A stretch of DNA of 64,000 bases, taken from Candidatus Latescibacterota bacterium (GTDB lineage: Bacteria; Latescibacterota; UBA2968; UBA8231). Location of the stretch: NCBI GenBank assembly GCA_965223905.1, contig CBDCXV010000011.1:128001-192000 (forward strand), in the 5' to 3' direction. Below, piece by piece: positions 1-64,000 of the stretch. The position numbers were made by a program, and so were the translations under genes. The notes beneath the pieces are model-generated. The model saw only the letters and a program-made list of their open reading frames with translations, did not search any database and was not told where the DNA came from. How positions within the stretch are numbered: position 1 is the stretch's first letter; each line of letters opens with the position of its first letter.

Positions 1-389
1 AAGGCCTTCTTTTTCTGGAGAACAGGGTCGTTGGCGACGACTTCCTCGTGCGACCACTCGTACAATTCGTGAATGCCGAAGGCGAGAGGAACGGCAAGCA
101 GGAACATCAGGGGCAGGGTGCGGGTGCCCGCTTCAAGAAGGCGTCTGATGGCGAACCCCCAGCGGCCGCCGGCGAGGTGGTGGATCATCAGGACGACCAT
201 GCAGCCGAGACTCAAACTTACCCAGTAAATGAAGGCGAGCAGATAGGATTTGAAGAACTGCTCCTGATGCGTTGCGTAAGCGAGCAGGGCCAGTGTTATC
301 CCTATCACCCCTACCACGAGGGCACGCCTAGCGAACGAGGTGAAATCGGGACCTAGAGCTTCGCTCTGACGAATCAGTTCTGCGTTCAT
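1..389 (-). CDS. actF: Alternative complex III membrane subunit ActF (partial, runs off window start)
   Basis: Not in the ORF track. Manual translation from ATG at 389 (ATGA overlap with the actE stop): MNAELIRQ...QFFKSYLLAFIYWVSLSLGCMVVLMIHHLAGGRWGFAIRRLLEA, the typical ActF N-terminus. Follows actE. Confidence 0.85.
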   Translation of the reverse strand, partial: MNAELIRQSEALGPDFTSFARRALVVGVIGITLALLAYATHQEQFFKSYLLAFIYWVSLSLGCMVVLMIHHLAGGRWGFAIRRLLEAGTRTLPLMFLLAVPLAFGIHELYEWSHEEVVANDPVLQKKKA

Positions 390-1027
390 TGCAGCTGCGC
401 CTTGTCTTCAGCGGGCAGACCGTCAAAGTCGGCGTTCTGGCTGAACTGCAGAGTGCGTACGTAAGCTGCGATCGCCCAACGATCGTTTACGGGGATGCGG
501 GCAGCATAACTGTACATCGCGCCGAATCCGTTGGTCATCACGTCGAAGAAGTGGCCGATCGAAGCCTCCTGAAGCCGGTCCTCGTGATAGGAAGGGGGCT
601 GTTTGAGCCCCCGCTTGACGATCATTCCGTTCCCTGTGCCGGTTCGGTCGTGACAAGGGGAGCAGAAGATGTCGTAACGCTCTCTTCCCCGTTCCAGCAG
701 GTTGCGTGTAACGGGAATTGGAACGGTCGTGGCCGGTTCTCCGTTGACGATGCCTCGGAAATAGTGGTCGTCGAGCCGAAGATGGCCACGCGCAACTGTG
801 CCTTCGATTGGTTGCCGGGATGAAAGCCCGTCTTCGAAGAAGGGGGATGCCTCCAGCGGTTCGTAACGTGGCTGGTCGTACATCGCCTGCCGCAACTCGC
901 AACCGGAGGCAAACAGCACTGTCGACACCGCGGCAACCACCCCAAATGAACGGCCTGGAATCCGCGGCGAGCGCCAACGGAGTGTATCGTTCAGGGTTGT
1001 GAGTCCGCGTCTGTCAAGAATCGACAT
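386..1027 (-). CDS. actE: Alternative complex III monoheme cytochrome c lipoprotein ActE
   Basis: Lipobox-like ASGC followed by MYDQPRYEP, a single CxxCH (CSPCH) and GTVARG. Position within the act operon. Confidence 0.9.
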   Translation of the reverse strand: MSILDRRGLTTLNDTLRWRSPRIPGRSFGVVAAVSTVLFASGCELRQAMYDQPRYEPLEASPFFEDGLSSRQPIEGTVARGHLRLDDHYFRGIVNGEPATTVPIPVTRNLLERGRERYDIFCSPCHDRTGTGNGMIVKRGLKQPPSYHEDRLQEASIGHFFDVMTNGFGAMYSYAARIPVNDRWAIAAYVRTLQFSQNADFDGLPAEDKAQLQ

Positions 1028-1559
1028 TGGAGATATTCACCGGGTTGAGAGACTGCAGAAAAGAGCGCGTCTCGTCGGTGTCGAACTGCGGATCTGCGGA
1101 CTCGATGCAAAGGAAAAACCGGTCCTGGGTGGCGCGGGCAAACTCCGGTACGTTGAAAACCGGGTGATAGGGCATGGGCAGCCGGTTGGCGATCCACAGG
1201 CCCAGGAAAGTTCCTATTCCGGCGAACAGAATCGTCAACTCGAAGGTAACAGGAATGAAGGAGGGACCACTGTGCAGTGGGCGCCCCCCGACGTTTATGG
1301 GATAGTCGATGACATGGATCCAGTATTGCAGACCATATCCGCAAACCGCCCCGAGGAGACCGCACACAAAGGTCAGGACAGGTAAGTTGGTGCGGTGAAA
1401 TCCGATTGCCGCGGCCAATCCGTGAACCGGGACCGGGGAAAACGCGTCGATGCGGCGGAACCCGGCGGAGTGCGTCTTGTGAGCTGCGGCGAGAAGATCC
1501 TCGGGGTTTTCGAATTCGGCCATCAAGCCGTAGGTCGACGATACAGTCGGATGATTCAT
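1014..1559 (-). CDS. actD: Alternative complex III subunit ActD (DUF3341)
   Basis: GLMAEF, DAFSPVPVHGL, YPINVGGRP and FIPVTFELTILFA motifs with two TM segments. Confidence 0.9.
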   Translation of the reverse strand: MNHPTVSSTYGLMAEFENPEDLLAAAHKTHSAGFRRIDAFSPVPVHGLAAAIGFHRTNLPVLTFVCGLLGAVCGYGLQYWIHVIDYPINVGGRPLHSGPSFIPVTFELTILFAGIGTFLGLWIANRLPMPYHPVFNVPEFARATQDRFFLCIESADPQFDTDETRSFLQSLNPVNISNVDS

Positions 1560-1566
1560 TGGCGCC

Positions 1567-2952
1567 TCAGTGCTTCCTTTTCCCGATCGGCACCAGCGTG
1601 CGGATCTCGTGAATGGCTATCAAGGGCCACACGCGGACGAACAGGAAGAAGGCAAACAGGAAGAAGCCGATTGTGCCGGCATAGGTCGCCCAGTCCCAGA
1701 CCGTCGGATAGTACATGTCCCAGGAAGAGGGCATGTACCCGCGATGGAGGCTGACGACGACGATGATGAAGCGCTCCAGCCACATTCCGACATTGATGAA
1801 CATCGACACGACGAAGAGCCACAAGGTGCTGAGGCGGACCCGTTTCGACCACAGCAACTGAGGTACCGCGATGTTGCACAGGATCAGCAGCCAGTAGTAG
1901 GGACCGTACGGCCCGTACATGCGGTTTGCCATCATGAAGCCCTCGTACACACTGGCGCTGTACCACGCGATCAGTTGCTCCATGAAGTACCCGTAGGCCA
2001 CTATCAGCCCTGCAACAAGCATCACTTTGCCCATGTTGTCTAGGTGTCGATCGGTGATGAAGTCCTCCAAGCCGTACAGCCGTCGCAGGGGGATCATCAA
2101 CGTTAGGACCATGGCAAAACCGGCGTAAATTGCGCCTGCGACGAAATAGGGCGGAAAAATGGTAGTATGCCAACCCGGTATGATCGACACCGCAAAATCG
2201 AGGCTGACGATGCTGTGCACGGAAAGCACCAGCGGGGTGGACAAGCCCGCCAACATCAGGGAAGCCATCTCGTAGCGCTCCCAGTGGATGGCCGAACCGC
2301 GCCAACCCATCGACAGCATGCCGAAAAATACCTGAGGAACCCGGTGTTTCGCACGATCCCGGAACGTCGCAAAGTCGGGAATCATGCCTAGTATCCAGAA
2401 CAGAAGCGAGATCGTTAAGTAGGTGCCGACGGCAAATACATCCCAGATCAACGGGCTGCGAAACTGCGGCCAGATGTCCATCGAGTTGGGATAGGGGAAA
2501 AGCCAGTACGCCGCCAACCACGGCCGCCCGGTGTGGATCAGCGGAAACATGCCTGCACACATGACGGCGAAAATGGTCATCGCCTCGGCGGAGCGATTGA
2601 TTGATGTGCGCCATTTCTGCCGGAAGAGAAGGAGAATTGCCGAGATCAGGGTGCCTGCATGTCCGATCCCGATCCACCAGACGAAGTTGATTATAGCGAA
2701 ACCCCACCCGATCGGGATATTGATGCCCCAGATACCGACTCCTTCGTACAGTAGATAGGCGATCGCGACCTGAAGCAACCCTACGAGAATGAACCCCACG
2801 AGGGCCGCAAGAAACCACGGTATCGGGGTCTCCCGCGTCAGAACGACGCCGCTGATCTTTTCGGTGATCGACGTGTAGGAGGTCTGACCCGGACCTAGTT
2901 CCGGCGCTGGCGGAGTGTAGTTTTTGGCCGATGGCGGTGCCGCTTCAGACAT
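1567..2952 (-). CDS. actC: Alternative complex III quinol-binding subunit ActC (NrfD/PsrC family)
   Basis: WGFAIINFVWWIGIGHAGTLISAIL, WRTSINRSAEAMT, QFRSPLIWDVFAV and GWHTTIFPPYFVAGA; polytopic membrane protein. Confidence 0.95.
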   Translation of the reverse strand: MSEAAPPSAKNYTPPAPELGPGQTSYTSITEKISGVVLTRETPIPWFLAALVGFILVGLLQVAIAYLLYEGVGIWGINIPIGWGFAIINFVWWIGIGHAGTLISAILLLFRQKWRTSINRSAEAMTIFAVMCAGMFPLIHTGRPWLAAYWLFPYPNSMDIWPQFRSPLIWDVFAVGTYLTISLLFWILGMIPDFATFRDRAKHRVPQVFFGMLSMGWRGSAIHWERYEMASLMLAGLSTPLVLSVHSIVSLDFAVSIIPGWHTTIFPPYFVAGAIYAGFAMVLTLMIPLRRLYGLEDFITDRHLDNMGKVMLVAGLIVAYGYFMEQLIAWYSASVYEGFMMANRMYGPYGPYYWLLILCNIAVPQLLWSKRVRLSTLWLFVVSMFINVGMWLERFIIVVVSLHRGYMPSSWDMYYPTVWDWATYAGTIGFFLFAFFLFVRVWPLIAIHEIRTLVPIGKRKH

Positions 2953-3028
2953 GAAGCCCCTTTTCCCCCATCATGTCCCTTTCATTAGTACATAAGGGCA
3001 ACAGGCCTTCGGACCCACCAATCTCATT

Positions 3029-6000
3029 TCAAGCCTTGCCAATCTCGGGATTCGGATTTGCAACGCGGCCGAGATAGGTGGTTCGAGGTCGCGTGTTGAG
3101 ATCGGTCAGGATGCCGTAGTTGAGGTCCGAAGCCTTCCAACGGGACACCTCACTGTTTGGATCTTCGATGTTGCCGAAGCTAATCGCCTGCGTCGGACAG
3201 GCCTGCTGGCAGGCGGTCTGTATCTCCCCGTCGGAGATAGGGGTCCCCGTTTTCTTTGACTCGATACGGGCGGTGTTGATTCGCTGCGTGCAATAGGTGC
3301 ATTTCTCCATGACGCCGCGGTAGCGCACCGTCACATCGGGATTTCGCTGTAGTTTGAGACTTGGAGTGTCGCGGTCGGAGTACTGCAGGAAATTGAAACG
3401 GCGTACCTTGTACGGGCAGTTGTTCGAGCAGTACCGCGTGCCCACGCAGCGGTTGTAAATCATGTCGTTGAGCCCCTCTTCGCTGTGTGTAGTCGCAGTT
3501 ACGGGGCAAACCAGTTCGCAGGGCGCGTTCTCGCACTGCTGGCAAGGCACGGGCTGGTGGTAAATTTCCGGATCGTCGAGGTCGGTGTAGTAGCGGTCGA
3601 CGCGAATCCAGGACATCTCCCGGCCGTTGAGGACCTCTTCTTTGCCGACAACCGGAATGTTGTTCTCCGCTTGGCAGGCTACAGAACAGGCGTTGCATCC
3701 CATGCAGGCGTTGAGATCGATGGCCATACCCCACGAGTAACCGGTTGACGACTTGAACTCATCCGGGTTGTAAAGGGTGAGTTCCTCGGGGAATTCGTGA
3801 GCTTCTTCGTGGACGAAGTGGGGGTTTTTCTCGTAGTGCTTCAGATCCGCGTGGCGGACAAGTTGGCGATCCTCCATGCTGTGGTGGTCTTGCGTGCAGG
3901 CGAGGGGCTGGCGGTCGAAGGTCTTTGCCCACTTCAGGTCGGTTGTGCTCCACATTCCTGAGCTGGAAGTGAGCGGATAGGCGTTGAAGCCGGCATCGTC
4001 GCCGACGCGGCCTGCGCGGGTGCGACCGTACCCAAGATGTACGGCAAGAGTGCGTTCCGCCTGACCGGGAACGATCCAGACCGGAGCCCTGACCATACGG
4101 CCCTCCCGGAGCAACTCGATAACCTGCTCATTGGCAACTCCCAGTTCCTCAGCGGTTGCCGGACTTACCAGAGCGGCGTTGTCCCAAGTGAGCTGGGTGA
4201 TCGGCCTGGGCGTCTCCTGGAGCCACCCATTGTTCGAAAATCGTCCGCCACCCAGCAACGGGTCAGGTCGGACTACCAGTTCGATATTCTCTTCATCCTG
4301 AATCACTCCCGTGCCCTGCGGCAGCTGCAGCGAGCGCCGAAGACTCACTTTTTTGGCAGACAGTGCGGTTCCCCCTACCAGGCCGTCGTGCAGGGAGGTT
4401 TGCCAGGACCGGTCGAAGCTGCCCGATAGGGACAGATGCTCCTCCCACGTCTGCCTTACGATGTCCAGAGTCGGTTTTCCGCTTTCGCCAGACAGTACCG
4501 CAAGCAGGTCGTGCGACGATTTGCCGTTGAACAGCGGTTTAATCAGGGGCTGGATTATCGAAACCGTGCCATCGTAGGCTCGACAGTCGCCCCAGGATTC
4601 AAAAAGGTGAGCCTGGGGTACATGCCAGTGACAGGCTCGGGAGGTCTCGTCAGCCACCAGACTGAGCTGAGCTCTGAATTCGACGTTGGCAAGCGCCCCC
4701 GCGAAATCGAGGTCAGGTGGGGCGTCGTAGACCGGATTTCCTCCGATAATCAGCAGAATGCCGACCTCGCCCGCTTTCATGTCTGCAACGAGGGTGCTCA
4801 GGGATCCGGTGTGATCGACAGATTCGACTTCCAGAGGATCGGTGTAGTGAACTGTTTCGCCGACGTTCCCTAGAGCCTGGTTGATGGCGTGGGCCAAGGC
4901 ATGCACCGCCGGGGACTGCTGCGGTCCGGCAACGACAATACTGGCACCGGCGTTTTTCTTGAGGTCACGGGCCAGGGCAGGTACCCAGTTGGCTGTGTCT
5001 TCGAACGCCGGGACGTCGCTTTCAAGGTGGACGCCCAGTTCCCTGGCCAATGTTGCGGCGAAGCGCTCGATCGCGCCGCTGTCGAGAGGCAATCTGTGAT
5101 CCGCCATGCTTCCCGTCGGCGATGGAATAGTCTCGACGGCATACAAGCGGTTCAATTCGTTTTTGCCGTCCCGCACCCGCCTTCCAGCGGCGAAATCTCG
5201 TGCATACCGCACGGCGCCGGGTCCAGAACCGCAGAAATCGGCGTCGAGCGACAGGACAACTTGGGCTTTGGCGAAATCGAACCAAGTATTGACCGGCTCT
5301 CCGTACGCCAGCACGGATCCGGCACGGGCGGCATCGCGGTTGGCAGGTTCGTACTGGTGCCATTGCATTGCCGGCAACTGCTCGCGCAGGGACAAAAGCT
5401 GGCGACCGAGGGTCGGGGAGGTAACTGTCTCGGTCAGAATCCTCAAACCGTCCCCGTTCTTGTGGCGGAACATGTCGATTTTTTGAGCAAGGCTCTGTAC
5501 GAAGTTACCCCAGGTACTTATTCTGCCGGCGTTAGTTACAACCCGAGACCGATCCGGGTCGTAGAGCTCGAGAACCACTGCCTGGGTGACCGGATCGGTT
5601 GCTCCCAGACTGGCGGGATGGTCTGGATTTCCCTCGATTTTGGTAGGACGGCCCATGTGGCTCTCAACAAGTATGCCGGTGCCGACCCCGCCCTGCGTCG
5701 AGGCGGTCGCGAAATAAAGCGGCTTGCCGGGAATGACATTCTCCGGAGCCCGAACCCAGGGAACGATTTTCTCTTCGGGCTGGATGGTGCAATTTGTCAA
5801 TCCGCCGAACGCAAGGGATGCTCCCATCACCTTGAGAAAGTTGCGACGGCTTACGGGATCGGGCCACTCCGAAGCGCGTTCCGGGAACTCGCGGTGCAAC
5901 ATCTCCCTGAACTCCTCGGTGGCGGCCAACTCGTCAAGGCTGCGCCAGTAATCCCGCCCCCCGGATTTCGACAGGGCGGCTCGAATCTCGCTGAGTTCCA

Positions 6001-6037
6001 AGCGTTTACGACTTATGGCAACGGGCGTATCAGTCAT
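3029..6037 (-). CDS. actB: Alternative complex III subunit ActB (Tat-exported molybdopterin-oxidoreductase-like domain plus Fe-S domain)
   Basis: YWRSLDEL, Tat motif SRRNFLK, GRPTKIEGNPDHP, and C-terminal Cys clusters (CMGCNACSVAC, CQQCENAPC, CVGTRYCSNNC, CTYC...CQQAC). ATG 6037 overlaps the actA stop. Confidence 0.93.
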   Translation of the reverse strand: MTDTPVAISRKRLELSEIRAALSKSGGRDYWRSLDELAATEEFREMLHREFPERASEWPDPVSRRNFLKVMGASLAFGGLTNCTIQPEEKIVPWVRAPENVIPGKPLYFATASTQGGVGTGILVESHMGRPTKIEGNPDHPASLGATDPVTQAVVLELYDPDRSRVVTNAGRISTWGNFVQSLAQKIDMFRHKNGDGLRILTETVTSPTLGRQLLSLREQLPAMQWHQYEPANRDAARAGSVLAYGEPVNTWFDFAKAQVVLSLDADFCGSGPGAVRYARDFAAGRRVRDGKNELNRLYAVETIPSPTGSMADHRLPLDSGAIERFAATLARELGVHLESDVPAFEDTANWVPALARDLKKNAGASIVVAGPQQSPAVHALAHAINQALGNVGETVHYTDPLEVESVDHTGSLSTLVADMKAGEVGILLIIGGNPVYDAPPDLDFAGALANVEFRAQLSLVADETSRACHWHVPQAHLFESWGDCRAYDGTVSIIQPLIKPLFNGKSSHDLLAVLSGESGKPTLDIVRQTWEEHLSLSGSFDRSWQTSLHDGLVGGTALSAKKVSLRRSLQLPQGTGVIQDEENIELVVRPDPLLGGGRFSNNGWLQETPRPITQLTWDNAALVSPATAEELGVANEQVIELLREGRMVRAPVWIVPGQAERTLAVHLGYGRTRAGRVGDDAGFNAYPLTSSSGMWSTTDLKWAKTFDRQPLACTQDHHSMEDRQLVRHADLKHYEKNPHFVHEEAHEFPEELTLYNPDEFKSSTGYSWGMAIDLNACMGCNACSVACQAENNIPVVGKEEVLNGREMSWIRVDRYYTDLDDPEIYHQPVPCQQCENAPCELVCPVTATTHSEEGLNDMIYNRCVGTRYCSNNCPYKVRRFNFLQYSDRDTPSLKLQRNPDVTVRYRGVMEKCTYCTQRINTARIESKKTGTPISDGEIQTACQQACPTQAISFGNIEDPNSEVSRWKASDLNYGILTDLNTRPRTTYLGRVANPNPEIGKA

Positions 6038-6690
6038 AGGTGGCACACCGAGCAATCGCGCAATTGGGATGTTTGAACGCCGTACTCCGCAACCAGCCTG
6101 CGCCCCAGAGTCTCCTGGTCGGAGGGCGGTATGTACTGCATGTTGAACACTTCCTCTCGAGGTCTGATAAACTGCTCAGGAGCCCGGTGGCACTCGAGGC
6201 ACCATTCCATGTTCAAGGTATTTTCCTTGTACATAAGGGGCATCTGGTCGACCTGACCGTGACAGCTCTGACAGCCTATCCCCTTGCTGATGTGGATATC
6301 GTGCTTGAAGTAGACGAAATCGGGCAGGTCGTGGACACGAGTCCAGCGCAACGCCACACCGTCCCGGTAACTGGCGCGCACAGGCTCAAGGATCGGAGCC
6401 TCCGTCCATATCATCGAGTGGCATGACATGCAGGTTTCGGTAGGAGGGATACCGGCAAAGGCGGAGGTTTCCACTGTCGTGTGACAATACCGGCAGTCGA
6501 TACCCATACCAGTCACATGGTGCTTGTGACTGAACGGAACCGGCTGATCCTTCGGTACGCCAACCTGACTTACGTAATCTAACCGGTTGATATTTAAGAG
6601 GATAGCAAGAAGAACAGCTACGGTGAGCCCGCCGCCAACGATACTGACATTGGCGACCCAGTTCATACTCCTTCCGAATACCTGCGGCAT
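6034..6690 (-). CDS. actA: Alternative complex III pentaheme cytochrome c ActA
   Basis: N-terminal TM helix, QPVPFSHKHH and five CxxCH motifs (CRYCH, CMSCH, CQSCH, CLECH, CSVCH). Confidence 0.93.
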   Translation of the reverse strand: MPQVFGRSMNWVANVSIVGGGLTVAVLLAILLNINRLDYVSQVGVPKDQPVPFSHKHHVTGMGIDCRYCHTTVETSAFAGIPPTETCMSCHSMIWTEAPILEPVRASYRDGVALRWTRVHDLPDFVYFKHDIHISKGIGCQSCHGQVDQMPLMYKENTLNMEWCLECHRAPEQFIRPREEVFNMQYIPPSDQETLGRRLVAEYGVQTSQLRDCSVCHL

Positions 6691-6972
6691 GTTTGGTGCG
6701 GTCCGGTCTCCTCCGCAGTGGGCTAACCTGTGGCTGGGACTGCGTTTACAGGCTGTTTGGGGGAACGTCGACGTTTTCGAAGTAAGGGGTTGGTAAACCT
6801 ATGGCCGCTTTTTCGTGAAGTCAACCCAGGGGGGTCAGTAAATCAGAAAATCCCCGGAGGCAACTCTTTGACCCGAATAGGACCGGATCCTGTGGGGTCC
6901 AGATGTGAACTGCCTTGCCATCGACCCTATATTCAATATAAAAGGGATATCAGAATAAAAGGGATTCAGAAA

Positions 6973-7046
6973 GCCCCCGTAGCTCAGTAGGATAGAGCAA
7001 CAGATTCCTAATCTGTGGGTCCCGTGTTCGAATCGCGGCGGGGGCA
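6973..7046 (+). tRNA. tRNA-Arg (anticodon CCT)
   Basis: Acceptor stem GCCCCCG/CGGGGGC+A, D arm TAGCTCAGTAGGATAGAGC, anticodon arm ACAGA-TTCCTAA-TCTGT, T loop TTCGAAT. The CCA end is not fully encoded. Confidence 0.95.
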
Positions 7047-7499
7047 CCGTTTTCTGAGGAGGAGGCCACTGCCGAGCCCGGTTTGCTAGCTGCTACTGAT
7101 TGGTCCCGTCGATTCGTCTGGGGAAGGTCTCAACCCTTGGAAGGGAAGAGGCGTGAGTATGAATCGCTCCCTCACGGCCATCGATTCCCACATGTAGCCG
7201 AGGAGCTGGTAACCTTCAGGGTCTCGGGTCGAAGGTTTCCCGCCGCGATTGGAAGCTGACATCGTTTTTGCCAGCACTCGAGGCTGCACGAAAGAAACGC
7301 AGCGACCGACCATGCTTTGGGTAACTTGGCCGGAACTCGGGGGTTGTCCTTCGGCACAACCGCCCCCGGGTTACCCCCAAGTCAACCGGCCTGGATGAGC
7401 GCGGAGGGTTCGTTTGGGTGGGAAGAAAACGAAATATAGAAGCGGGCCGAGTTCAATCGAAAATCTGGCATAACGTGACGCCATCGTGAATCCGCATCG

Positions 7500-8933
7500 A
7501 TGCTGACGCTCTACGATACCGCAAGGCGACGGAAGGTTCCCTTCGAACCGATAGATCCAAGCCAGGTCCGCATCTACAGCTGCGGCCCCACCATCTACGA
7601 CTACGCCCACATCGGAAACTTCAGATCTTTTGTTTTCGCGGACGTTCTCAAGCGCTACCTGAAATACCGGGGGTTCGAGGTGCTTCACGTGATGAACCTC
7701 ACCGATGTCGACGACCGCATTTCGGAGCGCGTGCAACAGGAAGGTATTTCTCTGCGGGAGTTCACCGACCGCTTTGCGGAGGGATTCTTCGCTGACTTAG
7801 AGACTTTGAACGTGGCCCCCGCGGAGCACTATCCGCGCGCGACCGACCACATTGCCGAGATGTTGGATTTGATCCAGACATTGCTTGACAAGGGCATGGC
7901 TTACCGCCGTGACGGTTCGGTTTACTACTCGATCTCCAAGTTTCCCGGCTACGGGCAATTTGCCCGTATCGACACCGCCGGCATGCAGCATGGCGCGCGT
8001 GTCGACAGCGACGACTACGACAAGGAGAACGTGCGTGATTTCGTCCTGTGGAAGGGCTGGACGGAGAAGGATGGCGACGTTGTATGGGACTCCCCCTTTG
8101 GCCGCGGCCGTCCCGGTTGGCATCTCGAATGCTCGGCGATGTCCAGGAAGTACCTCGGGGAAGAGTTCGACATTCATACCGGAGGCGTCGATCTGGTTTT
8201 TCCCCATCACCAGAACGAAATCGCCCAGAGTGAAGGAGCCTCGGGCAAGCCGTCCGTACAGTTGTGGATGCACAACGAGTTCCTCAACATCAACGGCGCG
8301 AAAATCTCCAAGAGCCTGGGAAACCATATTCGATTGCAAGACATCGGTTCGACAGCCGAGATAAAGGGTTTCCGATACCTGCTGGCGACCTCGCATTACC
8401 GGACGCTGCTTAACTTCTCTGACGCTGCCGTCAGGTCCAGTATGGCGGCTCAGCAGCGGCTCGCGAAGGTGCGGGACCGCGTACGAGAAATCGCAGCCGC
8501 TGGCCGGGGACCCGGTGACCGACTCTGGCAGGATCGGCTCGCCGCCGCTCGAAAGGGGTTTGAGGAGGGAATGGACGACGATTTGAACTCGCCGCGGGCA
8601 ATCGCGGCCGTGTTCGGTCTTATCCACCATGTCGAGCGACATCTTTCGAATGGCGATCTGAAGCCTGAAAACGCCGGGGCGGTCATCTCGTTTCTCGACG
8701 AAATCAATCAAGTATTCGGTATTTTTTACGAAACCCCCGGAGATGGGGACGAGAAACAGACTGATCTACCTCCTGAGCTGAAAGCCCTGTTTCGGCGCCG
8801 CATAGAGGCCCGCGAAGACAGGGATTGGGACCTCGCAGATCAGCTCAGAGAGGAACTCGGGGCTGCAGGTGTCGAGGTCAGAGACGGCCGCGAAGGTTCG
8901 ACCTGGGAGTGGAAACGATCGCCGAAAGAGTAG
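7500..8933 (+). CDS. cysS: Cysteine--tRNA ligase
   Basis: CGPTIYDYAHIGN, DFVLWK, GRPGWHLECSAM, DIHTGGVDLVFPHHQNE and KISKSLGN. Confidence 0.97.
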   Translation: MLTLYDTARRRKVPFEPIDPSQVRIYSCGPTIYDYAHIGNFRSFVFADVLKRYLKYRGFEVLHVMNLTDVDDRISERVQQEGISLREFTDRFAEGFFADLETLNVAPAEHYPRATDHIAEMLDLIQTLLDKGMAYRRDGSVYYSISKFPGYGQFARIDTAGMQHGARVDSDDYDKENVRDFVLWKGWTEKDGDVVWDSPFGRGRPGWHLECSAMSRKYLGEEFDIHTGGVDLVFPHHQNEIAQSEGASGKPSVQLWMHNEFLNINGAKISKSLGNHIRLQDIGSTAEIKGFRYLLATSHYRTLLNFSDAAVRSSMAAQQRLAKVRDRVREIAAAGRGPGDRLWQDRLAAARKGFEEGMDDDLNSPRAIAAVFGLIHHVERHLSNGDLKPENAGAVISFLDEINQVFGIFYETPGDGDEKQTDLPPELKALFRRRIEAREDRDWDLADQLREELGAAGVEVRDGREGSTWEWKRSPKE

Positions 8934-9137
8934 ATTGCGAATAGTCCGCCGCGTCGAAACCGGTTCGCCGGCCAACGGTTGGGTACTCAGATTTTCAGGC
9001 CATTTCCGAGATCCACAGTTCGTCAGCATTCCCGCGGTGGATGCCTACCAGGCACCTTGAGTAGGAAAGAAGCTCGGTGAAAGAAGAGGCGACAGTTAGC
9101 GGCTTGAAACCAAGGGATATCCCTGAATTGGGAGAGG

Positions 9138-10625
9138 ATGGGGTCGGTGTCGCAGGGAGTATCGGCAGCATTAATCGGTTCAGATCCGCCCTCGACACCC
9201 TGTCACCATTCAGCACTGTACTTAGTCCCAGAGTTCGCCAGCTTCTCCACCGGCTTGCGCACGCACTCAGGGACAAACCCCCCGACATCAGAGCGATGCG
9301 GGGATCACGAGCGCCCCAACAGGCGCTCTACGTATCTCGAGCTCATCGGACAGCTGGTGGGGGAGTCAGGTTCGCTCTCTCAGCAACCCGAAGGTTCGAT
9401 GTTGCACGAGTACATCATCAAACGCCTCCCCGCAGCCGACCACCCCTGTCTGCACGTTTGCGACAGAGGGTGGCCCCCGGCATTCGAGGTGCGGGCTTTA
9501 CTCGAATCAGACCTCCGCTGCCTTCAGCAACTAGCGCGGACCCCGCTCGCCGAACTCGTTCATTCGCACCATAACCTGATTACCCAGGCATGCAGCGAGG
9601 TTGACTCCCCTTGGAGATTGGCGACTTCTGCTGAAAAAAAGGGGTCGACGAGGCTCCCGTGGGACTTGACCGAGGACCGGATCGAGCTCGAAACCAGGTT
9701 CCGCCAAGCAGCCGATTGGGGGACTCTAGTCGAACCGCTGATCGAACTCGTCCGCGCGCACGGGGCCGGCCTCTTTCAGGGTACACCCGCCTTTACCCTT
9801 TCAGAAAGCGGAAATCAACTGAGGCTTGAGCCGGTTCCCGAGTTTGACGGTTTCAGCCTGGATTGGTGGCAAGGGAATGATTCCAAAGTAGCAACCATAG
9901 TGGCAAATACCGAGCATCTTCTGAGCGGCCTTTCGGCACAAAATGTGCTTATTTGGGGACCGCGCGGATGCGGCAAATCTTCATTGATCCTCGGGCTCAT
10001 ATCCAAGTATTTCGCTCGCGGATTGCGCGGAATTCAGATACCCCCCCACCTGCACGGGCATCTGTCGGAAGTCTATCCCTTGGTGAGGGATCGGTCGGAA
10101 CGATTTATCGGGGTGCTAGACAACATCTCCCTTGACGCCCGATCTCCCTCTTTCAGACAGCTGGCAAGCGCCCTCGACGGTGGCCTCGAAAGGCCTCCGG
10201 AGAACCTCGTGTTCTACGCGACATCCAATTTCAAGGATCTCATCGACCGCGAAGGGGACAGGCCTGCCGGGCCGCCCCGGCAGCAGATCGATGGCATTCC
10301 AGGTCCTGGCGACGTAATCGCGACGACTTCCCCCCGCCCCGAGCTCTACGATCCCCAACAGTATCAGCGTCTCGATGAGCGAAGGGCGATAGACGACCGC
10401 TTCGCTCTCAAGGTTTTCCTGGATCTACCAAAAAAAAGCGAATACGCTCGGCTTGTGCTGGCGTATGCGGGACGGGCGGGAATCGCCACCGGCGCCGACG
10501 AGGTGCTGGCCGCCTTCAACGTCTGGCGAATGCGCCACAACCACGACCTTGTGGGGGGACGTACAGCCCGCGACTTCATCCAGTGGTTGTACGCGCAGGA
10601 ACAGTCGGGAACCGGTCCCAACTGA
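9138..10625 (+). CDS. DUF815-family AAA+ ATP-binding protein (start uncertain)
   Basis: NVLIWGPRGCGKSS Walker A, LDGGLE.PPENLVFYATSN, DRFALKV and GRTARDF. Confidence 0.75.
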   Translation: MGSVSQGVSAALIGSDPPSTPCHHSALYLVPEFASFSTGLRTHSGTNPPTSERCGDHERPNRRSTYLELIGQLVGESGSLSQQPEGSMLHEYIIKRLPAADHPCLHVCDRGWPPAFEVRALLESDLRCLQQLARTPLAELVHSHHNLITQACSEVDSPWRLATSAEKKGSTRLPWDLTEDRIELETRFRQAADWGTLVEPLIELVRAHGAGLFQGTPAFTLSESGNQLRLEPVPEFDGFSLDWWQGNDSKVATIVANTEHLLSGLSAQNVLIWGPRGCGKSSLILGLISKYFARGLRGIQIPPHLHGHLSEVYPLVRDRSERFIGVLDNISLDARSPSFRQLASALDGGLERPPENLVFYATSNFKDLIDREGDRPAGPPRQQIDGIPGPGDVIATTSPRPELYDPQQYQRLDERRAIDDRFALKVFLDLPKKSEYARLVLAYAGRAGIATGADEVLAAFNVWRMRHNHDLVGGRTARDFIQWLYAQEQSGTGPN

Positions 10626-10845
10626 CGGCCGGCTTTGACCGCACATAGAACGGCGAAAGTGCGGATGGGCAAGTTCAGAAATCGACCGTTACTTTTGGGT
10701 ATGGAGGTAGGGGCGGAAGGGTATCCTCAGCGAATTCCAGGGACCGTTGGAATCCAATACCTCGACAGCTCGTGCCCTGCAACCGGCCACAGCTGTGACA
10801 AGACAGTTGTCGGAGGAGTGATTTATCATATTGTTAATAAACAAA

Positions 10846-11226
10846 TTATGCTATTTCGAGAAGCTCGACTTCGTAGCCGTCGGGGTCATCGATAAAGGCC
10901 ATTTTCCCACCTGAGCTGAATTTATCGCGCCAGCCGTCAGGCCAGACCTCGATTCCTGCTTCTTCAAGCTGGGCGCACGATTCAATCAGGTCTGAGACTC
11001 CTATCGCAATGTGCATCAGGTCTTCGGGAACATTCAGCTCGTATTCTTCTGACCAAGTCAACTCGAGGGTGTGGTCGTTGCCTGGCAGCTCCAGATGGGC
11101 AATCTGATTTCCGGCGGGAGATCTGTCGGACCGCTTTTCCACCCGGAATCCCAAGTGGGTGCAGTACCAGTCGATAGAGCGCTCCAAGTCACTAACCCGG
11201 ATTCTCGTATGCAGGAAGCGGGACAT
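10846..11226 (-). CDS. VOC family protein / lactoylglutathione lyase (glyoxalase I)
   Basis: FLHTRIRVSDLERSIDWY, LELTW, HIAIGV and AFIDDPDGYEVELLE. Confidence 0.88.
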   Translation of the reverse strand: MSRFLHTRIRVSDLERSIDWYCTHLGFRVEKRSDRSPAGNQIAHLELPGNDHTLELTWSEEYELNVPEDLMHIAIGVSDLIESCAQLEEAGIEVWPDGWRDKFSSGGKMAFIDDPDGYEVELLEIA

Positions 11227-11355
11227 GGTATCCTTCCTCAATTATGTTCTTGATGTCCCTCGGGCACCCGTTTCCCAACAGGTTTCGGGGGAGGGCGGTA
11301 CTAACAACCTTACGGATGGCCAGTGGCGGAAAAACAGTCGAAGGAAAGCAATGGT

Positions 11356-11443
11356 TGGTGCCGAAGGAGGGACTCGAACCCACACGGGGATAAACCCCAC
11401 TGCGCCCTGAACGCAGCGCGTCTACCAATTTCGCCACTTCGGC
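11356..11443 (-). tRNA. tRNA-Leu (anticodon CAG)
   Basis: Reverse complement reads GCCGAAGTGGCGAAATTGGTAGACGCGCTGCGTTCAGGGCGCAG, then a long variable arm, then GGTTCGAGTCCCTCCTTCGGCACCA with encoded CCA. Confidence 0.96.
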
Positions 11444-11523
11444 TCGCAATGATTGGCGGGACAAAAGCTAGTTGAGGCACTAGGCAGGGTCAACCCTGCG
11501 AGTACCGACTCTGGTACACGGCT

Positions 11524-12021
11524 ATGCTCGCATCGAAGAAAACCAACCGGAAAAAGAATGAGACCGGTACCAGGCTGATCGCCCAGAACCGCAAGGCGTG
11601 GCACGATTTCGAGGTCCTGTCGACAGTGGAGGCCGGCATCGAATTGCGTGGCACCGAAGTCAAGTCCTTGCGCGACGGCAAGGTCAACCTCAAGGACAGC
11701 TACGCTCGCGTAGACAAGGGCGAACTTTTTTTGCTCAATCTGCATATCGGGGCCTACGAGGCCGCCAACCACTTCAACCACGACCCGGACCGCCCACGAA
11801 AGCTCCTGCTTCACAGCTGGGAGATCAGGCGCCTTGTCGGAGAAACAGACCAACGCGGTTTGACTCTGGTTCCGACGCGATTGTATTTCAAACGCGGCAG
11901 AGCCAAGGTCGAACTCGCACTCGCACGGGGGAAACGCGTCTACGACCGGCGTCGCGACATTGCCGACCGCGACGCCCGACGGTCTGTGGATCGCGCCCTC
12001 GCCGAGGCCCGGAAAAGTTGA
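11524..12021 (+). CDS. smpB: SsrA-binding protein
   Basis: IAQNRKAWHDF, EAGIELRGTEVKSLR, RKLLLH and basic C-terminal tail GKRVYDRR. Confidence 0.97.
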   Translation: MLASKKTNRKKNETGTRLIAQNRKAWHDFEVLSTVEAGIELRGTEVKSLRDGKVNLKDSYARVDKGELFLLNLHIGAYEAANHFNHDPDRPRKLLLHSWEIRRLVGETDQRGLTLVPTRLYFKRGRAKVELALARGKRVYDRRRDIADRDARRSVDRALAEARKS

Positions 12022-12848
12022 CGGCTACAGCTCATCTGGCCACCGAGTCCTGCGCCGCCTGCACAGGCAGGGGAGTGCGCTACGACCCAAAGGTGGAAGT
12101 CGGACGCTTCGGGACCCTAAAGCTGTGCGAATGCGTGGAGCGGGCATGCTGCTGTCTCGGGGATCGGCCGTATCAGTACTGGGACGAAAACTCGAGGTTG
12201 GTATGGTGCCCTTGCGCTCCGGCAAGGAGGCGGCTGTCGGAGATCCAGCGACTGTTCAAGCTCGCCGAGGTACCTTCCAAGTTCCGTTGGAAATTCCAGG
12301 ACGATTTCTTCCTTACGACTCCGGACGGCGTGACTATCGCGGTGGCAACCGAAGCGCGCGGATATGTTTCGACCCTCCTGGACGGAGATGAAGAACCCCG
12401 CCGCGGCTTCGTCCTGATCGGGCCTCCGGGCACCGGCAAGACCTTGCTCGGATGCATCATGCTCAACGAGCTCATCCTCCACCGGGCACGCGCCGGCCGC
12501 TTCCTTAGCCTGTCCCGCAAGTACTTCCAGCAACTTCGCGATACCTTTTCCGAAAACAGCGACCGCCACGGGCAGACTTGGCAAATCCAGCAGGAGTTGA
12601 GCCGGTTACCCTACCTGCTTCTCGACGATTTCGGTATTCAGCGCGGTACCGAATTTGAGATGGAGAAGCTGTACGAACTCGTCGATGCCCGCTACAGTGA
12701 GGAGCGCTTTACCATAGTCACTACCAACCAACCTCTGGACGAGATCAGGCAGCAGAGTGCCCCCATCTATTCCCGCCTTACCGAGATGTGCCGTTTTGTC
12801 AACATGGAAGGAGTCGATTTTCGCCAACAGCTTCACCCGGTGCGTTAA
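12018..12848 (+). CDS. DnaC/IstB-like AAA+ ATPase with Cys-rich N-terminus
   Basis: Probable TTG start overlapping the smpB stop. CAAC...CEC...CCC...CPC, Walker A GPPGTGKT, Walker B LLLDDFG, TIVTTN and IYSRL. Confidence 0.8.
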   Translation: MTATAHLATESCAACTGRGVRYDPKVEVGRFGTLKLCECVERACCCLGDRPYQYWDENSRLVWCPCAPARRRLSEIQRLFKLAEVPSKFRWKFQDDFFLTTPDGVTIAVATEARGYVSTLLDGDEEPRRGFVLIGPPGTGKTLLGCIMLNELILHRARAGRFLSLSRKYFQQLRDTFSENSDRHGQTWQIQQELSRLPYLLLDDFGIQRGTEFEMEKLYELVDARYSEERFTIVTTNQPLDEIRQQSAPIYSRLTEMCRFVNMEGVDFRQQLHPVR

Positions 12849-12849
12849 A

Positions 12850-13590
12850 ATGACTGATTCCCGTGTAGACGGGCGCAGGCCCGACCAGCTCAGGCCGACC
12901 ACGATCACGCGATCCTACCTGGAATCGGCCCCAGGTTCGGTGCTGGTCGAAAGTGGGGAAACCAAGCTGATCTGTACGGTCTCGAGTGAGAACCGCGTCC
13001 CTCCGTTCGTAGAGGGGACGGGAAGAGGTTGGCTGACCTGCGAGTACGGAATGCTGCCCGGATCTTCCCGACAGCGTATTCCGCGCGAAACCGCCACGGG
13101 CAGGCCCAACAGCCGCACGCGAGAGATTCAACGAATGATCGGCCGTTCCCTGCGTGCTGTCACTGATCTCCAAGCTGTTGGAGAAAGGACACTATATGTA
13201 GACTGCGACGTGATTCAGGCTGACGGGGGGACGCGGACAGCGGCCATCACGGGAGGGTATGTCGCCCTCGTGGAGGCCATTCGCGAGATGAAGGCCGGAG
13301 GTGTCCTGGAAAGTGATCCGATTTCAGGACAACTAGCGGCAGTCAGCTGCGGACTCGTCGACGGGGAGGCTCTGCTCGATCTATGTTACCAGGAAGACAC
13401 TTCCGCTACCACCGACATGAACGTAGTCATGACACGGGATGGAAGGCTCGTCGAAATCCAGGCAAGCGCAGAGGGGGAACCCTTTACGCGGAATCAGGTG
13501 GACGGGCTACTCGATCTGGCGACCAAGGGGATCGCCGAGTTGCTCACTCTCCAATCCGCAGTCCTTGGTGATCTCCTTGCCTCCGAATGA
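12850..13590 (+). CDS. rph: Ribonuclease PH
   Basis: RVDGRRPDQLRP, GWLTCEYGMLP, RTREIQRMIGRSLR and DCDVIQADGGTRTAAITG. Confidence 0.97.
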   Translation: MTDSRVDGRRPDQLRPTTITRSYLESAPGSVLVESGETKLICTVSSENRVPPFVEGTGRGWLTCEYGMLPGSSRQRIPRETATGRPNSRTREIQRMIGRSLRAVTDLQAVGERTLYVDCDVIQADGGTRTAAITGGYVALVEAIREMKAGGVLESDPISGQLAAVSCGLVDGEALLDLCYQEDTSATTDMNVVMTRDGRLVEIQASAEGEPFTRNQVDGLLDLATKGIAELLTLQSAVLGDLLASE

Positions 13591-13820
13591 GTTGTAGCCG
13601 ATGGCCTGGGTGTAATCCCAAGCGTGAACCGGCTTGACAGCCGTATGTGGACCCGTCTATGTTTGTAGCTCTGCTGTTGCCGTGACCAAGTCCTCTTGCT
13701 ACATCGCGTACAATCCATCGGCCTTTGCCGGTGTCCTCTCCTCCGCACACCGGGCCGCATCCTCTGCGACTCAAGTATCCAGCATGTGCGAAAACTCCCC
13801 TTAAACAGCAAGGACGACGC

Positions 13821-14678
13821 ATGGCCGAGATCGCGAAAACATTCTGGGACATGGAGGACTCTCTGGGTTCCTATCTCGGGGAGATAGCCAACTCGATCCC
13901 GCTTTCCTCCTCCGAAGAAGTCGATCTTGCGCGCAGGATCAAGGGCGGCGATGAAAGAGCTCGCAATTCCCTCGTCGAAGCCAATCTGAGGTTCGTGGTC
14001 AGTGTCGCAAAAGAGTATCAGAATCGAGGCGTCCCCCTTGTCGACCTCATCAGTGCCGGCAACATGGGACTGATTACGGCTGCCGAGAGGTTCGACGAAA
14101 ACAAGGGGTTCAAGTTTATCTCCTATGCGGTCTGGTGGATCAGGCAAGCCATTCTCCAGACCCTCGCCGAACAATCCCGCACAGTGAGACTCCCACTGAA
14201 CAAAATCGGGTTGCTGTACAAGATATCCAAAGCCTCCCGCCTCCTGCAGCAGGAACGCACCGACGATCCGAACCCCGAAGACATAGCCAACGAACTTGAT
14301 GTCCCCGTTGAGGACGTGCGTGAAACAATGATGTGTGGCCGCTCGGTTCGTTCGCTTGACGCCACTTTCAAGGAGGAAGAGGATCACAGCCTCCTCGACA
14401 TCCTTCCCGACGACCGGCAAGAATCCCCCGAAAACCTCGTTATGCGGGGATGTCTGCGCGGACAAATCGATTCAGCGCTAGGGTCGCTGGTGGGTCGCGA
14501 AGCCGAAATCCTGCGGCTTTATTTCGGACTGGATGGCGAGGAACCGATGACGCTCGATCAAATAGGGGTACGTTTTGGCCTGACGAGAGAACGCGTCCGC
14601 CAGATCAAGGAAAAAGCTCTGCATCGACTGCGGCACCCCAGTCGCTGCGATCAGCTAAAGACCTACAGCCGCACCTAG
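13821..14678 (+). CDS. Sigma-70 family RNA polymerase sigma factor, short RpoD/SigA type lacking region 1.1
   Basis: ANLRFVVSVAKEY, GFKFISYAVWWIRQAI, QSRTVRLPLN and region 4 LTRERVRQIKEKAL. Confidence 0.92.
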   Translation: MAEIAKTFWDMEDSLGSYLGEIANSIPLSSSEEVDLARRIKGGDERARNSLVEANLRFVVSVAKEYQNRGVPLVDLISAGNMGLITAAERFDENKGFKFISYAVWWIRQAILQTLAEQSRTVRLPLNKIGLLYKISKASRLLQQERTDDPNPEDIANELDVPVEDVRETMMCGRSVRSLDATFKEEEDHSLLDILPDDRQESPENLVMRGCLRGQIDSALGSLVGREAEILRLYFGLDGEEPMTLDQIGVRFGLTRERVRQIKEKALHRLRHPSRCDQLKTYSRT

Positions 14679-14800
14679 TTTTTAGGTTCCTGCGCGAGTG
14701 ATGCTCCATAAAGCCGGCGTCTCCTCCGGCACCCATGTCGCGCCCGTAATCTCATTCTCCACTTCTGTTTGTTCTCCCCACACTTTCTGAGGAAGCAACT

Positions 14801-14977
14801 ATGCCCACAGAGGTCATGGAAGAGGAACTTCTGCGCTCGATCGAGGAGATAGAAGACCGGATCAAAAACATTCAAAAGCAGGTTCGGACGGTGATTTCAT
14901 CTGTGCAATCCGAATCCGCACCTGAGGAGGCACTGAAAACTCGGGTTCATACCGCCCGCACTGGGACCATTCGGTAA
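14801..14977 (+). CDS. Putative 58-aa coiled-coil small protein
   Basis: Below the ORF-track cutoff. GAGGA RBS upstream of ATG; MPTEVMEEELLRSIEEIEDRIKNIQKQVRTVISSV has a heptad pattern. Confidence 0.5.
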   Translation: MPTEVMEEELLRSIEEIEDRIKNIQKQVRTVISSVQSESAPEEALKTRVHTARTGTIR

Positions 14978-15266
14978 TTTGAAGGGCAGGGATGGGGTGA
15001 TTTTTCTCTGTTGTGCGTAGGTTGCACTACCGGTACTTTAAAGAAATCATATGCTTACGAAGTTCCGAGGCAGAGACGGAGATCGGCAGAGATCCACAAA
15101 TTTCCTCGTTTCTGACGGACCCGGTCTGACTTCCCGCCCACGGCAGCACAGGATTCGAACCGCATTCCGCCGGCATATGCTTTACCTTCAGCCGGTGGGA
15201 GTTCTTGATCAGTGGGGGTCTCTCAATACCGAACAGCTCTTCCACCAAGATCCAGGATAACCCTTA

Positions 15267-16058
15267 GTGACACGTCCATTCGAAAAGGAGATGGAAACCG
15301 CGACGCAGTTGGCCTGGGTAGCAGGCAGGGCGACTCTGCGCCATTTCCAGACCGGGGTAGGGGTTGAGTTGAAGGCCGACGCGACGCCGGTTACTGCGGC
15401 AGATCGGGAGGCGGAGGAGATCATACGCATGGGTCTGCAGCAGGCTTTTCCGGAAGACGGCGTGCTCGGTGAGGAATTCGGTGAAATAGCGGGGTCCTCT
15501 GGACGATGTTGGATCATTGACCCGATTGACGGGACAAAATCGTTTGTAAGAGGTGTTCCTATCTACGGAGTCCTAGTCGGGTTGGAAGATCAAAGGGGTG
15601 AAGTGGTGGTTGGGGCGGTGTACATTCCCGCTCTCGACGATATGGTGCATGCCGCCAAGGGACACGGCTGCTGGTGGAACGGGAGGCGCGCACGTGTCTC
15701 GTCGGTTCAGGATTTCAACGAGGCCTGCGTCTGTTACACAAGCAGTCGCAGTTTCTTTCAGCAACATCCGGATTACGACTTCCATGAGCTGGCCGGGAAG
15801 GTGGGATTGCTCAGAGGGTGGGGGGACTGTTACGGGCACCTGCTGGTCGCCACTGGCCGAGCGGAGGTCATGCTCGATCCCGTCCTCAGTCCCTGGGACT
15901 GTGCTCCTTTGGTACCCATTCTGCAGGAAGCCGGGGGAACCTTCACCGACTGGAGAGGGGAAGCCACGATTCGCGGGAAGGATGGGGTTTCCACGAACGG
16001 CCACCTCTTCGATGAAGTCATGAATCATCTTTCACCTGCGAATCTCCAGCAATCTTGA
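15267..16058 (+). CDS. hisN: Inositol monophosphatase family protein, probable histidinol-phosphatase
   Basis: KADATPVTAADREAE, GEEFG, WIIDPIDGTKSFVRG, GDCYGH and WDCAPL..ILQEAGG. Confidence 0.8.
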   Translation: MTRPFEKEMETATQLAWVAGRATLRHFQTGVGVELKADATPVTAADREAEEIIRMGLQQAFPEDGVLGEEFGEIAGSSGRCWIIDPIDGTKSFVRGVPIYGVLVGLEDQRGEVVVGAVYIPALDDMVHAAKGHGCWWNGRRARVSSVQDFNEACVCYTSSRSFFQQHPDYDFHELAGKVGLLRGWGDCYGHLLVATGRAEVMLDPVLSPWDCAPLVPILQEAGGTFTDWRGEATIRGKDGVSTNGHLFDEVMNHLSPANLQQS

Positions 16059-16443
16059 ATTCCGGAGGTTCGTGCCATCTGTCTTGAGGGAGGTGATTCT
16101 GGCTGATACTGCAAGCCAACTGGACTTTGTCAGATGAAATGCCATCTTTACCTTGGTCTCGCAGGGATTTTGCGACCGCGGCCAGCACAATGGCGGTGGC
16201 ACCGTGAATCCGCCTGCAGTTTCTTCGGAAGTCTGGACTCCACGTGATTCCGGAAATCCGCAGGGTTCATCTATGGAGTCGGGCTCAGCTGGCGAAGTTC
16301 GCCTATTTCAAGATCCTGTCCGGCTTCCCGGAAGCCATTTCGTGTTGCCGCTGTCTATTCGGCCGCATTCATTCCGTTGCAGGTCGGCAAGTTGAAAAGG
16401 TGAGCTGTTCAAGCGCGTCGCCAAAATAGCGGGAGGTAAGACA

Positions 16444-16902
16444 ATGAAGATCACTAAAGCGATCTCACTGGCGGTGGCGTCAATTCTGTTTTGGAGTTGT
16501 AGCGGACCGCCGGACGAATTGACACCGTACGTTGTCCGGTATGAGAACATGCAGTCGATCAACAGCAAACTTGAGCGCTACCAGGGGTATCTGAAAAGCC
16601 CTGCCCTCGAGCGCCAGGCGCGCGACATCCGCGAAATCATTCAGGCGTACCACGACAGCTTGGAGAGCTTCGGGAAAACCAAGAACAAATTTATCAAGGC
16701 GAGCCACAATAACGTAAAGAGAGCCGTGGCACGGGCCCTGACACAGCTGGTTCAACCCGATTTTCCCACCTTCACGATCAGCGCTCAGAAACAGATCACT
16801 TTGATCAAAGAGCGAGTCATCGACCACTACGACAGCTTGGACAAAATGTGGCACGAAGCAGGCAAGACCGAGCCGTTCCCCTTGAAATGGCCCGGTCAAT
16901 AG
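16444..16902 (+). CDS. Hypothetical lipoprotein
   Basis: GGAGG RBS, signal peptide with lipobox-like FWSC and a helical body; no family recognised. Confidence 0.7.
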   Translation: MKITKAISLAVASILFWSCSGPPDELTPYVVRYENMQSINSKLERYQGYLKSPALERQARDIREIIQAYHDSLESFGKTKNKFIKASHNNVKRAVARALTQLVQPDFPTFTISAQKQITLIKERVIDHYDSLDKMWHEAGKTEPFPLKWPGQ

Positions 16903-17060
16903 GCGACCCAATAGGTGGTAGGGAACAAGGTGGCTACTATTCCGAAAGACGCCGGAAACCGCCATCAGTCGAAGCCCCGAGCGCGAAATCCTTCCGTATT
17001 CACGGGTAATTTCCTGCCCCGCTTCCACCCTCAATCGGGCGACTGTAGCGTTCCCCCAGC

Positions 17061-17255
17061 ATGATCAAGCTGCTATTGATCCTCATCCTGGTGGTGGTTG
17101 CAGCTCATGTCGTTACCAGTTTTTTGGGAGGGGATAAACGATCCCGAACCTTAGACGGCGCGGGAGTTGATCGAGATAAGATCAACCGCGACAAGGCAAT
17201 CGACGTCGAATATACCGAAATTGCCGAAGAAAATGGCGCCGGGAGCGGCCGCTAG
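17061..17255 (+). CDS. Small single-TM hypothetical protein
   Basis: Hydrophobic N-terminus and C-terminal IDVEYTEI; sits directly upstream of holA. Confidence 0.6.
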   Translation: MIKLLLILILVVVAAHVVTSFLGGDKRSRTLDGAGVDRDKINRDKAIDVEYTEIAEENGAGSGR

Positions 17256-17263
17256 CAACCTGC

Positions 17264-18307
17264 ATGGTTACGTCGACCCGGGCGAAAAGAAGGAAGACCG
17301 GCGCAGTTTCGCCCGAAACCCTACGTTCGGAAGTCGAGCATGGCCAGCGACTGCCCTATTACCTGCTCTCCGGTGAAGAGGAGTTCGAGCGTGACGGGAC
17401 CGCAGATTGGCTGGTTTCCAAGCTGAAACCGGATGCTGCGCCGGATTTCAACACCGACCTGATCTACGGAGACGCCTTAGAGGTTCAGAGACTGCTCGAG
17501 TGTTATTTCGCCTATCCAATGCTTGCCAGCCATCGGCTGATCGTGCTCAGAAAATGCGAGAAGATTACAGCGGATCAATGCAAACAGCTCGATGTGATCG
17601 TTTCCGATCCGCAAGGGACATCCACTCTCATCGCCGTAGGCGGGAAGGTGGACATGAGGCGCCGACTCTACCAGCAGATGGGAAAATTGGGCCTACGCGT
17701 CGAGTTCAAAACACCTTACCAGAATCAGGTTTCACAGTGGCTTATCCGTCACACCCGAAACCGCAGCCTGAAGCTCGAGCCGGAGGCCGCGAGTCTGCTG
17801 GCCCTGTACCTGGGAAACAACACCCGCCGATTGGCAGGCGAAATAGACAAGCTGTCGATTTATGTCGGGGATGGAAAACCGATTTCCGCAGAGGCGGTGG
17901 TCGAGTTGGCGGGAGTCTCCAGTGCCGCCAGCGTCTTTCAGCTTGCCGATGCCGTCGGTCGCCAGGATTTTTCGACCGCGCAGGAGATGCTTCACGGTAT
18001 GTTGGGCCAAGGGGAGGAGCCGCTCAGGGTTCTGCCGATGCTGAGCCGTCACCTGCAACTCCTTCTGAAGGCCAAGGATCTCGAAGATCAGCGACTCTCC
18101 GGTTCCGAGATGGCCCGGAAAATAGGGGTTTCTCCTTACTTCCTGAAATCCTACCGCCACCAAGCTCGCCAGTTTACGAGTGATCAGCTCTGGACGGGAA
18201 TGGTGATTTTGCTCGAAGCGGACCGGCTTTTCAAGTCGAGACGTCGGAGTCAGTACCAAAAAATACTTCAGTTGTGCCTCCAGCGGCTTTGCCGGCTGCA
18301 TTCGTAG
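17264..18307 (+). CDS. holA: DNA polymerase III subunit delta
   Basis: YLLSGEEEF, PMLASHRLIV, EIDKLSIY, SVFQLADAV, GEEPL..L and LLEADRLFK. Confidence 0.9.
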   Translation: MVTSTRAKRRKTGAVSPETLRSEVEHGQRLPYYLLSGEEEFERDGTADWLVSKLKPDAAPDFNTDLIYGDALEVQRLLECYFAYPMLASHRLIVLRKCEKITADQCKQLDVIVSDPQGTSTLIAVGGKVDMRRRLYQQMGKLGLRVEFKTPYQNQVSQWLIRHTRNRSLKLEPEAASLLALYLGNNTRRLAGEIDKLSIYVGDGKPISAEAVVELAGVSSAASVFQLADAVGRQDFSTAQEMLHGMLGQGEEPLRVLPMLSRHLQLLLKAKDLEDQRLSGSEMARKIGVSPYFLKSYRHQARQFTSDQLWTGMVILLEADRLFKSRRRSQYQKILQLCLQRLCRLHS

Positions 18308-18443
18308 GACCCCGTGGCAGGTGCTGACGTACCCACATTCATTTTCTCCATAACCTGTTCAAATGGATACATTTTTGCCCTTATCCTCACCAGATCACTC
18401 GGGGGCCAAGCTACTCCTTCATGAAAGGCCCATTCGTGTTCGG

Positions 18444-18472
18444 TTGACATGGTCCGACCCCCTCGTTATATT
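18444..18472 (+). promoter_or_regulatory. Sigma-70-like promoter upstream of trxA
   Basis: TTGACA, 17-nt spacer, TATATT. Confidence 0.65.
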
Positions 18473-18564
18473 GTAAACAACATCATAACCTGCTGATAAT
18501 TTGTCAGTTACAGCATCGAAAACAGTTTGCGCGCCGGTGCGTGCCGTCACCTTCAGACTTGAGA

Positions 18565-18894
18565 ATGAGCGACCCGATTGCCTTGACCGATGACAACTTC
18601 AGCTTCGAAGTGCTGCGCGCCGAGACACCCGTCCTCGTTGACTTTTGGGCTGCTTGGTGCGGACCCTGCAGGATGGTCGCTCCTATCGTTGAGGAGTTGG
18701 CCAACGAGTACGCGGGCCGTGCCAAAATCTGCAAACTCGATGTAGATGATGCGCAAAAAACCGCTGGGGAGTATGGAATCCGCAGCATTCCTACGCTGTT
18801 GATTTTCAAGGAGGGCAAGGTGGCCGACCAAGTGATCGGAGCGGTCCCCAAGTCCCAGATCAAAGAGAAGTTGGACGCGGTCATATCGGATTGA
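18565..18894 (+). CDS. trxA: Thioredoxin
   Basis: VLVDFWAAWCGPCRM and YGIRSIPTL. Confidence 0.97.
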   Translation: MSDPIALTDDNFSFEVLRAETPVLVDFWAAWCGPCRMVAPIVEELANEYAGRAKICKLDVDDAQKTAGEYGIRSIPTLLIFKEGKVADQVIGAVPKSQIKEKLDAVISD

Positions 18895-19085
18895 GTTCAG
18901 ATCGACGTCGGCCATATGAGTCGACTGGCGATGGATGATTTCCTCTCGTTTGAAATTGCGGCTCCTCCACCGACAGGGAGTCGCTCTGTTTTCCAATCAA
19001 TCTCATTGTCCCATTTTGCCATGCAGTGCCAAGGATGGGACAATCCACGCAAGGTCAGGAGCTAGTAGATTTTTTTTGAGGCGAT

Positions 19086-19114
19086 TTGACAGATGAGCTT
19101 CAAAATGCTAATAA
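19086..19114 (+). promoter_or_regulatory. Sigma-70-like promoter upstream of the cold-shock-domain gene and clpX
   Basis: TTGACA, 17-nt spacer, TAATAA, preceded by TGn. Confidence 0.5.
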
Positions 19115-19227
19115 TCCGAAAATCCAATTTTTTCACGGAAGTGAGTGATTTTTCACTGGTTACGACATTTCTTCCGGCAGAACAGCGACCGGGGTGAACA
19201 GCGGTCGCAAAAAGGAGGTTTCGACTC

Positions 19228-20007
19228 TTGAGTCCACTGAGCCTGAATAACACAGCCATTAGCACGCTTGCGGAAAAGCTCGTCATGGCACGAAAGCTGT
19301 ACGGCAATGACAGCAGCTATGCAATCGGCTTAATGGCAGGGGTGGAAACGGTGCTTGACAACGACGGAAACCTCCGAGAAATCCAGGACCGGGTTATCGA
19401 AGTCGAATCGGGTAAAACACCTTCCGCAAAACCTGCCCAGGAGTCTCCGCGCGGAGGTCGGGGAGACTCGGTGCTGGTCGAAAACAGTTGGACCAAGGGC
19501 TCTGTAAAGTGGTTCAACAACGACAAAGGTTATGGTTTCATATCAACCGGTGCCGAGACGGATGTATTCGTGCACTGGCGCGATATCTCATCCTGGGATC
19601 GCAGCCTCTCACAAGGTGACGAGGTTGAATTCATGGTGACCAAGACAGCCAAGGGTTTTCAAGCGATCAACGTTATGAAGAGCAGTGAGGGCCAGGAAGG
19701 GGAGAGCGAAAGTGGCTCACCTACAGCTCCCTCTCGGACGACCGCGGCATCGAATGACCCTGAAGATCCCCATGCCTCCGAGGAAGGTGGTGTCTCCGAT
19801 GAAGGCCAAGCTGCCTCGGTGACACATGGGCCACCAGGAGGAGTGCTTGCATCCCAGGAAGGGGAGGGCGAAGCCGGTTCAACTGCGGACGAACCTCAGG
19901 GATCTCTGTCCGAAGGTGAGAATCAGGAGTCTGGAGTTGCGAGGAGTGCCGATAGTTCGGCACCTAGCATCGAATCCCGGCCCGAAGACATGGAGGAGTC
20001 TTCATAG
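19228..20007 (+). CDS. Cold-shock-domain protein with N-terminal extension and acidic low-complexity tail
   Basis: AGGAGG RBS before TTG. CSD motifs [15 protein letters not shown] (RNP1), DVFVH (RNP2) and KGFQAINV; E/S/G-rich C-terminus. Confidence 0.85.
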
Positions 20008-20027
20008 TCGGATCGAGCGAGGCACCG

Positions 20028-21257
20028 ATGTTGAAAAAACCGAGAAATACAGTCACATGCTCGTTCTGTGGCAAAGGAGTCACCCAGGTCGAAAAGATCA
20101 TCACCGGGCCGTCGGTGCACATATGCAACGAGTGCGTGAACCTTTGTAACGAGGTTCTGGAAGAAGAGGAGGCGGAGGAGCCCAACGGACATGGCAATCC
20201 ATTGCCTAAGCCTGCGGAGATCAAGACCCAGCTCGATAAGCATATCATTGGCCAGGAGCGCGCCAAGAAAGCACTCTCCGTAGCGGTCTACAACCACTAT
20301 AAGCGGATCTATTCCGGCTCATCCGAGGTCGAGCTGACAAAAAGCAATATTCTCCTTCTCGGTCCTACCGGCACAGGCAAGACCTTGCTCGCCGAGACCC
20401 TGGCCAGAATCCTTCAAATCCCCTTCGCCATAGTTGACGCAACTGTCCTCACGGAAGCCGGCTACGTCGGCGAAGACGTCGAGAATATCCTGGTGCGTAT
20501 CTTGCAGGCCGCGGATTACGATGTCGGCAAGGCAGAACGCGGAATCCTGTTTGTCGATGAGATCGACAAAATCGCGAGAAAATCAGGTAACCCCTCGATT
20601 ACGCGCGACGTGTCTGGAGAGGGTGTTCAGCAGGAATTGCTGAAGATTCTCGAAGGCACCGTTTCGGGAGTGCCCCCAAAGGGAGGCAGGAAACACCCGG
20701 AACAGCCGCTAGTCCAAATAAACACGCGAAACATCCTGTTCATTTGCGGAGGGGCCTTCGATGGACTCGACAAGATCATCAGCGCCCGGACCGGCCGGCG
20801 TGCAATGGGATTTGGAGCTGACATGGAAACTGCCGGCTATCAAGACGTCGGCCACCTGCTTTCCCGTGTCGAGCCTGAAGATCTCATTCAATACGGGTTG
20901 ATCCCCGAGTTGATCGGACGCCTCCCTGTCGTAAGCTCTCTACACCCATTAAGTGCACAGGCGCTGCTCGACATCCTCGTAAAACCGAAAAATGCCCTTG
21001 TGAGGCAGTACCAGAAACTGTTTGAGATGGACGGCCTCATACTGAGGTTCTCGCAAGGGGCTCTCGACAAAGTCGTGAAGCTTTGTCAGGAAAAGGAGAT
21101 GGGGGCTCGAGGGCTGCGTGCGGTGTTGGAAACCGCGATGTTCGAGGTGATGTACGAACTCCCCTCCCGAAGCGATATCAAGGAGTGCATCATCACCGGG
21201 GAGTTCATCGACGCCAAAGGCCCTCCTACATTTGTCCACAAACGCAAGCGGGCATGA
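20028..21257 (+). CDS. clpX: ATP-dependent Clp protease ATP-binding subunit ClpX
   Basis: CSFCGK...CNEC zinc finger, [33 protein letters not shown] loop and GARGLR. Confidence 0.98.
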
Positions 21258-21323
21258 TCAACCGCGCGTAGACAGTCACCGGCTCTCATCCAGTTTTCAA
21301 AGCCCCGTGTCAAGCGGCACGCG

Positions 21324-22331
21324 GTGTCAGCCCCCGGGATGCACCGCCATCGCATCCTGAGGCAGCGGTCGGCAACCATCGCTTCTACGCGGCGATTCTT
21401 CACCGAAGCGGGTTTTCTCGAAGTAGAAACGCCAACACTGGTAGCCGCCCCGAATCCTGAGTGTCACATACTTCCGATGCGTATCCGGACTGACGGAGAT
21501 CCGGCATCGGAGAGCTATCTGATATCCTCGCCGGAGCCTCACATGAAACGGCTTCTGTCCGAGGGGTTCGATCGTATATTTCAAGTCTGCCGATGTTTCA
21601 GACAAGGGGAATGGACGTCGAACCACAATCCCGAATTCACCATGCTCGAGTGGTACCGAGCCGGCGGAACGTATGAAGGGATAGCCGCGGACGCGGAGAA
21701 TCTCGTCCGCTCCGTTGCCGCCGATGTCCTCCACTCGAATTCGTTGGTCTTCGACGGTACCCATGTCGAGCTCGACCCGCCGTGGCCGCGCCTATCGGTG
21801 GTCGAAGCCTTCAGTCGCCACGCCGGTCTGAAAATCGATTTCTCGTGGTCCAGGGAGAAGTTCGCCCGAGCAGCTGCGGCTGCGGGCTGCCTAAGCACGC
21901 ATCTCGGCGACTCATGGGACGATCTATTCGCCAAGCTGTTGGTCGAAAGGGTAGAACCGGCCTTGGTGCGCGAGCCCAAACCTGTCTTCCTGATGGACTA
22001 CCCAGCGCGTCTGTCGCCGATGGCAAGGCAGAAGGAAAACGATCCCCACACTGCCTTACGGGTCGAGCTCTATATCGCAGGCCTGGAGCTGGCGAACGGC
22101 TTTAGCGAGCAGAACGACCCCAAGCGGCAAAGAAGAACGCTCATGGCCGAACGCAGTCACCGGCCATGCGGCCAGCGCAATCCCCTCGACGAGGGTTTTC
22201 TGGACTCACTACACCGAATGCCGGATGCCGCGGGTATGGCCCTCGGAATCGACCGTCTCGTCATGCTGATAACCTCTGCCCATTCCATTCAAGAAGTCGT
22301 TGCATTCCCCGAGCAAAGCGCTCTTTCATGA
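21324..22331 (+). CDS. epmA: EF-P lysine aminoacylase (GenX/PoxA)
   Basis: LysRS catalytic domain without anticodon domain: SSPEPHMKRLL, HNPEFTMLEWYR, ELANGFSE and ALGIDRLVM. Confidence 0.88.
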   Translation: MSAPGMHRHRILRQRSATIASTRRFFTEAGFLEVETPTLVAAPNPECHILPMRIRTDGDPASESYLISSPEPHMKRLLSEGFDRIFQVCRCFRQGEWTSNHNPEFTMLEWYRAGGTYEGIAADAENLVRSVAADVLHSNSLVFDGTHVELDPPWPRLSVVEAFSRHAGLKIDFSWSREKFARAAAAAGCLSTHLGDSWDDLFAKLLVERVEPALVREPKPVFLMDYPARLSPMARQKENDPHTALRVELYIAGLELANGFSEQNDPKRQRRTLMAERSHRPCGQRNPLDEGFLDSLHRMPDAAGMALGIDRLVMLITSAHSIQEVVAFPEQSALS

Positions 22332-23207
22332 GCAGCATTCTAATCCTCTCTGGTGACAAGGCAATCGTCGAGCAGATTGCGAAGGCGATTTCCACGGGAA
22401 GTCACGTGATCAGGGCGCTGCCACCCCAGGCAGGGACCCCCGACTACCTCACCACCGCGGGCGTGGACTTGGTGTTTCTGAGGGACCGCTCCGACTCCAT
22501 GACTCCGGATTATATCGAGACCGTTATCGGCCGGTGTCGTTTACAGGACATCCCCGTTCTGCTGTTTCGAGAGTCGGGAGCCCGCCAACAACCGCAGTAT
22601 CTCGACTGCACCGTCGGCGACTATCTGTCCCTGCCTGTCGACTTGGGCGAGGTCGCCCGGCGGACAGAACTCCTGCTGAAGGTCAGGCAGCGTCTCGATC
22701 AGCTGCGCGCACAAGCCGTTTTCGACGAGCTGACCGGGGCGTACAACCGCCGCTTCCTCGATGAGCAGCTGAGGGTGCGCCTCGGGGAAGCACGGCGACA
22801 CCGAACCCCTGTTTCATTGATTCTTTTCGATCTTGATCACTTCAAAAAAGTGAACGACACGTATGGACACCCGTTCGGAGACACTGTTTTGAAGGGCACC
22901 GCCGAGCTGGCGAGACGACAGATGCGCAAGGAAGACATCTTGGCGCGATACGGCGGGGAGGAGTTCGCCGTGATGTTGCCCCACACCGACCGTCCAGGGG
23001 CGGCTGTTCTGGCGGAACGGTTGCGGGCCGCGGCGGCCGGGCACTTCCACTCGAACGGGGGGCGAAGCGAGCGGGTTACAATAAGCCCTGAGGGTCGCAT
23101 CCTTTCCGCTGGATGAGGGGGATTCGGTGGAGGAACTGATCGAATGTGTCGATTCCCGTCTTTACAAAGCGAAGGATTCGGGCCGCAATCGGTCGGTATT
23201 CGATTGA
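22328..23207 (+). pseudogene. Diguanylate cyclase (degenerate REC + GGEEF) with a frameshift near 23086-23090
   Basis: DELTGAYNRR, DLDHFKKVNDTYGH, RKED I-site and RYGGEEF. The conserved C-terminus (VASFP...VDSRLYKAKDSGRNR, stop 23205-23207) lies in a different frame. Confidence 0.8.
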
Positions 23208-23243
23208 GTCGGCCACCGGGCCGGGATAGTCCTCCGACCAAGG

Positions 23244-23858
23244 TCAGCCCGTGGCTGGTGTTTTCGCTTCCAGTTCGCTCGCAGATTCGAAGATGCCGTC
23301 GATCAGTCCGAAATCCTGCGCTTCGTGCGGCGACAGGAAGTAGTTCCTCTCGGTAACTTCCTCTATCCTCGCCAGGGGCTGCTCGGTATCGGCTACCAGG
23401 ATATCGTTGAGTCTCTGGCGCCAGTCCATGATCTCCCGGGCCTGAATCTCCATGTCCGCAGCCTGACCGCCGATGCCTCCCCAAGGCTGGTGCAGCATGA
23501 TGCGCGAATGCGGAAGGGCATGGCGCTTTCCCCTGGCGCCTCCGGCCAGCAGAATTGCGCTCATGCTGTACGCCTGCCCGACGCACAAGGTCGCTACGTC
23601 GCAGGGGATGTGCTGCATGGTGTCGTAGATGGCAAGTCCCGACGTGATCAGTCCACCGGGGCTGTTTATGTACAGGGAGATGTCCTGCTTGGGGTCTTCC
23701 GATGCGAGAAAGAGCAGTTGCGCGATGACGAGGTTGGCCTCGCTGTCATCGATCGGCATGCCGATGAAGACGATGCGCTCCTTCAGCAACCGTGAGAAGA
23801 TGTCGTAGGCACGTTCTCCTCGTCCCGTCTGCTCAATGACTACGGGAATTACCGCCAT
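23244..23858 (-). CDS. clpP: ATP-dependent Clp protease proteolytic subunit
   Basis: [28 protein letters not shown] (Ser) and IMLHQP (His). The third triad position reads ERNY. Confidence 0.95.
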
Positions 23859-23917
23859 GTGAAGCTGTAGTCGTCCTGTTAGTGCGGGGGGTTGATACGC
23901 GAAAACTACTCCTGCGG

Positions 23918-23946
23918 ACGATAGATAGCTGCCGTGTTCTTGTCAA
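23918..23946 (-). promoter_or_regulatory. Sigma-70-like promoter for clpP
   Basis: Minus strand TTGACA (23946-23941), 17-nt spacer, TATCGT. Confidence 0.6.
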
Positions 23947-23982
23947 CCGCGGCAACGTCTCCCCGCTTTAGCGGTCCTTTAA

Positions 23983-24011
23983 TTGACAACGATTTCCGGG
24001 ACGCATAAATT
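23983..24011 (+). promoter_or_regulatory. Sigma-70-like promoter for hflKC, back-to-back with the clpP promoter
   Basis: TTGACA, 17-nt spacer, TAAATT. Confidence 0.6.
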
Positions 24012-24053
24012 CCCGCTGATTCAATACAACAGCCCGAAAGGCAGTGGCAGGCA

Positions 24054-25043
24054 GTGCCGCAACAGTTCGACTTTCCCAAATCCCCCGTCCCTTCCCTGAA
24101 ACTGAACCCGCGAACCGTTTACCTCGTCGTCGGTGTTCTTTTCGGGCTCTGGCTTCTCAGTGGAATCTACACCGTAGCTCCCGACGAGAAGGCGGTGGTG
24201 TTACGTTTCGGCAAGCTGCACGCCGTCGTCGATCCGGGGTTGCACTATCACCTGCCATCGCCGATCGAAAACCGCATCACGAGATCGGTTACCCAGGTGT
24301 ATCGCGAAGAGATCGGATTTCGAACCTTCGATCCGGGCCCCCCGGCGCGCTACAGCCCCAAGCCCAAGGAATCACTGATGCTGACAGGAGATGAAAACAT
24401 CGTCGACGTCGAGATGGTGGTTCAGTACCGCGTCTCGAGCGTCGTCGATGCCCTCTTCAGCGTCGCCGGATTGGGGGTTTTCGAGGATCGCAGTGTGGGT
24501 CTGGTGCACGATGCCAGCGAGGCCGCCCTCAGGCAGGTTGTCGGACGCCATCGGATCGACGAGGCGCTGACGGAAGGGAAGCTCCGAATCCAGACGGAAA
24601 TTCACGAGAAACTCGAGGAGTTGTTCGATCGCTACCAGTGCGGACTGTCTGTGGAATCGGTGCAGTTGCAGACGGTGGGGCCTCCGGCCCAAGTCGACGA
24701 CGCCTTCAAGGATGTCGCCAGCGCCAAGGAGGATCGCGAGCGCTTGGTCAACGAAGCCCGGGGATATCAAAACGACGTCATCCCCAAGGCCAGGGGTGAG
24801 GCGCAACGCCTGATCAAGGAGGCCGAAGCGTACAAAATCCAACGCATTCGGCGAGCCCAGGGAGATGCCGACCGTTTCAGCTCCGTTTATGCAGAATACA
24901 AAAAAGCCCCGGCCGTCACGGAGAAGCGTCTCTATCTCGAGACGATGGAAACGATCCTTCCAAACCTGAAGAAGTACATTATTAAGTCCGACAAGAAGGG
25001 CGGGCTCCTCAACATCCTCAACCTCGACCAGTCCCGGAATTAG
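24054..25043 (+). CDS. hflK: FtsH protease modulator HflK
   Basis: N-terminal TM, VVLRFGK, MLTGDENIVDV, AFKDVASA, IPKARGEA and RLYLETME. Confidence 0.95.
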   Translation: MPQQFDFPKSPVPSLKLNPRTVYLVVGVLFGLWLLSGIYTVAPDEKAVVLRFGKLHAVVDPGLHYHLPSPIENRITRSVTQVYREEIGFRTFDPGPPARYSPKPKESLMLTGDENIVDVEMVVQYRVSSVVDALFSVAGLGVFEDRSVGLVHDASEAALRQVVGRHRIDEALTEGKLRIQTEIHEKLEELFDRYQCGLSVESVQLQTVGPPAQVDDAFKDVASAKEDRERLVNEARGYQNDVIPKARGEAQRLIKEAEAYKIQRIRRAQGDADRFSSVYAEYKKAPAVTEKRLYLETMETILPNLKKYIIKSDKKGGLLNILNLDQSRN

Positions 25044-25067
25044 CAGGGAAGGAATTCACCAGGTCCA

Positions 25068-25925
25068 ATGCGTTCCGCTGCAGCCCTCGTCGCCGCCATT
25101 GCAATCGCCGTGTTCGGCGCCAGTCTCATCCTTTTCACGGTGACCGAGATTCAGCAGGCCGTCGTCACTCAGTTCGGTGAACCTGTCAGAGTGATCACCG
25201 AGCCTGGTTTGTATTTCAAGCTTCCCGACCCGATTCAGAAAGTCAACTACTTCGACAAGCGCCTCCTCGACTACGACGCCAACCCAGATCCGATTTATAC
25301 CAAGGACAAGAAAATCCTCCTTCTCGACAATTACGCCCGCTGGCGTATCGTCGAACCCTTGGTGTTCATGAAAGCGCTTCGCACCGTCGACGAGGCGACC
25401 GCCCGCCTGGACGACATCGTGTTCTCCGAGCTGCGCAAGGAACTGGGTCAGCACGAGCTGACGGAAGTGGTGGCGAGCAATCGCGAGGAGATCATGCTCG
25501 ACGTGACCACGCGATCCGATGAAGCGGCGCGGCCGTACGGCATCGAAGTCGTCGATGTGCGCGTCAAGAGGGCGGACCTTCCGCCTGAGAACGAGGCTTA
25601 CGTATTCAACCGCATGAGAGCCGAGCGCGAGCGGGAAGCCAAGACCTACCGAGCCGAAGGTGAGGAGCAGGCATTGAAGATTCGCGCCGAGACCGATCTC
25701 GAGGCGGCGAGTATCAGCGCCGAGGCGTACGAACAGTCCCAGGGAATTCGCGGCGAAGGTGATGCGGAAGCCCTCAAGATCTACGCCGCGGCGTACAAGA
25801 ACGCCGGCAAGTTCTACGAGTTCACCCGCACTCTCGAGGCGTATGAAAAATCCCTCACCGAGAACACCGTCCTCGTACAACCCCTCGACACAGAGTTCTT
25901 CAAGTTCCTGCAAGGTCCAGATTGA
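25068..25925 (+). CDS. hflC: FtsH protease modulator HflC
   Basis: VVTQFGEP, PGLYFK, GIEVVDVRVKRADLP, RMRAERERE and FYEFTRTLEAY. Confidence 0.95.
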   Translation: MRSAAALVAAIAIAVFGASLILFTVTEIQQAVVTQFGEPVRVITEPGLYFKLPDPIQKVNYFDKRLLDYDANPDPIYTKDKKILLLDNYARWRIVEPLVFMKALRTVDEATARLDDIVFSELRKELGQHELTEVVASNREEIMLDVTTRSDEAARPYGIEVVDVRVKRADLPPENEAYVFNRMRAEREREAKTYRAEGEEQALKIRAETDLEAASISAEAYEQSQGIRGEGDAEALKIYAAAYKNAGKFYEFTRTLEAYEKSLTENTVLVQPLDTEFFKFLQGPD

Positions 25926-25952
25926 GGCGAAAACCGACTTTCGGTTCGCCTC
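25924..25952 (+). terminator. Possible stem-loop after hflC
   Basis: GAGGCGAAAACCGA-CTT-TCGGTTCGCCTC imperfect inverted repeat followed by a pyrimidine run; weak U tract. Confidence 0.35.
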
Positions 25953-26027
25953 TCTCTTGGCGAAGCTCCTTCTGACAGAAATTCCCTGGATCTTCCGGAA
26001 ACCTCCGGGCAAGGCGGCTATTGTGAA

Positions 26028-26633
26028 GTGATGCCCGTCCAGCTTGTCGGGATCACGGGAAACATGGGCGCCGGCAAGTCGACCTTTGCGGCAATGCTCG
26101 CCAAGCGGGGCGCTCTCGTAGTCGATGCCGACCAGGTCGCCCATGAGGTGCTCGAATACCCGGAAGTGGTCGAGGAGGTGACCGCTTCCTTCGGTTCTGG
26201 AGTACTGGACGCCTGTGGCCGTGTCGACCGCACGAGGCTCGGCAGGGTTGTGTTCTCCGATCCCGGGAAACTGCAGACTTTGACCGCAATACTGCGTCCG
26301 CTGCTCGAGCCGGAGCTCTGGATGCGGGTCGATGCCTGCCGGCGGGCCACTAAGGAGCCGGGTGCCGTCCTCCTCGATGCCCCCCTGATTCTGGAGTGGG
26401 GAGTTCAGGATCGGTTAGACCTGCTCGTCGCAATGGTGGCGGACGAATCGGCAGTGGGCCACCGCCTTGTCTGCAGTCGCGGCACAACCGCGGAAGAGAT
26501 CGCCAGGCGCACCCGTGCGCAAGCGCCGGTCTCGGACAAAGTCGCCGCCGCAGACATCGTGGTCGACAACAGCGGCACCCTGGCGGAGCTCGAGGAAGCC
26601 GCCGATTTCCTGTGGAAAAAGGTGACCCTTTGA
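26028..26633 (+). CDS. coaE: Dephospho-CoA kinase
   Basis: GITGNMGAGKST, VVDAD, DAPLILE and ADIVVDNSG. Confidence 0.93.
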   Translation: MMPVQLVGITGNMGAGKSTFAAMLAKRGALVVDADQVAHEVLEYPEVVEEVTASFGSGVLDACGRVDRTRLGRVVFSDPGKLQTLTAILRPLLEPELWMRVDACRRATKEPGAVLLDAPLILEWGVQDRLDLLVAMVADESAVGHRLVCSRGTTAEEIARRTRAQAPVSDKVAAADIVVDNSGTLAELEEAADFLWKKVTL

Positions 26634-27739
26634 AAACGACCGTCCTCAGGGGAACCCATCTTGCCGAGGGAGCCAGGATGGTCCCTTTCAACGGCTGGGA
26701 AATGCCCGTTCAGTATCTCGGCATCGGTCAGGAGCACCTCGCCGTCCGTTCCGGGGTCGGCATTTTCGATGTCTGCCACATGGGTCAGCTGCGTATCGCC
26801 GGGCATGGAAGTATCGACTTCCTGCACCATCTGCTCCCCATCGATGTTGCCCGGATCCGTGTCGGGGCAATGAAATACGCGGTCATGTGCAACGAACAGG
26901 GAGGAGCTGTCGACGATCTGGCGGTGTATCGCCTCTGCGAAACGAAGTTCACCCTCGTCGTAAACGCCGGGCGAATCGATGCCGACCTCGAATGGATAAC
27001 CAAGGCTTCCCATCGTACCGAGACCGTCGTCGAGGACAGAAGCGCAACAACCGGGATGGTCGCCATCCAAGGTCCCGAAGCGGAACGGGTAACCGCCGCT
27101 CTCGTCGGTCCCGGAGCCACGCAGCTGGGTTATTTCCATTTCTCAGGGTTCTCATTCGCCGGGTCCGATCTCATCGTCAGCCGCAGCGGGTACACCGGAG
27201 AAGACGGGTTCGAGATCATGTGCCCTGTTTCCCTGACCCCGGAGCTGTGGCGAGCAGCCCGCGGCCTTGGGGCGACACCGGCCGGCCTCGGTGCCAGGGA
27301 CACCCTGCGCACGGAGATGGGGTACTGCCTGTACGGCCACGAGCTGAACGAGGAGACCACCCCGCTGGAAGCTGGTCTCGACCGCATCCTCGGCCTCGAT
27401 GACAGGCCGGACAGGGATTTCATCGGACGAGAAGCCCTTGTCGCCCTCCGCGCGCGGGGTGTGTACAGAGAGTTGACCGGCCTGGCGGTGGAAGGGCGCG
27501 CCGTGCCTCGCCCCGGGTATGAGGTCCTGGCCGATGGGGAAGTGGTCGGCTCGGTATCGAGCGGTACCTATTCGCCGAGCCTGCGCAAAGGTATCGCCCT
27601 TGCCTTCGTCGACCCAGCCGCGACTGCCGGAGGACGGCTCCAGATCGACATCAGGGGCAACCTCCAACCCGCTGAAGTAGCGGCGCTGCCGATGGTCCCG
27701 AGCCGGGTACGGACGAGGCGAAAGAAGAAAAAGGGATGA
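26630..27739 (+). CDS. gcvT: Glycine cleavage system aminomethyltransferase T
   Basis: TTG start overlapping the coaE stop. [28 protein letters not shown] and [18 protein letters not shown]. Confidence 0.95.
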
Positions 27740-30666
27740 TGGAGGGTCGCGGTCCCGCCAACTCGACTGAGGGGGTGGCTGCTTCGGAGAGTGGAGGATT
27801 CCCGGGCCGGCACATAGGTCCAGGTCCTCGAGAACAGGACCAGATGGTGCACAGTCTCGGGGCGGAACGGCTCGATGAACTGATTGAAGAAACGATCCCA
27901 TCCACCATTCGTTCGCAGCGGCAGCTCCATTACCAGGAGGCGGTCAGCGAACGCGGCCTCCTCAGGGACCTGGAGGAGATCTCTCGCCAGAACGAGAGGG
28001 TGCGCTCCTTCATAGGTACTGGGTACGCGAGCTGCATCACTCCACCTGTCATCCAGCGCAACATCCTCGAAAATCCCGCCTGGTACACCCAGTACACGCC
28101 GTACCAATCCGAGATTGCCCAGGGACGGCTCGAAGCTCTGCTGACCTTTCAGACCATGATTTGCGATCTCACCGCCCTCGAGCTCGCAAACGCCTCCCTG
28201 CTCGACGAAGGCACGGCCGCGGCCGAGGCGATGGCAATGATGAAAAGGCAGCAGCGCAGGAACCACTCGCGGGCCTTCTTTCTGTCCTCTGCGTGCCACC
28301 CGCAGACCAAAGCGGTGCTGCGAACCAGGGCGCGGCCGCTGCAGATCGAAATAATCGAAGGGGATCACGAGAGCTTCGACTTCGGTGCGCACCCTGTGTT
28401 CGGCTGCCTGCTGCAGTATCCGGCTAGCGACGGCGCCCTATGCGACCACCGTGAATTTTGCTCCCGCGCCCACGAGAATGGTGCCCTCGTGGCCGTCGCC
28501 GGGGAGCTACTGGCCCTGCCGCTGCTGACGCCGCCTGGGGAGTTCGGCGCCGATGTCGCGGTAGGGAGCGCGCAGCGCTTCGGCATGCCAATGGGGTACG
28601 GCGGCCCGCACGCCGCCTACCTTGCGGCGCGGGAAGAATTCAGGCGCCAGGTACCCGGCCGCATCATCGGCGTATCCCGCGATGCAATGGGAAAAAGGGC
28701 GCTGAGGATGGCCCTGCAGACCCGGGAGCAGCACATCCGCCGCGAGACGGCGACCAGCAACATCTGCACGGCCCAGGTGCTTCCAGCGGTGGTGGCTTCA
28801 TTCTATGCGGTCTACCACGGTCCCGAGGGGTTGCGCGCCATAGCCGCAAGGATTCACCACTTGTCCACCTGGCTTGCCGGGGTGGCCGAACAGCTCGGGT
28901 ATCGCCTCGTCCACCGCCAGTTTTTCGACACCATCCGCCTGCAGGCAGACAGCGGCGCGATCACTTCCGCAGTCGAGGGCGCCCGGGCGCGGGGGATCGA
29001 GCTGCGCCGTTTCGACGGCGAGAACATCTGCATCACCCTCGACGAGACTACACAACCCGAAGATGTCGACGAGGTCTGTGCGGTCCTTGCGGCTGCTTGC
29101 GGCAGCGAGCGTCCGACCGATGGAGCCCCGGAGCCGGACTGGGAACCCCCGGCGTGGGATCCGAGCCTGGTGCGGGAGAGCCCTTACCTGACTCATCCGG
29201 TGTTTCACTCCTATCGCTCGGAGACCGAGCTGTTGCGCTACATGCGTCGGCTCGACGCCCGCGATCTCTCGCTGACCACCTCGATGATCCCACTGGGGTC
29301 GTGCACCATGAAACTGAACGCAACCGCGGAGATGATGCCGATCACCTGGCCCGCGTTTGCCGACGTTCACCCATTCTCACCGGTCGAAAAGAACCTGGGG
29401 TACCAGCGGATCTTCACCGATCTGGAGGAAATGCTTTGCGACATCACCGGATTGGCCGCTGTCTCCCTGCAGCCGAATGCCGGTTCACAGGGGGAGTACG
29501 CCGGACTGCTGGTGATATCCAGATATCATGGAACCCGGTGCGGGGGCCGGCGCGACGTCTGTCTGATTCCCGCGTCCGCCCACGGCACAAATCCTGCTTC
29601 GGCCGCCTTGGCCGGCCTGACCGTGGTCGTCGTGGCCTGCGATGCGGAGGGCAACATAGATCTCGAGGATTTGCGCGCCAAGGCGGACGCCCACGCCGAC
29701 CGCCTGGGTGCCTTGATGGTGACGTATCCGTCGACACACGGGGTGTTCGAGGAAGGGATCGGCGAGATCTGCGAGGTCGTTCACGACCGTGGGGGCCAGG
29801 TTTACATGGACGGGGCCAACATGAACGCCATGGTCGGCCTGTGCCTGCCCGGCGACCTCGGGGTCGACGTCTGTCACCTCAACCTGCACAAGACCTTCTG
29901 CATTCCGCACGGTGGCGGGGGCCCGGGGATGGGGCCGATAGCCGTGGCCGAGCACCTGCGTGACTTCCTGCCCGGACATCCCATAATTCCCGTGGGCGGC
30001 TCCAACGCGATCGGGCCGGTCGCGTCAGCCCCCTGGGGCAGCGCCCTGATTCTCCTGATTTCTTGGGGCTACCTGCGGCTGATGGGAAGCTCGGGCCTCC
30101 GGAACGCTACCGAAGTCGCCATGCTCAACGCCAACTACGTGGCCGCGAGGCTCGATCCACATTACCCGGTCCTGTACCGCGGCTCCAGCGGGCGCGTAGC
30201 GCACGAAGCGATTCTCGACCTGCGGTCCTTCAGGTCTGTGGGAATCGAGGTCGACGACGTAGCCAAGCGCCTTATGGATTACGGCTTTCACGCTCCGACG
30301 GTCCATTTTCCCGTTCCGGGGACATTGATGGTCGAACCGACAGAGAGCGAATCCAAGGCGGAACTCGACCGTTTCTGCGACGCCATGATCGCGATCCGCG
30401 CTGAGATCGCCGAGATCGAGGCGGGGAAGGCCGATCCGCTGGACAACCCCCTGAAGAACGCGCCGCATACGCTCGACATGATCCTGGACGAAGACTGGAA
30501 CTACCCTTATTCCCGGGAGCGCGCCTGCCGGCCGGCCCCGTGGACGAAAAACCACAAATTCTGGCCTTCGGTTGCCCGCGTCGACAACGCCGCCGGAGAC
30601 CGCAATCTCGTCTGCACCTGTCCGCCGGTAGAATCGTACGTTGGCTCGGAACCGGGGACACCGTGA
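27736..30666 (+). CDS. gcvP: Glycine dehydrogenase (decarboxylating), single-chain P protein
   Basis: [49 protein letters not shown] and GDRNLVCTC. Confidence 0.98.
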
Positions 30667-31637
30667 ACCACAGGAGCGCCCTGATAACGGGAATCACGGG
30701 ACAGGACGGATCCTATCTCGCCGAGTTCCTGCTGGCGCGGGACTACCGGGTGTACGGACTGATCCGCCGCAGCAGCACGGTGAATTTCGAGCGCATAGCC
30801 CACATCCAGGATGACATCGAGATTCTTTCGGGCGATCTGCTCGACGAGAATTCCCTGCAGGGCGCCATTCAGGAGGCGCGGGCGGACGAGGTCTACAACC
30901 TCGGAGCGCAGTCGTTCGTCCCGGTTTCGTGGGAGCAACCGCTGCTCACCGGCGAGATCAACGGACTCGGTGTTACCCGGCTCCTGGAAGCGATCCGCAT
31001 TGTCGACAAAAACATTCGATTCTACCAGGCCAGCAGCAGCGAGCTGTTCGGCCAGGTCCGCGAAACTCCCCAGAACGAGACCACCCCTTTCCACCCGCGA
31101 TCTCCCTACGCGGTCTCCAAGCTCTACGCCCACTGGATCACGATCAACTACCGTGAATCGTACGGCATGCACTGTTGTGCGGGTATCCTTTTCAACCACG
31201 AGTCCCCGCGGCGCGGCCTGGAGTTCGTTTCGAGAAAGGTGACCCGCGGTGTAGCGCGGATAAAGCATGGACTGGCCGATCAGCTCGCTCTCGGCAACCT
31301 CGACTCCCGCCGCGATTGGGGATTTGCCGGGGATTACGTCGAAGCGATGTGGCTTATGCTGCAACAGGAGCAGCCGCAGGATTTCGTCATCGCAACCGGG
31401 GTCGACCGCTCGATCCGGGACTTCTGCGAGGTCGCCTTCGCCTGCGCCGGACTTCACTGGGAAGACCACGTCGTGGTCGACGAGAAATTCATGCGCCCCG
31501 CAGAGGTGGAGATCCTTCGCGGCGATGCCGGCAATGCCCGCAGGGTTCTCGGGTGGGAGGCGAAAACCAGCTTCGAGGAGATGGTTCGGATGATGGTCGA
31601 CAGCGACTTGGAAGCGGTCGGCCGTGAAACGCGCTGA
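30663..31637 (+). CDS. gmd: GDP-mannose 4,6-dehydratase
   Basis: [43 protein letters not shown] and [10 protein letters not shown]. Confidence 0.96.
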
Positions 31638-32640
31638 TATTCCCCTCCGGCTGGCAATTGCCTCGTGCTTCCTGCTGGGGTGGTCCGGTTGCCCGGGGGA
31701 CCCCGCGGTCACCCGCAAGGAGGTGCGAGCCGCCCTCGGGATTCCGCAGTTTCGCAACCCCCTGGAGGCCAGGCTGGTGTCGCGCTGGAAGAAACGGGAT
31801 ACCGTGATCGAGTCGGTCCGCTTCCAAGGCAGGCGGGGAGATTTCATCCCGGCGCTTGTCTGCTATTCCGAGCTCGCCCGCCACCGCCCGGCGCCGGCCA
31901 TACTCTGCATGCCGGGCAGTCCCAATCGCAAAGAGGACCTGATGCAGCCGTTGCAGCTGCTGCCGAGGTGGGCACGGCGGGGCTTCTTCGTCCTCAGCAT
32001 CGACAGGCCATACCACGGCGAGCGCGGCGGCGATTCCGGAGCCGCCATCCGGCGCAAGGGCCTGGTCAAGGTCTGGGGGGAGTATGTGCACGACCTCATG
32101 AGGGCGGTCGACTACATCGGTACCAGGCCGGAAGCTGCCCGCGGCCCCATCGGCATGCTCGGGTTGTCGATGGGGGGAATGGAAGCGCTGCTGATCTCAG
32201 CCCTCGACCCCCGAGTCGGCGTCGTGGTCTCGGTAGCCGGACAGCTCAGCTGGGAGGAAATCTTCGCTTCCGGCTCTTGGCGCGTGGTTTTCCCGGGGCT
32301 GCCACTTGCCCGCGAACTGCGCCGCTCCGCGGCTTCCAACGCCGCGGCTCTGGAAGCATTCCGCAGCCGTTATCCCGGGCTGGAAACCATAGATGCCTCC
32401 AGAATCAGCCAGCTTCTGGCGCCCAGGCCCCTGCTGCTGATGACGGGAGCCGAGGATCCCTTCGTGCCCCCGCCGAGCACCCGCCGTACTTATGAAGAGG
32501 CGGTTCCGTTCTACGAAAGCGCCGGGGCCGCCGACCGCATCGCCCTGTGGATCGAACCGGATACAGGGCATGCCTTCTCCAAACCGATGGAGGAGCGCTC
32601 CCTGCAGTGGTTTGCACGCTGGCTCGAATCCGGAAGCTGA
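31624..32640 (+). CDS. Exported alpha/beta hydrolase (dienelactone hydrolase / acetylxylan esterase-like), probable lipoprotein
   Basis: Signal peptide ending WSGC, nucleophile GLSMGG, acid GAEDP and base GHAF. Confidence 0.8.
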
Positions 32641-32659
32641 CGGCACCCGGGTAACAGCC

Positions 32660-33442
32660 TCAACCCCCTCTGCGCAGTCCCTGCGAAAATTTCCTTATCT
32701 GGCTGCAGATGCGGTGAATTACCATGGCGTCGCGTCTCTCCAAAGGAGTCCTGGTAAGGAAGCGCCGCAGCACCCGGGCGAAGGTTCCCGGGTCGTCGTT
32801 GTATGCCTTGAACCCGATCGCTGCCATGGCGTCGAGAACGTTGCGGATGAGGCGCTCGGTCTGCTGCGCGGTGGCCAGGTCAGCCTCAACAGGTCCTGCC
32901 GCTGGCAGGCAGGAGGTTTCCCAGGCGTGGAAAAGCTCGTAGGCGACGAGCAGCACCGCGTGGGAGAGGTTGAACGAAGGGTAGGGGACCGCGGCGGGAA
33001 TGCGCAGCAGCCAGTGGCACTGCTCGAGCTCCCGCGACCACAATCCGTCGCGCTCGCGCCCGAACACCACGGCGACGCGATGGCTGCGGGCGCATTCGCA
33101 GGCTTTGCGAAGGAGGCTGCGGTAGTCGTCCTCCAGCTCTCGCAGGCGGCCCTCTCGGCAAGTGGTCCCGATTACGAGATTGGCCTGCCGGACAGCGGCG
33201 CCCAGATCTGGGAACACGGTGCAGTTGTCGAGGATCTCCCCCGAGGCATGCGCCATCCACCGGGTCTCCGGAACGTCCCAGTTACCGGGATTGACAAGCG
33301 ACAGCTGCCCGATCCCGGTGTTCCTGAGCACCCTCGCCACCGCCCCGATGTTGCCGGGTGTTCCCGGCTCGACCATGATCACCGAGATGTTGCCGAGAGG
33401 AGAGCGGGGCGGCCGGTCTTCCATCGTCGAATCCGTTTCCAT
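32660..33442 (-). CDS. trmJ: SpoU-family RNA methyltransferase, TrmJ-like
   Basis: VEPGTPGNIGAVAR, VFGRERDGL and YPSFNLSHAV..VAYEL. Confidence 0.85.
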   Translation of the reverse strand: METDSTMEDRPPRSPLGNISVIMVEPGTPGNIGAVARVLRNTGIGQLSLVNPGNWDVPETRWMAHASGEILDNCTVFPDLGAAVRQANLVIGTTCREGRLRELEDDYRSLLRKACECARSHRVAVVFGRERDGLWSRELEQCHWLLRIPAAVPYPSFNLSHAVLLVAYELFHAWETSCLPAAGPVEADLATAQQTERLIRNVLDAMAAIGFKAYNDDPGTFARVLRRFLTRTPLERRDAMVIHRICSQIRKFSQGLRRGG

Positions 33443-33706
33443 GGCGGTATCGCAGGTGGGTGGGCGTCGTGTTTTTTCGAAGCTACGGTAGCGCCAGGGC
33501 TCGGCAAAGGGCCGGTCAGGCCGCTTGCTCTTTGCGATGCCGGCCGTACATTGGTCGAATCAGTTGCGGCCCGTCCACTGCAGGCGCTCCCTTTTCCAAC
33601 TCCTTCGGGAGTGCCAAACCACCCTCGAATACCTCCTGCATTGCGATCCATCAATGGAAGGGAACTCCCGCTTTCTTCCCGCGGGAATCCATCCGACCCC
33701 TCGCTT

Positions 33707-35050
33707 TTGTCGGCGCAGGACAGACCGGCAGGCGCCGGTCATCGGGGCGATGCTTCCGCTGCCTGCGAAATCGACACCCACCCACTCGCGGACGGCGTGA
33801 ATCTCCACCTTCATCCCACCTCGCAGTACAAATCTACCCGCGTGGACATCTTCCTGACTTCGGAACTGCGCTCCCCGGAGGCGACGGAGCGCGCCCTGAT
33901 CGCGCGCCTGCTCGAACGAGGTACGTCCTCGCTGCCGGACGTACGCCGCCTCAACTGGTTTCTCGATGCCCTCTACGGGGCGGGCTTCGGGGTCGGTGTG
34001 GATCAATTCGGGGGCAGCCATATCCTGCACGTTACCCTCGAAGTCGTCGACCCCGGCTACCTGCCGGAGCGGGAAGATCTCCTTGGACAGGGCTTCCGCT
34101 TTCTCCGCGACGTGCTTCGCGACCCCAAAGTCGAGGGCGATCCATGCGGTTTCCCCGAGGCGGTGGTGGACCAGGAGAAAGCAGCTCTGAGGAAGGAGAT
34201 CGAGTCCGTTTTCAGCGACAAGACGGCGTACGCCCTCCGCCGCTGCATCGAGATCATGTGTGCGGGAGAGGCGTACGGAATAGCCCCCCACGGCAGGTGT
34301 GAAGAGCTGCCGCAGCTGAAAGCCGCCGGCCTGCTTGCGTCTCACCGAGATGGCCTGAAACGGCACGGAATAGACATCTACGTCAGCGGGGGGGAGCCGC
34401 CCGACCGGGTGCTCGGTCTTTGTGATGAGCTGTTCTCGTGGCCGCGTGAGTATCTCCCTCCCTTGCCGGCCCTACCCGCGGCACCCGGCCGCGGAGTGAG
34501 GGAAGTGGTGGAAGAAGAGGCGATTCAGCAGGGGAAGCTGGTGTGTGGATACCGCACCGGCGCAACGGTCGTCGACCCCGCGTACCCGGCAATGCTGCTC
34601 CTCGACCTCCTGCTGGGAGCGGATCTTCATTCCCGCCTGCAGCGGTCGCTCAGGGAGGACAGGGGGCTCTGTTATCACGTCGCCTCGTTCATCGAACCGC
34701 TCTGCGGGCTGCTGTTCATCGAGGCCAGTGTCGACGCCGTCGACTACGCGGAGACGCGCCGCCAGATCGATTTCCAACTCGACTCCCTCCGCGATCGCGG
34801 TCCCTTGCCGGAAGAGCTGGAGATGGCGAGGGCAGCGGCCCTGCAACGCCTCTCTTCGATGGGCGGGGACCGGGAATCGTTGGTCCGCTTTCATTTCCAG
34901 CGTCGCCTCGCCGGGGTGAGCGCGTTGCCAGCCCACCTGGGCGAGCAGCTGCGATCGGTAACTTCCGAAGAGATCGCCTTCATGGCGCGCAAAACCGCTT
35001 TGGACACGACATTTTTCCTCGGTAACAGGAAAACTGAGGCCGCAGGTTGA
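33707..35050 (+). CDS. M16 family peptidase, non-catalytic subunit (YmfF-like; start uncertain)
   Basis: LYGAGF, QGKLVCGYR and HSRLQRSLREDRGLCY; no HxxEH motif. Confidence 0.8.
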   Translation: MSAQDRPAGAGHRGDASAACEIDTHPLADGVNLHLHPTSQYKSTRVDIFLTSELRSPEATERALIARLLERGTSSLPDVRRLNWFLDALYGAGFGVGVDQFGGSHILHVTLEVVDPGYLPEREDLLGQGFRFLRDVLRDPKVEGDPCGFPEAVVDQEKAALRKEIESVFSDKTAYALRRCIEIMCAGEAYGIAPHGRCEELPQLKAAGLLASHRDGLKRHGIDIYVSGGEPPDRVLGLCDELFSWPREYLPPLPALPAAPGRGVREVVEEEAIQQGKLVCGYRTGATVVDPAYPAMLLLDLLLGADLHSRLQRSLREDRGLCYHVASFIEPLCGLLFIEASVDAVDYAETRRQIDFQLDSLRDRGPLPEELEMARAAALQRLSSMGGDRESLVRFHFQRRLAGVSALPAHLGEQLRSVTSEEIAFMARKTALDTTFFLGNRKTEAAG

Positions 35051-35068
35051 GCGGAGGCAGCGATCTCC

Positions 35069-36358
35069 TTGCGCCTGAATGAAATCCGGAACCCCCGAAT
35101 CGGCGAGCGCCTGTTGGTGGCAGCTGGCCGCGGCCCGATCCCCGTGTACGTCCACCCGAAGCCGGAGGCACAGCAGTCCCACGCCCTGCTCGCGGTCGAG
35201 TACGGAGCTATCGACAGTCTGTCAGTCGGGGCTCCCCCGGGGGTGGCCCACTTTCTCGAACACCGTCTCTTCGAAAAAAAAGAGGGGGATATCAGCGCGC
35301 GGTTTGCAGTGCTCGGCGCCGAGGTCGACGCGCAGACCTCGTTCACGCAGACCTCGTTTTCCGTCACCTGCGCCGAAGGCCTGACGGGCAGCGTCGAGCT
35401 CCTGATGCGATTGGCGCTCGAACTGCACCTCACAGAGGAAGGGGTCGAGCGCGAGCGGCGCATCATTGCACGCGAGATCGAGTTGTTCGCCGACAACGTC
35501 GAATCGGTCTGCTTCGCCAACGCCCTGCGCGCCCTGTACCCGGACCATCCGATCGGCATCGACATCGCGGGGACTCGGGCGAGCCTTGCGGAGATCGACG
35601 GCCCGATGCTGCGCGCCTGCCACGAAAATTTCTACTGCGCCGGACGCATCTCAGTTTTCGCATCGGGAAAGGTGCAGCCGAAGGAGCTGTGCGAAGTTGT
35701 CGATGCGTATTCCTCTTCTCTTCACCGCAATCACGCCGGCGAGATGCCCGTGAGGCAGGCTCCAGTTCCGGCGCCCGACCGGGTCTGTTCCCGGCTCGCA
35801 GTAGCGCGCTCGCGCGTGTACGTGGCCTTTCACGACAGCGAGTGCGGAATCGATGGGACCGAACTGCTCAAAAAGGAGATCTGCCTCGACATGGCCGCGG
35901 ACATCCTCTTCGGCCCGTCCAGCGAGTTCTTCGCCGACCAGTACGAGGCGGGAGAGATCGATGGTGAGAGTTTCGGCTGGGAAGTCTACGCCGATCCGGC
36001 GTTCGTCTTCGCGTTGATGGGGGGAGACGTCGCCGATGCGGGACGATTCGAGGAAACAGTACGGGAGCGTTTGTCCCGGGCAGTTCGGGACGGGATTGCG
36101 AGCGCCGACTTCGAGCGCGCCGCCCGCAAGGCGTACGGTACGCTGCTGTTTCGCTACGAGGATATCGAGAGCTGCGCCGCCATGGCCCACGGCGCGGTTA
36201 GCCGCGGTGCGCAGCCCTTCGACTACGCGGCAGCTCTGGAGCAGGTTCGCAGACAGGATGTCGAGCACTGCCTGCTGACCTGCTTAACACCGGAGCACTG
36301 TGCCGTTTCCGTGGTCGAACCGATGCCCAGGTCTTCAACGGGGCAGTTGGGTTCGTAA
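35069..36358 (+). CDS. M16 family zinc peptidase (YmfH-like)
   Basis: YGAID, PPGVAHFLEHRLFE (HxxEH), ERRIIAREI and HPIGIDIAG. Confidence 0.88.
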   Translation: MRLNEIRNPRIGERLLVAAGRGPIPVYVHPKPEAQQSHALLAVEYGAIDSLSVGAPPGVAHFLEHRLFEKKEGDISARFAVLGAEVDAQTSFTQTSFSVTCAEGLTGSVELLMRLALELHLTEEGVERERRIIAREIELFADNVESVCFANALRALYPDHPIGIDIAGTRASLAEIDGPMLRACHENFYCAGRISVFASGKVQPKELCEVVDAYSSSLHRNHAGEMPVRQAPVPAPDRVCSRLAVARSRVYVAFHDSECGIDGTELLKKEICLDMAADILFGPSSEFFADQYEAGEIDGESFGWEVYADPAFVFALMGGDVADAGRFEETVRERLSRAVRDGIASADFERAARKAYGTLLFRYEDIESCAAMAHGAVSRGAQPFDYAAALEQVRRQDVEHCLLTCLTPEHCAVSVVEPMPRSSTGQLGS

Positions 36359-36359
36359 C

Positions 36360-37376
36360 ATGCCCTCGCGCGCCGGCACGGAGAAGATCCACGATTTCTT
36401 CATCACCACAGTCTCCGGCCTCGAAAAAGCGGTGCTCGAATCCCTGCGCGCGCAGCTGGCCGGGGCGACGGGTTTCGAGACCGAGTCCGACCGCCGCAAC
36501 GGCCGGATTTACTTCCACTATACCCGCTCTCCGGTAAAATTGACCGCGGTGCGTTCCGCCCTGGCGGCCGCCGGGGTGGTTTCGCGATTCCGTGGTGTGA
36601 CCGTGGGCGGGCCGGGACTCGAACGCGTCTGCGAGCGACTTCGCAGGGCCGACCTTTCCGCGGCCAGGAACCTGGTCAGGGCCTGTCATCCCGAAACCGA
36701 CGTCGACAGCTACCAGCTCGCCTGTACCCTGTCCGGTTCGCACCGCTTCACGCGCGGGGATGTGGAAGACCGGGTACGCGCCATCCTGACCGGCGAGCAC
36801 GGCCTTGAGCCGGCCGGAAATAGTGCCGGGCTTCGCTTGAGGCTGCGGATCTCGGGACCGGAGGCCCTGTTCTGTGTGCAGATCGGTCCCCGGCGGCACC
36901 CCGGGGGACCGGAGCGGGGACTGTCCGAGGCAATGATCGCATCTCTGATGGCGCTGCTGGACCCAGGACCGGAGGACGTCGTTCTCTGCCTTAACTGTCA
37001 GGAGTCGGGACTGGAGGAGTTGTCCCGGTCAGGGCCGAGACGGGTCTTTGCCTTGGGCGACCGCGGCTTCAGCCTGCCTCCGAGAACAATTCCGGGTGTC
37101 CGCCGTGTCGCCGCTGCCCCCGCTGCTCTGCCTTTCGAACCGCGGTCCGCAAGCTGTGTAATCGACGGCACCACCAGAGCGGGGATTCTCGACAGACTCG
37201 AGGCCTTTGCCGCGGTTCTCGCACCTGGCGGGGTGGCGGTGATCCCGTTTGCCGACCTGCACGGAGTCATGGCCGGGTTGCGCACGGCGCAACTGCCTTT
37301 CGAGATTCTCGCGGTCCTGCCCCTGCATATCGGAGGACGCCCCTTCAAGTGCTGCATCCTCGAGTGCCTGTGGTGA
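36360..37376 (+). CDS. THUMP-like domain protein with degenerate methyltransferase fold
   Basis: FFITTVSGLE N-terminus and GSHRFT resemble Trm14/RlmL THUMP regions. The C-terminal part lacks DPMCGSG and NPPY. Confidence 0.55.
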   Translation: MPSRAGTEKIHDFFITTVSGLEKAVLESLRAQLAGATGFETESDRRNGRIYFHYTRSPVKLTAVRSALAAAGVVSRFRGVTVGGPGLERVCERLRRADLSAARNLVRACHPETDVDSYQLACTLSGSHRFTRGDVEDRVRAILTGEHGLEPAGNSAGLRLRLRISGPEALFCVQIGPRRHPGGPERGLSEAMIASLMALLDPGPEDVVLCLNCQESGLEELSRSGPRRVFALGDRGFSLPPRTIPGVRRVAAAPAALPFEPRSASCVIDGTTRAGILDRLEAFAAVLAPGGVAVIPFADLHGVMAGLRTAQLPFEILAVLPLHIGGRPFKCCILECLW

Positions 37377-37408
37377 GCGGTGGCATAGAGGCCCAGGGTG
37401 AGATCCCG

Positions 37409-38023
37409 ATGACGAAGCATGAACCTCCGTACCACGGCTCGGGTTACATGAACCCGGCCCAGGCCCGTTCCGGGGTCGGGCGGCAGCTCCTGCTGACCCT
37501 GTTGCCCATCGCGGCAACCATCTGCAGTTGCAGCGGAGAAATCGACCGCAGCGATGAATTCGGCTTGGACGAGGGCGGAGGTCCGATCGAGGTGATCGTG
37601 CTCGACTCGAGCTCCTTTCAGTACGAGGAGACCCCGAAAACAGGTGCCCTTGTGGAGGGGGAAGGAGAGAAACCTTCCACAGGCTCAGCTGGCTCCACCG
37701 GACCATCCGGAAACTCCACCGGATCCACTGGACCCGGCGATAGAGGCGAGGGGCTGCTCACTGGAGCAGTGGCCTACGAACCGGACGGGGCGTTCACTGT
37801 TCAGGTCGGGGTGTATGCTTTGGCCCTTAAGGCCGGAGAGCGGGTGGCGGAACTGAGCGCACTGGGATATCCGGCGTACGCGATCGCTCAGCCGGATGGA
37901 AAAGGGGTCCGGGTGCGCATCGGTTATTTCCGGACGCGCGAGGATGCGCGGGCGTTTGGCGACATTTTTTCGGAGGATCACGGGTCCGATTACTGGATCG
38001 ACCGCCGCGTCAATGAGCTTTGA
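37409..38023 (+). CDS. SPOR-domain lipoprotein
   Basis: Hydrophobic signal ending CSC, G/S/T linker, FTVQVG and VRVRIGYF.TREDA. Confidence 0.82.
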   Translation: MTKHEPPYHGSGYMNPAQARSGVGRQLLLTLLPIAATICSCSGEIDRSDEFGLDEGGGPIEVIVLDSSSFQYEETPKTGALVEGEGEKPSTGSAGSTGPSGNSTGSTGPGDRGEGLLTGAVAYEPDGAFTVQVGVYALALKAGERVAELSALGYPAYAIAQPDGKGVRVRIGYFRTREDARAFGDIFSEDHGSDYWIDRRVNEL

Positions 38024-38429
38024 TCGGTCGCGGCGCCGCGTTCTCTGTTGCGGAACCTTCGACCATTTCCATCCTGGGCACGAGTCCTTGCTGTTCCAGG
38101 CCGCGGCCCTGGGCACGGAGCTTTTCGTGGTTGTTGCCCGCGACGAGAATGTTGAACGAATTAAAGGCCGGCTTCCGGATCACCGCGAAGAGGAGCGCAA
38201 GGCCGCTGTCGAGGGTGCCGGAATCGCCGATGTCGTCAGGCTGGGAAACAAGGGGGCGAATCTCCTTCAGGTGGTCTCCGAGATTGCCCCGGACGTGATC
38301 GCCCTCGGGTACGACCAACGGCCTCCGAAGGGTCTGGCCGACGCATATCCACACTGCGAGATCGTCACCTTGAAGCCGCACCGGCCCGACATCTACAAAT
38401 CGTCGCTTTTTCGCCGGATGGGGGAGTGA
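38013..38429 (+). CDS. Cytidylyltransferase-family protein, archaeal-type FAD synthase (RibL)-like
   Basis: GTFDHFHPGH, VVVARD, PDVIALGYDQ and C-terminal YKSS. Confidence 0.78.
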   Translation: MSFDRSRRRVLCCGTFDHFHPGHESLLFQAAALGTELFVVVARDENVERIKGRLPDHREEERKAAVEGAGIADVVRLGNKGANLLQVVSEIAPDVIALGYDQRPPKGLADAYPHCEIVTLKPHRPDIYKSSLFRRMGE

Positions 38430-38451
38430 GGGATGTTTGCCCGGGCCGCCG

Positions 38452-39651
38452 CTACTCCAGGTAACCCAGGTCGCGCAAACGGCGTTCGACCAAGCCATCC
38501 TGCCCCGCTTCCAGTGGCGTCGGCAGAGGGCGACCTGCATACTCGCTGCTCTCCAGGAGCCGGCGATACCTGCCGGTATACGCGGCCACGGTCCGCGGCT
38601 GTGCCACCGGTTCCAGGACGCGGTCCGTTAGTGTCTCGGTAAGTACACCCGTCCCGGAGCCTTCGTCGAAGACGAACTTCCTGCCCTCGTCGAAAAGGGC
38701 CCACAGCAACCCCCTCTCCGGTTCCTTTTCCGCTTCATCTCCGGGCATCTCGATCCCCCTGCCCCCGCCTTCCAGGGGAACGATCTGGGCGAGGTAGTGC
38801 TCGCTTGGTCCGGCCGCTTCCCACAGCGGCCGGCCGAATCCCCGGTAGTCGCGGGGCACCCCCAGCAAACTCAGCACCGTCGGGAATAGATCGATGAGGG
38901 ACACCAGCCTCCTGTTTACAAACCGGAGGTTGTCCCGGAATGGAACGTGCAGCAGCAAGGGGACGCGCAGGACGCTGTTGTCGAGGGTCTGTCCGTGATA
39001 CGGCTCGGCAGCCGTCCAGCTCTCGCCGTGGTCCCCGAAAACGAAGATCGCCCATTCCGCCAGGTCGAAGGATTCGATCAGCGGGGCGAGTTTGCGCTCG
39101 AAGACCTCTTCGACGGCGCGCCGATATCGGGCCGTGACCAGGTCGAGGTGGCCAGCCGCGAGCAGGCCGGCGGTTTCTCCGAGCGCCATCCCGTCAGCCG
39201 CCCCGTACGGGGTATGAGTGCTCCAGTAATGGAGGAGGGCGCACTGGCTTCCCGGCGCCGAACCCAGGCGGGAAAGCACCAGCCTGACACCCTCGTCGGC
39301 CCCCGGCGCGAGCGGTTCGACCGGGAGGCCGAGATCGAGTCCCTCGAAGATTTCCGCGGCTTCCGACAACGCCGTACAGGATATTCCGGCGCCGCGGCAG
39401 AAGTCGAACAGCATCGGAAGCCCTCCCCGCTGGCGGCTGTGGCGCTGCGACAGAATTCCGTGCTCGAAGGGGTATAGCCCCGTAACCAGGCTGAGGTGCA
39501 CCGGCCGGGTTGCCGAGGAGACGGAGAAGCAGTTCGGCGCGAGGCCGAAAGCCGCGGTCAGACGATCGAAGCGGGGTGTTGCGACATCGGGATGTGCGCG
39601 CGAAAGGTGATCGCCGCGCAAGCTGTCGATCGATACCAGGAGCAGGTTCAC
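38452..39651 (-). CDS. Sulfatase-like / alkaline phosphatase superfamily hydrolase
   Basis: SIDSLRGD, SSATRP (no CxPxR), HTPY, GDHGE, LRVPL, IDLFPT and RLRDLGYL. GTG start overlaps the upstream stop. Confidence 0.82.
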   Translation of the reverse strand: MNLLLVSIDSLRGDHLSRAHPDVATPRFDRLTAAFGLAPNCFSVSSATRPVHLSLVTGLYPFEHGILSQRHSRQRGGLPMLFDFCRGAGISCTALSEAAEIFEGLDLGLPVEPLAPGADEGVRLVLSRLGSAPGSQCALLHYWSTHTPYGAADGMALGETAGLLAAGHLDLVTARYRRAVEEVFERKLAPLIESFDLAEWAIFVFGDHGESWTAAEPYHGQTLDNSVLRVPLLLHVPFRDNLRFVNRRLVSLIDLFPTVLSLLGVPRDYRGFGRPLWEAAGPSEHYLAQIVPLEGGGRGIEMPGDEAEKEPERGLLWALFDEGRKFVFDEGSGTGVLTETLTDRVLEPVAQPRTVAAYTGRYRRLLESSEYAGRPLPTPLEAGQDGLVERRLRDLGYLE

Positions 39652-40790
39652 GTTAGCAGGCCGCGGCCGGCGATCTCCCACACGCACTCGACGACGCCCC
39701 GGCGCAGTCCGACGAAGCGGTCGTGAAGAAAGGTGGTGCTGTCGCTGTACCAGGGCAGGAGCTCGATGCGCTCTCCGACTTCGGGGCCCGGACACCCGTC
39801 GGGGACCGTAAAAACACCGTGCTCCGCCGACAGGTAGCGCAGCTCGAGGTCCTCCCGGCCGAGGGCGCGCGGCGCGCTCTCCGACTGGGACAGGGTCTTG
39901 AACCCGGCGTCGAGGACCACGTGGCTGTGCTGGCGGCTGCTGACCGTCGCCAGCACGGTGAGGGCGAACTGCAAGTCTTCTACGTGGCAGCTTTCACGGT
40001 ACATCGCATCCATGAAGATGCCGCCGCCGGCCTGCAGCTCGGTGATCCCCTCGAAAGCCGAGGTGATGGTATAGGTCCCGGTGCCTCCGGCGCTGACGAT
40101 GTCGCAGCGATGGCCCTGCTCAAGGAGAACATCTCTGCTGAGAACCAGCTTTTCCAGCGACTCCTGGCAGGCCCTTTCCTTCGCTTCAGGAGGCTCGATC
40201 TCCAGCACGTGGCCCTCGTACCCCATGATGCCCTCGAGGCGCAGTCCCGGCCTTCGCGAGATCGCTTCGGCGAGCCGGACCACCTCCTTCCCGGGGAGGC
40301 AACCGGTGCGGTTCATGCCGATGTCGACATCTATAAGCACCGGGATGGTCGTGCCCGCGGCGACCGCTGCCGCGGCCATCGGGTCCAGCACGACCTCGGT
40401 GTCGACGATGGCGATGACGCGCCCATGTTTCTGAATCTCGGCGAGACGGCGTTGTTTGCTCGCGCTCCCTAACTGGTTGGCGAGCAGGATATCGCCGACG
40501 CCGTGGGACACCATCATTTCCGCTTCACTCAGCTTCGCACAGGTGATGCCGGTGGCCCCGGCGGCCACCAGCAGACGGGCGATTTCCGGTGATTTGTGCG
40601 CCTTGCTGTGCGGCCTCCAGCCGGTGCCTTGATCCCGGCAGCGGGCGGCGATGGCGGCGATATTCGACTCGAACCTGTCGAGATCGATAAGCAGGATGGG
40701 AGTGTCGAGCTCCTCCTTGTCCAGGCCGACCAGGGACCGGGGTGAAATCGCGGACCTGGGTGTCATGGCAGTAGTGAAGTTCGAGGCCAT
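39648..40790 (-). CDS. DSD1 / D-threonine aldolase family PLP enzyme
   Basis: LDTPILLID, WRPHSKAHK, GITCAKLSEAE, MGYEGH, SAGGTG, DAGFK and SAEHG. Confidence 0.88.
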   Translation of the reverse strand: MASNFTTAMTPRSAISPRSLVGLDKEELDTPILLIDLDRFESNIAAIAARCRDQGTGWRPHSKAHKSPEIARLLVAAGATGITCAKLSEAEMMVSHGVGDILLANQLGSASKQRRLAEIQKHGRVIAIVDTEVVLDPMAAAAVAAGTTIPVLIDVDIGMNRTGCLPGKEVVRLAEAISRRPGLRLEGIMGYEGHVLEIEPPEAKERACQESLEKLVLSRDVLLEQGHRCDIVSAGGTGTYTITSAFEGITELQAGGGIFMDAMYRESCHVEDLQFALTVLATVSSRQHSHVVLDAGFKTLSQSESAPRALGREDLELRYLSAEHGVFTVPDGCPGPEVGERIELLPWYSDSTTFLHDRFVGLRRGVVECVWEIAGRGLLT

Positions 40791-40925
40791 TGGCCGGAGT
40801 GAGGGGCGCTGACGGAGACTCCGGCCGGAACCGGGTGGCTCGAAGACGGTAGGTTGCTTTGGAGACAGAAATCCCGACCTGTCGGCGGCCTGCCCGGACA
40901 GGGGAAGTCATCCATGACATTTCCT

Positions 40926-41894
40926 CTATTTGAAGGCATGCGGAAGGCCCCAGGTGTGGGGGTAGAGCAGCTCGCTGCCGTCCAGGGCCAGGGGTGCGAG
41001 CTCCTTCATCAGATCCCCATGCAAAGGCCCGGCCGCGACCGAAGACAGGTTCTGCTCCAGCTCGGCCTCGGAGAAGGTTCCGAACAGGGTCACGTCCGCC
41101 TGCGCAGGACCGAAGGCGGCGAAACGCAGGGCGCATTCGGACAGACTGATTCCGTATTCACCCGCCAGGCCCCCGGCCTTCCGGGCGCTCTGCTTAAGCG
41201 GCTCCATGTGCGGGGGATAGCTTTCGGTGCGGTGGGAGAGGACCCCCTGCAGGAACACCGAGCGCAGCACGACCCCCAGCCCCTGTTCCCGGCAGTCAGG
41301 CAGAACCTGATGCTCGAGGGTTCTGTCGAGCAGGTTGTAGGCCACCTGGATCGTCTGAAACGGCTTCCCCTGACCAACTACCGCCCTGGCGTCGGAAGGG
41401 CCGTAGCTGGTGGCGCCCCAGAAGCGCACCTGGCCCCTGGCGGTCAGAGACTCGACTGCTTCGAGCAGGGGAGCGCTGATCTCCTCGCGGGCGAAGGTAT
41501 CCTCCTCGACGTACACCTGCACCAGATCCAGACTGTCCACCCTTATTATGGCGAGACTGGCGGCGACCGAATCGCACACATGCTCGGCGAGCTCGGCCCC
41601 TTCGAGCTGCGGCCCCGAAGCAGAGGCGCGCAGCTTCACCTTGGTGGCGATGACGGGGCGGGATGCGCCCATGCCCGAGAACGCCTTCCCCACCAGCTCC
41701 TCGCTGCGCCCGTACCCGGCTGCGGTATCGAAGTAGGTGACACCGCAGTCGAGGGCGGCGTGCAGCAGTTTAACGCACTCGTCGTCGGGGGGAGGATCGG
41801 GAAGCCCGATCCCGTACGGCAGTCCGATTTCCACGGTCCCCAGCCCGACCCGGGAAACCTCGAGATCCGTCTCGCCCAGCATGCCGTATTTCAT
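40926..41894 (-). CDS. Aldo/keto reductase
   Basis: VSRVGLGT, FDTAAGYGRSEE, IATK, QVAYNLL and RSVFLQG. Confidence 0.88.
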   Translation of the reverse strand: MKYGMLGETDLEVSRVGLGTVEIGLPYGIGLPDPPPDDECVKLLHAALDCGVTYFDTAAGYGRSEELVGKAFSGMGASRPVIATKVKLRASASGPQLEGAELAEHVCDSVAASLAIIRVDSLDLVQVYVEEDTFAREEISAPLLEAVESLTARGQVRFWGATSYGPSDARAVVGQGKPFQTIQVAYNLLDRTLEHQVLPDCREQGLGVVLRSVFLQGVLSHRTESYPPHMEPLKQSARKAGGLAGEYGISLSECALRFAAFGPAQADVTLFGTFSEAELEQNLSSVAAGPLHGDLMKELAPLALDGSELLYPHTWGLPHAFK

Positions 41895-42820
41895 GAGGCG
41901 GCAACTGCCCCTCTTCCGCGTCCGGAATACCTGACCACTTCCTTGATCCGGCCTCCTTGCTCGGCGAGCATGACCGCGGCGCGGCCGCTGTCGACCCCGC
42001 ACAGCTGCATGACGATGGCCACCTTGAGATCGCCGCCTGCGGCGTCAAGGCAGGCTTGGGAGGATTCCCTGGTGATCCCGGCCACCATCTGCAGGATGCG
42101 CAGCGACCGGTCCCGCAGCTTGGCGTTCTTCGGCTGCAGGTCGACCATCAGGTTGCCCAGGGTTTTTCCCAGCCGGATCATGGCTGCCGTGGAGATCATG
42201 TTGAGAATCATCTTGGTGGCGGTGCCCGCTTTGAGCCGCGTCGATCCGGTAACGACCTCGGGGCCGACCTGTGGCGCGATGCGGACATCTACGCAGGAAG
42301 CCACTTGTCCGGGGACACCGCATGTCAGCAGGATCGTGTCCGCACCGAGGGCGCGCGCCTCGCGGAGACCGCCCAGAACGAAGGGGGTGACCCCGCTCGC
42401 GGCGATACCAATCACGCAATCACCCGCCCCGACCTGGCGCCGGCGCAGCTCTCCGGCCCCGTAATCGCTCCTGTCTTCGGCTCCCTCCACCGCGGCAAAG
42501 ACCGCCTCCGGACCCCCGGCGATCACCGCCTGGACCATGCCGGGATCGGTGTTGAACGTCGGAGGGCACTCCGCGGCATCCAGAACACCGAGGCGTCCGC
42601 TCGATCCGGCGCCGATGTAGAAGAGCCGGCCGTTTTCCCTGAGGGCGCGCACTACGAGTTCTACCGCCATGGCGACTTGGTCCAGCTCGTTCTCCACGGC
42701 CGCGGCCACCGAGGCGTCCTCGCGGTTCATGATGCGCAGCATCTCCGCGGTGGAAACCTCGTCGATGCGGGTGCTGGCCTCGTTGCGCTGCTCGGTCGGC
42801 AGGTCCGCCCAATGTGCCAC
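41891..42820 (-). CDS. murQ: N-acetylmuramic acid 6-phosphate etherase
   Basis: TEQRN, GAGSSGRLGVLDAAECPPTF, EGAED, GPEVVTGSTRLKAGTA and GNLMVD. Start placed at GTG 42820. Confidence 0.95.
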   Translation of the reverse strand: MAHWADLPTEQRNEASTRIDEVSTAEMLRIMNREDASVAAAVENELDQVAMAVELVVRALRENGRLFYIGAGSSGRLGVLDAAECPPTFNTDPGMVQAVIAGGPEAVFAAVEGAEDRSDYGAGELRRRQVGAGDCVIGIAASGVTPFVLGGLREARALGADTILLTCGVPGQVASCVDVRIAPQVGPEVVTGSTRLKAGTATKMILNMISTAAMIRLGKTLGNLMVDLQPKNAKLRDRSLRILQMVAGITRESSQACLDAAGGDLKVAIVMQLCGVDSGRAAVMLAEQGGRIKEVVRYSGRGRGAVAAS

Positions 42821-43035
42821 GGTTGGTTTCGAGAGTCGGTTGTGGGTGATCTTGGAGAAGGGCGTTTCAGGCGCTGAAGAGCGCAGTCCATCCTGTTTCT
42901 CGTGCAAGTATATCACTGCCGCGTCCGGCCTGTAAAGGTCTGCCGCCATTGCCATCGTTCGATGCGGCCCCCTATATTGAACTGATTGCAGAACACGCAG
43001 TTACACCGAAAATCCCCGACTTCTGAAAGCCGTCC

Positions 43036-45786
43036 ATGTCGCTGAATCTGCCCACGAAGTACGACCCCGCCTCGGAAGGGGAATGGTACTCGTTCTGGGA
43101 GCGCGGCAACTTATTCGCCGCACGTGTCAATCCCGGGAAAAAACCTTTCTGCGTCACCATTCCGCCCCCCAACGTCACCGGCGAGCTGCACATGGGTCAC
43201 GCCATCCAGCACGCTATCCACGACAACGTGGTGCGCCGTCGCCGCATGCAGGGGTACGAGACCCTCTGTCTGCCGGGAACCGATCACGCGGGAATCGCCA
43301 CCCAGATGCAGGTCGAAAAGCGGCTCGACGGAATCACCCGGTACGATCTCGGACGCGAGCAGCTGCTCGAACGGATCTGGGCCTGGAAGGAGAAGTACGG
43401 CGACACCATCTACCGGCAGCTGCGCCAGCTCGGCTGCAGCTACGACTGGAGCAGGACCCGCTTCACCCTCGACGACGACTACGTCGAGGCCGTGCTGCTC
43501 GCCTTCGAGCGCTTCTACGACAACGGCTGGATATACCGCGGCACGCGCATGATCAACTGGTGCCCTTCCTGCCGCTCGGTGATCTCCGACCTCGAGACCG
43601 AGGAGCGCCTGCTGCAGGGCCACCTCTGGCACATCCGGTACCCGGGGGTGTCGGGTACGGAAGGCGTCGTCGTCGCCACCACGAGGCCGGAAACGATGCT
43701 CGGGGACAGCGGTGTCGCCGTCCACCCCGAGGACAGGAGGTGGCAGGGGGCCGTGGGGGGCAGGGTGCTGCTGCCGCTGATGGAGCGCGAGATCCCCATC
43801 GTCGCCGACGAGTACGCCGACCCCGAAATGGGCAGCGGCGCCGTAAAGGTCACCCCGGCGCACGATCCCAACGACTACGAGATCGGCAAGAGGCACGACT
43901 TGGCGGAGATCGCCGTCATCGGCTTCGACGCGATGATGACCTCCGCTGCGGGCCGCTTTGCCGGGCAGGAACGCTACGAGTGCCGGAGCAACGTCGTATC
44001 CGCCCTTGAGTCGGCGGGCCTCCTGGAAAGGACGGAGGAGTACGAGCACGCAGTGCCTCACCACGACAAGTGCGGCACCGTCATCGAGCCGCTGCCGATG
44101 GAGCAGTGGTTCATGGACATGAAGGCCCTGGCAGAAAAGACCCACCCCTTCCTCGAGCACCGGGAAATCGCCTACGTCCCCGACCGCTTCCGGGATTACG
44201 CCATCGACTGGCTCGACGATATCCGCGATTGGGCGCTTTCGCGTCAGATCTGGTGGGGCCACCGCATCCCCGCTTGGTACTGTGTTACCTGCAGCGGCGG
44301 AGGCATCACCCCGTCAGGAGACCTGCCGCGCGACCGCGCCCTGGCTGAGGGCAGCTTTCAGGTCTCCGTCGAGGCCGGGGCAAAGCCCATCGTGCAGAGG
44401 GAACCGCCAGATCTTTGCGATCAGTGCCGCGGAAGCGAGTTCGTCCAGGATCCGGACGTTCTCGACACCTGGTTCTCCTCCGCCCTCTGGCCGTTCGCCA
44501 CTCTGGGATGGCCGCAGAGCGAAGAATCCCTGGATTATTTCTACCCGACCGACCTGATGATCACCGGCAGGGACATCCTCTACCTGTGGGTCCTGCGCAT
44601 GGCCTTCACCTCCCTGGAGCTCACAGGGAAGGTCCCGTTCAAAACGGTGCTCGTTCACCCCACGGTGATGACCAGGGACGGGCGCCGCATGAGCAAGAGC
44701 CTGGGAACTGGGCTCAACCCGATGGACCTCGTGCGCCTGTACGGGGCGGACGCGACCCGCTACTCGCTCCTCCACCAGGCAGGAGCGATGCAGGATATCC
44801 GCTTCGATGCCGAAATCGCCGACAACGAGGTGAAGTCCTCGCAAAGCGCGAAATCGGGCCAGGCGTTCTGCAACAAGCTCTGGAATGCGGCGCGTTTCGT
44901 GCTCCTGAATCTCGAGGGGTACGAGCCGGTGGAGGAGCCCAGCCCCAGCGCCGAGCTGGCGGACCGCTGGATCCGCAGCAGTCTGGCCCGAACCATCGAT
45001 CGCGTCGACGAGCACCAGGAGAAATTCCGCTTCAGCGAGGTCACGCGCGCCCTGTACAGCTTTCTGTGGAACGACTACTGCGACTGGTACGTCGAGCTGG
45101 CCAAGCCGCGCCTGCGGGGCCCGGCGCCGGAACGCGCCCTGGCGCAGGAGATCCTGGTCGAGGTGCTCGAGCAGGCCCTTCGCCTGATGCATCCGGTCAT
45201 GCCCTTCATCACAGAGGCGATCTGGCAGGCATTGCCTCGGCACGCCGCGTCGGGAGAAGCGATCATGACCGCGGCCTGGCCTGCTGCCCGAAGCGAGGAC
45301 CTCGACGAAGCGGCGATGGCGGCGATGACCCTCGTGCAGGAAGTTGTCTCGGCCATCAGGAACATCCGCGGCGAGTTGCGGGTACCTCCCGGCAGACGGA
45401 TCGACGTCAAACTGTCGGCGGGGCCTGCCTCCGCGGAACTGCTCGGACGCAATCTCGGGTACGTCGAGACGCTTGCCCTGGCCGAGACCGCGGAGGTTGG
45501 CAGCGGCTTCGAGAAGCCCCCGGAGTCGGCAAGCGCCCTGGTCCGGGATGTCGAGATTCACGTTCCCCTCGAGGGTTTGATCGACGCCGGCGCGGAACGC
45601 AGGCGCCTGAAAAAGGAGATCGACAAGCTCGACAGACTGTTGAGGGGGTTGGATTCCAAGCTGAACCAGTCCGCCTTCCTCGAAAGGGCTCCCGGGGAGG
45701 TGGTGGAACGTGAGCGGCTGCGCCAGACCGAGTACAGGGAAAGCCTTGCCAGACTCGAGGCCAGCCTGGATGCCATCGGACCCTGA
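43036..45786 (+). CDS. valS: Valine--tRNA ligase
   Basis: PPPNVTGELHMGH, DHAGIATQ, SRQIWWGHRIP, DVLDTWFSS, RMSKS and a C-terminal coiled coil. Confidence 0.98.
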   Translation: MSLNLPTKYDPASEGEWYSFWERGNLFAARVNPGKKPFCVTIPPPNVTGELHMGHAIQHAIHDNVVRRRRMQGYETLCLPGTDHAGIATQMQVEKRLDGITRYDLGREQLLERIWAWKEKYGDTIYRQLRQLGCSYDWSRTRFTLDDDYVEAVLLAFERFYDNGWIYRGTRMINWCPSCRSVISDLETEERLLQGHLWHIRYPGVSGTEGVVVATTRPETMLGDSGVAVHPEDRRWQGAVGGRVLLPLMEREIPIVADEYADPEMGSGAVKVTPAHDPNDYEIGKRHDLAEIAVIGFDAMMTSAAGRFAGQERYECRSNVVSALESAGLLERTEEYEHAVPHHDKCGTVIEPLPMEQWFMDMKALAEKTHPFLEHREIAYVPDRFRDYAIDWLDDIRDWALSRQIWWGHRIPAWYCVTCSGGGITPSGDLPRDRALAEGSFQVSVEAGAKPIVQREPPDLCDQCRGSEFVQDPDVLDTWFSSALWPFATLGWPQSEESLDYFYPTDLMITGRDILYLWVLRMAFTSLELTGKVPFKTVLVHPTVMTRDGRRMSKSLGTGLNPMDLVRLYGADATRYSLLHQAGAMQDIRFDAEIADNEVKSSQSAKSGQAFCNKLWNAARFVLLNLEGYEPVEEPSPSAELADRWIRSSLARTIDRVDEHQEKFRFSEVTRALYSFLWNDYCDWYVELAKPRLRGPAPERALAQEILVEVLEQALRLMHPVMPFITEAIWQALPRHAASGEAIMTAAWPAARSEDLDEAAMAAMTLVQEVVSAIRNIRGELRVPPGRRIDVKLSAGPASAELLGRNLGYVETLALAETAEVGSGFEKPPESASALVRDVEIHVPLEGLIDAGAERRRLKKEIDKLDRLLRGLDSKLNQSAFLERAPGEVVERERLRQTEYRESLARLEASLDAIGP

Positions 45787-45938
45787 CGGAGAAGCTCCGG
45801 CCGGCGCATTCCGCACCTGACGCGCAGGGGAAATCCCAGCCGTTTCGACTCATCGAAAGACAGGTTGCACAGCGAGCAACCGGCAAGCCCTGAAGTCCGG
45901 AGATGAACAGGACAACCGGGAACTAGGATCAGACCTAA

Positions 45939-47720
45939 GTGTCCTTCGATCTCTTCACTATCCAGACCCTGGCTTTCGAGCTGAATGCAAAGCTCTCCGG
46001 AAACAGGATCGAGCGCGCCGGCTTCGCCCCTGGGCAGGGAAGTGGGGGAGACGACAATCCACCGGGACGCCAGCCGGCCCTCGCCATTGCCTGCAGCCGG
46101 GACTGTCACTTGTCGTTCGAGCTCGGGACGCACGGATTCGTCCGCCTCCGCTGCGCTCCGATGCCCGCGGCCTTCGCCCTCCACGGCAACCCCGAGCGCT
46201 ACCTCCAGGGTGCTGCCGTCGACTCGGTGCAGGCGGACCGAAGGGATCGGGTTCTGAGAATCCGGCTTGGCCGCGACAACCGGCGGGGGGAAAAGACCTA
46301 TGGCCTGTTGCTCGTCGAGCTGATCCCCCCGCGCGTGCAGGCGGTGCTGGTCGCGGAGCAGTCGCGAGCGATCAAGGGGATCTGGCGAGCCCCTGACAAA
46401 GCCGGGCAGGGGCGTCGGCTGTGGGAGGGCGGAATCTACTCACCCCCCGGAAGACCTCGGCTGCTGCCAGGGGAGGACTCCATTGACCGTTTCGCCGATG
46501 CCCTTGCGGAAGAAATGCGGAAACAGCGGGGAAATCTGCCGCTTGCCCTGCAGCGGACGATCGCCGGGGCCGATCGCGGGGTAGCCGCGGAGCTGCTGTT
46601 TCGAGCCGGATTCACAGCGCCCCGGGAAGAACCGGACGGCCCTCAAGCGACCATCGACGACGCCCTCATCGGGCGGCTGTGGAGCGTCGGGGCGGAGATA
46701 TTTGCCGAGAGCATCGTTGCAACCGGCGGTTTCCTGTTCACCGATAGGGAACGGCTGATGGTTTCCTCCCTGAGGCCCCGGAGACCGGTGGAGGATCTGC
46801 GTCGTTTCGATTCGATACTTTCTGCCTTGGCGGAATGGCGCTCCAGCCGGCAGCGGACCGAGGCCCGAAAGGTCGATTTCAGGCTCGCGCGGCAGGCCCT
46901 GACCCGCGAGCTGCGCCAGACGACGCGCTCCCGGGAAGCGGTCGAGGGGGATCTCGACGAAGCAGCCGAGGCCCCTTCCTTGCTGCAGCGGGGAAGCCTT
47001 CTGCTTGCCAACCTGAACGAGGTGAAGCCCGGGACCGCGCGCCTGGAACTTCCGAATTCCTTTTCGGCCTCGGAGGCGGATCACCTGGCGATCGAGCTCG
47101 ATCTCCGTTTTTCGCCGGCGGAAAACGCGGCGCGGTTCCTCAAGCGGGCGCGCAAGCTCGAAAAGCGCCTGCATGTGCTGCCGGATCGCCTGCGGCGGGT
47201 GCTGCGGCTGGAACAGGGCCTGCGACGGATGCTGGCGAAATTGGAGACCGATTCAGAGGAACTTCCGGCGGATGTGAGGGAATGGATGGAACAGCGCAGA
47301 CCCGAACAGAAGCGGGGGAGAGGAGATCCTGCCAGGGCCCATCCGAGACGCTATCGCACCAGCAGCGGCTGGACGGTCTGGGTCGGGCGCAACCAGCGTG
47401 AAAACGATCAGCTGACCCACCGCATGGCTTCGCAGGAAGACCTCTGGTTTCACGCCAGCGGTTACCCGGGCTCTCACGTGGTGCTGCGGCGGGAGGGACG
47501 CAAGGACGAGCCGGGCGCGCGAACCATCGAAGAGGCCGCGGGACTGGCGGCCTACTGGAGCAAGGGCCGCTCGGCGAGGAAGGTGCCGGTCGTGTACACG
47601 CGGGTGAAGCACGTGTCGAAGCCGCGAGGAGGTGCCCCGGGGCTGGCCGTGCTCAAGCGGGAGAAGACGGTGATCGTTGCGCCCCTGCTGCTTGCGACCG
47701 TGGAGGAGGTGCCGAGGTGA
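45939..47720 (+). CDS. rqcH: NFACT-family ribosome quality control protein RqcH (FbpA-like)
   Basis: MSFD N-terminus, DRVLRI, SPAENA, VGRNQRENDQLT, WFHA..YPGSHV and AAYWSK. Confidence 0.88.
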   Translation: MSFDLFTIQTLAFELNAKLSGNRIERAGFAPGQGSGGDDNPPGRQPALAIACSRDCHLSFELGTHGFVRLRCAPMPAAFALHGNPERYLQGAAVDSVQADRRDRVLRIRLGRDNRRGEKTYGLLLVELIPPRVQAVLVAEQSRAIKGIWRAPDKAGQGRRLWEGGIYSPPGRPRLLPGEDSIDRFADALAEEMRKQRGNLPLALQRTIAGADRGVAAELLFRAGFTAPREEPDGPQATIDDALIGRLWSVGAEIFAESIVATGGFLFTDRERLMVSSLRPRRPVEDLRRFDSILSALAEWRSSRQRTEARKVDFRLARQALTRELRQTTRSREAVEGDLDEAAEAPSLLQRGSLLLANLNEVKPGTARLELPNSFSASEADHLAIELDLRFSPAENAARFLKRARKLEKRLHVLPDRLRRVLRLEQGLRRMLAKLETDSEELPADVREWMEQRRPEQKRGRGDPARAHPRRYRTSSGWTVWVGRNQRENDQLTHRMASQEDLWFHASGYPGSHVVLRREGRKDEPGARTIEEAAGLAAYWSKGRSARKVPVVYTRVKHVSKPRGGAPGLAVLKREKTVIVAPLLLATVEEVPR

Positions 47721-48814
47721 GCCTGACTGCAGGCATCGTCGGCCTGCCGAACGCCGGCAAGACCACCCTGTTCAACTCCCTGACCTCGGCAACGGCCGAG
47801 GCATCGAGCTACCCGTTCTGCACCATCGATCCGAACATCGGGGTAGTCGAAGTGCCGGATGAGCGACTGCGGATTCTCGACGAGCTGTTGAAGCCTGCAA
47901 GCTGCACCCCGACGAGTATACAGTTCACCGACATCGCCGGCCTGGTGCGGGGTGCCAGCAAGGGGGAGGGCAGGGGAAACCAGTTCCTCGCCGATGTCCG
48001 TGAGACCGATGCCCTGGTTCACGTGGTCCGCTGTTTCGAGGACCCCACCGTTTCCCATGTCGAGGACGCCCTGAACCCGGCGCGGGACGTGGATACCATC
48101 GAAAGCGAGCTCATGCTCGCCGATCTCCAGTCCATCGAGGATGCCCTGCCCCATCTCGAACGGGTGGTTGCCACCGATCCTCGCAGCCCGCGCCGGGCCG
48201 AGCTGGAAGCGCTCAAGAAGATGGAAGCCGGCCTGCTGGAGGGTGTCCCCGTGTACGCCAGGAACGAGCTGACACCAGGCGATATGCGGGCGGTGCACAG
48301 CTACAACCTCCTCTCTGCAAAGCCCGTACTCTACCTCGCCAACGTCGGGGAAACCTCCAGGCAGGAGAACGTTCTCGTCGATCAGCTCCGGGCCAGGGTA
48401 GGGGAGGACCGGGTGCTGGCGATCTGCGCCCAGCTGGAGGCGGAGGTGGCACAGCTCGAGGAAGGTGAGGAGAAAGGGGAACTACTGGCCGAAATGGGAC
48501 TGGAGTCCAGGGGGTTGGACCGCCTCGTCCTCGCCGCTTACAAGCTGTTGCGGCTGATCGCCTTCTACACCATCGCCAACGAAAAACTTCAGGCATGGCA
48601 GCTCCCCTCCGGGACCTCGGCCGCGGCCGCGGCCGGAAGAATTCACAGCGCCATGGAGGAGGGCTTCATCCGCGCCGAAGTTACCACGGCCGAGGGCCTG
48701 GCCGCGGCGGGCGGAGAGTTGCAGCGGCTCCGACAACAGGGAAAGCTGCGCACCGAAGGCCGGGATTACGTTGTTCGAGACGGCGACGTCATTCAATTCC
48801 TGTTCCGCGGCTGA
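47717..48814 (+). CDS. ychF: Redox-regulated ribosome-associated ATPase YchF
   Basis: GIVGLPNAGKTT, YPFCTIDPN, DIAGLVRGASKGEG and EGRDYVVRDGDV. Confidence 0.95.
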   Translation: MSLTAGIVGLPNAGKTTLFNSLTSATAEASSYPFCTIDPNIGVVEVPDERLRILDELLKPASCTPTSIQFTDIAGLVRGASKGEGRGNQFLADVRETDALVHVVRCFEDPTVSHVEDALNPARDVDTIESELMLADLQSIEDALPHLERVVATDPRSPRRAELEALKKMEAGLLEGVPVYARNELTPGDMRAVHSYNLLSAKPVLYLANVGETSRQENVLVDQLRARVGEDRVLAICAQLEAEVAQLEEGEEKGELLAEMGLESRGLDRLVLAAYKLLRLIAFYTIANEKLQAWQLPSGTSAAAAAGRIHSAMEEGFIRAEVTTAEGLAAAGGELQRLRQQGKLRTEGRDYVVRDGDVIQFLFRG

Positions 48815-49024
48815 CCGCTGCGTATCCAGCTTGCAGCACAGCCCCTCCCCGGTTCCCCTTGCTGAGGCTGCCCTCGGGATTGCCGCACCTCCGGATTCAG
48901 CGGCAACATGCCACAAATCGGGCCAGTACAGGCGGCACCGCTTGACGGGCCTGCCGCCTCCAGCTAGCTTTTTTACTCTTTTGCTTGCCGCAACCCATTC
49001 CCCAACAGTGAATTAAGCTAACCC

Positions 49025-49987
49025 GTGTGCGGATTCACCGCGATCTTTCCCGCCTTGGCAAAGACGGCCATTTCCCTTTCTCTGCTGTTACTGCTCCTCC
49101 ACCTGGTTGCGAGCCCGGGCGAGCTATTGGGAAATCTGCTCGCTGCCGAACCCCTGCTTCTGATGGTTGCCTTTGCCGGCAGCCTCGCCGGCGTGGCAAT
49201 CCAGTGGCGAAAATGGCACGAGCTCCTCGTTTCGATCCGACCGACGACCCGGGCCGATGAGAGCTTGCGCTCCCTGCTCGTGGGATTCTCCCTTGGAATG
49301 GTATCGCCGGGAAGGGTGGGGGAGCTGGGCCGCGGCGCCTTGTTCGAGGGACGCCGGGTCGAGGGCGTTGTCCTGGCCGGCGCCGACCGGGCCTGTTCGG
49401 CCGGAGTCACCGTCGTTGTCGCGGTCCTGGGGCTGGCCTTCATTAACCCGGCCGCCGCCCTGGCCTGTGGAGCGGGTTTGGCTGCAGCGGGAGGGCTCCT
49501 TCTCCGGCATGGGGGAGCATTACCGCCTCTTCTGCAGAAATGGACGGCCGCCACACCCTGGTTTTCAGCTGCCGGCAGGATGGCAACGGCGTTTGTCTCT
49601 ATCTCCAGGACTCTGTTTCTGCGCGTTCTGCTCTTGTCACTCCTCTTCAACCTGCTGTTTTTCGCCCAATTCTATCTATTGGCCCTGAGCTGGATCGAGT
49701 TGCCGCCGCAGGGGATCGCCGCCATTCCCATAATTTTCGGTTTGAAGACCCTCGCCCCTGTTGGATTCCTCGATCTCGGCCCCCGCGAGGCAGCCGCGGC
49801 TTTCGTCTTCTCGAGCATCGGCCTCGATCCGGTTGCCGCCATCAATGCTGCCCTTCTGCTCTGGCTGCTGAACGTGACCCTGCCGGCAGTCGCAGGCGGC
49901 GCCTGGATATCGGTAGAGGCGGCGGCAAAGCTGTTTAAAAGCGCCGGACGACCCCAGGCCTTCCCGCGAGCGAGTTTTCACCTGTGA
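49025..49987 (+). CDS. Lysylphosphatidylglycerol synthase TM / UPF0104 flippase-like membrane protein
   Basis: Polytopic protein with KW..LL, PGRVGELGR, DR and LGPREAA motifs. Confidence 0.78.
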   Translation: MCGFTAIFPALAKTAISLSLLLLLLHLVASPGELLGNLLAAEPLLLMVAFAGSLAGVAIQWRKWHELLVSIRPTTRADESLRSLLVGFSLGMVSPGRVGELGRGALFEGRRVEGVVLAGADRACSAGVTVVVAVLGLAFINPAAALACGAGLAAAGGLLLRHGGALPPLLQKWTAATPWFSAAGRMATAFVSISRTLFLRVLLLSLLFNLLFFAQFYLLALSWIELPPQGIAAIPIIFGLKTLAPVGFLDLGPREAAAAFVFSSIGLDPVAAINAALLLWLLNVTLPAVAGGAWISVEAAAKLFKSAGRPQAFPRASFHL

Positions 49988-50036
49988 GTGGTGCGCCTGC
50001 CCGGTCCTTCTGCGAGCTCGAGGGGACCGCAACCCG

Positions 50037-50705
50037 ATGACGGAAGCGGGGCTCCGCGAGGAAATCTGCGAGGTGGGTCGGCGGATCTACAACCTCGGCT
50101 TCGTGGCTGGAAACGACGGCAACATCTCGGCACGGCTCGGAGAGGATCGCCTGCTGTGCACGCCGACCGGCGTCAGCAAGGGGTTTCTCACTCCCGGGAT
50201 GCTCGTTGTATGCGACCTCGACGGCAACCGGGTCGATGGGGACCGGGAAGTCACTTCGGAGATCCTCATGCACACCGAGTCCTACCGGCTCAGACCGGAA
50301 ACCGGGGGAGTCGTGCACGCCCATCCGCCTACCGCAACCGGGTTCGCTGTCGCCGGTATCGAAATGATGGAATACATCCTGCCCGAGGTAATCGTGAATC
50401 TCGGGGGAATCCCGATGGCTTCGTACGGAACTCCGGGGGGTCCGGCGGTTGTCGAGCCGATGATTCCACTGCTGCGGAAAAACTACGACGCCCTGCTGCT
50501 GGCCAATCACGGCGCCGTGACCCTGGGAGCGGATCTGATGGATGCGCACTTCAAGATGGAGACCGTCGAGTTGTGCGCCCGCATCGCCCTCGTAGCACGT
50601 CAACTGGGTCGCACGAATACCCTCGACAACGACCAAGTACAGGCTCTTCGCGACAGGTTCGGGGCTGGGGGCAAACCGGACGCAGGAATGCGAACGGATT
50701 CCTGA
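50037..50705 (+). CDS. Class II aldolase/adducin family protein
   Basis: GNDGNISAR, TPTGVSKG, SEILMH, VVHAHPP and LLANHGA. Confidence 0.9.
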   Translation: MTEAGLREEICEVGRRIYNLGFVAGNDGNISARLGEDRLLCTPTGVSKGFLTPGMLVVCDLDGNRVDGDREVTSEILMHTESYRLRPETGGVVHAHPPTATGFAVAGIEMMEYILPEVIVNLGGIPMASYGTPGGPAVVEPMIPLLRKNYDALLLANHGAVTLGADLMDAHFKMETVELCARIALVARQLGRTNTLDNDQVQALRDRFGAGGKPDAGMRTDS

Positions 50706-50709
50706 AGCC

Positions 50710-51798
50710 ATGCCAGATCCCGACATGAAAGCGGTGAAGGTGATGCCTGTGAACGCTGTTCTTCTCGCCGTGGCGGTATTCCTGTGCAACCACGGACCGA
50801 CCTTTGATGCGGGGGCGCAGACTGCAGCGCCCGCGGACACCCAAGTCACCGAGCTGCCGCCGATGGTACGGCTGGTTCAGGAAGCGGAGTTTCTCGCCGG
50901 ACGCGGGCAGCTCAAACCCGCCATCGCTCGCTACGAAGAGGCGCTGAAACTGGGTGCCGGAAGCGCCGAGGTGCTCAACCGGCTCGGTACGCTCTACCTG
51001 GCGGATGGAAAGGTTGCAGAGTCGATCGCCGCCTTCAAGCGCTCCATGGCGGAAAGACCGGGCCAACTCCAGGTATATTCCACCCTGGGAGAGGCGTTCC
51101 TCGCCGCCGGGCAGCTCGATTCCGCCATCGCCGTCATAGAGAAAGCGCGCCGGCTGGCTCCACAGGTTTCGGCGATTCAGAGCTCCCTCGGGTTTCTCTA
51201 TATGCAGGCCGGAAACCGGTCGAAGGCCAAGACCCACCTCGACTCCGCCCTGCTTCTCGACGACCGCAATCCGGAAGCGCACCGCTACCTCGGGTTCCAT
51301 TACACCCGGGTTGACTCGCTGGAGAGGGCGATCGTCCAGTATGAAACCGTAACGGAGCTGCTCCCGCGGGACGTCGAGGCCTACAACAACCTCGGCTTCC
51401 TGCACTCGCAACAGGGGCACTACTCCCGGGCACTGTCCTACTACCAGCGCGCCAAGGAGTTGTCAGCGGATCCCGACGTGATACATGCGATTAACCTCAA
51501 CATGGAAGCCCTGCGTGAAATCATGGCCGGCAAGCTGCGGGCCCGCATGATCCTGGTCGATTCCGAGGCCCAGGGCCGCGACCTGCTCAAGCGGATCGAG
51601 GCAGGTGAGGATTTCGGCCAGCTGGCCGTCAAGTTTTCGAAGGCCCCGAACGCCCGCGACGGCGGTGACCTCGGGTTCTTCGCGCCCGGGGACATGCTGG
51701 AGGCAGTAGAAGAGGAAGTGCTGAAACTGCAGGTCAACGAGGTGAGCGGGGTGATCCGCATTCCCCAAGGGGTGATGCTGCTGCAGCGGCTGAATTGA
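50710..51798 (+). CDS. Exported TPR-repeat protein with C-terminal PpiC (parvulin) domain
   Basis: Signal peptide and several TPRs (EAYNNLG...), then GEDFGQLAVKFS..NARDGGDLGFF. Confidence 0.85.
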   Translation: MPDPDMKAVKVMPVNAVLLAVAVFLCNHGPTFDAGAQTAAPADTQVTELPPMVRLVQEAEFLAGRGQLKPAIARYEEALKLGAGSAEVLNRLGTLYLADGKVAESIAAFKRSMAERPGQLQVYSTLGEAFLAAGQLDSAIAVIEKARRLAPQVSAIQSSLGFLYMQAGNRSKAKTHLDSALLLDDRNPEAHRYLGFHYTRVDSLERAIVQYETVTELLPRDVEAYNNLGFLHSQQGHYSRALSYYQRAKELSADPDVIHAINLNMEALREIMAGKLRARMILVDSEAQGRDLLKRIEAGEDFGQLAVKFSKAPNARDGGDLGFFAPGDMLEAVEEEVLKLQVNEVSGVIRIPQGVMLLQRLN

Positions 51799-51992
51799 AG
51801 AACGGCCGGAAGCAGACCAACTGCTTCCGGCCGCAAGGGAGGGTGCGAGCCCAGACCGGTAGGGCCCGCATCAGGTAGGACGCCGCAGGGGCCCAAGGGT
51901 TCCGCTTTATGTACCCAGCACCGAACAAAACCGTCGCTGTCGGGCAGCACATCTGAAATACAACCCACACATGGGGTGCAAACTTATTGTTC

Positions 51993-52018
51993 TACAAATA
52001 GATACAAATAGATACAAA
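51993..52018. repeat. 10-bp tandem direct repeat TACAAATAGA, about 2.6 copies, in the AT-rich thiT leader
   Basis: TACAAATAGA TACAAATAGA TACAAA read directly from the sequence. Confidence 0.85.
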
Positions 52019-52215
52019 ATTTTTATGACACAGTTTTCAGAGATGGCGTTCGGGTGTGGATCCGGAACCTTTATAACAGCAGGGCCAGCTTGGACCCCGA
52101 ATCGGGAGCCAGAAGCAAATCCCCGGCTACAAGGACTCTCCTGGAGAATTGCGATCCTGAAGGGTGCACGACCCCACCTGAACCGAGCGGGAAATTGCTA
52201 CGGGCATCCTTTCTA

Positions 52216-52767
52216 TTGAGCCGTTCCTTCTCGATCCGGGTGCAGGCGGAACTCTCCTTCGCCATTGCGCTGGCAGCGGTGCTGGGCCTCGTCAAGCTCA
52301 AGCTTCCCCACCTCCTCTACGGAGGCTCGGTGAGCCTGGATACGGTTCCATTGTTCGTCGCCGCCCTCAGGCACGGTCCGTTGGCAGGGGGGATGGCAGG
52401 CCTGGCATACGGTGTCGTTCACTTCGCCATGGCCCCCTACTTCGTGCATCCGATCCAGTTGGTTCTGGATTACCCCCTGGCCTACGCGACGGTGGGAATC
52501 GCCGCCCTTGCAGCCCTTGGGCGAGCCCCGGAAAAACCCCTTGGCTGGCCTCGCCTGGCCGTGGCAATCGCAGTTGCCGAGGCGATTCGACTGGGCCTCC
52601 ACTTCCTGTCCGGCGTCGTCTACTTCGGCCACCTGGCGCCGCAGGGCATGGAGGTATGGCGATATTCCCTGGGGTACAACGCCAGCTACCTCGTCCCCGA
52701 GGCCGTCCTCGATATCCTGCTCGTGCCCATGGTGCTGCGCCGACTCCCCCCTTCGGGAGGAGCCTGA
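52216..52767 (+). CDS. thiT: Energy-coupled thiamine transporter S component ThiT
   Basis: YGGSVSL, HPIQLVLDYPLA, HFLSGVVYF...AP.G and YSLGYNASY. Start placed at TTG 52216. Confidence 0.88.
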   Translation: MSRSFSIRVQAELSFAIALAAVLGLVKLKLPHLLYGGSVSLDTVPLFVAALRHGPLAGGMAGLAYGVVHFAMAPYFVHPIQLVLDYPLAYATVGIAALAALGRAPEKPLGWPRLAVAIAVAEAIRLGLHFLSGVVYFGHLAPQGMEVWRYSLGYNASYLVPEAVLDILLVPMVLRRLPPSGGA

Positions 52768-52807
52768 TCCGCATGCTCGGCAAACTTTCTTACCCTGGAG
52801 GAATTTC

Positions 52808-53999
52808 GTGAACCTTGAAAAGAAAATACCTGCAAGACTCGATCCGTCGCAGCGCCTGCTCATGGGCCCCGGGCCGAGCAACGTCCACCCACGTGTGTAC
52901 GCCGCCTTGGCGGCCCCCGTGGTCGGGCACCTGGACCCACAGTTTCTCGATGTGATGGAGGACTCGAAAAATCTTCTCAGGCAGGTGTTTCAGACGCAGA
53001 ACCGACTGACCATCTCGGTTTCCGGCACTGGAAGCGCAGGAATGGAGACATGCTTCACCAACCTCATCGAGCCTGGGGACCAGGTCGTTGTATGCGCCTG
53101 CGGGGTTTTCGGCCAGCGCATGCAGGATGTCGCGGAGCGCTGCGGTGCCGAAGTCTTCACGGTGGCTGCGAAATGGGGCGGCCCGGTCTCCCCGGACGAG
53201 GTCGCGGAGACACTCCAAAAAATCCAGGGCGACGTAAAGCTCCTGGCCATAGTGCACGCCGAGACCTCGACCGGGGTCTTGCAGCCCCTGGAAGAGATAG
53301 CCGCCCTCGCTCGCGGCCGCGGGGCCCTTCTCGTCGTCGACGCCGTCACTTCGCTGGCAGGCATCGACATCGGGGGGTGGACTCCCTAGGCATCGATGCC
53401 TGCTACAGCGGCACCCAGAAGTGCCTGAGTTGTCCCCCCGGACTATCACCCGTAACCCTGAACGACCGCTGCCTCGACCTGATCCGCAACAGGCGGGAGA
53501 AAGTTCAGAGCTGGTACCTCGACCTGTCGATGATCGAGCAGTACTGGGGAAGCGACCGCGTGTATCACCACACCGCTCCGGTGTCGATGAACAACGCCCT
53601 CAGAGAGGCACTGGCCCTCGTTCTCGAGGAGGGCCTGGAAGCTCGCTGGACGCGGCATGCGAAGAATCACCAGTGCCTTGGTCCGCGGACTGACGGCGAT
53701 GGGCCTCGACCTCGTCGTCGAGGAGCCCTTCCGGCTCCCCATGCTGACGACGGTGCGGATTCCCGACGGGGTCGACGACGCCGCTGCCCGACGCCGCTCT
53801 GTTGGAGGAGTTCAACATCGAAATCGGCGGGGGGCTCGGCGACTTCAAAGGAAAGGCCTGGCGCCTCGGTCTGATGGGACACACCTCGAGCCTGGAGAAT
53901 GTATTTCTCTTTCTCGCGGCCGCGGCAGCCGTGCTGCACGGCCAAGGAGTGGCCGCGGATGCCGGTGAGGCGCTCGAGGCCGCCCTGTCCCCGGGTTGA
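52808..53999 (+). pseudogene. Alanine--glyoxylate aminotransferase (class V) interrupted by three frameshifts
   Basis: [26 protein letters not shown] and DAVTSL in one frame; [11 protein letters not shown] and YHHTAP in a second; RLPMLTTV in a third segment; EIGGGLG...WRLGLMG in a fourth. Shifts at about 53372-77, 53675 and 53798. Confidence 0.85.
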
Positions 54000-54233
54000 G
54001 CCCGGTTTTCGGGACGCCTCCCAGAAAGTAGATGGATACAGTTCGGGACGTGCTGCGGCCTCGTCTGTAGTCCCCTCTGACAACAGCTGCTGGCGAGCGC
54101 TCGTTTTGCGGGTGGGGAAGGCTGCTCCATTTCTTGCAGGTGTCCTGCGCCAAAGGTAGATTTTGAACCTTTCCCCCGAAGGGCGGAACCCGGAATCGGC
54201 GCGACTTCCAAAACTTTGCACGACCGAAGGATC

Positions 54234-55586
54234 ATGGGGTATCAGGCCTGGTTTCAGTGCATCAAGTGCAACGAGACCTACCCGCTTACCGAAATGGTTT
54301 ACGAATGCGGGGAGTGCGGGGGTTTGCTGTCCGTCCAGCACGACATGACGGAACTGCGGAAGAAACCTGGGGCCGAATGGCGCGAGCTTTTCGACCGCCG
54401 CTACATGCGTAATGATTTTCCGTTCGGCAGCTCGGTCTGGGGCAAGCAGGAGATGGTTTGCCCCGAGGTCGAGGAAGAGAACGTCGTGTCGATGTACGAA
54501 GGGGGGAGCAACCTGTTCTGGGCGGAGAGGCTGGGCCGCGAGATCCGGCTGGAAGACCTCTGGGTAAAACAGTGCGGGAACAGCCATACCGGGTCGTTCA
54601 AGGACCTGGGAATGACGGTACTGGTCTCCATGGTGCGGCAGATGCGATCGGAGGGAACCGACATCCCGGCTCTCATCTGCGCTTCTACCGGGGACACCTC
54701 CGCCGCCCTGGCCGCCTACGGAGCAGCCGCCAGCATTCCGGTTATCACCTTGCTGCCAAAGGACATGATATCCCTTTCGCAGCTGATCCAGCCGATCACG
54801 AACGGTGCTCTTACGCTGTCGATCCGCACTGATTTCGACGGCTGCATGCGGCTCGTCCAGGAAATCTGCAGCCGCGAGAACCTCTACCTTGCGAACTCGA
54901 AGAACTCCCTGCGCATCGAAGGCCAGAAGACAGTTGCGATCGAACTGACCCAGCAGTTCGATTGGAAGATTCCGGACTGGATCGTCATCCCTGGGGGCAA
55001 CCTAGGAAACGTCAGCGCCCTGGGGAAGGGGTTTCTCGAAATGAGGGAGATGGGAATCATCGACGATCTGCCGGGCATTGCCGTCGCCCAGTCCGCCAAG
55101 GCCAACCCACTGTACCTCAGTTACCTGGACCACTTCGAGTCGTTCGCATCGCAACGTGCCGGCAGCACCCTCGCAAGCGCCATTCGCATCGGCAATCCCG
55201 TCAGTTGGGAGCGGGCGGTCCGCGTCCTCAGGCAGTTCGACGGTGTCGTGGAGCAGGCGACCGAGCAGGAACTGTCCGAAGCCGCTGCCCGGGCTGACCG
55301 CACCGGGCTTTTCACCTGCCCGCACACGGGAGTGGCGCTGGCAGCCTTGTTCAAGCTGGTCGAACGGGGCATCATCTCCCCGGACGACACTGTCGTCGTG
55401 ATCTCCACGGCGCACGGTCTCAAGTTTCCGAACTTCAAGATCGACTATCACTCCGACAATTTGCGCGAGGTTTTCGGCGTCGTTCCCCGGAACGCCAACC
55501 GGCCCGTCGAGGTCGACCCCGATTTCGAGCAGGTGCGCGCGACGGTGCTGAGATCGATCGATGCGGTTCCCACTCCAGCCGGTTGA
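54234..55586 (+). CDS. thrC: Threonine synthase, plant-type
   Basis: EGGSNLFWAER, SHTGSFKDLGMTVLVS, CASTGDTSAA, PGGNLGN, CPHTGVAL and STAHGLKF. Confidence 0.95.
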   Translation: MGYQAWFQCIKCNETYPLTEMVYECGECGGLLSVQHDMTELRKKPGAEWRELFDRRYMRNDFPFGSSVWGKQEMVCPEVEEENVVSMYEGGSNLFWAERLGREIRLEDLWVKQCGNSHTGSFKDLGMTVLVSMVRQMRSEGTDIPALICASTGDTSAALAAYGAAASIPVITLLPKDMISLSQLIQPITNGALTLSIRTDFDGCMRLVQEICSRENLYLANSKNSLRIEGQKTVAIELTQQFDWKIPDWIVIPGGNLGNVSALGKGFLEMREMGIIDDLPGIAVAQSAKANPLYLSYLDHFESFASQRAGSTLASAIRIGNPVSWERAVRVLRQFDGVVEQATEQELSEAAARADRTGLFTCPHTGVALAALFKLVERGIISPDDTVVVISTAHGLKFPNFKIDYHSDNLREVFGVVPRNANRPVEVDPDFEQVRATVLRSIDAVPTPAG

Positions 55587-56835
55587 ATTGGGGAAATCGT
55601 TGCCAGAGAAATCTGTCGACTCGCGGGAAGGGGAACCCACCGCCGCTGCGGACGCTCCATCCAGGGCGCGGCCCGGAGCATCGACGCGTTCCGTTCACGG
55701 GGGGGAGGATCGGGCAAAAGGAGCCAAGTCCCTGACCACCCCGATAGCGCAGACTTCGACCTTCGTCTTCGATACGCTCGACGAGTTCGAGGCCTACAAG
55801 GCGGGGGAGCGGACGCAGTACGAATACGGCCGCTACGGCAACCCGACCCTGGCCGCCGCGGAAAGTAAGCTCGCCGATCTCGACCACGCGGCGCAGGCGC
55901 TGCTGTTCTCCTCCGGGATGAGTGCCATCTCGACCGCGCTGCTGGCGATGCTGCGCTCCGGCCAGCACCTGGTCGTTATGGAGGACTGCTACCGGCGCAC
56001 CGTGCAGCTGTGCAACGTCCTGGGCAAATTCGGCATCAAGAGCAGCTTCGTGCGCCCCGGAGATTTCGACGAGCTGCAGCAGGCCCTGCAGCCGAATACG
56101 CGCCTGATCTTCACCGAATCTCCCACCAACCCGCATCTTCACGTCGTCGACCTGGAGAAATTGGTCTTCTTCGCCAGAGAGCGCCGGCTCAAGGTCCTGA
56201 TCGACAGCACTTTCGCAACGCCGGTGAACCAGTGTCCCCTCGACTTCGGCGTCGACCTCGTCTTCCACAGCGCCACCAAGTACCTCGGGGGACACAACGA
56301 CCTGATGGCGGGATCGGTGTGCGGCGCGGAGGGGATCATCTCTGCAATCAAGGAGTTCCGCGACATCGTCGGTACCATTGCCGACCCGCAGTCGAGCTAC
56401 CTGCTCATCCGGGGACTGAAAACCCTGGCCGTCCGCATGGCCAGGCAGAACGACAGCGCGCTGAGAATCGCAGCCTTCCTCGAAGCACACTCCAAGGTCA
56501 AGCGGGTCTATTACCCGGGTCTTCCCAGCCATCCCGATCACGAAGTCGCCAGAAGACAGATGCACGGGTTCGGGGGAGTCGTCAGTTTCGACCTCGACGG
56601 CGACCTGGAGACGGCGAGGAATTTCGTCCACAGGTTGACGATACCCTACCTGGCACCCAGTCTCGGGGGTGTCGAGACTCTGGTATCGCATCCGGCTACG
56701 ATTTCGTACTACGATCTGAGCTGGGAGGACCGGCAGGCCATCGGAATTACCGACGAGCTGATACGGTATTCCGTCGGCATCGAGGACCCCGAAGATCTCG
56801 TTGGTGACATGGCGTCGGCCTTGGCTGCGGTTTGA
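55561..56835 (+). CDS. metB: Cystathionine gamma-synthase, plant-type (start uncertain)
   Basis: EYGRYGNPT, SSGM, DCYRRT, FTESPTNP, HSATKYLGGHND and IPYLAPSLGG. Confidence 0.85.
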   Translation: MRFPLQPVELGKSLPEKSVDSREGEPTAAADAPSRARPGASTRSVHGGEDRAKGAKSLTTPIAQTSTFVFDTLDEFEAYKAGERTQYEYGRYGNPTLAAAESKLADLDHAAQALLFSSGMSAISTALLAMLRSGQHLVVMEDCYRRTVQLCNVLGKFGIKSSFVRPGDFDELQQALQPNTRLIFTESPTNPHLHVVDLEKLVFFARERRLKVLIDSTFATPVNQCPLDFGVDLVFHSATKYLGGHNDLMAGSVCGAEGIISAIKEFRDIVGTIADPQSSYLLIRGLKTLAVRMARQNDSALRIAAFLEAHSKVKRVYYPGLPSHPDHEVARRQMHGFGGVVSFDLDGDLETARNFVHRLTIPYLAPSLGGVETLVSHPATISYYDLSWEDRQAIGITDELIRYSVGIEDPEDLVGDMASALAAV

Positions 56836-57049
56836 GGAAAAAATCCTGCCCGGCGCGAAGGTTTGCGTATTCCTGATGGTGGTAGCGTTTCATCGATCCA
56901 AGATTTGGCGACGTTCTCACGGTTCCCGTTCCCCGGTTTTGGGCTAGTGTCCTGTCCAGTCAATATCTGCAATTCTTCCGCCGATCCATCCCGGCTCGCG
57001 GCCCAATTTTGGCAATCTATCTCCGGGACAGGACACTATTGGGTAGGCG

Positions 57050-58084
57050 ATGAAGGGTGAACCGGCCGGGATCCCGGCCTTCGAGCAGTCGTTTTCGGAA
57101 GTCGGTCCGCATCGGCCCCGGCGCCTGCGCGGAAACCGCCTCATCCGCAGCATGGTTCGCGAGACCAGCGTGCGGGTCGAAGACCTGGTTATGCCCTTCT
57201 TCGTCTGTCCCGGGGAGGGGGTGCAGCTCGAGATCCGGTCGATGCCGGGGAACCACCAGCTCTCGGTCGACCTCTTGGTCGAGCAATCCCGCGAGGTCGC
57301 CGGCCTGGGGATTCCAGCTGTCCTCCTGTTCGGGATTCCCGGGGAAAAGGATGCAGTGGGCACTTCCGGCTACGACCCGAACGGTATCGTCCCAGCGGCG
57401 ATTCGTGCAATCAAAGACGCCGGCCTGGACCTGCTCGTCATCGCCGACGTCTGCCTTTGCGAGTACACCGATCATGGGCACTGCGGCGTTCTCGGGGAGC
57501 CAGCGATCGCCGCCGGCCTCGAAGTCGACAACGATCGCACGGTGGAGTTGCTGGCGAAGGAGGCTCTCGTTTACGCCGAGGCCGGGGCTGACATGATTGC
57601 TCCCTCCGACATGATGGATGGGCGCATCGGCAGAATCAGGGCGGTTCTCGACGGCAACGGTTTTACGCACCTGCCGATCATGTCGTACGCGGCCAAGTAC
57701 GCCTCCGCATTCTACGGCCCGTTTCGGGAAGCTGCCGGGTCGGCGCCGCAGAGGGGCGACAGACGCGGCTACCAGATGGATCCCCCCAACTGCCGGGAGG
57801 CTATGCGGGAAATCGAGCTCGACCTGGCGGAGGGTGCCGACATCATCATGGTCAAGCCGGCGCTCGCCTATCTCGATGTGCTGCGCGAAGCCCGGCGGCG
57901 TTTCGATGTCCCCCTGGCTGCCTACAGCGTCAGCGGAGAATTCGCCATGGTCAAAGCCGCAGCGGAGAGGGGCTGGATCGACGAGGTACGCATCAGAGAC
58001 GAAATTCTGCTGGGTATCAAGCGGGCGGGGGCAGACCTGATCATCACCTATTTTGCCAGAGATGTCGCCGCCGGCCTCGCCTGA
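57050..58084 (+). CDS. hemB: Porphobilinogen synthase (Zn-type)
   Basis: RPRRLR, DVCLCEYTDHGHCG, APSDMMDGR, YGPFREA and MVKPA. Confidence 0.97.
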   Translation: MKGEPAGIPAFEQSFSEVGPHRPRRLRGNRLIRSMVRETSVRVEDLVMPFFVCPGEGVQLEIRSMPGNHQLSVDLLVEQSREVAGLGIPAVLLFGIPGEKDAVGTSGYDPNGIVPAAIRAIKDAGLDLLVIADVCLCEYTDHGHCGVLGEPAIAAGLEVDNDRTVELLAKEALVYAEAGADMIAPSDMMDGRIGRIRAVLDGNGFTHLPIMSYAAKYASAFYGPFREAAGSAPQRGDRRGYQMDPPNCREAMREIELDLAEGADIIMVKPALAYLDVLREARRRFDVPLAAYSVSGEFAMVKAAAERGWIDEVRIRDEILLGIKRAGADLIITYFARDVAAGLA

Positions 58085-58132
58085 TCAAGGAGTTTTCGTC
58101 GGCTCTTCGGGCGGTTGGACAGCGGTAGAGGG

Positions 58133-59080
58133 ATGATGAAGAACTACCTGAAAATCATGGCGGGATCGAGCAATCCGAAGCTCGCCAGGGAAATCTGCGA
58201 ATATCTCGACTGCCCCCCCGGACGTCTGTCGGTCGATCGCGCCTCGAACGACACCATCAAGGTGCAGATCAACGAGAACGTCCGGGAAGACGACGTCTTT
58301 GTCGTTCAAACCTCCTGTCCGCCGGTGAATGACAACTTCATCGAGCTCCTGCTCATCATCGACGCCCTGAAATACGCCTCGGCGCGCCGCATAACGGCGG
58401 TGTTGCCGTACTACCCATACGTGCGTTCTGACAAGAAGGACGAGCCGCGCATCTCGATCAGCGCGCGCCTCGTCGCCGATCTGCTTGAAACCGCAGGCGC
58501 CGACCGCATACTGACCATGACCCTGCACTCGCCCCAGATCGCCGCCTTTTCCCGTATCCCCGTCGATCAGCTGTGGGCGACCAACCTGTTGTGCAATCAT
58601 CTGTTGCGGACCCGGGATCTCAGCAACGCGGTGGTGGTTTCTCCCGATGTCGGCAGCGCCCACGAGGCGAACTATTACGCCCGCCGCCTCGAGCTTCCTC
58701 TTGCAATCATGGACAAAAGGCGCAAAGGAGACGACGAGGTCGCCGAGGTGCAGACCGTCATAGGCGACATCGAGGGCCGGGACGCACTCCTGTTCGATGA
58801 CGAGGTCCTGACCGGCAGCTCGATGATGGAAGCCATCCGCCTGCTCAAGGAGCGCGGGGCTCGACGCATCCTGGCCGGATGTACCCACGGCGTTTTTTCC
58901 GGTGATGCCATTGCACGCATCGAAGCCTCCCCGGTGGAGCTGTTTCTCAAGACCAACACGGTGCCGATGCCCGCCGAGTCAGAAACGGGAAAGATCGAAG
59001 TGATCTCGGTTGCCCGCCTTTTCGGCGATGCTATCAAGGCCATCCACCACGGCGAGTCGGTCAGCCGCCTGCTCGACTGA
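58133..59080 (+). CDS. prs: Ribose-phosphate pyrophosphokinase, paralogue 1
   Basis: PYYPYVRSDKK, TLHSPQI, SPDVG, DKRR, DDEVLTGSS and THGVF. Confidence 0.92.
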   Translation: MMKNYLKIMAGSSNPKLAREICEYLDCPPGRLSVDRASNDTIKVQINENVREDDVFVVQTSCPPVNDNFIELLLIIDALKYASARRITAVLPYYPYVRSDKKDEPRISISARLVADLLETAGADRILTMTLHSPQIAAFSRIPVDQLWATNLLCNHLLRTRDLSNAVVVSPDVGSAHEANYYARRLELPLAIMDKRRKGDDEVAEVQTVIGDIEGRDALLFDDEVLTGSSMMEAIRLLKERGARRILAGCTHGVFSGDAIARIEASPVELFLKTNTVPMPAESETGKIEVISVARLFGDAIKAIHHGESVSRLLD

Positions 59081-59110
59081 CTGTGCCGCACCCAAACCTC
59101 GAGGACCGAC

Positions 59111-59272
59111 ATGCCGAGCAGATTCAGCATCATCTCCGAGTTGTGGGCCTTCATGCAGGTTCGCAAGAAGTGGTGGCTGGGACCGATTTTCGCAACCCTT
59201 GTCCTGCTCGGAATGCTGATCGTTCTCACCGAGGGGTCTGCCCTCGCCCCCTTCATCTACACGCTGTTCTGA
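59111..59272 (+). CDS. DUF5989-family small membrane protein (53 aa)
   Basis: Below the ORF-track cutoff; GAGGA RBS. MPSRFSIISELWAFMQVRKKWWLGPIFATLVLLGMLIVLTEGSALAPFIYTLF carries the RKKWWL.P and APFIYTLF signature. Confidence 0.88.
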   Translation: MPSRFSIISELWAFMQVRKKWWLGPIFATLVLLGMLIVLTEGSALAPFIYTLF

Positions 59273-59431
59273 TATCCTTCAGGTCGCGAAACCGGTTTCG
59301 TGCAACCACCTGGTCCGTCTCTTTGACTCCCGGAACTCGGGCAACTTATCTTAATATGCTACAGTGAGTTCCGTCGTTTTTCGATGTCCTCTCCGCGGCA
59401 ATTTCAGACCCCTGATCGACGGCCTAATCGT

Positions 59432-59977
59432 ATGGACAGTCACAGTACTATCCAGGTCGATCGGCTGGCTGAATTGATTCGGGACATCCCCGACTTTCCG
59501 AGGCCGGGGATATTGTACCGGGACATTTCCACCTTGCTCAAGGACCCTTGCGGACTGAGGGCGGCAGTGGTGGCCATGGCCGCCCCCTTCGAGCCATCCG
59601 CCGTCGACATGGTCGTCGGGGTGGAAGCGCGCGGGTTCATCCTCGGGGCTCCCATCGCCGTTTCCCTCGATTGCGGGTTCGTTCCGGTGCGGAAGTCGGG
59701 AAAGCTGCCTGCGGCCGTCGTCGGTGAAGAGTACGAACTGGAATACGGGACCGCCGCAGTCGAAATTCACCGCGATGCCCTGAAACCGGGGGATCGGGTA
59801 CTGGTCGTCGACGACGTTCTCGCCACGGGCGGCACAATGGCTGCTTCCTGCCGCCTGCTCGAACAGCTTGAAGCAAGTATTGTAGCTGCCTGCTTTCTCG
59901 TTGAGTTGAATGCTCTCCGGGGGCGCGACCGGCTCGCCCAGTACCGCGTCGAGTCGGTTATACAGTATCGCGACTGA
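59432..59977 (+). CDS. apt: Adenine phosphoribosyltransferase
   Basis: IRDIPDFPRPGILYRDI, EARGF, RKSGKLP, YELEYG and VDDVLATGGT. Confidence 0.97.
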   Translation: MDSHSTIQVDRLAELIRDIPDFPRPGILYRDISTLLKDPCGLRAAVVAMAAPFEPSAVDMVVGVEARGFILGAPIAVSLDCGFVPVRKSGKLPAAVVGEEYELEYGTAAVEIHRDALKPGDRVLVVDDVLATGGTMAASCRLLEQLEASIVAACFLVELNALRGRDRLAQYRVESVIQYRD

Positions 59978-59992
59978 AGACAAAGGGGCCTG

Positions 59993-60655
59993 ATGGCAAG
60001 AAGTGAAAGACCTACCAGAGCAGAGCTCGAGGAAGACCGCTTCGTCGAGTGGATCATGCAGGCCGCGGACTTCCTGAAAGAGCGGATGCAGTTCGTCATT
60101 GCCGCGGCAGCAGCGGTAGCGGTGATCGTCGTGCTGATAAGCTATCTTCGCAGCGCTGAGGAAGAGGCGCGCCTGCAGGCGTCGACATCGTTCGGCCAAG
60201 TGTTGATGGCGGACGCCAACGGGGACGTTGCGCAGGCGTTGGAAATCGCCGAAAACCTGATCAGGGAACACCGTGGGACCCCAGCGGCGGCCCAGGGGGT
60301 GGTCTACCTGGCCAACCGCTACTTCCGCCAGGGTCGGCTCGACGAAGCCCAGCGCCTGTACGAGACCTACCTGGAAGATTACGGAGATGTCGACGTTCTC
60401 GTGTTCGCTGCCTGGAGCGGGGTAGCGGCCTGCATCGAATCGCAGGGCCAGTTCGCCCAGGCCGCCGAGAAATACGTGCAGTATGCAGACCGGTACGATG
60501 GGCAGCAGGCGTCCCTGGCCCTGATGAGCGCTTCTCGCTGTTACGCTTTGGCAGGTGAAACCGCAGCGCAGAAGAAGGCGCTGCGGCGAATCGCGCGGGC
60601 TTTTCCGACGTCTCCCGTCGTCGCAAAAGCCCGCGAGCAGCTGAGGAGGCTGTGA
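59993..60655 (+). CDS. Membrane-anchored TPR protein (YfgM-like)
   Basis: ELEEDRFV N-terminus, one TM segment and TPR-like helices ending FPTS..A. Confidence 0.75.
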   Translation: MARSERPTRAELEEDRFVEWIMQAADFLKERMQFVIAAAAAVAVIVVLISYLRSAEEEARLQASTSFGQVLMADANGDVAQALEIAENLIREHRGTPAAAQGVVYLANRYFRQGRLDEAQRLYETYLEDYGDVDVLVFAAWSGVAACIESQGQFAQAAEKYVQYADRYDGQQASLALMSASRCYALAGETAAQKKALRRIARAFPTSPVVAKAREQLRRL

Positions 60656-60680
60656 ACTTCTCGCTGTCAGCGGAGGAGAA

Positions 60681-61619
60681 ATGACCAACAAGCTCAAGGT
60701 CTTCGCCGGCAACAGCAATCCCGACCTCGCGGCGCGAATCTGCGGTTCGCTGGGGGTGTCACCGGGGGGCCTCGAGATCATTCGCTTCAGCAACGAAAAT
60801 CTCAAGGTCAAGATCTGCGAGAACGTCCGCGGCTGCGACGTCTTCTTCATTCAGACCTCCTGCGCCCCGGTTAGCGAGCACCTTATGGAATTGCTCATCG
60901 CCCTCGACGCGTTGAAGTTCGCGTCCGCCGGACGGATCACCGCAGTATTGCCTTACTACCCGTACTCGCTCGCAGACAGCAAGGACGAACCTCGCATATC
61001 GGTCGCCGGCCGGCTGATGGCCGACCTTCTCACCGAGGCCGGTGCGGACCGCATTCTAACCATGACCCTTCACAGCCCGCAGATCATGGGGTTCTGCAGA
61101 ATCCCGATCGATCAGCTCAGCGGGGTTTCTACCATATGCGAGAACTTTCGCAGCCGGGACATAGAGAATGCTGTCGCGGTGGCACCGGATATCAGTCGCG
61201 CCAAGGTCACGGAGGGGTACGCTCGTCATCTGGGAATGCCGCTCGTGGTCCTCGACAACCGGCGAACTCCAGAGGGGAAGCTCCGGGTCATGGGCGCCAT
61301 CGGGGACGTCGAGAGGAAGAATGCCATTCTCTTCGACGACGAGATCATTACAGGAGACTCCGTTATCGCCGGCTCCGAGGCCTTGAAGGAAAGAGGCGCT
61401 GAGACGATCTACGCCGGATGCGTTCACGGCACCCTCGCTGAATCCGCACTCCTCAGGATCGACAAGTCCATTCTGGCCGGGTTGACGGTGACCGACACCA
61501 TCCCCCAGGCTCCGGAGGAGGGGCATCCGAAACTGACCGTCTGTTCCGTAGCCGAACACTTCGCCGACGCGATCAAGGCGATTCACGAAGAGACCTCCAT
61601 CAGTGCTCTTTTCAACTAG
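60681..61619 (+). CDS. prs: Ribose-phosphate pyrophosphokinase paralogue 2, probably non-catalytic on its own
   Basis: Full-length PRS fold with FSNEN, but YSLADSK replaces YxRxDKK and DNRR replaces DKRR. Confidence 0.85.
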   Translation: MTNKLKVFAGNSNPDLAARICGSLGVSPGGLEIIRFSNENLKVKICENVRGCDVFFIQTSCAPVSEHLMELLIALDALKFASAGRITAVLPYYPYSLADSKDEPRISVAGRLMADLLTEAGADRILTMTLHSPQIMGFCRIPIDQLSGVSTICENFRSRDIENAVAVAPDISRAKVTEGYARHLGMPLVVLDNRRTPEGKLRVMGAIGDVERKNAILFDDEIITGDSVIAGSEALKERGAETIYAGCVHGTLAESALLRIDKSILAGLTVTDTIPQAPEEGHPKLTVCSVAEHFADAIKAIHEETSISALFN

Positions 61620-61697
61620 CGGCGCAACAATAGCTTGGGGGTCAAAAATCCGTCTCCGGGAAGGGGTAGGCAGCGGGACCGCCGCCGAGATCGGCTG

Positions 61698-62420
61698 GTG
61701 AAATACGCCATCCTCGCAGACATACACGCCAACCTCGAAGCCCTCGAGGCGGTCTTGATCGCGGCCGAAAACGAGGGAGCGGATCACTTCATCGCCGTCG
61801 GCGATATCGTCGGGTACGGCGCGGACCCTGTCGCCTGCATCAACCGACTTCGCGAGAACGAGTTTGTGTGCGTGCTCGGAGATCACGACCAGGCCCTTGT
61901 CGACGGCAGACAAGTTCGTAGCTTCAACGCATTGGCCCGCAACACGATATTGCGATCACGCGATCTCGTTTCCGAAGTCGAACTCGACTACATCCGCCAT
62001 TTCGGATTCCGGCACGTCGAATTCGATGCCGTTTTCGCCCACGCCAACCCGATCAGGCCGGAGAACTGGCTGCACATGATTCTGCACCGGGACATCGCCT
62101 GGTGCCTCGAGAGGCTGGACTGGAGGGTCGCCTTCGTCGGCCATACCCACTACCCGGGGATCTATTGCGGTACCGGCAGCCAGGTGACGTCGTTGACTTC
62201 ATCGGAAGTCTCGGTGGGACCGCATCGCTACCTCATCAACCCCGGGAGCGTCGGACAGCCTCGAGACGGCGACCGCAGGGCATCCTACGCCCTTTGGGAC
62301 GTGGACGCGGAGTACGTCCAGTTGCTACGGGTCGAGTACCCCGTCGAGAGGACCCAGGAGAAACTGCGCCAGGCGGACTGGCCCGAATACCTTGCCGAGC
62401 GCCTGGGAAGAGGGGAATAG
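61698..62420 (+). CDS. Metallophosphoesterase family protein
   Basis: ADIHANLEAL, GDIVGYG, GDHD, GHTH and NPGSVGQPRDG. Confidence 0.9.
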   Translation: MKYAILADIHANLEALEAVLIAAENEGADHFIAVGDIVGYGADPVACINRLRENEFVCVLGDHDQALVDGRQVRSFNALARNTILRSRDLVSEVELDYIRHFGFRHVEFDAVFAHANPIRPENWLHMILHRDIAWCLERLDWRVAFVGHTHYPGIYCGTGSQVTSLTSSEVSVGPHRYLINPGSVGQPRDGDRRASYALWDVDAEYVQLLRVEYPVERTQEKLRQADWPEYLAERLGRGE

Positions 62421-62426
62421 TCGAGG

Positions 62427-63347
62427 ATGAAGGGGCTTGTGTTGCGGGTATCCGGATTGCAATCGACCGTCGAGGCGGATGGCAGGAGCTGGCAGTGCGA
62501 GATTCGAGGGCGGTTGAAAGCCGGGCGGCGAGACGTCCAGTCTCCTGTCGCTACCGGGGACTGGGTTGAATTCGAGCCTACGACCGAATCGACCGGCGTG
62601 ATCGAGAACCGGCATCCCAGGCATTCCAAGCTCTCCCGGGCGATGTCGGGACGCCGCCCATGCGAACAGATTCTCGCCGCGAATGTCGATTGCTTCGCTG
62701 TGGTTGTCGCCGCCCGCCAACCCGCGGTCAGCCCGGGGTTCATTGACCGCGCCCTGGTGATGGCCCAGGAGGGAAAGGTCGAGCCCCTGATCTGCCTCAA
62801 CAAAATCGACCTCACAGAGGGCCCGGCTGTGCATGAGGTCGAGCGCATCTATGGGAACCTGGGATATCGCGTACTTCTCACCTCAGCCAGGACAGGGGAG
62901 GGAATCGACGAATTGACACAATTGCTGGCCGGCCGCGTCTCCGCCCTCGTCGGCCAGTCTGGGGTCGGCAAATCGAAGATTCTCAACTGCATTGATCCGA
63001 GCCTGAACCTTCCTACCGCCGGGTTGATGAAGAGACACGACCGCGGGCGCCATACCACTACTTCCATACATCTTCACCGGCTGCCTCGCGGCGGTTACGT
63101 CGCCGACACCCCTGGGGTAAAGTCACTGCAACCTTGGGGGGTGAACCGCCGCCAGCTCACCAAGTATTTTGTCGAAATGGTGCCGTTGACCGGACAATGC
63201 CGGTTCCGTGACTGCACCCACATCCACGAGCCTGGATGTGCGATTCGGGACGCGGTGAAATCCGGGATGATAACGGAACTGCGCTACGAAGGCTTCAAGC
63301 GCATAAAGGAAAGCCTTCCGGAGCCGGCTGCCGAATGTCGGAACTGA
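62427..63347 (+). CDS. rsgA: Ribosome small subunit-dependent GTPase A
   Basis: NKIDL, GQSGVGKS, GRHTTT, DTPG and CRFRDCTHIHEPGC. Confidence 0.96.
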   Translation: MKGLVLRVSGLQSTVEADGRSWQCEIRGRLKAGRRDVQSPVATGDWVEFEPTTESTGVIENRHPRHSKLSRAMSGRRPCEQILAANVDCFAVVVAARQPAVSPGFIDRALVMAQEGKVEPLICLNKIDLTEGPAVHEVERIYGNLGYRVLLTSARTGEGIDELTQLLAGRVSALVGQSGVGKSKILNCIDPSLNLPTAGLMKRHDRGRHTTTSIHLHRLPRGGYVADTPGVKSLQPWGVNRRQLTKYFVEMVPLTGQCRFRDCTHIHEPGCAIRDAVKSGMITELRYEGFKRIKESLPEPAAECRN

Positions 63348-64000
63348 CGATAGACGCCCTGCTGAAACGGTACGGGCGCCCGCTGGGCCTCCGTCTGCTG
63401 GCCGGCGACAAGGGGATGGGACGAACCATCAACAGTGCGGACGCCCATCGTCCGGGCCTGACCCTAACCGGTTTCGTCGAGATCTTCACGTTCGCCCCGG
63501 TTCAGATCCTCGGCAATCTCGAAATCGACTACCTGCGCAGCCTGCCGCCGGACCGGAGGCTGCAGGCGCTGGAGATCATCTACCAGTTCGAACTGCCCTG
63601 TATCGTGGTGACCGGCCGCGGGCGACTTCTTCCCGAACTGAGGATACTCGCCAACAAGAACAACATCCCCCTGCTCAGAACGGAATTCGACACGACCAAG
63701 TTCATCCACCTCCTGCATTTCTACCTCGACCCGGTTTTCTCTCCCCAGGTCACCATGCACGGCACCCTCGTCGACGTCCACGGAGTCGGTCTTCTCGTTG
63801 TCGGTCGCAGTTCCATTGGCAAGAGCGAGATTGGCCTTGATCTGGTGGAGAGAGGGCACCGCCTGGTCGCCGATGACACCGTGAAAATCACAAGGCATGC
63901 CCAGGGTATTCTCGTAGGACGCAGCCCGGAGCTGCTGCAGGATCACATGGAGATTCGGGGTATCGGCGTCGTCGACGTCAAGAGGCTGTTCGGAATCGGG
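63335..64000 (+). CDS. hprK: HPr(Ser) kinase/phosphorylase (partial, runs off window end)
   Basis: Not in the ORF track. Manual translation from ATG 63335: HRPGLTLTGF, HGTLVDVHGVG, GRSSIGKSE, RGHRLVADD and MEIRGIG. Confidence 0.95.
   Translation, partial: MSELTIDALLKRYGRPLGLRLLAGDKGMGRTINSADAHRPGLTLTGFVEIFTFAPVQILGNLEIDYLRSLPPDRRLQALEIIYQFELPCIVVTGRGRLLPELRILANKNNIPLLRTEFDTTKFIHLLHFYLDPVFSPQVTMHGTLVDVHGVGLLVVGRSSIGKSEIGLDLVERGHRLVADDTVKITRHAQGILVGRSPELLQDHMEIRGIGVVDVKRLFGIG

Follow-up and report, generated by a model that had tools for sequence, protein, structure and literature searches.

The two class I PRPP synthase (PRS) paralogues encoded in the window (the whole 64,000-nucleotide stretch of a Candidatus Latescibacterota genome that was analysed), here termed P1 and P2, each lack a different half of a shared active site and hence are probably functional only when combined in a mixed complex. 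We assign a probability of roughly 65% to the reading that P1 and P2 assemble into a heteromer in which every dimer has a single composite active site. The interpretation of the pair as a subfunctionalised heteromer, put forward in an earlier note on this DNA, is supported by the in-silico checks, all of which agree with it; the physical association of the two proteins, the arrangement of the dimer and the dependence of activity on both of them are what we infer from these checks.

Gene layout and reliability of the sequence

P1 and P2 share 52% identity across 314 residues and are encoded on the forward strand in a cassette with the gene order P1-apt-TPR-P2 (Table 1). Both are full length and flank apt, as the earlier note had it, with ORFs and domain matches running end to end, and the six motifs on which its proposal rested are all present (P1: ASNDT, YVRSDKK and DKRR; P2: FSNEN, YSLADSK and DNRR). 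The TPR gene between apt and P2 was absent from that account. P1 matches the Pfam models PF13793 (158.4 bits), PF14572 and PF00156, its domains being covered end to end, and P2 matches PF13793 with 136.7 bits; TIGR01251 (cut-off 113) is matched with 352.6 and 306.9 bits, respectively, and both proteins pass NF002320 (cut-off 297). They thus display the class I two-domain architecture of Pribosyltran_N combined with a PRTase-type C-terminal domain (Pribosyl_synth). The closest solved relative of P1 is 7pn0 (E 4e-92), and phmmer comparisons of P1 and P2 with the solved chains of the enzymes from E. coli (4s2u, 7xmu), B. subtilis (1dkr) and Thermus (7pn0), which have the same fold, length and domain pair, gave E-values of ~1e-92 to 1e-66.

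Table 1. Genes of the cassette and codons at key active-site positions, in coordinates of the window
Feature	Position	Strand	Remarks
P1, class I PRPP synthase paralogue	58133-59080	+	ATG at 58133, stop ends at 59080; 315 aa
P1 codon 37, Ala	58241-58243	+	position of adenine-stacking Phe35 (human, E. coli), from alignment to 7pn0
P1 codon 98, Arg	58424-58426	+	Arg96; 38/38 upstream genes; invariant in alignment A1
P1 codon 195, Lys	58715-58717	+	catalytic-loop Lys194; 38/38 upstream genes; invariant in alignment A1
apt, adenine phosphoribosyltransferase, PRPP consumer	59384-59977	+	NCBIfam NF002636, NF002634 and TIGR01090 above cut-offs
TPR membrane protein gene, hydrophobic N-terminal segment	59993-60655	+	Pfam TPR_16, TPR_14, TPR_19, TPR_21
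P2, class I PRPP synthase paralogue	60681-61619	+	312 aa ORF
P2 codon 36, Phe	60786-60788	+	Phe35; 38/38 downstream genes
P2 codon 97, Leu	60969-60971	+	Arg96 position; Leu 37, Met 1 of 38 downstream genes
P2 codon 193, Asn	61257-61259	+	catalytic Lys194 position; Lys in 6/38 downstream genes, else Q, R, N or I

The key residues are not assembly errors. They are confirmed outside this assembly by contigs from two other studies, which cover all 30 bins of 58000-61700 near-identically, and by their recurrence in dozens of related genomes. One contig of 3345 bases differs by 3 letters, none of them within a key codon, and the only difference listed in such a codon affects the third base of P1 Arg98, where a minority T>C occurs at 58426. 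In one run (X3), a single contig of depth 2 links 58287 with 60886, its shorter side measuring 27 letters; we treated the joint as an assembly chimera between the paralogues and rejected it as a real structure.

Complementary losses in the two paralogues

The ATP site of class I PRS spans the dimer, with the FLAG hairpin (Phe35, Asp/Asn37) of one subunit closing over the adenine at the loops of its partner, namely the RF, PP, CF and R5P loops. That two subunits share this site, as the earlier note stated, is borne out by the published E. coli cryo-EM structure, in which F35 and D37 of chain C touch the nucleotide in the site of chain B, whose R99 and H131 hold the phosphates, so that the FLAG Phe serves the site of its neighbour in trans (PMC9232217). 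For human PRS1, the F35A mutant is reported to lack normal activity and K194A and R196A to have no detectable activity, Lys194 and Arg196 being essential in both the human and the B. subtilis enzymes (PMC4363470).

P1 retains the catalytic residues of the RF, PP, CF and R5P loops, including the class I Lys194 and Arg196 (its Lys195 and Arg197), and is without the FLAG-hairpin Phe35, which P2 possesses. Arg98, Lys195, Arg196 and Arg197 are invariant across 18 P1 orthologues. Column 37, by contrast invariant in P2, is occupied by A, E, G, S, T or Q and never by F in 48 P1 orthologues, and ranks 11th of 309 columns in variability. The hairpin of P1 otherwise still conserves Asn39 (47/48) and Asn41 (42/48).

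P2 shows the converse pattern. Its Phe36, Ser37, Asn38 and Asn40 do not vary among 18 orthologues, and the hairpin FSN-N is found in 53/53 sequences, making it more invariant than in other PRS. The class I catalytic set of Lys194, Arg196, Arg96 and Lys/Arg99 is broken up (Asn193, Leu97 and Ser100 in the window), and the Arg96 position is Arg or Lys in all 56 other PRS examined. Catalytic-loop columns that are invariant in P1 rank 7th to 50th in variability in P2; by these rankings of columns, relaxation is site-specific in each paralogue. In one large genus the loop is also shorter by four aligned positions. Thus, the losses of the Arg and the Lys claimed for P2 by the earlier note stand, whereas its list was incomplete: Lys/Arg99, Gly173 and Gly227 are also lost, as is mostly Arg196 in the orthologues. 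P2 nevertheless still conserves His130, Asp171 (48/53), Asp220, Asp221 and Thr225.

To compare relatives, we assigned genes to an upstream and a downstream group by position only, using those 38 of the 46 loci (L069-L114) with two full-length prs ORFs; the residue numbers Arg96, Lys/Arg99, Gly173, Lys194 and Gly227 are those of the human or E. coli enzymes. Upstream genes never have Phe35 (0/38) and always have Arg96, Lys99, Gly173, Lys194, Arg196 and Gly227 (each 38/38). Downstream genes always have Phe35 (38/38) and never Arg96, Lys/Arg99, Gly173 or Gly227 (each 0/38), with Lys194 in 6/38 and Arg196 in 11/38. Conservation of the complementary substitutions extends over at least 12 genera. 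When the 69 columns with at least 85% conservation among 38 other PRS were scanned without bias (P1 numbering), we found columns 9, 37, 38, 70, 138 and 213 lost in P1 only and 98, 109, 111, 169, 174, 179 and 229 lost in P2 only. The two FLAG residues fall on the P1-lost side, and the RF-loop Arg, the Gly beside the metal-binding Asp171 and the R5P-loop Gly on the P2-lost side. A search of representatives with P2 recovered no full-length representative more than 54% identical, its 56-60% matches being fragments only, and so did not broaden the picture of the P2 type. Among 153 aligned rows, counting both queries and the genome's own third prs, the four key positions read F, R, K and R in 116, the exceptions being mostly fragments or Tyr/His/Lys variants.

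Linkage, copy number and selection

As the earlier note's reading would have it, the two variants always occur together, and they do so in one cassette. The order P1-apt-TPR-P2 is found in 40/46 related loci, the other 6 being cut by contig ends or fragmented; apt lies between both prs genes, and the TPR gene between apt and P2, in the same proportion (40/46 each). Exactly two Pribosyltran_N matches occur in 39 of the 54 family genomes that are at least 90% complete, many of the 39 being one-contig genomes, and these counts are not independent events because many genomes are close kin (26 of the 54 belong to one genus) and the loci overlap the genome sets. In the two-match genomes, the genes lie ~2.4-2.8 kb apart in the placements inspected, which cover part of the 39.

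Accordingly, the expectation that a third, canonical prs would be absent is borne out in those 39 genomes and fails in the window's own genome, which has a fully canonical copy (contig C1:70071-71006; FSNDN, YARSDKK and DKRR). A strong third prs is found in the window's genus (G000, the window's own genome, G001 and G002) and in four other genomes; thus, the pair is not the only possible source of PRPP in that genus, yet it is under selection there. Within the window's genus, dN/dS is 0.067-0.118 for P1 and 0.059-0.128 for P2, and another genus has median values of 0.070 (208 pairs) and 0.078 (248 pairs), respectively. This rules against neutral evolution of P2, which the earlier note had named as fatal to its proposal, as purifying selection on it is as strong as on P1. 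Five one-contig genomes without a third prs all have a full-length PurF-like ORF, none above the TIGR01134 cut-off, and one of the five has a match above the cut-off of the pyrE model; elsewhere, pyrE searches gave weak PRTase-domain matches only, all inside the prs cassette (apt; P1 in one genome).

Origin of the pair

In the phylogenetic tree, P1 and P2 each form one clade (SH-aLRT 98 and 100, respectively), with a stem branch of 0.97 for P2 versus 0.33 for P1, and the two cluster together with a sister family's prs, which is single-copy and fully canonical (SH-aLRT 91). The free tree places this sister-family gene beside P1 (SH-aLRT 93), in which case the duplication would predate the split of the families; an exclusive clade of P1 and P2 is not rejected by the AU test (p 0.237, log-likelihood difference 5.8). 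Neither apt nor a TPR gene was found within ~1.5 kb downstream of the sister family's prs. As the tree places P2 within the bacterial family, it is not an ortholog of opisthokont PRPSAP2/Prs1.

A proposed composite active site

We propose that the pair arose by duplication in the ancestor of the Latescibacterota-like family. P1 would then have kept all catalytic loops and lost the FLAG Phe, and P2 would have had its FLAG hairpin frozen and lost Arg96, Lys/Arg99, Gly173 and Gly227 and, for most lineages, Lys194 and Arg196 as well. P1 would thus be the catalytic subunit, and P2 a non-catalytic one that donates the FLAG hairpin. Owing to these complementary losses, each P1:P2 dimer would contain one intact site, in which the P2 hairpin meets P1 loops, and a second site that is doubly dead, made of P2 loops and the P1 hairpin, and assemblies of P1 only or P2 only would be poor or inactive.

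The complex modelling called for by the earlier note gave the predicted P1:P2 complex a score of 0.84, against 0.00 for the best of 3 controls, although the pass may only reflect likeness to solved PRS homo-oligomers, and the model does not separate hetero- from homo-oligomers. The mark applied was reached by 58/80 solved complexes and 2/110 mismatched pairs, counts that hold roughly here because the model was built on our own alignments. At least 97% of contacts are shared between runs, with a partner pLDDT of at least 89. In the modelled interface, P2 36-46 faces P1 96-110 and the converse pairing is seen too; the interface also includes P1 69-71 and P2 108; on P2 it lies in the N-terminal domain, residues 36-120. 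Taken with this modelled interface, P2 displays the pattern of a PRPSAP-like pseudoenzyme: catalytic substitutions, a conserved FLAG region and apparently preserved interfaces. As a separate observation, the conservation of Asn39 and Asn41 in P1 and of His130, Asp171, Asp220, Asp221 and Thr225 in P2 is not what a wholly useless second site predicts.

Alternative explanations

P1 could instead be a self-sufficient homomer that works without the aromatic platform, perhaps with relaxed donor specificity, while P2 is a PRPSAP-like tuner dispensable for catalysis. We regard this as unlikely, though more probable than the alternatives below. Every catalytic-loop residue of P1 is kept, as are its hairpin Asn39 and Asn41; class II PRS are described as active with remodelled FLAG residues (preprint 10.64898/2026.06.01.728777), which leaves room for a PRS lacking the canonical hairpin; and eukaryotic PRPSAPs are reported to be non-catalytic partners with conserved FLAG regions (PMC12238573). 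However, the defect of human F35A (PMC4363470) speaks against a self-sufficient P1, and its Phe position, being among the most variable columns, looks unconstrained rather than like a new binding solution. A dispensable P2 is likewise hard to square with a hairpin more invariant than that of other PRS and with a pair never found apart where contigs allow.

It is more improbable still that P2 lies outside PRPP synthesis, for instance as a ligand-binding regulator or an enzyme for another substrate in its own homo-oligomer, with the linkage reflecting a shared pathway only. The retention of His130, Asp220, Asp221 and Thr225 together with the nearly invariant Leu at the Arg96 position points to a pocket altered rather than erased, and the long stem branch of P2 would also fit; but the loss of Phe35 from P1 in every lineage would then be without a reason, 39/54 genomes yielded no canonical PRS as a source of PRPP, and the modelled-interface surface of the N-terminal domain is well conserved in P2. 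That either gene is decayed to a pseudogene or is chimeric through misassembly can be given hardly any credence: it draws on just the low-depth contig noted above, whereas both reading frames are full length and uninterrupted, not only here but also in dozens of other genomes, some of them one-contig assemblies, dN/dS is ~0.07, and the same stretch was recovered in independent runs from two other studies.

Relation to known systems

Yeast forms Prs1-Prs5 heteromers. The mammalian PRPS1/PRPS2-PRPSAP1/PRPSAP2 system likewise comprises class I paralogues that arose by duplication, and its PRPSAPs, like P2, have lost catalytic residues (Lys194, Arg196 and others) and kept the FLAG region; the authors suggest that such partners may still form a minimal dimer with an active isozyme, and they call multi-paralogue PRS complexes with pseudoenzyme subunits a eukaryotic hallmark (PMC12238573). 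Eukaryotic PRS pseudoenzymes are described as carrying insertions in the CF or RF loop, whereas P2 has no non-homologous insertion in either loop relative to P1 or 7pn0, and its CF loop is the one shortened in one genus. Moreover, the catalytic partner here, P1, is itself without Phe35, so that the dependence would be mutual, and the origin is independent, through duplication inside one bacterial family. A 2026 pan-domain survey describes a pseudoenzyme screen on its eukaryotic dataset only and reports catalytic residues to be retained across the major prokaryotic classes.

Canonical bacterial class I enzymes are homohexamers to which the same trans-acting FLAG logic applies; unlike P1/P2, they have one gene, identical subunits and every site complete. 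Heterodimeric ABC exporters have one degenerate nucleotide-binding site, and two differently inactivated mutants combined in a mixed dimer restore one shared active site. In both cases a two-subunit site with complementary defects leaves each dimer with one functional site and one dead one, as proposed for P1:P2; the folds and chemistry are unrelated, and the likeness is a mechanistic analogy only.

In bacteria, PRPP synthase is taken to be a homo-oligomer encoded by one gene. The comparison suggests that a mixed complex of the present kind is undescribed in bacteria and is a variant of the PRPS/PRPSAP theme. We lean slightly toward the stronger statement that the pair is the first hetero-oligomeric PRPP synthase in prokaryotes, obligate both ways, that it arose as a duplicated homo-oligomer with sites composed in trans degenerated reciprocally, and that the sole PRPP route of most of the family needs a pseudoenzyme. 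Were this so, nucleotide supply in most of the family would hang on a pseudoenzyme via PRPP, and the pair would illustrate in nature how complementary loss can fix complexity at a central metabolic step and would be a clean example of a homomer becoming an obligate heteromer through loss alone. It would also offer a small, readily expressed model for the action of PRS pseudoenzymes via the FLAG hairpin, and would counsel caution in annotation and metabolic reconstruction, as family models name both proteins 'ribose-phosphate diphosphokinase' though neither likely works alone.

Promoter-like sites and RNA-library contigs

A scan of 57900-61800 found no terminator-like sites on the forward strand and 4 promoter-like sites, of which one is on that strand (59323-59352), just upstream of apt; this fits either a transcript shared by P1 and apt-TPR-P2 or separate ones. 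Contigs from RNA libraries (two runs of one study, labelled as sponge metagenome) cover parts of P1, apt, the TPR gene and P2; being contigs, they do not demonstrate a transcript, they may stem from DNA carry-over, and bins they leave uncovered are uninformative. One of these contigs crosses the junction between the TPR gene and P2 (60366-60762).

A conserved cassette with two PRPP synthase paralogues

The locus codes for two class I PRPP synthase (PRS) paralogues, P1 upstream and P2 downstream, which are 52% identical to each other. That both are full length and flank apt, as the earlier note had claimed, is borne out by their open reading frames and by end-to-end matches to the Pribosyltran_N and Pribosyl_synth domains; both also pass the NCBIfam models TIGR01251 and NF002320, and the nearest solved structure is the PRS chain of 7pn0 and 5t3o (P1, E = 4e-92; P2, E = 5e-82). 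All six motifs cited in that note were found in P1 and P2. The TPR gene between apt and P2 was absent from it. The apt and TPR genes are separated by 15 bases, the TPR gene and P2 by 25, and P1 and apt by about 300.

Genes of the P1-apt-TPR-P2 cassette and neighboring ORFs (positions in the window)
Feature	Position	Strand	Remarks
Porphobilinogen synthase-like ORF	57050-58084		upstream flank, by eye
P1, class I PRPP synthase, 315 aa	58133-59080	+	ORF, translation
apt	59384-59977		between P1 and P2
TPR protein (TPR_21-like), hydrophobic N-terminal segment	59993-60655		between apt and P2
P2, class I PRPP synthase, 312 aa	60681-61619	+	ORF, translation
Metallophosphoesterase look-alike	61635-62420		downstream flank, by eye
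RsgA-type GTPase look-alike	62427-63347		downstream flank, by eye
HPr kinase look-alike	63236-64000		downstream flank, by eye

Across all 30 bins of 58000-61700 the sequence, key residues included, recurs in contigs from the runs of two other studies; the single key-codon difference listed is at 58426, where a minority T>C falls on the third position of P1 codon 98 (Arg; Arg96 in human numbering). Two RNA libraries of one study gave contigs on parts of all four genes, which is not proof of transcription, and one contig across the TPR/P2 junction, which is not proof of a shared transcript. In run X3, a low-depth contig (depth 2) joins 58287 in P1 to 60886 in P2, skipping 2598 bases with a shorter side of only 27 letters; the two paralogues were probably joined in error during assembly.

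Phyletic distribution

Related loci come from metagenome-assembled genomes (MAGs) titled Candidatus Latescibacterota and, in some cases, Gemmatimonadetes or Gemmatimonadota. The co-occurrence of both variants was found at 40 of the 46 loci recovered with P2 (L069-L114), where P1, apt, TPR and P2 lie on one strand; the remaining six are fragmented or cut by contig ends. The TPR gene, for which we saw no functional link to PRPP metabolism, is a constant of the cassette, being present in every complete copy.

Our Pribosyltran_N search took in 54 genomes from 13 genera of the window's family, each with a completeness of 90% or more; since the sets of genomes overlap and one genus accounts for 26 of the 54, genome and locus counts are not independent events. 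Exactly two matches were obtained in 39 genomes, many of them one-contig assemblies, and in the part of these whose placements were inspected the two lie about 2.4-2.8 kb apart. Eleven genomes have three matches, with a strong third prs in seven (G000, which is the window's own genome, G001, G002, G012, G016, G072 and G073, the last with its cassette split across two contig ends) and only a weak third match, to a PRS-like ORF of about 410 aa, in four (G007, G021, G048 and G075). A single match was seen in three: G004 and G020, one-contig genomes of one genus, have a single canonical prs and no pair, and in G045 the lone match lies 2.4 kb from the contig start. G017 (230 contigs) has none. The pair is the only prs found in 39 of the 54 genomes; the absence of a third canonical prs, a check proposed in the earlier note, fails in the window's own genome, which has one on contig C1.

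Reciprocal loss of active-site residues

To avoid grouping genes by the very trait being counted, we sorted them by position only at the 38 of 46 loci with two full-length prs ORFs. The complementary losses described in the earlier note are confirmed by this procedure as conserved in orthologues.

Retention of active-site residues in the two prs genes at 38 loci (human/E. coli numbering)
Residue	Upstream gene	Downstream gene
Phe35	0/38 (A 20, E 9, G 5, T 2, S 2)	38/38
Arg96	38/38	0/38 (Leu 37, Met 1)
Lys/Arg99	38/38	0/38 (Ser)
Gly173	38/38	0/38 (Ser)
Lys194	38/38	6/38
Arg196	38/38	11/38
Gly227	38/38	0/38

In 56 other PRS from the same class and other phyla, Phe35, Lys194 and Arg196 are always present and position 96 is always Arg or Lys. 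The P2 catalytic loop of one large genus has the sequence D-Q-[GAD]-A-G and is shorter by four aligned positions. An unbiased scan of the 69 columns with a conservation of at least 85% among 38 other PRS (P1 numbering) recovered six columns lost in P1 only (9, 37, 38, 70, 138 and 213), of which 37 and 38 are the Phe-Ser of the FLAG hairpin, the loop with the adenine-stacking Phe35, and seven lost in P2 only (98, 109, 111, 169, 174, 179 and 229), Arg96, Gly173 and Gly227 among them. The variability is site-specific: with 2.33 bits vs. a mean of 0.56, column 37 of P1 ranks 11th of 309 in variability and does not vary in P2, and the P2 columns of Arg196, Gly227 and Lys194 rank 13th, 24th and 50th and do not vary in P1. 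At L087-L110, loci of one genus, the downstream prs lies in an open frame of 370-507 aa from stop to stop vs. a match of about 305 aa, with the excess upstream of the P2 start; this may reflect just high G+C.

Selection and phylogeny

Within the window's genus dN/dS is 0.067-0.118 for P1 and 0.059-0.128 for P2, and the medians in another genus are 0.070 (208 pairs) and 0.078 (248 pairs), respectively. These low values indicate that P2 is not decaying, at odds with the neutral evolution that the earlier note had considered fatal to its proposal. After de-replication at 92% identity, 85 sequences were placed in a maximum-likelihood tree, in which P1 and P2 each form one clade (SH-aLRT 98 and 100), and both are united with the single-copy gene of a sister family (G026 and G028) in a further clade (91). 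The sister-family gene is fully canonical (FSNEN, YVRSDKK, DKRR). The stem branch of P2 exceeds that of P1 threefold in length (0.97 vs. 0.33). The free tree places the sister-family gene beside P1 (93); an exclusive P1 + P2 clade is not rejected by the AU test (p = 0.237), and duplication before or after the split from the sister family is compatible with the data.

A candidate composite active site

In the E. coli cryo-EM structure, F35 (by π-π stacking) and D37 of chain C are described as touching the nucleotide in the chain B active site, where R99 and H131 hold its phosphates and D170, D220, D221, T225 and T228 hold ribose 5-phosphate (PMC9232217). Arg104, which we assign by motif position as the equivalent of Arg96, touches the adenine ring in a model (PMC5395218). 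In human PRS1, F35A is reported to be without normal activity, and the activity of K194A and R196A to be undetectable (PMC4363470). By the match of residues to the human PRS1 and E. coli positions, P1 of the window is a natural F35A, and P2 a natural R96L, K99S and K194N. A P1:P2 dimer would have one complete site, made of the P1 loops and the P2 hairpin, with all the defects gathered in the other; the P1 and P2 homodimers would both be defective.

As the pair is the only prs found in 39 of the 54 family genomes, some assembly of P1 and P2 must make PRPP there. Its users number at least two, apt in the cassette and a PurF-like ORF, which is full length in all five one-contig genomes tested, every one below the model's cut-off. 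The residue patterns point to a P1:P2 heteromer with one composite site per dimer, to which we assign a probability of about 0.65; the heteromeric reading of the earlier note is to that extent supported, as far as sequence evidence reaches. That P1 is instead autonomous, with its catalytic loops intact but its Phe35 gone, and P2 merely regulatory appears unlikely. The composite-site model does not sit quite easily with the continued conservation of Asn39 and Asn41 in the P1 hairpin and of His130, Asp171 (48/53), Asp220, Asp221 and Thr225 in P2, where the Arg96 position, too, is fixed, as Leu; therefore, the "dead" site may keep a structural or ligand-binding role. Moreover, in the window's genus the pair stays under selection despite a canonical third prs.

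A model of the P1/P2 complex, for which we supplied two alignments of 18 rows each (A1 and A2), scored 0.84 vs. 0.00 for the best of three controls; solved complexes attain the score mark in 58 of 80 cases and mismatched pairs in 2 of 110, counts that hold just roughly here because the alignments were our own. At least 97% of contacts are shared between the runs, with partner pLDDT of at least 89. The interface sets P2 36-46 (hairpin) against P1 96-110 (RF loop), plus its mirror image, and is what we take to be the active-site-forming dimer of solved PRS. As PRS homo-oligomers are solved, the pass may be mere likeness, and hetero- and homo-assembly are not separable by score.

The nearest known parallel is the PRPS/PRPSAP complex of eukaryotes (Prs in yeast), whose pseudoenzyme paralogues are described as keeping the FLAG region, with the suggestion that a minimal dimer is still possible (PMC12238573). 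Unlike it, the P1/P2 pair is bacterial and of independent origin, has no loop insertions, shows reciprocal loss and, in most genomes, has no self-sufficient isozyme beside it. The same authors describe expression of a single PRPS as typical for bacteria and archaea (PMC12238573); in the text of their 2026 preprint, which covers 33,248 non-redundant sequences from prokaryotes, the pseudoenzyme screen is limited to eukaryotes and catalytic residues are stated to be retained across the major prokaryotic classes. Among the papers listed by a full-text literature search of limited coverage, none described a heteromeric PRS or a PRS pseudoenzyme in bacteria.

Other PRS types

The third prs of the window's genome, P0005 (G000 contig C1:70071-71006, minus strand; locus L002:925-1872), has all the canonical residues (FSNDN, YARSDKK, DKRR) and is 46% identical to P2. 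Among the genomes searched, this type is found only in the window's genus (G000, G001 and G002); its presence in the one-contig relative G002 shows that it is not contamination. In the tree it forms a long branch near another PRS type.

The PRS-like ORFs of about 410-420 aa in four of the 54 family genomes (L148:425-1687, minus strand; L149:1038-2267, plus strand; also G021:C54 and G048:C129) have PRS-like motifs and weak Pribosyltran_N matches of 26-31 bits. Possibly they represent a divergent class of PRS-like proteins, and PRPP in their four genomes could come from them as an alternative. Another family of the same class has two different types of PRS within about 2 kb of each other (L050, G031:C7:33751-39459; L051, G034:C25:148787-153736): the first is canonical (FSGGE, YARQDRK, DKRR), the second has Lys at the Arg96 position and a DKER catalytic loop (FSEGN, YGKGDKK), and Phe35 is kept in both. 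A PRS-like gene from a MAG titled Pseudomonadales (L140:2177-3112), 28% identical to P2 and likewise with Leu at the Arg96 position (YSLQDK), has a very long branch and probably belongs to a different PRS class.

Elsewhere in the window, G+C is 0.54-0.60 over 1-26000 vs. 0.62-0.67 over 26001-56000, and this step near 26 kb may be a compositional boundary, e.g., an island or a different gene class.
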